Virus record (IMG/VR): IMGVR_UViG_3300021338_000069
Span: 1-28,099 of that record
Origin: a virus
Taxonomy: Duplodnaviria; Caudoviricetes
DNA length: 28,099 nucleotides
Direction: 5' to 3' (one strand)
Part shown: positions 1 through 28,099 of the stretch, piece by piece
Layout of the letters: each line of letters starts with the position of its first letter
Position numbering within the stretch: the stretch's first letter is position 1
Translations under genes and position numbers: made by a program
The notes under the pieces: generated by a model
The model's input: only the letters and a program-made list of their open reading frames with translations
Told to the model about the DNA's origin: nothing
Database searches by the model: none

Positions 1-141
1 ATCGCGGCGCGGGACGCCTCGGCGCTGGCCGTGGGGCTGGTGCGGGCCGAAAGCTATGCCGACCTGAGCGCGCTGGCGCGGCCAGAGGACGGGCTGCCGC
101 TGCAGCGCCTTCTGCCGCTCTGGCGCGAGGTGCGGGCATGA
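1..141 (+). CDS. 3' end of a hypothetical phage protein (partial, starts upstream of the window)
   Basis: Frame 1 is open from position 1 (IAARDASALAVGLVRAESYADL...WREVRA) to TGA 139-141, which overlaps the next ATG as ATGA. Confidence 0.6.
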   Translation: MAARDASALAVGLVRAESYADLSALARPEDGLPLQRLLPLWREVRA

Positions 142-482
142 GCGATCTCGGCGCAGTCTCCAGACAACTGTTCACCCTCGCGGATGCTGGTCAGCTGATC
201 CATCTGACGCCGCAGGCTTTGCGGGACATCGCAACAGCGCTGGACCGGGCCAATGAGGTTCAGGCCGAGGCGCAGGTCGTCGCCGCCAGTCAGGACGCGA
301 CGATCAAGGCGGCCATCAAGGCCCGGGGAGAGCGGCTGGCGGCGCAGGCGTTGAATGCCGATGCGGCGGAAAAGCGCGCCGCCGCACGGCGGGACCGCCG
401 GTTTGCCTGGCGGCTGGTCGGCGTCCAGGCGGCGATGCTGGCCGCGTTCGTGGCGGCGCAGATCTGGTGGAGGATGCGATGA
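138..482 (+). CDS. Hypothetical protein, Ala-rich helical, with a C-terminal transmembrane segment
   Basis: ATGA coupling at both ends. The C-terminus FAWRLVGVQAAMLAAFVAAQIWW is hydrophobic. Confidence 0.7.
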   Translation: MSDLGAVSRQLFTLADAGQLIHLTPQALRDIATALDRANEVQAEAQVVAASQDATIKAAIKARGERLAAQALNADAAEKRAAARRDRRFAWRLVGVQAAMLAAFVAAQIWWRMR

Positions 483-787
483 GCGAGGATTGGGGGCCGT
501 GGATCGAGCATGACGGGCGTGGATGTCCTCTGAAGGCTGGCGAGGTCGCAAAGGTCCGTCACGTTCGGTCCGATGGTACTTCGGAGGAGGCTGTGAATCC
601 GATGGTAGACCACCCGTCGTGGTGGCATGGGAATTTCGGACAGCCCGTGCTTTTCTGGGGCCGTCTTTGGGTATGCGGGAAGATCACGCACTACCGCATC
701 CGCAAGCCGCGCAGCAGCTGCGAAGCTGTCGATCGCCTGCGCCGGATCGCCGAAAATCCGCAGCCTCTTGAGGAGGTTCCGGTATGA
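479..787 (+). CDS. Hypothetical phage early protein (WIEHDGRGCP...ITHYRIRKPR type)
   Basis: ATG 479 overlaps the upstream TGA and has GGAGG upstream. The motifs resemble small early-region proteins of alphaproteobacterial phages (recognition only). Confidence 0.75.
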   Translation: MSEDWGPWIEHDGRGCPLKAGEVAKVRHVRSDGTSEEAVNPMVDHPSWWHGNFGQPVLFWGRLWVCGKITHYRIRKPRSSCEAVDRLRRIAENPQPLEEVPV

Positions 788-990
788 CCATTCACGAAAC
801 CTCAGCGGGATCGGTATGCGTTCTGGGGGCGCATTTCCGACCGAGCTCACCCAAGGCCGGCGGGGTGCCCGCTGTTGGCGCCGGCCGTTTTTCCAGACCC
901 CGCGGGCGGCGGGTGATCCACCCTACCTCCCTGTTGGACTTCCCCCGGCGCGCTCCGGCCGCCGGGGGCTTTTTGCGGGGAATGGCATGA
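784..990 (+). CDS. Possible 68-aa ORF overlying a structured RNA region
   Basis: ATGA-coupled at both ends (784-787 and 987-990). The composition is atypical and the region is full of hairpins, so it may be non-coding. Confidence 0.35.
   Translation: MTIHETSAGSVCVLGAHFRPSSPKAGGVPAVGAGRFSRPRGRRVIHPTSLLDFPRRAPAAGGFLRGMA
942..974 (+). terminator. Intrinsic terminator-like hairpin just upstream of the methyltransferase
   Basis: CCCCCGGCG (942-950) pairs with CGCCGGGGG (960-968), followed by CTTTTT. Confidence 0.6.
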
Positions 991-1754
991 CCGCCGCCGA
1001 CATCACCATCGGGCCGGTGCGGCTGATCCGCAGCGATTGCCGCGCTGTTCTGGCGGACCTCGACCCCGTCGATCAGGTGATCTGCGACCCGCCCTATGAG
1101 CAGTCGTTGCACGACGCCAAGAACTCCGGTCGCGCGCTGCGGGCTGACGGTGGAGCGGAGCTGCGCGGGCTGGATTTCGACGGCATCGACGCCTACCGCA
1201 CCGACTTCGTGGCGCAGGTCGTGCCGCTCTGCCGGGGGTGGCTGATCGCCTTCTGCACGGCTGAGGGGGTAGGCCGCTGGGCCGATGCGATCAACCCGGC
1301 CAAGGGGATCCGCTACAAGCGCGCCTGCGCCTGGCACAAGCCGGACGGCGCGCCGCAGTTCAACGGGCAGGGGCCGGCCGCCTGGGGCGAGATGTTCGTC
1401 GCCGCCTGGTGCGGCACCGGATACGCGCGCTGGAACGGGGGCGGCAAGCGCGGCTTCTATTCCGAGCTGGTCAACCCGCGCGACCGGCACGGCGGCCACC
1501 CGACGGAAAAGCCGTGGCGGCTGATGCGCAACATCCTGTTCGACTTCACCGGGCCGGGCGATCTGGTGCTCGACCCCTTCGCGGGCAGCGGCGCCACGCT
1601 GGTGGCGGCGGTGCTGACCGGCCGCCGCGCGATCGGGATCGAGATCAACCCGGACTATTTCGACATGGCGGTGGCGCGGGTGCGCAAGGCGGTGGCCCAG
1701 GCGGGCGCGCTCGGCATCCAGCCGGCGCCGCAAATACAGGAGGCATTGCTGTGA
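987..1754 (+). CDS. Orphan N6-adenine/N4-cytosine DNA methyltransferase, beta class
   Basis: Catalytic DPPY motif, then HPTEKP, then the SAM-binding LDPFAGSG and GIEINPDY motifs. The likely start is ATG 987 (ATGA overlap), not 627. No adjacent restriction endonuclease. Confidence 0.92.
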   Translation: MTAADITIGPVRLIRSDCRAVLADLDPVDQVICDPPYEQSLHDAKNSGRALRADGGAELRGLDFDGIDAYRTDFVAQVVPLCRGWLIAFCTAEGVGRWADAINPAKGIRYKRACAWHKPDGAPQFNGQGPAAWGEMFVAAWCGTGYARWNGGGKRGFYSELVNPRDRHGGHPTEKPWRLMRNILFDFTGPGDLVLDPFAGSGATLVAAVLTGRRAIGIEINPDYFDMAVARVRKAVAQAGALGIQPAPQIQEALL

Positions 1755-2344
1755 CGACGATAGCGGACATCCGGGCGCGCCACGCCCGGGAGAGGGCGCA
1801 GACCAAGGCGCGCGAACAGGCGGTTCACATTTTTGAGTACGCCGTCGCGCAGATCGAGGCGCTGGGGTTCGACGTGGTGTCGGGTGTCGAGGACAGCGGA
1901 TACCTGTCGCTCGCCTTCGCCCCGCACCAGAAGATCGACCCGCCGCAAACGGCCGCGCCGGAGGGCGAGGCGGTGGACGACCACACCGGGCAGTACGAGG
2001 GGCGGGTGGATCTGCCGGACGACCCTCCGCCCGCCGCAGATCCGCCGCTCGACGATCCGAACGCGCCGCGTGCGGTCTTAACCGTGCCGGGTGTCGTAGA
2101 GCGCCGCTGCACCATCGTGGACGACGACACGGGAGAGGTCACGGCGCGCGGGGGCGGTGCGCCGTCAACGCATGCCGAGAGAGCGGAGGCCAACGGCCTG
2201 TCGCCATACTTGGTCGTGCTGGCATCGATCTGCGATGTGCAGGACAGGGCCACCCGGGCGGCCCTGTCGCGCCTGGCGCGCTATTGCGCGGATGGGTTTG
2301 ATGACCTGTCGGAAGTCCCCTGCAAGGACCGGAGCACGTCATGA
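1751..2344 (+). CDS. Hypothetical protein
   Basis: GTGA overlap with the MTase stop, GGAGG RBS at about 1739-1743, and ATGA overlap with the next gene. Confidence 0.65.
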   Translation: MTTIADIRARHARERAQTKAREQAVHIFEYAVAQIEALGFDVVSGVEDSGYLSLAFAPHQKIDPPQTAAPEGEAVDDHTGQYEGRVDLPDDPPPAADPPLDDPNAPRAVLTVPGVVERRCTIVDDDTGEVTARGGGAPSTHAERAEANGLSPYLVVLASICDVQDRATRAALSRLARYCADGFDDLSEVPCKDRSTS

Positions 2345-2565
2345 GCGTCCGTCCGGTACCGAAGGGGTTTCAGCCGGTCGGCGCGCCGGCGCTCCGCGTG
2401 ATGTCGGCGGCCATGCGCGAGGCCAAGCTGCGGCTGATCGCCGGGCTGACGCAGGAGGAGCTGCGCGGCTGGAAAATGGCGCGGCGCTACGATCCGCGCC
2501 CGGATTTCGATGGAGAGCGGGCGGCGCTGGCCGCACGCGCACGGGAGTTGGGGGTGCAGCTGTGA
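2341..2565 (+). CDS. Hypothetical 74-aa protein
   Basis: GGAG RBS, coupled at both ends, GC3-rich codons. Confidence 0.7.
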   Translation: MSVRPVPKGFQPVGAPALRVMSAAMREAKLRLIAGLTQEELRGWKMARRYDPRPDFDGERAALAARARELGVQL

Positions 2566-3008
2566 CCAGATTGAGCGATGCGACACAGGAAACGATGGAG
2601 CAGGAGGCCGCGGCACTGCGCGCAGGCCTCGATCGGTTTTCCGCCGAAGCGCAGCTCGATGCGCTGCTGGGCCACATGGCCGCGCTGCTGATGTCGGTCA
2701 GCCGGGAGGAGGCCGGGCCGGTGGCGGCGCTGCTGTGCAAATGGCTGGAGGAGGTAGGCGGCGGCATGCCGGACCAGGCCGGATTCGGAGCGCTGCGGGA
2801 AGACGCGGACTTCTGGGCTGATATCGCCACCCCGCGCGAGCTGGAGGCCTACGTCGGCGCCGGTCTGCGGCGGATGGAGACCACGCATTTCGCCGCCGCA
2901 GCGCGCAAGCGCATCCTGGTGGCGCTCTGGGAGAGCATGGACGACGGCGACCGCCGCAGGTTCCTGGCCAAGGTCGACCCGTCTGGGCGGTTCCGGAGCG
3001 CGGCATGA
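2562..3008 (+). CDS. Hypothetical helical protein (DADFWADIATPRELEAY motif) coupled to the helicase gene
   Basis: GTGA start overlap and ATGA overlap with the helicase. Typical codon usage. Confidence 0.75.
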   Translation: MTRLSDATQETMEQEAAALRAGLDRFSAEAQLDALLGHMAALLMSVSREEAGPVAALLCKWLEEVGGGMPDQAGFGALREDADFWADIATPRELEAYVGAGLRRMETTHFAAAARKRILVALWESMDDGDRRRFLAKVDPSGRFRSAA

Positions 3009-4810
3009 GCGAGTACGACGACGACCCCTTTGCCGGGCTGGACCCGGTGACCGCGGACGGGCCGCCGGACCATTCTCCGGAACAGCCGGGCGGGCCGCCG
3101 TCCGACGCTCCGGAGGACATGGTGGAGCGGCTGTGCCGGGCCGCGCAGCAGCCGCTCAACGACCACGGCAACGGCCAGCGGTTCGTCACCCACTTCGGGG
3201 ACGACGTGATGTCGGTTCCGCGGGTCGGGTGGTTCGCATGGTCCGGGTCGCATTGGCGCAAGGACGAAGATCAGCTTGCCGTGCGCCGGCAGGCGCAGCG
3301 CCTGTCAGACCTCATCCTGCGCGAGATCCCGCACCTGCCGATGACGCAAGCGGAGCAGGCGGCGATGGCCGACCGGGCGGACGTGTCCAGCAGGTTGCGG
3401 GAGCTGCTGGCGATCCCCAAGGGGGACAGGTCGGAGGAGCAGGCCCGGGAGGTTGCGGGCCTGCAGCAGCGGTCCGACGCGATTTCGGAAGTCGAAAAAC
3501 GGCTCAGGGACCGCCGCTCGCGCCACCGCAGCTTTGCCAATACCACGGGCAATTCCGCCCGCATCGACAACGCGATGAAGGAGGCAGGGGTCGAGCTGGC
3601 CGTCGCCTTTGACGATCTCGACGCCGAACCGCTGGTGGTCAACACGGAGTCGCACGTGTTGCGCTTCGCGGTGACGGATGCCAGCGCCGACGGCGGCGGC
3701 CGGGTCTGCGACATCGCCCCGGAACCCCACCGGCGCGAGCAGCGCCTGACCAAGATCATGGGCGCCGGATACGATCCGGATGCCGGCCACGACGCCTTCG
3801 ACGCGTTCCTGGAGCGGATCCAGCCGGACCGCGAGATCCGCGAGTTCCTGAAACGGTGGTTCGGCCTCAGCATGTCCGGCCTGCCGATGCAGCGGCTGGT
3901 GTTCCTGTACGGCGCCGGCGCCAACGGCAAATCCGTGCTGGTCGACACCATTGCCAGGATCATGGGCGGCTATGCCGCGACCGCGCGGATCGAAAGCCTG
4001 ACCGGTTCGAACCGGCGCGGCGGCGGCGATGCCACGCCGGACCTGATCCCGCTGATGGGCGCGCGGATGGTGCGCACCTCGGAGCCGGACGAAGGCCAGC
4101 GCCTGCAGGAGGGGCTGATCAAGGAACTGACCGGCGGCGAGCCATTGCAGGTGCGTGCCCTGCACTCCGACTTTGTCGAGGTGCGGCCGATCTTCAAGCT
4201 GACCATGTCCGGCAACCACAAGCCCGAGATACGCGGGACCGACGACGGTATCTGGCGGCGGGTTCTGCTGGTGCCCTTCGACGTGCAGATCCCCGAGGCG
4301 GAGCGCGACCCGGAGCTGGTCGACAAGCTGTTCGCGGAGCGGGCCGGCATTCTGAACTGGCTGATCGAGGGGCTGATGGAGGTGCTGGAGGGCGGGCTCG
4401 CGCCGCCGGCGGCGGTGACAGAGGCCACCCGAGAGTATCGCGACGAAAGCGACCCGATCGGGATGTTCCTCACCGCCTGCTGCGTCATCACCGGAGATCC
4501 GGGAGACGTGATCACCTCCAAGGTCCTCGGAGATGCCTTCACGCTGCACATGATGGAGCGGGGAATGAGCCCGTGGAAGCCGACGACGTTCTCCCGCCAG
4601 CTATCGGCCAAGGCGCGCGCATGGCGGCATCCTGAGACGGGAAAGCAGTTCGCCAAGGGTAAGGCCAGCATATCGCAATATGTCGGGCTGCGGTTCACGG
4701 ATGCCTTCAGGCGGCGGTTCGACGACGCGCCGAAGGACAGCTCGGGCAAGCCGCTGGCGGCGCAGTCAGGCGATGCCCCGTACCCCGATACAGATTTCAC
4801 GGGAGGCTAG
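3005..4810 (+). CDS. Phage/plasmid P4-family (D5-like) SF3 helicase, 'primase C-terminal domain' protein
   Basis: D5_N-like NDHGNGQRF...WFAWSGSHW, Walker A GAGANGKS, motif B region ARMVRTSE, IKELTGGE, motif C GNHKPEIRGTDDGIWRRVLLVPF, and a likely C-terminal winged helix. Confidence 0.93.
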   Translation: MSEYDDDPFAGLDPVTADGPPDHSPEQPGGPPSDAPEDMVERLCRAAQQPLNDHGNGQRFVTHFGDDVMSVPRVGWFAWSGSHWRKDEDQLAVRRQAQRLSDLILREIPHLPMTQAEQAAMADRADVSSRLRELLAIPKGDRSEEQAREVAGLQQRSDAISEVEKRLRDRRSRHRSFANTTGNSARIDNAMKEAGVELAVAFDDLDAEPLVVNTESHVLRFAVTDASADGGGRVCDIAPEPHRREQRLTKIMGAGYDPDAGHDAFDAFLERIQPDREIREFLKRWFGLSMSGLPMQRLVFLYGAGANGKSVLVDTIARIMGGYAATARIESLTGSNRRGGGDATPDLIPLMGARMVRTSEPDEGQRLQEGLIKELTGGEPLQVRALHSDFVEVRPIFKLTMSGNHKPEIRGTDDGIWRRVLLVPFDVQIPEAERDPELVDKLFAERAGILNWLIEGLMEVLEGGLAPPAAVTEATREYRDESDPIGMFLTACCVITGDPGDVITSKVLGDAFTLHMMERGMSPWKPTTFSRQLSAKARAWRHPETGKQFAKGKASISQYVGLRFTDAFRRRFDDAPKDSSGKPLAAQSGDAPYPDTDFTGG

Positions 4811-5132
4811 GGAAGGTAGAGCGATGCGGCGGGAAGATAGCGCATTTACGGGGTCAGGGGGAAAACTGTTGTGACACAGAGGCTTGCGCGTCGCTGCGGG
4901 AGGGTGGGGAGGCTGGGGAGGCAAAATCTGACCTACGCGTATGCGCGCGCGCGACATTGGGATGGCGGTAAAATGGGTGGAACAGGAAATCTTAAAAAAC
5001 ACTACAAAATGCCTCCCTATCCTCCCTTCCTTCCCTTTGGATCGAAAAGTTCGAATGAAACCAATTGGTTGATGTTTGAGAAACAGCGGGAGGATAGCGC
5101 GATTGCGGAACGGCTATCCTCCCTACCTTCCC
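4801..5132. repeat. Putative replication origin with iterons GGGAGG(A/C)TAG in both orientations around AT-richer spacers
   Basis: Forward copies at 4801, 4810, 4831, 4898, 4907, 4916 (partial) and 5088. Reverse copies at 5012 (partial), 5017, 5027 (partial), 5114 and 5123. Lies directly after the helicase gene. Confidence 0.65.
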
Positions 5133-5199
5133 GCATGAAATCAGGATGTTGTGGGTTGGAATGTTGGCGACGCTAAATCTTGGAGTGAGGGGAACGGGC

Positions 5200-5832
5200 A
5201 TGAACGGGATGGAACAACTGGTCAGGGACATCGAGGCGCGCTACTGCAAGGACGGGCAGGGCGCCGACAGGTCACCGATCTTTCGGCGCGGCAAGCCATA
5301 CTGGTACGCGCTGCGTGTCGTGCCGCAGCGAGAGGATCAGGCGGAGGCATGGCTGCGGTTGCGGGGGGTCTACGCCTTCCACCCGGTGCTGACGCGCAAG
5401 GCGAAACGGTTCGGCGCGATGCGGGAATATCAGCGCCGCTATCTGCCAGGGTATGTCTTTGCGCGCTTCCCCGGAGATCCGGTGGTGCATGCGGTCACCA
5501 GCGGCCCGTTCATCACCGGCGCGCTGTGCCGGTCCGATGGCACATGGGGCGCGCTGGAACCGAAGAAGCTGCGCGCCATCCACCAGATGCGCAAGGTGGA
5601 CGCCGAAGCGGACGCCGCGCGCAAGGCAGAGCGGGCACGCCGCCGCCGGCAGCGTCTGGTGGGAGAGGGGGATAGCGCGCTGTTCCGCAGCGGGCCGTTC
5701 TCCGGGTTCACCTGCGAGGTGGTGGAACTTCGGGCCAGCGGCGGTGCGATGGTGCGGTTCAGCCTGTTCGGACGCGAGACAAGCGTCGAGGCGTCGACCG
5801 GCGATCTGGTTCCGTTGCGCAAGACAGGTTGA
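5200..5832 (+). CDS. NusG-family (NGN + KOW) transcription antitermination factor, phage paralog
   Basis: NGN motifs WYALRVVPQRE and YLPGYVFARF. KOW-like GDSALFRSGPFSGFTCEVVE...VRFSLFGRETSVE. The start may be 5200 or 5209. Confidence 0.9.
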   Translation: MNGMEQLVRDIEARYCKDGQGADRSPIFRRGKPYWYALRVVPQREDQAEAWLRLRGVYAFHPVLTRKAKRFGAMREYQRRYLPGYVFARFPGDPVVHAVTSGPFITGALCRSDGTWGALEPKKLRAIHQMRKVDAEADAARKAERARRRRQRLVGEGDSALFRSGPFSGFTCEVVELRASGGAMVRFSLFGRETSVEASTGDLVPLRKTG

Positions 5833-5858
5833 CAGATCGGCGCGGCAGCGGTTACCGT
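5829..5858 (+). promoter_or_regulatory. Sigma70-type late promoter overlapping the stop codon of the NusG paralog
   Basis: Consensus TTGACA at 5829-5834 contains the TGA stop. An 18-bp spacer leads to TACCGT at 5853-5858. The position is equivalent to lambda pR' after Q. Confidence 0.65.
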
Positions 5859-5985
5859 CGCGTCCCAATAGCCCTATGCCGGTGACCCCCTCTGCCAAAG
5901 CAGACCGTGGCCCGTGCGGGTGGGCGGCGGGCTCCGGTTCAGAACCCAGGTTCAGAAAACGCCGAGAGTGACACGCCTGCAATGT

Positions 5986-6020
5986 GCCCGGAGGTATCAT
6001 CCCTGCCGGGCCTTTCTTTT
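5986..6020 (+). terminator. Leader intrinsic terminator (tR'-like)
   Basis: GCCCGG-AGG pairs with CCT-G-CCGGGC (5986-6011), followed by CTTTCTTTT. Confidence 0.6.
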
Positions 6021-6096
6021 GTCCGGGTGGAGCAGATGGTAGCTCGGCGGGCTCATAACCCGCAGGTCGCAGGTTCAAGTCCTGCCCCGGCAACCA
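6021..6096 (+). tRNA. tRNA-Met(CAU), initiator-like, with an irregular acceptor stem
   Basis: D arm GAGC/GCTC (A11-U24), anticodon arm GCGGG-CTCATAA-CCCGC (three G-C pairs next to the loop), T arm GCAGG-TTCAAGT-CCTGC, discriminator A and encoded CCA. The acceptor GTCCGGG/CCCGGCA has two terminal mismatches, or a bulged U if the tRNA starts at 6020. Confidence 0.88.
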
Positions 6097-6105
6097 ATTC
6101 GGACG

Positions 6106-6167
6106 CGTCGCGGGGGCGACGTTAGGCGCCGGCCCGTCCTCTCCTCCTCCCCGGGCGGGCTGGTGCT
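6106..6167 (+). ncRNA. Hairpin pair; the second has a CCUCCUCCC anti-Shine-Dalgarno loop (cuckoo/alpha-r14-like module)
   Basis: Small hairpin CGTCGC/GCGACG at 6106-6121. A 15-bp stem 6125-6139/6153-6167 with four G-U pairs closes the loop TCTCCTCCTCCCC. Confidence 0.6.
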
Positions 6168-6180
6168 GATCGGAGATCGC

Positions 6181-7026
6181 ATGGCACGACTGACGACGGT
6201 TCGCCCGAAGGTGGGTGCGGGCAAGCCGCGCATCGACAATTCGGTTGCGGATGCGCGGCGGCACGATGCGGTGCGCCGGGCGGAGCAGGACTGGCGGCGG
6301 TGGTACAAGACGAAGGCGTGGTCGCTGTTGCGCGATCAGGTTCTGATCCGCGACGGCATGACCTGCTGTCAGACCGGGGTGCCTCTGGTCGGGCGTGGCC
6401 GGGCGCCGAATGCGCCGGTGGTCGACCATCGGCGGCCGCATCGCGGGGACCGTGCGCGGTTCTTTGATCCCGGCAACTGCCAGTCCGTCAGCAAGCTGTG
6501 GCACGACAGCGTCAAGCAGGCGATCGAGCGCGCGGCGCAGTCGAGTGGCGCGGCTCAGACGCATCCGGAGTGGATCGGTCGGTCGCTGGTTCCGGTCGTT
6601 CTGGTGGCCGGGCCGCCATGTGCTGGCAAGTCGACGTTGGTGCGGTCGCGGCGCGTACCGGGCGATCTGGTGCTGGATCTGGATGAGATCGCGTCGATGC
6701 TGTCCGGGCAGGACCTGCACGGGTGGGATCGTCGACGCTGGCTTGGCCCGGCGTTGCGGGCGCGGAACGCCGTGCTGGCGCAGCTGGGCCGGCGGGCGGA
6801 CTGGCCCCGGGTCTGGTTCATCGTTTCGGAGCCGAAGGCGGAGGTGCGGGACTGGTGGCGCCGGGCGCTCGGGGTGTCGGAGGTGGTGGTGGTCGCGCCG
6901 GATAGTGTGGGCGATAGCCTGGCGCGGATGCCTGCGGGGCGTGGCGACGGGACCAGGTCTGCAATCAGTCGGTGGTGGCGCGACTACAGCAGCGATCCGA
7001 GGGATGAGGTTGTGTCCGGGCGCTGA
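6181..7026 (+). CDS. Packaging-associated HNH endonuclease fused to a P-loop kinase/ATPase (AAA_33-like) domain
   Basis: N-half: WYKTKAW...VLIRDGMTC...VVDHRRPHRGD...FFDPGNCQSVSKLWHD (HNH). C-half: VLVAGPPCAGKSTLV (Walker A) and DLVLDLDEI. GGAG RBS at 6172. Confidence 0.85.
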   Translation: MARLTTVRPKVGAGKPRIDNSVADARRHDAVRRAEQDWRRWYKTKAWSLLRDQVLIRDGMTCCQTGVPLVGRGRAPNAPVVDHRRPHRGDRARFFDPGNCQSVSKLWHDSVKQAIERAAQSSGAAQTHPEWIGRSLVPVVLVAGPPCAGKSTLVRSRRVPGDLVLDLDEIASMLSGQDLHGWDRRRWLGPALRARNAVLAQLGRRADWPRVWFIVSEPKAEVRDWWRRALGVSEVVVVAPDSVGDSLARMPAGRGDGTRSAISRWWRDYSSDPRDEVVSGR

Positions 7027-7110
7027 AGGGGGGGGGGTGCAAATCTCCAGAAGGAGGGTTGCAGGGACCGGCGCGGGACAGCCACTTGGAGAATTTTTTT
7101 TGACGGGAGA
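7027..7110. other. Putative cos/packaging initiation site
   Basis: Lies between HNH and terS. A G10 run (7028-7037) is followed by the imperfect inverted repeat AAATCTCCA (7041-7049) / TGGAGAATTT (7087-7096), flanking a GC-rich core and followed by a T-tract. This is the usual cos location in HK97-like phages. Confidence 0.5.
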
Positions 7111-7117
7111 AAATCGG

Positions 7118-7591
7118 ATGGGCGATCTGGACCTGTTCGGTGACCCGGTTCGTCATCCGTCTGGCCGACGGGGGCGGCCGGCGCATCGGTACTCGCAGGA
7201 AAATGCCAACAAAATCATGATGTTACTTGCTCTTGGGTGGGGCAAGGAACGGATCGCAAATGCCTGCCACATTTCTGTTCCAACGCTGAACAAGCATTAT
7301 TTTTCGATCCTGAAGACGCGCGACATGCAGCGCGATCGACTGGTCGCATGGCAGTTCCAGAAACTGGCCGCCCAGGTCGAAAAGGGAAACGTCGGCGCGA
7401 TGCGCGAGCTGAACCGGATGATCGAGAAAAACGATCAGATGAACGCATCCGCATTCCTGGATAGCGCCGCGAAACAGGGGGACAAGCCCAAGCCGAAGGG
7501 CAAGAAGGAGATCGACGCCGGCGCTGCGCAGGAGGCAGAGGAGGCGCTGGAACGCGAGCTGGGCCTTGGAGGCGAGCATGGCCCGCACTGA
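7118..7591 (+). CDS. Terminase small subunit
   Basis: GRRGRP motif and HTH-like LGWGKERIANACHISVPTLNKHY. Directly upstream of and overlapping terL, with a GGAG RBS. Confidence 0.75.
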   Translation: MGDLDLFGDPVRHPSGRRGRPAHRYSQENANKIMMLLALGWGKERIANACHISVPTLNKHYFSILKTRDMQRDRLVAWQFQKLAAQVEKGNVGAMRELNRMIEKNDQMNASAFLDSAAKQGDKPKPKGKKEIDAGAAQEAEEALERELGLGGEHGPH

Positions 7592-9284
7592 ACACCTGCC
7601 GATGTTCGCATGCCCGGACTGGTGGGAGCGGATTCAGCGCGGCGAGACGCCGATGGCAGATGTCCCGTTCAACGAGAAGCGGGCGGCCAAGGCGCTGGCG
7701 TTCTTCAACCGGCTGCGGCTGCCGGACGTGGCCGGTAACCCGCCGCTGAAAGAAGCCTGCGGCGACTGGTTCCGCGACGTGCTGGTGGCCTTTCTTGCCA
7801 GCGAGGATCCCGAGACCGGCGCGCGGCTGGTGTGGGAATGCCTGTGCATGGTCCCGAAGAAAAGCTCGAAGTCGACCTATGTCGCGGCGCTGGCGCTGAC
7901 CGCCCTCTACCTTGAGGAAACGCCGCGGGCGCAGATGCTGCTGATCGGGCCGAGCCAGAACATCAGTGCAAGGTGTTTCAAGCAGGCAAGCGACATGATC
8001 CGTTTGGATGAGATCTTAGCAAAGGTGTTTCACATCCAAGACTACTCCCGTCAAATCACAGTTCGAAATTCTGGGTCGCAGCTGCACGTCAAGACGTTCG
8101 ACACCTCTATCGTCACCGGGGAAATCCCGGTGCTGACGATCATCGACGAGCTGCACGAGCTGGGGAAAAAGAAACAGGCGGCCTCGGTCATGCAGCAGAT
8201 CCGTGGCGGCGGCATCACCATGACAGGCGGTCAGGTGATGATGATCACCACCCAGTCCGACCGGGAGCCGACCGGGATCTGGAAAGAGGAGCTGAAGAAG
8301 GCCCGCGCCATCCGGGACGGCCGTGGCGGATCGGCACCGATCATGTTGCCGGTTCTCTACGAGTTCCCGCAGGATCTGCAGAAGGACGAGGCGTTCTGGC
8401 GCAACCGGGACAACTGGCACCTGGTGCTGCCGAACCTAGATCGATCCATCAGCCGGGCGCGGCTGGAGGCGGAATACGAGAACAACGGCAGCGCATCGCC
8501 GGAGGCAGAGCAGATCTGGGTCAGCCAGCATCTGAACATCGAGATCGGTCTCGGCCTGCATTCCGAGCGCTGGGTCGGAGCCGATTACTGGCCGAAGCGG
8601 GAAACCGGCGGGCTGGACCTCGATACGCTGCTGGAGCGGTCCGAGGTGGTGGTGGCAGGCGGAGACATGGGCGGCGCCGACGACCTTGCGTCGCTTCACC
8701 TGATCGGGCGCTGTGCGCAGACGCGCCGCTGGCTGAGCTGGACGCGGGCCTGGTGTATTCCGGATGTGCTGGAGCGCCGGCAGGAAATCGCGCCGAAGCT
8801 GCGCGACCTGGAGGCGTCAGGCGACCTGGTGATCGACGAGGAGCCGACAGCGCATGTGCGCGATATCGTCGACCTTTGCGACCGCGTTCAGGCGGCCAAC
8901 CTGTTCCCGGATACGTCGGCCTTCGGGCTGGACCCATGGGGCGTTGCGGCGCTGGTGGATGAGCTGCTGGAGCGCGGCTATCCGCTGGAGTTCATCTACG
9001 GCGTCCGGCAGGGCGGCTGGCTGAGCGGCACGATCAAGGGGCTGGAGCGGCGGCTGATGGATGGCACGTTCGAGCACGGCGGCCAGCCGATCATGACCTG
9101 GGTTCTTGGCAATGCCAAAGCCGAGGCGAAGGGTAACAACGTGCTGATCACGAAGGCGCGCTCCGGGGTCGGCAAGATCGACCCGCTGATCGCGATGTTC
9201 AACGCGGCGATGCTGATGGACATGAACCCGGCGGCGGCGCGCGCCGCAGCGCTGAGCATTCCGAACGACTACATGGTGGGCTGA
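7578..9284 (+). CDS. Terminase large subunit
   Basis: Walker A variant VPKKSSKST, Walker B IIDELH, coupling motif ITTQS, nuclease motifs GDMGGADDLAS and KIDPLIA. GGAGG RBS before ATG 7578. Confidence 0.93.
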   Translation: MARTEHLPMFACPDWWERIQRGETPMADVPFNEKRAAKALAFFNRLRLPDVAGNPPLKEACGDWFRDVLVAFLASEDPETGARLVWECLCMVPKKSSKSTYVAALALTALYLEETPRAQMLLIGPSQNISARCFKQASDMIRLDEILAKVFHIQDYSRQITVRNSGSQLHVKTFDTSIVTGEIPVLTIIDELHELGKKKQAASVMQQIRGGGITMTGGQVMMITTQSDREPTGIWKEELKKARAIRDGRGGSAPIMLPVLYEFPQDLQKDEAFWRNRDNWHLVLPNLDRSISRARLEAEYENNGSASPEAEQIWVSQHLNIEIGLGLHSERWVGADYWPKRETGGLDLDTLLERSEVVVAGGDMGGADDLASLHLIGRCAQTRRWLSWTRAWCIPDVLERRQEIAPKLRDLEASGDLVIDEEPTAHVRDIVDLCDRVQAANLFPDTSAFGLDPWGVAALVDELLERGYPLEFIYGVRQGGWLSGTIKGLERRLMDGTFEHGGQPIMTWVLGNAKAEAKGNNVLITKARSGVGKIDPLIAMFNAAMLMDMNPAAARAAALSIPNDYMVG

Positions 9285-9288
9285 AACG

Positions 9289-10584
9289 ATGTTCGATTTC
9301 CTGCGGGGATCAAAGCGGGCGGAAACGCCCGCGCCGCGAGACCGCGATGCAAGCGACGATTTCTGGTTTCAGCCTGTCGGCGTGCCGACGAAATCAGGCG
9401 TGCACGTGACCGTCGACGCCGCCCGCAAGCTGCCGGTGGTGCGGGCGAGCATCAAGACGCTGATGGATTCCGTGGCCGGGCTGTCGTTTGGCGTGTTCGA
9501 GCGTGACGCCCGGGATGACCGGCACAGGGTGCGCAACCACCCCGTCGCGCGGTTGTTCGGCAACCCGAACCCGCGCGATACGTCGTTCGACTTTTTCGCG
9601 AACATGGTCGACGACCTGGCCGCCGAGGGGCAGTACCTGGCAGAGCGCATCGACCAGGATACGCCGAGGGAACAGATGTGGCGCATCGAGCGCCGCAATT
9701 ATTCCGTCGAGCTGCTGTCCGACCGGAGCCGCAGGTTCCGGGTGCGCGAACCGGGACGGCCGGAGCGCGTGCTGCTGGAGGATGAGGTCTGGTTCATCGC
9801 GGTTCCGCCGCATGTCGACGGTGTCACGGGCAATTCCGCGATCCTGCACGACGGGCGCGAGGCGATCGGGGCGGCGCTGGCGTTGCAGGCCTACGGCGCG
9901 CGGTTCTTCGAGAACGACGCCACGCCGCCGTTCGTGTTCAAGCATTCCGGTCATTTCGACGGGGAGGAGTCGAAGCGGAATTTCCTGAACGCCTGGCAGC
10001 GATGGTTCGGCGGCCGCAACCGCGGCAAGCCCGGGGTTCTGGAGTACGGCATGGATATCCAGCAGCTCGGCGCCACGAACGAGCAGTCGCAGTTCCTGGA
10101 GACGCGCAAGGAACTGTGGTCGGACATCGCCAGGCTGTGGCGGGTGCCGCCGCACAAGGTTGGCATCCTCGACAAGGCGACGTTCAGCAATATCGAACAG
10201 CAGGCGCTGGAGTTCGTGACCGACACGCTGGGGCCATGGCTGGAGCTGATCGAGCGCAGCGCCGACAAGACGTTCCTCATGCCCGGGGAATATTTCGAGT
10301 TCAATGTGGCCAGCCTTCTGCGCGGGGACATCAAGGCGCGCTACGAGGCCTATTCCCTGGCGCGTCAATGGGGCTGGCTGAGCGTCAACGAGATTCGGCG
10401 GCTGGAGAACATGAACGGAATCGGGACGGCCGGAGACAGGTTTATCGAACCGCTGAACATGGCGCCGGCCGGGAGTCCGCGCGACAGCGGGCAGAGTACA
10501 GAGGCCGCGATCGCGTTTCTGCGCCACAGCGTGGCGCGCAACGGCGGTCGTCCGAAACTGGAGGTGGTGAAAAATGCCGCATGA
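9289..10584 (+). CDS. Portal protein, HK97 family
   Basis: HPVARLFGNPNP, RFFENDATP, QFLETRK, IARLWRVPPHKVG, ATFSNIEQQ, LLRGD and SVNEIRRLEN motifs. Confidence 0.95.
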   Translation: MFDFLRGSKRAETPAPRDRDASDDFWFQPVGVPTKSGVHVTVDAARKLPVVRASIKTLMDSVAGLSFGVFERDARDDRHRVRNHPVARLFGNPNPRDTSFDFFANMVDDLAAEGQYLAERIDQDTPREQMWRIERRNYSVELLSDRSRRFRVREPGRPERVLLEDEVWFIAVPPHVDGVTGNSAILHDGREAIGAALALQAYGARFFENDATPPFVFKHSGHFDGEESKRNFLNAWQRWFGGRNRGKPGVLEYGMDIQQLGATNEQSQFLETRKELWSDIARLWRVPPHKVGILDKATFSNIEQQALEFVTDTLGPWLELIERSADKTFLMPGEYFEFNVASLLRGDIKARYEAYSLARQWGWLSVNEIRRLENMNGIGTAGDRFIEPLNMAPAGSPRDSGQSTEAAIAFLRHSVARNGGRPKLEVVKNAA

Positions 10585-11506
10585 AATCGAACGGCTGCTG
10601 CGGGCAGCCGGGCAGGGGGTCTGGCTGATCGAGCCCCAGAAGGCCGAGGCCATCGTGTCGGCCATCGCACTGAGGGCACGGATGGGGCCCCGCGCCGAGC
10701 CCGCCTTCGATGAGCGACCGAAAGCGGAGATCTCAGGTGAGGTCAGCGCCGGTCAGAAAACCATTCGCGTCCTGCGCCTGATGGGAACCATCCTGCCGCG
10801 TGGAAACATGATGGCGGATATCAGTGGTCCCGGGGCGGCGAACCTGGTTGCCTTCCAGCGCGCGTTTCGCCAGGCCGCGGAAGACAGCGGCACGTCGGCC
10901 ATCGTCATCGAGATCGACAGCCCGGGCGGGCAGATCGACCTGGTGCCGGAAACGGCGGCGATGATCCGGGCGGCGCGGCGGGCAGATCGTCCGATCGTCG
11001 CGGTGGCGAATACGCTTGCCGCCAGCGCGGCATACTGGATCGCGAGCGCGGCGGATGAGCTGGTGGTGACGCCGTCCGGAACGGTCGGCTCCATCGGTGT
11101 CTACATGTTGCACCGGGATGTCAGTGCCGCGCTGCAGGCGCAGGGCATTGCCCCAACCTTCATTTTCGAGGGGGCGCGGAAAGTCGAGGGCAACCCGTTC
11201 GAGCCGCTGGACGACGCGGCGCGCAAGGCCCTGCAGGCGGATGTGCGGTCGGCCTACGAGGCCTTCACCAAGGATGTCGCCAAGGCGCGCGGCGTTCCGG
11301 TGTCGGTTGTCCGGGCTGATCCTGAAACATCTGAGCGGCATATGGGCGGCGGTCGCGCCTACGGGGCCCAGGAGGCTGTCCGCCTCGGTATGGCCGATCG
11401 TGTCGCAACGCTGGATGAGACGATCCAGCGGCTCGCGCGCGGCGGCAAGACGGGCCGCGGCCGCCGCAATGCCAGCCTGGCGCGGCAGAGGATGAACCTG
11501 CTCTGA
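10574..11506 (+). CDS. Prohead maturation protease, S49 (SppA/lambda gpC-like)
   Basis: IDSPGG, AASAAYWIAS, GSIGVY and GMADRVATL motifs. Confidence 0.93.
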   Translation: MPHEIERLLRAAGQGVWLIEPQKAEAIVSAIALRARMGPRAEPAFDERPKAEISGEVSAGQKTIRVLRLMGTILPRGNMMADISGPGAANLVAFQRAFRQAAEDSGTSAIVIEIDSPGGQIDLVPETAAMIRAARRADRPIVAVANTLAASAAYWIASAADELVVTPSGTVGSIGVYMLHRDVSAALQAQGIAPTFIFEGARKVEGNPFEPLDDAARKALQADVRSAYEAFTKDVAKARGVPVSVVRADPETSERHMGGGRAYGAQEAVRLGMADRVATLDETIQRLARGGKTGRGRRNASLARQRMNLL

Positions 11507-11597
11507 TCAATCGAACCACGACCTGAAGGTCACCAAAGCGATGCGCGCCGGGCGCATCGTCAAGGGATGGCGTGTTCCCGGCATGATGGAGGGACCC

Positions 11598-12875
11598 ATG
11601 AAAAAGCTCGCGGAGCTGAAGAATAAGCTGGCCGACCTTAAGGCGGATGGCATCAAACTGGTCGATGCGGCCGAAAACGAAGGTCGCGAAATGACGGCCG
11701 AGGAACAGGACCGTTACGACAGCATCGTGGCGAATATCGAGGCCACCAACGCCGAGATCGCCGGTATCGAAAAGCTGGCCGAACAGCGCCGGACCATGGA
11801 GGCCGTCGTGACCACCCCCGGTGGCGGGCGCAACGCGGTGCACGATCCGAACCCGGAAACCACCGGCGGCTTCAAGAGCCTCGGCGAATTTGCGCATGCC
11901 GTCCGCAATGCGCAGGTTAGCGGCAATGTCGACCGCCGCTTGTTCGGTGCGCCGACCAATGTGCATGAGGGCGGCGCATCGAGCGGCGAGGGGTACATGG
12001 TGCCGTCCGAGTTCAGCGACGGCATTTTCGAGGTCGTCGCGGATCTGGATGAGTTCGGTCCGCTGGTCGACGAAGAGCCCACGTCCAAGCGCGAGGTGAA
12101 GTCGATTGCCGACGAGACCACGCCCTGGGGGTCCAGCGGCGTGCAGGCAAGCTGGCGCAGCGAGGGCAAGCAGATGTCTCCCTCGAAGCTGGTCACTGAC
12201 CCGCGCAGTCTGCCGCTCCATGAGTGCTACGCATTTGTTCTGTGCACAGACGAGCTGATGGAGGATGCGCCGCTCATGCAGTCGCGGATGACCCGCAAGG
12301 CGGGCCAGGCAATCGCGTGGAAGAAGAACAACGCGATGGTCTACGGCAGCGGTGTGGGCCGCCCGCTGGGCTGGATGGAATCCAATGCGCTGGTCACGGT
12401 CCCGAAAGAGGGCAGCCAGTCGGCCGACACGCTGCTGGCGGCAAACGTGCTGAAGATGTATTCGCGGCTGCTGGTTCTTCCCGGCGACAGCCCGTTCTGG
12501 CTGACCAACCGCGACACCATCCCGCAGCTTGCGACCATGACCATCGGCGACAAGCCGATCTGGATGCCGCCGAACGGCCTGATGGACGCGCCCGGCGGCA
12601 TGCTGATGGGCTACCCGGTTCGGTTCAGCGAGCACGCCAAGACGCTGGGCGATCTTGGCGACCTGCAGCTGATCTCGCCGAAGGGCTACCACGCGCTGCG
12701 CCGCGAGGCCGGGCCGAAATTCGCGCAGTCGATGCACCTTTACTTCGACTACGCGATCGAGGCGTTCCGGTGGACCTTCCGCTTTGGCGGTCAGCCGCAT
12801 CTGTCGGCGCCGGTGAGCCCGGCCAACGGGTCCGCCACCAAGTCGCACTTCGTCGCGCTGGCTGAGCGGGCCTGA
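11598..12875 (+). CDS. Major capsid protein, HK97 fold with an N-terminal coiled-coil delta domain
   Basis: GGAGG RBS then ATG 11598, coiled-coil N-terminus, GEGYMVP, TDELMED, GSGVGRPLG and LMGYPV motifs. Follows the protease. Confidence 0.93.
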   Translation: MKKLAELKNKLADLKADGIKLVDAAENEGREMTAEEQDRYDSIVANIEATNAEIAGIEKLAEQRRTMEAVVTTPGGGRNAVHDPNPETTGGFKSLGEFAHAVRNAQVSGNVDRRLFGAPTNVHEGGASSGEGYMVPSEFSDGIFEVVADLDEFGPLVDEEPTSKREVKSIADETTPWGSSGVQASWRSEGKQMSPSKLVTDPRSLPLHECYAFVLCTDELMEDAPLMQSRMTRKAGQAIAWKKNNAMVYGSGVGRPLGWMESNALVTVPKEGSQSADTLLAANVLKMYSRLLVLPGDSPFWLTNRDTIPQLATMTIGDKPIWMPPNGLMDAPGGMLMGYPVRFSEHAKTLGDLGDLQLISPKGYHALRREAGPKFAQSMHLYFDYAIEAFRWTFRFGGQPHLSAPVSPANGSATKSHFVALAERA

Positions 12876-12903
12876 TCCTGACGCCGGTCTGAGGCCGGTA
12901 CCT

Positions 12904-12937
12904 GCGCGGGGCGTTCTGTCCCGCGCGCTTTCCTTTC
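12904..12937 (+). terminator. Terminator/attenuator-like hairpin after the capsid gene
   Basis: GCGCGGG (12904-12910) pairs with CCCGCGC (12920-12926), followed by GCTTTCCTTTC. Confidence 0.5.
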
Positions 12938-12955
12938 TGTTTCGGAGACTGAGAC

Positions 12956-13414
12956 ATGACCCAGAAAACCGTACCCATGGCGCATCGCGATGCGCTCCTC
13001 GGCGCCATCGATCCGGATGCCTACGCCGCAGGAACCGTCACCACCGGCTGGATCTCCGCCAAGAACTTTCAGAGTTTCATGGCGATCGTTATGGCCGGCG
13101 ATCTCGGCACCAGCGCGACGCTGGATGCCAAGATCGAACAGGCCACCGATTCCAGCGGCACCGGCGCGAAGGACCTGTCCGGCGCGGCCATCACCCAGCT
13201 GACCGAGGCCGGGTCCGATTCCAACAAGCAGGCCACGATTTCGTTCGGCGCCGACGATCTCGATATCGCCAACAACTTCACCCACTTCCGCCTGTCGATG
13301 ACCGTCGCGACCGCCGCGAGCGATGCCGGCGGTCTGGTGATCGGCAGCGACGCGCGGATCGGCAAGGCGAGCGCCGGTGACGCCGCAAGCGTCGACGAGG
13401 TGGTGATCGTCTGA
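12956..13414 (+). CDS. Putative capsid decoration/virion structural protein
   Basis: Beta-rich, Ala/Thr/Gly-rich 152 aa directly after the capsid gene, with a GGAG RBS. Confidence 0.65.
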   Translation: MTQKTVPMAHRDALLGAIDPDAYAAGTVTTGWISAKNFQSFMAIVMAGDLGTSATLDAKIEQATDSSGTGAKDLSGAAITQLTEAGSDSNKQATISFGADDLDIANNFTHFRLSMTVATAASDAGGLVIGSDARIGKASAGDAASVDEVVIV

Positions 13415-13428
13415 TCGCCACGGACCAT

Positions 13429-13463
13429 TGCCGGCGCGCCGGTTTATGGCGCGCCGACATTTT
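13429..13463 (+). terminator. Hairpin plus short T tract
   Basis: CGGCGCGCC (13432-13440) pairs with GGCGCGCCG (13448-13456), followed by ACATTTT. Confidence 0.45.
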
Positions 13464-13481
13464 CATGATGAGGACAGCAAG

Positions 13482-13697
13482 ATGACCCAGAAAACCCAGA
13501 AGCCCGGCGGGGCGGCAAAGACTTCCGCGAAAGTTCCGGAAGGTCACGCCGAGGTCGTTTTCCTGCGTAACCACGAGGTGCAGGACGAATTGCGCGGAAC
13601 CGAGCGCGCCACGAAATTCACCGCCGGTGAAAAGAAGATCCTGCCGCAGGCGTCGGCGGATCATTTCGTCGCGCGCAGCATTGCCGAGCTGGTCTGA
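13482..13697 (+). CDS. Small head-region hypothetical protein (71 aa)
   Basis: GAGGA RBS then ATG 13482. The C-terminus ASADHFVARSIAELV resembles small post-capsid proteins. Confidence 0.65.
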   Translation: MTQKTQKPGGAAKTSAKVPEGHAEVVFLRNHEVQDELRGTERATKFTAGEKKILPQASADHFVARSIAELV

Positions 13698-13703
13698 TCG
13701 GTC

Positions 13704-14279
13704 ATGGCGCTGATCGACGTTCCAGGGTCCGGGCCGGCTGTTGAGCCGGTGACTGTGGCGGAGGCAAAGCTGCATTGCAGGGTCGACGGGACGGCGTTTG
13801 ACGATGCCTTCGATCGTCTGATCAAGGCATCCCGGCGACATGTTGAGCGGTTCCTGCATCGCCGACTGATCACGCAGACCGTGCAGTTGCGGCTGTCCGG
13901 GCTGGGACGTGCGATCACATTGCCGATCGGGCCGGTGCAGTCGATCGAAAGTATCACCTATCTGGATACCGCGAATGTCAGCCAGACCCTGGCGGCGGAT
14001 CAGTACCGTCTGGACATGGCGTCGGTTCCCAACCGGATTGTTCCGGCCCACCTGGTGACATGGCCGTCGGTGCTGCCTGATGTGGACACGGTCGCGGTCA
14101 ATGCCGTGGTCGGGTACGGCGATGCGGCGGACGATGTTCCGGATGATATCAGGGAAGCGATCCTGAAGATCGTGGCGTTCTGGCATGACAACCCGGAGGC
14201 CGTGGTGACGGGCGCCATCGCAACCGAGCTGCCGCTTGCCTTCCGGGCAATGCTGGTGCCGTACGTTCTCTGGGTGTGA
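13704..14279 (+). CDS. Head-tail connector (gp6-like, phiE125 gp8 type)
   Basis: PAVEPVTVAEAKLHCRVD, RRLITQT and GYGDAADDVPDDIREAILKIVAFWHDNPE motifs. Confidence 0.9.
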   Translation: MALIDVPGSGPAVEPVTVAEAKLHCRVDGTAFDDAFDRLIKASRRHVERFLHRRLITQTVQLRLSGLGRAITLPIGPVQSIESITYLDTANVSQTLAADQYRLDMASVPNRIVPAHLVTWPSVLPDVDTVAVNAVVGYGDAADDVPDDIREAILKIVAFWHDNPEAVVTGAIATELPLAFRAMLVPYVLWV

Positions 14280-14280
14280 G

Positions 14281-14616
14281 ATGTCACGCATCGGCCGCCT
14301 CGATCAACGGATCACGTTCCAGTCCTTTACCACCGCGCCTGACGGCGCCGGCGGAAAGGTGAAGACGTGGGCCGACCTGGGCAGCGTTCCGACCGTCTGG
14401 GCGCAGGTCGTGCCGGGCGGAGGCGGCGAGCGGTTCGAGGAGGAGCGGCAGGCTGCGCGGCAGTCTGTGACGTTCCGGGTCAGGACGCGCGCCGACCTTA
14501 CCGAGGCGATGCGCATCCTGTGGGATGGCGTCGCCTACAACATCCGGTCCCTTCCTGACATCGGGACGCGGGAGCCGTACATGCGGATCGAGACTGAGCG
14601 GGGGGTGGGATCGTGA
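14281..14616 (+). CDS. Head closure/head-tail adaptor (SPP1 gp16-like)
   Basis: IGRLDQRITFQ...PDGAGG...TVWAQV and MRILWDGVAYNI motifs. Confidence 0.88.
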   Translation: MSRIGRLDQRITFQSFTTAPDGAGGKVKTWADLGSVPTVWAQVVPGGGGERFEEERQAARQSVTFRVRTRADLTEAMRILWDGVAYNIRSLPDIGTREPYMRIETERGVGS

Positions 14617-15026
14617 AGACGAAGGTTGAGGTGCGCGGCATCGACGACATCAACGCGCTGCTGGGCACGGTGGCACCGCGCGAGGCCAGCAACATCATGC
14701 GCGCCACGGTCCACGGCATTGCCGGAACCATTCGTGACGACGCCAAGAAGGATGCGCCGGAGGACGAGGGCGACCTGGTCGCCAACATCAAGGCCAAGCG
14801 GCGGAAGGTGCGCCGCGGGCTGATCAGGTCCGACGTGATCGTGGGGCTGCGCGCGTTCTACTGGCGGTTCCTGGAGTACGGGCAGGGGCCTGACGGGGTG
14901 GAGCATGCCTTTTTCGCCAGTGCCGTGGAGCGGTTCCGGCTGCGGATGGCGGATGTTCTGTCGACGCAGTTCGGAAAGAAATGGGAGGCGGCCATGAAAC
15001 GTGCCGCAAAGCGCCGCGGTGGTTGA
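14613..15026 (+). CDS. HK97 gp10-family morphogenesis protein
   Basis: VEVRGIDDI, APEDEGDL and FYWRFLEYG motifs, plus synteny. Confidence 0.85.
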   Translation: MKTKVEVRGIDDINALLGTVAPREASNIMRATVHGIAGTIRDDAKKDAPEDEGDLVANIKAKRRKVRRGLIRSDVIVGLRAFYWRFLEYGQGPDGVEHAFFASAVERFRLRMADVLSTQFGKKWEAAMKRAAKRRGG

Positions 15027-15420
15027 GGCGGCGCTGCAGACCGCGCTCTACACGCGCCTCGCGGCGGCCAGTCTGGGCGTCGCGGGCGTTTACGATGTGG
15101 CGCCGCAGGCTGACGACGGCGGCGACGCGGCCGCGTTTCCCTACGTGGTGATGGGCCGCGCGATCACCAGCGGGATGGATACGAAATCGACGCCGGGGTT
15201 TTCGGTGCTGATCCGGATCCACACTTTCAGCCGGGCTGGCCGCACCCTGGAGTGCAAGACGATCCAGGGTGCGCTCTATACCGCGCTGCACCGCCAGTCG
15301 CTGGCCGTCAGCGGGCATTCGAATTTCGTCCTCGCGCGGGAGAGCAGCGATTGCTGGCCCGACGCTGATGGCAAGGTTCACGGGGTCTGCGAGTACCGCG
15401 CCCTGATCGAAAGCGCCTGA
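15001..15420 (+). CDS. Tail terminator/completion protein (DUF3168-like)
   Basis: ALQTALYTRL, VYDVAP, FPYVVMG and HGVCEYRALIE motifs. The exact start is uncertain (GTG 15001 or 15019). Confidence 0.85.
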   Translation: MPQSAAVVEAALQTALYTRLAAASLGVAGVYDVAPQADDGGDAAAFPYVVMGRAITSGMDTKSTPGFSVLIRIHTFSRAGRTLECKTIQGALYTALHRQSLAVSGHSNFVLARESSDCWPDADGKVHGVCEYRALIESA

Positions 15421-15446
15421 CCGGCGCGCAATCAATGGAGTGAGAG

Positions 15447-15845
15447 ATGGCCAAGAATCCCGGGCGCGATTGCCTGATCAAGAAGGGCGGAACGGCGATT
15501 GCCGGACTGCTGACAAACACCATCAGCGTCGCCGGTGAGCCGATCGACATCACCGACAAGGGCGACGCCGGCGTGGTCGATTACCTCGACGATACGATGA
15601 CCGGCCTGCAGCTGGAGATCACCGGCGAGGGGTACGAGGAGGACAATGTCCTGCGCGATCTCGCGCTCGGTGCGGTCAGCGGAAAGTTCCTGTCCGATCT
15701 GACCTATGATTTCGGCAACGGCGATACTATCTCCGGCAATTTCGTGATGACCTCGTATTCCGAAACGGCAGCCGACGAGGATGGCGAGAAGTTCAACGTG
15801 ACCTTCAAGTCGAAGGGCGCCTGGACCTTCACCGCGGCGGTCTGA
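15447..15845 (+). CDS. Tail tube (major tail) protein, TP901-1/GTA-like
   Basis: GRDCLIK, EPIDITDK and GNFVMTSYSE motifs, 132 aa, plus synteny. Confidence 0.88.
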   Translation: MAKNPGRDCLIKKGGTAIAGLLTNTISVAGEPIDITDKGDAGVVDYLDDTMTGLQLEITGEGYEEDNVLRDLALGAVSGKFLSDLTYDFGNGDTISGNFVMTSYSETAADEDGEKFNVTFKSKGAWTFTAAV

Positions 15846-15847
15846 GC

Positions 15848-16261
15848 ATGGCGGGGAAATTCGAGCCCGTCACCCTGAGCTGGAAGGGTGAGCAGTTCGT
15901 CGTGGCCCCGGAGCGCACCCTGCCGCTGATCGCGGCGATCGAGGACGCGCTGATGGGGCCGGGCGGCGAGCCGCCGGTCGCCATGCTGACCCGCCAGGGC
16001 GGACCGGGCTACGCACGGTTGTCTGCCGCCTACGGGGCCGCGCTGCGCTATGCCGGGGCGCAGGTGACGGACGAGGAGATCTACACCTCGATCCAGGAGG
16101 ATTTCGCCGCTTCCGACAACTCGGTGGCGGTCAAGGTACAGGGCGCGATCCTGGGTCTGCTGGCGATCATCTCGCCGCCGGTCTCAGCCAAGCTGACGGG
16201 TGGCGCCGCCAAAAAAAAGCCGGCGCCGAAAAGGGCGAAGAAGAACCCGGGCAAGGCATAG
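15848..16261 (+). CDS. Tail assembly chaperone (gpG-like)
   Basis: Sits between tail tube and tape measure. Contains the slippery heptamer A_AAA_AAG at 16213-16219. Confidence 0.8.
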   Translation: MAGKFEPVTLSWKGEQFVVAPERTLPLIAAIEDALMGPGGEPPVAMLTRQGGPGYARLSAAYGAALRYAGAQVTDEEIYTSIQEDFAASDNSVAVKVQGAILGLLAIISPPVSAKLTGGAAKKKPAPKRAKKNPGKA

Positions 16262-16461
16262 TCCGGGCGCTGCACGATCTGCTGGTCGGAAAGGAGATCG
16301 TTGGCCCGGCCGATTTCTGGTCGCTGTCGCCGGGACAGGTCTGGTGGCTGATCGAGGCACGGATGCCGGCAAGCCGGTTCAGCCAGGACCGATGGGACAA
16401 TCTGAAAGCGTGGCTGCGCCGCGAGAAGGAGCAGGACCGCAATGGCCAACATAGTGGGTGA
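16213..16461 (+). CDS. gpT-like extension reached by a -1 programmed frameshift (gpGT spans 15848-16461)
   Basis: The -1 frame is open to TGA 16459-16461: KKAGAEKGEEEPGQGIVRALHDLLVGKEIVGPADFWSLSPGQVWWLIEARM...HSG. PxxFWxLxP is typical of tail chaperone T domains. Absent from the ORF track. Confidence 0.8.
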   Translation, partial: KKAGAEKGEEEPGQGIVRALHDLLVGKEIVGPADFWSLSPGQVWWLIEARMPASRFSQDRWDNLKAWLRREKEQDRNGQHSG

Positions 16462-18292
16462 CATCGCCGTCAGCGTCGGCGCGGATACCTCTGACTTCGA
16501 GCGTGGCATGCGCCGCGCCCAGGGGCGGCTTGGTTCGTTCGACAAGAGCGCCGCGCAGATGGCGAAGAATATTGCCAAGGTCGGTGTCGCGGTCGGGGCA
16601 GTCGGTGTGGCGGCGGTGGCAGGCGGCTACAGGATCGCGCAGTCCGCCGCCGCCACGGCGAAGGAGATCGAGAACCTGTCCAGCCTGGCCGGGGTGAGCG
16701 CCGAGCGGTTCCAGAAATATGCCGCCGCCGCAGACAAGGTCGGGATCGGCCAGGAAAAGCTGGCCGACATCTTCAAGGATGTGAACGACAAGGTCGGCGA
16801 TTTCATCGCCAACGGCGCCGGTCCGCTGCAGGACTTCTTTGACAACATCGCGCCGCAGGTCGGGGTGACGGCGGATCAGTTCGCCCGTCTGTCCGGGCCG
16901 GAGGCGCTGCAGCTCTACGTCAGTTCGCTGGAACAGGCTGGCGTGTCGCAGCAGCAGATGACGTTTTACATGGAAGCGATCGCCAGCGACGCAACCGCGC
17001 TGATCCCGCTGCTGCGCGACGGCGGTTCCGAGATGCGGCGGCTGGGGGATGAGGCCGAGCGATCGGGCCGGATCCTGAGCAACGACATGGTGCGCGGCGG
17101 CGCCGAGCTGGACCGCAAGATGGCGGACCTGTCGGCGACGATCAGCCGGAAGTTCACGGCGGCCGTGCTGGACAATGCGGAGGAGATTTCCGCGCTGGTG
17201 GATGTTTTTTCCGATGAACTCATTCCGGCGTTGATTGCTGTCGGAACATTCGTCGGAGGCGTCGCAACAAAGGTCGGAGAGATGGCTGGTGCCATCGGAT
17301 CGGCTGCCGAAAGCGTCGGCACCTTTTACGAACAGGCCTCAAAATTCGCGCAGGGAAAGGGGATGACCGCGCACGCGATCTGGGGAGATGACGAAAGCAA
17401 GTGGCCAGCATGGCTGCAGTCTCTGCGCGGAACGGCAGCGTCACCGACGCCGCCAATGGTGACAACAGGAACAGGGTTGAACGCCGGGGACGATCTGTTG
17501 CCGCCGACCATGTTGCCAGAGGTTGTCTTTCCTTCCGGATCAGCGTCGCCGGGAAGCCCGCTTGCGCCTTCGTCCTCTCTGCGCCCGCGCCTGCCGTCCG
17601 TGGACTTCGGCAGCGATCCTGCAGGTGGCGGCGGCGGCCGCAACATCGCGGAGGATTTCCAGCGGTTCCAGCAATCGCTGATGACGCAGGCCGAAATGGT
17701 CGAGCAATGGCGGTCGGAGCAGCTGGAAAAGCTGGCGGAGTACCGCGAGGCCCGCGTCGGAACGGAGGAGCTGTACAACGAGGCGGAGCGGCGGATCGAG
17801 GAGGAGCACCAAAAGGCGCTTTCCGAAATCAACCGGCGCGCGATGGACGAACGGCTCTACGCCATCGGCGGCGCGCTCGGCGATGTGGCGACGCTGATGC
17901 AGACCGAGAACGACAAGCTGTTCCGCATCGGCCAGGCTGCCGCCGTGGCGCAGGCGGTGGTCGATGGCTGGTCCGCAGCGACGGCGGCGTGGGCCAAGGG
18001 GATGCAGGTTGGCGGCCCGCCGGTGGCCGCAGCCTTCACCGCCGCCTCGCTGGCGCGCACCGGCGCGATGATCGCCTCGATCTCCAGCGCGAGCCCGCGC
18101 GGCACCGGCGGTGGCGGTCCCGGCGGCGGTGGCGGGGCGACAGGTGCCGTGTCCGCCGCCGCGCCGCTCAACGTCTACCTGCCGCAGATCGAGCCGCAGG
18201 GGATGTATTCCGGATCCACCATTTCCTCGCTGTTCGAACAGCTGCAGAAGGAGGCCGGCGACCGCGGTCTGAAAATGGTGTTCGCGTCATGA
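16442..18292 (+). CDS. Tape measure protein
   Basis: IVGDIAVSVGADTSDF start, Ala-rich helical sequence, EKLADIFKDVNDKVGDF, Gly-rich C-terminus, plus synteny. Confidence 0.9.
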   Translation: MANIVGDIAVSVGADTSDFERGMRRAQGRLGSFDKSAAQMAKNIAKVGVAVGAVGVAAVAGGYRIAQSAAATAKEIENLSSLAGVSAERFQKYAAAADKVGIGQEKLADIFKDVNDKVGDFIANGAGPLQDFFDNIAPQVGVTADQFARLSGPEALQLYVSSLEQAGVSQQQMTFYMEAIASDATALIPLLRDGGSEMRRLGDEAERSGRILSNDMVRGGAELDRKMADLSATISRKFTAAVLDNAEEISALVDVFSDELIPALIAVGTFVGGVATKVGEMAGAIGSAAESVGTFYEQASKFAQGKGMTAHAIWGDDESKWPAWLQSLRGTAASPTPPMVTTGTGLNAGDDLLPPTMLPEVVFPSGSASPGSPLAPSSSLRPRLPSVDFGSDPAGGGGGRNIAEDFQRFQQSLMTQAEMVEQWRSEQLEKLAEYREARVGTEELYNEAERRIEEEHQKALSEINRRAMDERLYAIGGALGDVATLMQTENDKLFRIGQAAAVAQAVVDGWSAATAAWAKGMQVGGPPVAAAFTAASLARTGAMIASISSASPRGTGGGGPGGGGGATGAVSAAAPLNVYLPQIEPQGMYSGSTISSLFEQLQKEAGDRGLKMVFAS

Positions 18293-19131
18293 CCATTTCC
18301 ATCTCCACCGCCAGGGCCGCGGACCTTGCGGCGCACGAGCTGCAGCACAACCCGCTGATCGTCTGGGAACAGCTGGCCGCCAGCGCGGCGACGGGCGTCG
18401 GGACGCAGGTCGAGACGGCGGCCAACGCGCTGGACCCGGCGACCTATAATTTCTGGGCGGCGACGCCGAATGTCTCTGACGCCGCCGCGCTCGACCTGAC
18501 GCTGGCCGCCGGGGCCGCGGTCAACTTCGTCGGCCTCGCGGCGCACAACCTGGCGGATATCGGCGCCACGGTCACGCTGCAATATTCCACCGACGGCGGC
18601 AGCAGCTGGACCGACAGCGCGGCGCCTGCCGTGACCCCGGCAGACAACCGCGCGATCGGGTTCCGGTTCGCGGTCTCCACCGCGGCGGACTGGCGGCTGG
18701 CGATCAGCGATGCGGCCGACGATGCGGTGATCGGCGTGGCGCTGGCCGGGCGCGAGATCGTGATCGAACGGCGGCTGTACCAGGGATATGCGCCGCCGCT
18801 GACGCCGAACCGGGTGGAGCTGCTGTCCAACATCTCGGAGGGCGGGCATTTCCTGGGCAACTCGGCCATGCGCACCGGGTCGCAGGTGACCGCCAGCCTG
18901 TCGCACGTGACCCCGTCGCAGATCCGCTCGGCAGCATGGCTGGCGTTCCAGCAGGCGTTCAACGCCGGCACGCCGTTTTTCTGGGCCTGGCGGCCGGGTA
19001 AGTACGGCGATCTGTTCTACGCCCAGCGGCAGGCGGGGGGCGGCGCGCTGGCGCCGGTGAACTCCGGCCCGCGCGACCTGATGAGTTTCGACTTGCCGAT
19101 GCGGCTGTTCCACGATGAGGCGATGACATGA
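18289..19131 (+). CDS. Putative distal tail (Dit-like) protein with an inserted beta-sandwich
   Basis: ATGA-coupled after the tape measure. GLAAHNL and PFFWAWRP motifs. Confidence 0.65.
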   Translation: MTISISTARAADLAAHELQHNPLIVWEQLAASAATGVGTQVETAANALDPATYNFWAATPNVSDAAALDLTLAAGAAVNFVGLAAHNLADIGATVTLQYSTDGGSSWTDSAAPAVTPADNRAIGFRFAVSTAADWRLAISDAADDAVIGVALAGREIVIERRLYQGYAPPLTPNRVELLSNISEGGHFLGNSAMRTGSQVTASLSHVTPSQIRSAAWLAFQQAFNAGTPFFWAWRPGKYGDLFYAQRQAGGGALAPVNSGPRDLMSFDLPMRLFHDEAMT

Positions 19132-19382
19132 TGATCCAGCAATTGAGTATCGACACATCTGAAGCCAGCGCAGTTATTGCGGCGATAGGGGATCTGTTTG
19201 ACCGTCTATCTGAGGCGGACCAGGAAACTTTTCAGTCTTGCATTGATGAATTGACAGCCTCCAACCGGCTGACCGTTTTCCTCCCATTGGGCGCGGAAGA
19301 AGACGCGCTGATCGTATTGGCGTCGCCTGACCTTCTGGACCTGATGCGCCAGTACGAAGGCAGGGCGGAGGGTGGTCATTGA
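19128..19382 (+). CDS. Acidic 84-aa hypothetical protein inserted in the tail-tip module
   Basis: Overlaps both neighbours by 4 nt. GC is about 48% in 19141-19260 (57/120 by hand count), well below the flanks. Confidence 0.6.
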   Translation: MMIQQLSIDTSEASAVIAAIGDLFDRLSEADQETFQSCIDELTASNRLTVFLPLGAEEDALIVLASPDLLDLMRQYEGRAEGGH

Positions 19383-21154
19383 CCGGCCCGCGCTATCCCG
19401 TGCAGATCGTCGAGATCGATGTTGATTTCTGCGAGAACGCCTACGGCTCGGCCCCCTGCACGGCGGCGCTGTCGGCGGATGCGCCGCGCAAGTGTTTCAA
19501 CACCTTTCGCACCTGCCAGGACATTGCGAACTGGGCGGCCGGGACAAAGACGCTGCGCTTTGCCCGGGCGCAGTCCGGCCTGCCCAGGGGCATGCTGATC
19601 TACCCGGCGCTGAAATCGGTCAGCACAAACCCATCGGAAATCAACATGGGCGGGATCGACGACCGCACCGGGCCCCTGGGCAAGCGGGCGCGGGTCACCG
19701 TCGAGCTGGCCGATTTCATCGACAGCGACACCGGCTTCGATCCCTACCAGGCCGAGCGGATCTCGGGCGCGGCGCAGTTTTCCGGCACCGGCTACGACCC
19801 GCGCGGGCAGGGCACCTTCTTTGGCCGCCTGCTGGCGCGCTGGCCCTACTACCTGGGCCGGTCGCTGCGGGTGCTGGAGGGCTACGAGGGGCAGGCGCTG
19901 GCCGCGATGCGCACCCGCCACTACGTGATCGCGGAGTGGGAGGGGCCGGACACCGCAGGCGGCGCCGTGCGTATCGTCGCCAAGGACGTGCTGGACCTGG
20001 CCGAGAACGACAAGGCGGTCTGCCCGGCGGTGTCCAAGGGCACGCTGGGGGCCGACATCGCCGAGGCCGGGCTGCCGGAAATCACGCTGGAGCCCGCCGG
20101 CATCGGCGCGGAATACGCCGCCTCCGGGCGCGCCTCGATCGGGTCGGAGATCGTGACCTTCACCCGGTCCGGCGACGTGGTGACGGTGACGGGTCGGGCG
20201 ATCGACGGCTCCTCCGCCGCCAGCCATTCTGAGGGCGACCTGTTCCAGCAATGCTACCGCGTCGAGGATCAGTTCATCGGCGATGTCGCCGCCGACCTGC
20301 TGGAGAATTTCGCCGGTGTCGACCCGGCGTTCCTGCCGACGGCGGACTGGGACGCGGAGGGCGACTGGCTGTCCGGCTTCCCGGTGACTGCGACCATCGC
20401 CAAGCCGACCGGGGTTGCGAAACTGCTGGGGGAGCTGGCGCAGCACGGCGTGTTCTGGTGGTGGGACGACGTGGCGCAGAAGGTGCGGATGCGGGCCAAC
20501 CGGCCGCTGGCCTATGGCGAGACGCAGCAGGCATTTTCCGAGGCGGGCGATGTGGTGGCCGGAAGTGCTGCCCGCACCGACCTGGTCGACCAGCGCGTCA
20601 CCCAGGTGCTGGTCTACCACGGGATGCTGGATGCCACCGGCGGCGTCGAGGATGCCAGCAACTACGACATGGTCACCGTCGGATTGAACGATGGCGGCTC
20701 TGCAAACAAGAACGGCCAGGATCGGATCGTCAGGGTTTTCACACGCTGGCTGAAAGATGGCGATAACAACGCGGCGAGTGAACTGGCTGATCGCCTTGCG
20801 AACAGATACGAGGACCCTCCCAAGCAGGTGACATTCAAGCTGGACGCCAAAGACCGGGAAGATGTCAGCCCTGCCGACCTGATCACCTTGTCAACGTGGC
20901 TGATTCAGGATGCCACCGGGGCCACAGATCCGACTGAAATGCTGGTGACCTCAACGGAGGAAACAAGCCCGGGGCACGATGTGAAGATCACAGCCGTAAG
21001 CCACGGGTTTCTGGGTCGCTTCGGATTCATCATGGAGGACGCGGCGCCGGATTACGACAGCGCCACCGATGAGGAAAAGCGGTGGGGGTGCTTTCTGATC
21101 GACGATGCCGAGGAAACATTTCCGGACGGCACTGACCCATATGTGATTTTCTGA
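19379..21154 (+). CDS. Tail tip hub/baseplate protein with a Cys-rich N-terminus
   Basis: TTG start with a GGAGG RBS. N-terminal C..C..C..C (FCENAYGSAPC...KCFNTFRTC). 591 aa, located after the Dit-like gene. Confidence 0.7.
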   Translation: MTGPRYPVQIVEIDVDFCENAYGSAPCTAALSADAPRKCFNTFRTCQDIANWAAGTKTLRFARAQSGLPRGMLIYPALKSVSTNPSEINMGGIDDRTGPLGKRARVTVELADFIDSDTGFDPYQAERISGAAQFSGTGYDPRGQGTFFGRLLARWPYYLGRSLRVLEGYEGQALAAMRTRHYVIAEWEGPDTAGGAVRIVAKDVLDLAENDKAVCPAVSKGTLGADIAEAGLPEITLEPAGIGAEYAASGRASIGSEIVTFTRSGDVVTVTGRAIDGSSAASHSEGDLFQQCYRVEDQFIGDVAADLLENFAGVDPAFLPTADWDAEGDWLSGFPVTATIAKPTGVAKLLGELAQHGVFWWWDDVAQKVRMRANRPLAYGETQQAFSEAGDVVAGSAARTDLVDQRVTQVLVYHGMLDATGGVEDASNYDMVTVGLNDGGSANKNGQDRIVRVFTRWLKDGDNNAASELADRLANRYEDPPKQVTFKLDAKDREDVSPADLITLSTWLIQDATGATDPTEMLVTSTEETSPGHDVKITAVSHGFLGRFGFIMEDAAPDYDSATDEEKRWGCFLIDDAEETFPDGTDPYVIF

Positions 21155-21166
21155 CAGGACTGACAA

Positions 21167-21697
21167 ATGGCTTCTTTCTCTCTGTCCGCTGTACTCGACG
21201 CATACCTGGCGCACTTGTCTCCGGTGACGGTTTCAAAACTTCGTCAGTTGCGCGACAACCCGATCGCGATTGCCGAGGGCGCGTCCGGGGCTGCACGAGT
21301 GGCGCAGCACACGTTGTCAGGCTCTGCCACCGCCTCCAGCCTGCTGGCCTTCACCGGGCTTGGCGGATACCAGGGCGTGAACATCACCTTTCACCTGTAC
21401 AACTCCGGGGGCACGCCGCGGACGCCGACCATCGCGCTCAGCGACGACGGCGTGACCTATGGCGCGGCCACGAACCTGCCGACGCTTCCGGCGAACGGGG
21501 CCTACACCGCGACGCTGACGATCGATTTCGCGACCGGAGACTATCGCGTGGCCTATGGCGGCGCCGACGGGGTGGGGCATGCCACCGGCACGATCGCGGG
21601 CGGCGGCGCGTCGGTCGCCGCGTTCCGCTTCGCCACCACCTCCGACATGACGATGTCCGCCATCGGCTACGGCACCGGCGGCGAGGCGGCCAGCTGA
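21167..21697 (+). CDS. Minor tail/fibre-associated protein
   Basis: LRDNPIAIAEGA motif followed by a small-residue beta-rich domain. AGGA RBS. Confidence 0.65.
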   Translation: MASFSLSAVLDAYLAHLSPVTVSKLRQLRDNPIAIAEGASGAARVAQHTLSGSATASSLLAFTGLGGYQGVNITFHLYNSGGTPRTPTIALSDDGVTYGAATNLPTLPANGAYTATLTIDFATGDYRVAYGGADGVGHATGTIAGGGASVAAFRFATTSDMTMSAIGYGTGGEAAS

Positions 21698-21755
21698 CGC
21701 CGCCGGCCCCTGCGGCCGTTCCAGACACTGACCCTTCCGATAAGGAGACCTGCAG

Positions 21756-24700
21756 ATGACAACGCTCTGCACCGTGACCGGCATTCTGCACGACCGGCAA
21801 GGCAACCCCGTGACCAACGCCGATATTTCGCTGGCCTATCCCTCCGGCGTGGAGGGCGGCGACGGGTTGTATTCCCCGGTGGTGATCCAGACCACCACCA
21901 GCGGCGCCGGCGCGATCGACGTTGATCTCTACAACGGCCGCTACCTCGGGACGCTGGTCGCAAACGGGTCGGTCGAGACCTTCTATCTCGACGTGCCGGA
22001 GGCCGCGACGGCGGATGTGGGCGATTGCGTGTCCGCGAACGGCACGCTGCCCTATGGCGCCTATGTCCTGTTGCGCGCCGCGCTGCTGGCGGCCGATCCG
22101 AAGGTTGCGCCGGTAGACGCAGACGCCCTGCCGCTGATCGACAGCGAGGACGGCGAGGCGATCAAGCGGGTCAGCGTCGCCGACCTCGGCGACTATCTCG
22201 GGATCGACAATCTTGCCAACGCCGCGCAGCTCTACAAATCGGCCATCCACGCGGCGCTGGATGCCGTGCGCGACGAGGCGGCGGCGGCCGGCGCGAACCT
22301 GGCCGACGATTACGACGACATCCTGTTCGTCGATGCGACCAGCGATTTCGAAAGCCTGGCGGTGGTGGTCAAGGATACCGGCGATGCGGCCAACGATTTC
22401 GTCGGATCGATCACCGATTTCATCCCCGCCGATACCTTCGGAGCGCCGAAGCTGTGCCTGCAGCAGGACGGATCGCTGAAGTACCAGCCGCACAACGACA
22501 TCCTCTGGTCGGAGGATCTGACGGCGTCCGGCTGGACCGCGGCGGGATGCACCGTCGCGGCCGACGACGAGGGACCGGCGGCGGGCTACGAGTCCAACCT
22601 GATCACGGCGACCGGGACCGGCCCCTACGTCAAACGCAACCTGACCTTCGCGCAGGATTTCCACCGCACCGATTCCATCGTGGTGAAGGCCGGCACCGCA
22701 AGCTGGTGCTACCTGCAGGTGCAGGACGGGGCCACGGTGTACCGCGCCTGGTTCAACCTGTCGACGGGCGAGGTCGGCACGACGGAGGCCGGGCTGACGG
22801 CCAGCATTTCGCCGCTGCAGAACGATGGCGCGCCATACTATGCCGGGTGGTATCGCATCTCTGTCTCGCGCAAGGCGGCGGCCTCGTCCGGCAGCATCTG
22901 GATCAGGCCCTGCGACGCCGACGGCGGCACCACGGTGACGGTCGGGCGCACGATGAAGGCCGCTCTGGCGCATGGGCATACCGGGCTTCTGCCGGTCGAT
23001 TACCTGAAAACCACCACGGCGAAGGTCTACGGCGCGCCCTACGACTGGACGCCCGGGCACCGGGCCGTGCGGTTCGATTTCCAGACCTCCTATCGCGGCC
23101 GCTACAGCGACGACCTGACCAATGCGGCCTGGGTCAAGAGCGGCTGTACCGTCGCGCTGGATGCCACCGGGCCGCACGGGGAGCCGTGCAGCACGGTGAC
23201 GGTGACCGTCGACAACGGCACCGTGCAGCAGGCGGTCACCTCCTCCGGCACCGCGCAGATGGGGTTCGGCTGGATCCGGCGCAAGACGGGCTCCGGCACG
23301 GTGGAGCTGTCGATGGACGGCGGCAGCACCTTCACCGATGTGACCGCGATGGTCGGCCTGGCGGGCGGGCCTTTCGGGCTGGCCTACCTCCGCGGAGCGG
23401 CCGCCGATCCGACCATTGTCTGGCGGTTCGGAACCGCAGGCGACGTGTTCGAGATGGCGCTGGTCAACGTGTCGGCCACCTACCACGTGCCGCCGCCGGC
23501 GCCATCTGTCGCGGCCGATCTGCTGGTGTCGGTGGAGGATCTGAAAATCCCCGTCGGCACGTTTCCCTCCGCCGCGGCGCAGACCGCCTATTTCGATATC
23601 TGGTATCCGAAAACCGCGCTCGGCTCGCCGACCGGCGGCGGGTCGCTCGGGTTCTACGGCGCGGGATCTGACCGGGCGACGGTGGATATTTCGCAGGACA
23701 CCGGCGACGACGGCTTTCTGCTGAAAAGCAATACCAACGACGGCACCTCCCGGATCATCGAGATGGGTGATTTCGAACCGGCGGGGCGGCTGCAGGTGCA
23801 GTACCGGGTGGCGGAGAACGACCATTCGATCTGTGCCAACGGCTCGGTTCCCTGGCTGAACCATCTGCCCGGCGCGATCACCTTCACCCACTTCGGGCTC
23901 TACCCGTTCCAGTCGATCTGGCTGAACCGGCTGGCCGTGATCCCCAGCGGGGTGTCGGACGATGCCGATGCGCTGCGCACCTGGATGCTGGACGCGGACG
24001 GCGAGAACGTGGACACCAATATCCTTGGCGCGGCGTTCCTCTACCGCGCCGGCAGCAATCCGGTGGCCGACCTGGCGCGCATCCCGGCGATCGAGGTGCT
24101 GTACGAGCGCGGCGACAAATGCGGGATCATCGCGGTCACCGGCGAGAAATTCACCGCCGGCTACGGCACGGAATCGCCCAAGCGCGCGATCGGCCGGCGG
24201 TATGAGTTCGACCGCGCGGCCGGAACGCTGACGCCGCTGGGCGACAGTTTCGTCATCTACGAGCCGTCTGGATGGTCGTCAGGGCTGGGCGGCGTGCAGG
24301 GGTTCACGCTGATCAAGATCAAGCACGGGCCGTACCGCGGTAGGCTGGTGCTGGTGCTGATGGAGCAGGACAGCGTCAGCGGAACCCGCACCGACGACGC
24401 GCGCAACCTCTACGTGATGATCAGCGACGAAAACGGGGCGGACGGGTCGTGGTCGGCGCCGGTCAAGATCCTCGATATCTCTGCCTTCGGGCTGTCGAAC
24501 GGGTTCGTTGCCACCGGCGAGAACGGCACGTCGTTCCAGCTGACCGAAGGCGCGCAGGAGGGCCGCGTCTACATGACGCTGAACGCCAACAACCAGAACA
24601 ACTATGCCTTCTGGTGCGACGACTTCAAGACGGGCGGGGACGGCTCCGGCGAGACCTGGGCCTATTCCACCACGCCGGTGCCCTATATTCAGCCGTCCGG

Positions 24701-25175
24701 CGGGCATGTGACCGAACCTGCGCTGGCGGTTCTGCCGGACGACAAGACGATGGTCATGCTGTTCCGCAACGCCTCCTCCGGCACCGTCAAGTTCTCGGTG
24801 TCCGGGGACTACGGCAATACCTTCGACACGGTGGCGACCGCGATCTCGGGCTATACCGACAGCGCCGACGTGAACAACGGGTTCGTGCAGGACGATATTG
24901 CCGGTGACCTCGGGGTGTGGGGGCGCCTCGTCGCCGCAAAGGCGACCTATGGCACCCGGCAGGGGCACGTGATCATGTCGGCCAACGATGCCGCGATGAC
25001 CTTCGGCGATGTCTACAGGCTGATGGCGCGGCCCCGCTTCGCCGGGTACACGGTGCTGAAGAAGGCCTTTGCCGGCGACGACATCTTCGTTGCCGCGATC
25101 GAGACGCAGCCGGAGGTTTCGACCAACGTCGACACCTCGGTGCAGGTGGCGGTGTTCCGCTACCCGGTGAACTGA
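21756..25175 (+). CDS. Receptor-binding fibre/spike (1139 aa) with repeated carbohydrate-binding-like modules and a C-terminal sialidase-like beta-propeller
   Basis: TAAGGAG RBS. Internal repeat WSEDLTASGWTAAGCTVA / YSDDLTNAAWVKSGCTVA. C-terminal RIP motif, Asp-box-like SDENGADGSW and SGDYGNTF, TEPALAVL and AGYTVL. Confidence 0.75.
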   Translation: MTTLCTVTGILHDRQGNPVTNADISLAYPSGVEGGDGLYSPVVIQTTTSGAGAIDVDLYNGRYLGTLVANGSVETFYLDVPEAATADVGDCVSANGTLPYGAYVLLRAALLAADPKVAPVDADALPLIDSEDGEAIKRVSVADLGDYLGIDNLANAAQLYKSAIHAALDAVRDEAAAAGANLADDYDDILFVDATSDFESLAVVVKDTGDAANDFVGSITDFIPADTFGAPKLCLQQDGSLKYQPHNDILWSEDLTASGWTAAGCTVAADDEGPAAGYESNLITATGTGPYVKRNLTFAQDFHRTDSIVVKAGTASWCYLQVQDGATVYRAWFNLSTGEVGTTEAGLTASISPLQNDGAPYYAGWYRISVSRKAAASSGSIWIRPCDADGGTTVTVGRTMKAALAHGHTGLLPVDYLKTTTAKVYGAPYDWTPGHRAVRFDFQTSYRGRYSDDLTNAAWVKSGCTVALDATGPHGEPCSTVTVTVDNGTVQQAVTSSGTAQMGFGWIRRKTGSGTVELSMDGGSTFTDVTAMVGLAGGPFGLAYLRGAAADPTIVWRFGTAGDVFEMALVNVSATYHVPPPAPSVAADLLVSVEDLKIPVGTFPSAAAQTAYFDIWYPKTALGSPTGGGSLGFYGAGSDRATVDISQDTGDDGFLLKSNTNDGTSRIIEMGDFEPAGRLQVQYRVAENDHSICANGSVPWLNHLPGAITFTHFGLYPFQSIWLNRLAVIPSGVSDDADALRTWMLDADGENVDTNILGAAFLYRAGSNPVADLARIPAIEVLYERGDKCGIIAVTGEKFTAGYGTESPKRAIGRRYEFDRAAGTLTPLGDSFVIYEPSGWSSGLGGVQGFTLIKIKHGPYRGRLVLVLMEQDSVSGTRTDDARNLYVMISDENGADGSWSAPVKILDISAFGLSNGFVATGENGTSFQLTEGAQEGRVYMTLNANNQNNYAFWCDDFKTGGDGSGETWAYSTTPVPYIQPSGGHVTEPALAVLPDDKTMVMLFRNASSGTVKFSVSGDYGNTFDTVATAISGYTDSADVNNGFVQDDIAGDLGVWGRLVAAKATYGTRQGHVIMSANDAAMTFGDVYRLMARPRFAGYTVLKKAFAGDDIFVAAIETQPEVSTNVDTSVQVAVFRYPVN

Positions 25176-25633
25176 TGCCGCTGGTTCGGAGCGCACAGAT
25201 GGGCATCCTTGACACGATCGACCGCGAGGGGCGGTTCGGCGAATGGCTGGCGGCGCTGGCCATGCTCGCCATCGGTGCGGTGCTGGCCCTTCCCGGAGAC
25301 ACCATGATGTTTTCGGAATGGTGGGCGCTGCGCGATTTCGGCCTGCGCGAGGTGACCATCGGGTATGGGCTGGGCGCCATCGGCGGGGCGCGCATGGTGG
25401 CGCTGTACGTCAACGGCGCGTGGCACCGGACGCCGCTCCTGCGCGGCATCGGCGCGGTCATCGGCATGATGGTTTTTTCGGGACTGGCGCTGGCCTCGGC
25501 CTGGGCGTGGTGCGCCGGGCTGGTGTCGGCGCCGGATATGAACTTCGCCTTCTACCTGATCTTCGCGCTGGCGGATCTTCGGGGGGTGTACCGGGCAGGG
25601 ATGGACCATGACGCCGCAAGATTTTCTACCTGA
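25175..25633 (+). CDS. Four-TM membrane protein, putative holin/antiholin-type lysis component
   Basis: TGATG overlap, four hydrophobic stretches, ALYVNG..RTPLLR motif, located at the head of the lysis region. Confidence 0.65.
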   Translation: MPLVRSAQMGILDTIDREGRFGEWLAALAMLAIGAVLALPGDTMMFSEWWALRDFGLREVTIGYGLGAIGGARMVALYVNGAWHRTPLLRGIGAVIGMMVFSGLALASAWAWCAGLVSAPDMNFAFYLIFALADLRGVYRAGMDHDAARFST

Positions 25634-25877
25634 ATGGGTGATCCAGGGACTGCTCGCCGCCGGGGTGATGCTGTCCGGTCTGTTCGGCGGGCTGCGCCTG
25701 TTCCGGGCCGGCGCGCGCCGCAACAAGCCGGATCGCGAAACGGCGGAGTCCAGCCTGCACAGCCGGATCGACGCGCTGGACAGCAAGCACACCGAGCTGC
25801 ACGGCGAGACCCACGCGGCGATCGGGCAGCTGCAAAACGACGTGTCCTACCTCAAGGGCGCGAGCGGGCGGAACTGA
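25608..25877 (+). CDS. Single-TM plus coiled-coil protein, putative holin
   Basis: N-terminal TM WVIQGLLAAGVMLSGLFGGL followed by a heptad-like C-terminus. Confidence 0.65.
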   Translation: MTPQDFLPEWVIQGLLAAGVMLSGLFGGLRLFRAGARRNKPDRETAESSLHSRIDALDSKHTELHGETHAAIGQLQNDVSYLKGASGRN

Positions 25878-25892
25878 TCGCCCGTCCTGGCC

Positions 25893-25918
25893 GCCCGCGC
25901 CGGTGCGCGGGCTTTTCT
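25893..25918 (+). terminator. Intrinsic terminator inside the lysis cassette
   Basis: Perfect 8-bp stem GCCCGCGC-CGGT-GCGCGGGC followed by TTTTCT. Confidence 0.7.
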
Positions 25919-25932
25919 GTGGGAGAATGCAC

Positions 25933-26724
25933 ATGTTTCCGAAACCGATCCCCGACGCATGGCGCGTCGCCCTTCTGGGGTATTCCTTCTGGTTCCCGGT
26001 GGCGGGGCTGCTGGTGCTGCTGGTGCCTGAGCTGGTCTATGCGAAAACCGGCATCGACATGAACCCGGTGCTGCGCCTGTCGCTGGTCGTTGGCTTTGTC
26101 GTGGCCGGGCTGGCCGGGCGCCTGTTGCAGCAGCCGGCGGGGGCATGGCGATCGTGGCTGCGCATTGCCGCGATCTGTGCGCTGGTGGTGCTGGCGTCCT
26201 TCACCGTCGCCACCGTGGCGCGCGGCGAGACGGCCCGCGCCACGCCGCTGGTCTCCGGAACGACGGTGACCGAGGCGGCGATCATGGCAGAGGCGGTTCC
26301 GCTGATCCAGCGGTGGGAGGGCGTCGTCCTGACCGCCTACCGCGATATTGTCGGCGTCTGGACGATCTGTTCCGGCACGACGCGCGGGGTCATTCCTGGC
26401 ATGCGTAAGACGGCCGAAGAATGCGCGGACCTGCTGCGCGCCGAGGCGCTGGAATACTGGCGCGGCGTCACCCGATACATGACCGAGGACACCTTGCGCC
26501 ACCGGATCACGCCAAAGCGTGGTGCGGCCTGGGCAAGTTTCGCGGTCAACGTCGGGATCTCTGCCGCTGGTCGCAGTACCGCCACACGGCGGCTCAACGC
26601 CGGCCACATCTCCGGGGCCTGTTACGCTCTGACCTGGTGGAACAAGGCCGGGGGGCGGGTGATCCTCGGGCTGGTCAACAGGCGCGGCGAGGAAGAGGCG
26701 TATTGCCTGGTGGGGGTGGCGTGA
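25933..26724 (+). CDS. GH24 lysozyme (endolysin) with an N-terminal three-TM membrane domain
   Basis: Catalytic E-x8-D-x5-T in WEGVVLTAYRDIVGVWTICSGTT, plus FAVNVG and WNKAGGRVILGLVNRR. About 100 N-terminal residues contain three hydrophobic segments. An alternative ATG lies at 25927. Confidence 0.9.
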   Translation: MFPKPIPDAWRVALLGYSFWFPVAGLLVLLVPELVYAKTGIDMNPVLRLSLVVGFVVAGLAGRLLQQPAGAWRSWLRIAAICALVVLASFTVATVARGETARATPLVSGTTVTEAAIMAEAVPLIQRWEGVVLTAYRDIVGVWTICSGTTRGVIPGMRKTAEECADLLRAEALEYWRGVTRYMTEDTLRHRITPKRGAAWASFAVNVGISAAGRSTATRRLNAGHISGACYALTWWNKAGGRVILGLVNRRGEEEAYCLVGVA

Positions 26725-27029
26725 GGGCGATCCTAGACCGCTTCCGCGCTTGGCTGTGGGGGGCGCTGGTGCTGGCTCTATGCGCCGCTCTGGCCGCCTT
26801 CGGGGTGTGGATGTACCGCACCGGCTACGCCGCCGCGGAGGGGGCCGCGCAGGCGCGCCTGCTGGCGCAGATCGAGGCCGGGCAGGACCTGGAGGAACAG
26901 CGCCGCAAGATCGCCGTCGAACGCGACACGCTGGCGCGCAAGCTGGAGGAGGCCGCCTATGCGGATCCTGTTGTTGTCGATCGGTGCCTTGGCCCTGACC
27001 GGGTGCGCCGGCTCAACGCCATTCGTTAA
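26721..27029 (+). CDS. Inner-membrane spanin (Rz-like)
   Basis: GTGA overlap, N-terminal TM WLWGALVLALCAALAAFGVWMY, periplasmic coiled coil and a C-terminal Cys. Confidence 0.8.
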   Translation: MRAILDRFRAWLWGALVLALCAALAAFGVWMYRTGYAAAEGAAQARLLAQIEAGQDLEEQRRKIAVERDTLARKLEEAAYADPVVVDRCLGPDRVRRLNAIR

Positions 27030-27183
27030 GTCGGCCGATCCCTGCGACGCGCCGGTGGCGATCCCGTCAGGATGGCTGTCCGATCAACGGGTGGAGCTGC
27101 TGTGGACCCGCGACCGCAAGGCGCTGCTGGACTGCGCCGACAAGGTCGAGGCGCTGTCCGGCCGCAAGCCCGGGCCGCATTAG
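26959..27183 (+). CDS. Outer-membrane spanin lipoprotein (Rz1-like)
   Basis: GGAGG RBS, signal peptide with lipobox LTG|C, overlapping the 3' end of the i-spanin in another frame. Confidence 0.85.
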   Translation: MRILLLSIGALALTGCAGSTPFVKSADPCDAPVAIPSGWLSDQRVELLWTRDRKALLDCADKVEALSGRKPGPH

Positions 27184-27309
27184 GCGCGCCACGTCGCCGA
27201 CCAGATCCCGGCGCCGGGGTTCAGGCGCGCAACCAAAGGAGGCTCTGGCCGAAAGGCAGTTTCACGCAGTCCGATATCGGTATTCCGATATCGCGCTGTG
27301 CCGCTCTCT

Positions 27310-27346
27310 CGCCCGTCCTGTTGCCGCAGGGCGGGCGTTTTTGTTT
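27310..27346 (+). terminator. Terminator at the end of the late operon
   Basis: CGCCCGTCCTG pairs with CAGGGCGGGCG (11 bp, one G-U), followed by TTTTTGTTT. Confidence 0.8.
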
Positions 27347-27406
27347 GTGGCTGGTGATCCACTTTCATGCATTTTTTGCATAGAAGTCGGGGGCTGCGCG
27401 GTGATC

Positions 27407-27480
27407 TGGAGCGGCCGACCAGAATCGAACTGGCGCACAGAGAGTGGAAGTCTCCTGCTCTACCACTGAGCTACGGCCGC
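27407..27480 (-). tRNA. tRNA-Gly(UCC)
   Basis: Reverse complement reads GCGGCCG TA GCTC AGTGGTA GAGC A GGAGA CTTCCAC TCTCT GTGC GCCAG TTCGATT CTGGT CGGCCGC T CCA. Gly identity elements G1-C72, C2-G71 and U73 are present. Confidence 0.9.
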
Positions 27481-27515
27481 GCTGCGCAGAGCCTAGGCGA
27501 TTCCTTCTCTGCCGG

Positions 27516-27764
27516 CTATCGCCTGTCGGACTGTTTCGCTGCGCCCCACAGGCTCTGGGCATAGTGGGGCTTGCAGTTGCCGTGCAGGTTGTCCGGCGAT
27601 GGCCTGTCTTCCGGGCAGCCGGCGGCGATGATCGTCAGCGCCTGTGGCAGATCCGTATCGGCCCCGACGATCTCGACAAACCGTTCCTTCCGATAGCGGC
27701 CAAAGCGCCCGCAGTGGTCGCAGGCGATTTCGACGGTGGGGAAGGGGTAGTCTCTGGCCTTCAC
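27516..27764 (-). CDS. Small putative Zn-binding protein (CDHC ... C ... C), 82 aa
   Basis: GTG start overlaps the nuclease TGA. Begins MKARDYPFPTVEIACDHCGRFGRY and has four Cys. Confidence 0.7.
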   Translation of the reverse strand: MKARDYPFPTVEIACDHCGRFGRYRKERFVEIVGADTDLPQALTIIAAGCPEDRPSPDNLHGNCKPHYAQSLWGAAKQSDRR

Positions 27765-28099
27765 TGTTTGGCCCTGCAATCCGCATACTCGCCGCCGGAA
27801 TACTTCGGCCAGTCCCGCGCCCAGCCTCCGGCCACCAGCGCACAGGCCAGATCCCGCCCGTCCGGCAGGTCGCACCGCGCCACGATGCGGCGGTATGGGT
27901 CAACGTCCTTGACCTCGCACTGCAGCTCGGCCCCGGCGGTCAGCCGCTCCATCGCCGCCATCGCCTCCGGCCCTCCGTCCTCTTTCCGCTCCGGCGCATC
28001 GATCCCCCACAGGCGGATGCCGACCCCATTAGCGCGCAGAGTGTCGCCGTCGACAACGGTGTAGGAGAGAAGGATGAGGAGGGCGGCGGCGGTGTTCAT
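27761..28099 (-). CDS. Thermonuclease (SNase-like) family protein
   Basis: VVDGDTL, IRLWGIDAPE, DVDPYRRIVARC and LVAGGWA motifs with a short hydrophobic N-terminus. The ATG is at the window edge, so the gene could extend further. Confidence 0.9.
   Translation of the reverse strand: MNTAAALLILLSYTVVDGDTLRANGVGIRLWGIDAPERKEDGGPEAMAAMERLTAGAELQCEVKDVDPYRRIVARCDLPDGRDLACALVAGGWARDWPKYSGGEYADCRAKQ

Follow-up and report, generated by a model that had tools for sequence, protein, structure and literature searches.

The window, a 28,099-nucleotide stretch of DNA that we analysed at its full length, is a lambdoid prophage of marine bacterial type. Its genes run in the order methylase, primase, NusG paralog, tRNA-Met, HNH, terminase, portal, protease and capsid. 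The NusG paralog (5200–5832, plus strand; Pfam NusG, E = 2.6e-7; phrog_6386, transcription antiterminator, E = 3e-16) is followed on the same strand by a predicted late promoter (5829–5858; TTGACA, an 18-nt spacer and TACCGT) whose TTGACA overlaps the stop codon of the nusG paralog, by a conserved structured leader RNA that belongs to no Rfam family (5868–5985), by a terminator-like hairpin with a U-run (5986–6020; −14.7 kcal/mol) that abuts the tRNA, and by a tRNA-Met(CAU) (6020–6096; called by ARAGORN and Rfam) whose 8-nt 5′ acceptor strand contains a bulged U. Behind the tRNA, still on the plus strand, lie an 18-nt hairpin of 7 bp with a GGGG loop (6105–6122), the single cuckoo-type hairpin that is the subject of this analysis (6125–6167; 15 bp, loop at 6140–6152) and a GATC-GGA-GATC spacer (6168–6183) that holds a GGAG ribosome-binding site (6172–6175) and an ATG (6181). 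This ATG opens a plus-strand gene (6181–7026), upstream of the terminase genes, for a protein that joins an HNH endonuclease to a P-loop (AAA_33-like) domain; the large terminase subunit is encoded at 7566–9284. A tRNA-Gly (27407–27480, minus strand), close to where the lysis region ends, is possibly the integration site.

The phrog_589 HNH match covers residues 1–124 of the HNH gene product and the phrog_4581 match residues 13–277, spanning both parts, and the AAA_33 match falls below the Pfam cut-off. When the viral contigs were searched with this protein, only its own phage matched. The HNH/P-loop protein is likely a packaging cofactor. The HNH terminase cofactor of the HK97 gp74 type is likewise encoded directly upstream of the terminase genes (PMC9410871); the window protein differs in its fusion to a P-loop domain. 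Rhodobacteraceae are the source of the named homologues of the NusG paralog, so the host likely belongs to this family.

The paralog contains the NusG N-terminal domain and scored 23–36 bits against the curated models for NusG, RfaH, UpxY and LoaP, below all of their cut-offs (100–145); it had no match in the annotated phage collection. It is likely a late antiterminator, and it occupies the place that Q has in lambda. Lambda Q and its late promoter have the same layout, in which antiterminator, promoter, leader, terminator and cargo follow one another. We assembled 61 NusG-paralog loci, partly redundant, 58 of which extend at least 500 nt downstream, and found the leader behind the nusG-paralog stop codon in 50 of them (34 distinct leaders). 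A TTGAC-N18-TANNNT promoter was present in 33 of the 34 distinct leaders, the −35 box enclosed the stop codon in 31, and a terminator-like hairpin with a T-rich tail occurred in 29; these promoters and terminators were counted by our own criteria, and a generic scan called neither in the window. We aligned 33 of the 34 distinct leaders together with that of L360, a metagenomic homologue described below. Compensatory changes occurred at 12 of 20 predicted pairs, and 92% of the alignment cells were paired compared with 37–46% in slid controls, the structure having been derived from the same alignment. The leader RNA had no match in Rfam. We conclude that the leader, roughly 115 nt long, with its promoter and terminator (5829–6020 in the window; L037–L097 and L360) is the most conserved non-coding element here, and the original prediction was right to place the hairpin behind a NusG-paralog leader. 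This leader is a ready test substrate for the predicted phage NusG-paralog antiterminator. In the window phage alone, a 9-nt direct repeat (5936–5957) adds an extra hairpin to the leader. An arginine-rich segment between the two NusG domains (5590–5660), partly kept in the family consensus, is a candidate RNA-binding segment.

The tRNA was examined in an alignment of 18 copies, 17 of them distinct, in most of which the search pattern had fixed the 5′ half and left the 3′ half free (loci L102, L106, L109, L112, L118, L125, L128, L134, L136, L138, L157, L163, L164, L078, L079 and L457 among the family). In the register with the bulged U, the acceptor stem pairs fully in all 17 distinct copies, with compensatory changes in the Sinorhizobium phage phiLM21, and in most copies a terminator-like hairpin lies directly 5′ of the tRNA. 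Bacterial initiator tRNAs are marked by a CAU anticodon, a purine 11–pyrimidine 24 pair, an anticodon stem with three G–C pairs at its foot, and a 7-bp acceptor stem with C1–A72 unpaired. The CAU anticodon is present here, and A11–U24 was found in 17 of 17 copies. The window copy has all three anticodon-stem G–C pairs; the third occurs in this one alone of the 17 distinct copies, L360 being among the 16 without it. The acceptor stem ends in a U–A pair with a bulged U or, read in the canonical register, has two mismatches, in place of an unpaired C1–A72 on a 7-bp stem. Measured against these determinants, the family appears initiator-like but not a standard initiator, and the initiator identity that the original prediction had given this tRNA is doubtful. 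In phiLM21 (KJ743987), a NusG-like antiterminator, HNH, tRNA-Met and terminase are annotated in one block, and its tRNA shares the acceptor-stem register of the window tRNA; there, however, HNH precedes the tRNA, and exact CCTCCTCCC was not found in the 5-kb block. Among phiLM21-like prophages, a tRNA is found in 16 of 25, and almost all of these tRNAs are Met or fMet (PMC12429752). The family of bulged tRNA-Met genes is a lead in its own right.

In the hairpin itself, 6125–6139 pairs with 6153–6167 to form a stem of 15 bp, with G–U pairs at 6125/6167, 6128/6164, 6131/6161 and 6137/6155, below a 13-nt loop (6140–6152; UCUCCUCCUCCCC) that contains the motif CCUCCUCCC at 6143–6151. Folding gave −30.0 kcal/mol for the plus strand and −18.3 kcal/mol for the minus strand, which confirms the claim of a 15-bp stem whose four G–U pairs favour a plus-strand RNA. 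Details of the position had to be amended: the start given for the element, 6106, falls in the separate GGGG-loop hairpin, and the spacings of 29 and 5 nt are offsets, the true gaps being 28 nt from the CCA to the stem and 4 nt (GATC) from the stem to the GGAG. The GATC-GGA-GATC arrangement is present as described, although its pairing is worth just −0.5 kcal/mol. Ensemble folding in context leaves the loop open (probability of being unpaired, 0.73–1.0). The motif occurs once on each strand of the window; a Shine–Dalgarno reading of the minus-strand motif was rejected, as no start codon lies downstream of it in the sequence. We also rejected pairing between the GGGG loop of the first hairpin and the CCCC of the second loop, which is lost in L360. 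The folding energy of the hairpin region lies within chance (z = −0.95 and −1.37) in this GC-rich stretch. What speaks against chance is comparative: enrichment of the motif and one homologue.

Modules of cuckoo RNAs are hairpins of 24–50 nt with a loop of 9–27 nt and a helix of at least 6 bp (PMC4615179), a geometry that the window hairpin shares (43 nt, 13-nt loop, 15 bp, CCUCCUCCC in the loop). A cuckoo RNA, as defined in the same source, consists of 2–4 adjacent hairpins, each with the motif and no more than 10 nt apart (PMC4615179); the window has one plus-strand motif, and the neighbouring hairpin is 18 nt long with a GGGG loop. At gathering level, Rfam returned the two tRNAs alone. In a permissive scan, the best non-tRNA matches were CcsR1 (19.4 bits; gathering threshold 65.3) and ar14 (14.3 bits; gathering threshold 58.8), and in both alignments the convincing part was one module. 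The kinship with the cuckoo, alpha-r14 and CcsR RNAs that had been proposed, with an Rfam scan as its check, is therefore upheld as a likeness of modules, in that these families rank first after the tRNAs, yet far below their gathering thresholds. The cuckoo RNAs CcsR1–4 (RF02791) and ar14/NfeR1 (RF02344) of Alphaproteobacteria likewise have GC-rich, module-sized hairpins with CCUCCUCCC in an open loop (PMC4615179, PMC8034643, PMC10746234); their alphaproteobacterial setting and their release from a longer precursor are both likely shared by the prophage hairpin. The prophage hairpin differs in its one motif hairpin compared with 2–4, in its sub-threshold scores and in its setting, a late leader behind a tRNA, whereas CcsR lies beside a DUF1127 gene. 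No DUF1127 gene, a trait of the CcsR CIN1 subgroup, adjoins the hairpin, which is flanked by the NusG paralog, the tRNA and HNH. We conclude that the hairpin is one cuckoo/CcsR-type module and not a cuckoo RNA by the family definition. In its main text, the paper that defines cuckoo RNAs (PMC4615179) uses neither the word phage nor the word prophage, and the available passages of PMC4179960 do not mention the motif for the R. sphaeroides 0381_3′ RNA, which was therefore not taken as a precedent. Titles and abstracts of the literature, mostly non-subscription, held no description of cuckoo or anti-Shine–Dalgarno hairpins in prophages, of bulged phage initiator tRNAs or, with passages of PMC7593976 included, of a phage NusG-paralog leader.

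To assess chance occurrence, we searched viral contigs for the minimally flanked motif and for a permuted version of it, the control, at equal GC, and removed duplicate contexts; a reversed-pattern control was set aside because it overlaps the motif. The scan extended over 40 of 64 parts for the motif and 27 of 64 for the control, and all counts are among the matches listed. Strong hairpins, defined as at least 11 bp and −20 kcal/mol by thresholds that were chosen after the test set had been seen, were capped by the motif in 12 of 105 cases and by the control in 0 of 106 (Fisher P = 1.7e-4); among the same matches the counts were 16 versus 4 at looser and 9 versus 0 at stricter thresholds. Of the 12 cases, one is the hairpin at 6125–6167, one falls in a proline-rich coding frame, two belong to multi-module RNAs and the remaining eight are single hairpins between genes, in about five families; near-duplicates occur among the 12. 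The contexts of the strong modules vary, from behind a capsid or a portal gene to a place among small genes. This enrichment, in such varied contexts, argues that single cuckoo-type hairpins are a real, scattered class in phage contigs. One such hairpin lies between the major capsid gene and the head–tail adaptor gene of another contig (L259:690–730). Behind tRNA T-loops, the motif was not in excess by raw counts (29 versus 31 for the control); with a loose loop criterion, 13 of the 29 and 6 of the 31 counted. With the hairpin alone as query, phages and plasmids gave matches at chance level, and 401 genomes of the family gave short matches alone, CcsR-like arrays among them. Four unrelated phages (L010, L020, L022 and L027) have a tRNA followed by a hairpin with a C/U loop, the order in L020 being tRNA-Met, hairpin and portal gene.

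The original prediction had joined leader, initiator tRNA and hairpin in a cassette and tied it to the HNH gene behind. Among the 61 NusG-paralog loci, the exact motif lay within 1,200 nt of the nusG-paralog stop codon in the window phage and in 0 of the 60 others, one-mismatch matches occurred in four loci, and tRNA-Met was present in four and the hairpin in one. A search on the 5′ end of the tRNA gave 67 matches, 16 of them tRNA-like, and the 5′-end pattern was found in 2 of the 401 family genomes. Of 20 distinct copies of the bulged tRNA-Met type, two are followed by the motif, those of the window phage and L360. The latter was obtained from a metagenome scan that demanded both the tRNA end and the motif (at least 119 loci from 41 of 64 parts, two of them tRNAs), so it was set aside, and the count behind unselected relatives of the tRNA is 0 of 18. 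The claim of a fixed cassette thus fails, and the loop is largely not kept in syntenic phages, where its loss had been named in advance as grounds against the proposal. Searched against the annotated phage collection, the 381-nt region matched tRNAs or terminator plus tRNA alone, among the 40 matches listed. Because it is missing at this site in all 18 unselected tRNA relatives, the hairpin is dispensable. One or two cuckoo-type hairpins lie 3–7 kb upstream on the same strand in 4 of 47 related viral records and in the L078 prophage contig, and in L316 one follows a small gene divergent from the repressor. Hairpins at these upstream positions show that the module is optional, changes position and moves independently of its neighbours.

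L360 is 72% identical to the window over 993 nt and keeps leader, tRNA and hairpin. Its hairpin has five differences in 43 nt, and the stem changes are one compensatory change, one consistent change and one broken pair, the loop having been fixed by the search pattern. Outside the fixed letters, the excess of conservation is weak (P = 0.07 for the whole hairpin; P = 0.007 for the core only). The counterpart of the first hairpin (6105–6122) holds the same position with a replaced sequence. Downstream lie a phrog_1924 'minor tail' gene and then the small terminase gene, with no HNH gene next, so the sole homologue that has the hairpin does not support the proposed tie to HNH.

We tentatively propose that the hairpin is optional cargo which, after read-through, is released from the tRNA trailer as a single-loop repressor acting in trans, a reading that we prefer to all others but consider slightly more apt to fail than to hold. 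It is suggested by a loop that is unpaired, as a seed acting in trans should be, and by precedents in the family: cuckoo RNAs repress by pairing of their loops with ribosome-binding sites, the three loops of NfeR1 are redundant (PMC10746234), and RNase E frees CcsR RNAs from a precursor (PMC8034643). Because the NfeR1 loops are redundant, one loop could suffice for repression. The NusG paralog would allow read-through of the leader terminator, and the hairpin would then be transcribed. Processing of the tRNA would likely cut the hairpin free as a small RNA of about 45–70 nt, and its open CCUCC loop would pair with G-rich ribosome-binding sites in trans and likely damp translation, the damping of some mRNAs probably setting in after the switch to lytic growth. 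We found no terminator 3′ of the hairpin, and a free RNA would therefore require cleavage close to the HNH start. Of 25 phage start regions, that of the phage's own nusG (5175–5200) pairs most strongly with the loop (−18.1 kcal/mol), and this value is also the best when compared with 45 relatives; in L360 the pairing is not kept and reaches just −12.7 kcal/mol. Feedback of the loop on its own nusG is at most a weak lead from modelled pairing. A wider version, in which a one-hairpin cuckoo RNA would serve alphaproteobacterial temperate phages as a plug-in repressor, strikes us as rather improbable. It would be fused here to a bulged tRNA-Met, so that an antiterminated precursor gives rise to an anti-Shine–Dalgarno RNA and an initiator-like tRNA or decoy, and the two together would divert initiation away from host and early mRNAs, perhaps including the phage's own nusG, towards late mRNAs.

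The modules that we inspected are intergenic and in sense orientation, a placement that fits a role in cis equally well. Once the tRNA has been excised, the late transcript might start with the two hairpins, which would protect its 5′ end; the C-rich loop might bind a protein or a distant site on the same RNA and tune stability or translation. Stem-loops at the 5′ end do protect mRNA, strong modules occupy sense-strand intergenic sites behind the capsid gene (L259), behind the portal gene (L230), before the portal gene (L020) and behind the gene divergent from the repressor (L316), and L360 fills the first position with a hairpin of different sequence. Protection needs no fixed loop, however, yet the loop sequence is enriched, and most relatives have no hairpin of this kind ahead of their first late gene, so we regard this role as somewhat unlikely. 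The hairpin might instead be a passenger: recombination would have brought a piece of a cuckoo RNA into a cargo slot, where it does little or nothing for the phage. Consistent with a passenger, the hairpin occurs at 2 of the 20 distinct tRNA loci, and one of these two had been selected by its presence; the slot holds several unrelated elements or is empty, and host CcsR arrays contain similar modules. Against this, the hairpin has been kept in a phage that is 28% diverged while the adjacent hairpin turned over, and it recurs with unrelated stems in other prophages, which makes the passenger explanation unlikely in our judgement.

Much less probable than either is a pseudoknot in cis, also put forward in the original prediction, in which the loop would mask the neighbouring GGAG and keep the HNH gene repressed. 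The loop sequence UCUCC can indeed pair with GGAGA at 6172–6176 (duplex −5.6 kcal/mol; −7.6 kcal/mol with flanks), and in L360 a GGAGG 8 nt past the stem reaches −11.9 kcal/mol, although any ribosome-binding site pairs with such a loop. The linker from stem to site is only 4 nt, short for the geometry of a pseudoknot, and opening 3 to 7 bp of the stem to make room would cost 6.8 to 15.4 kcal/mol even without a pseudoknot penalty, so the balance against the duplex is unfavourable. L360 has no HNH gene next to the hairpin, and most relatives, judged by eye, have an HNH-like gene directly behind the terminator without a hairpin. HK97 gp74 is a packaging cofactor needed late, and because this HNH protein is a cofactor of cos cleavage (PMC9410871), a brake on the HNH gene is in principle not needed. 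Least probable of all is a dedicated system in which a NusG-gated leader, an initiator tRNA and a mimic of the 16S tail jointly redirect translation initiation. The three parts do occur together in two phages that are 72% identical, and 3 of 13 searched viral records with the tRNA have a cuckoo-type hairpin elsewhere. The rarity of the tRNA (4 of 61) and of the hairpin (1 of 61) at NusG-paralog loci speaks against it, as does the want of three anticodon-stem G–C pairs in 16 of 17 tRNA copies, L360 included; a fixed three-part system is not supported.

Small RNAs, StxS among them, are known to arise from the late-promoter region of lambdoid phages (PMC7873438). StxS and similar RNAs of lambdoid E. 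coli phages are also non-coding cargo between an antiterminator-controlled late promoter and the late genes, and StxS acts on a ribosome-binding site; it is produced during lysogeny, from the transcript that stops at the terminator (PMC7873438). The prophage hairpin, by contrast, lies beyond the terminator and would need read-through, and the antiterminator is a NusG paralog, not Q. If a single loop does work in trans, the hairpin would define a minimal cuckoo RNA, and phages would be borrowing a module of host stress small RNAs to tune translation. It would then offer a small system for the question, raised in PMC4615179, of global versus selective blockers of ribosome-binding sites. In eight loci (L058:3300–3375, L078:3355–3430, L079, L089, L112, L118, L146 and L163), the same slot holds a different, two-hairpin element, with no Rfam match in three such loci scanned or in L088; its loop regions are mutually complementary, as in a kissing interaction or a switch.
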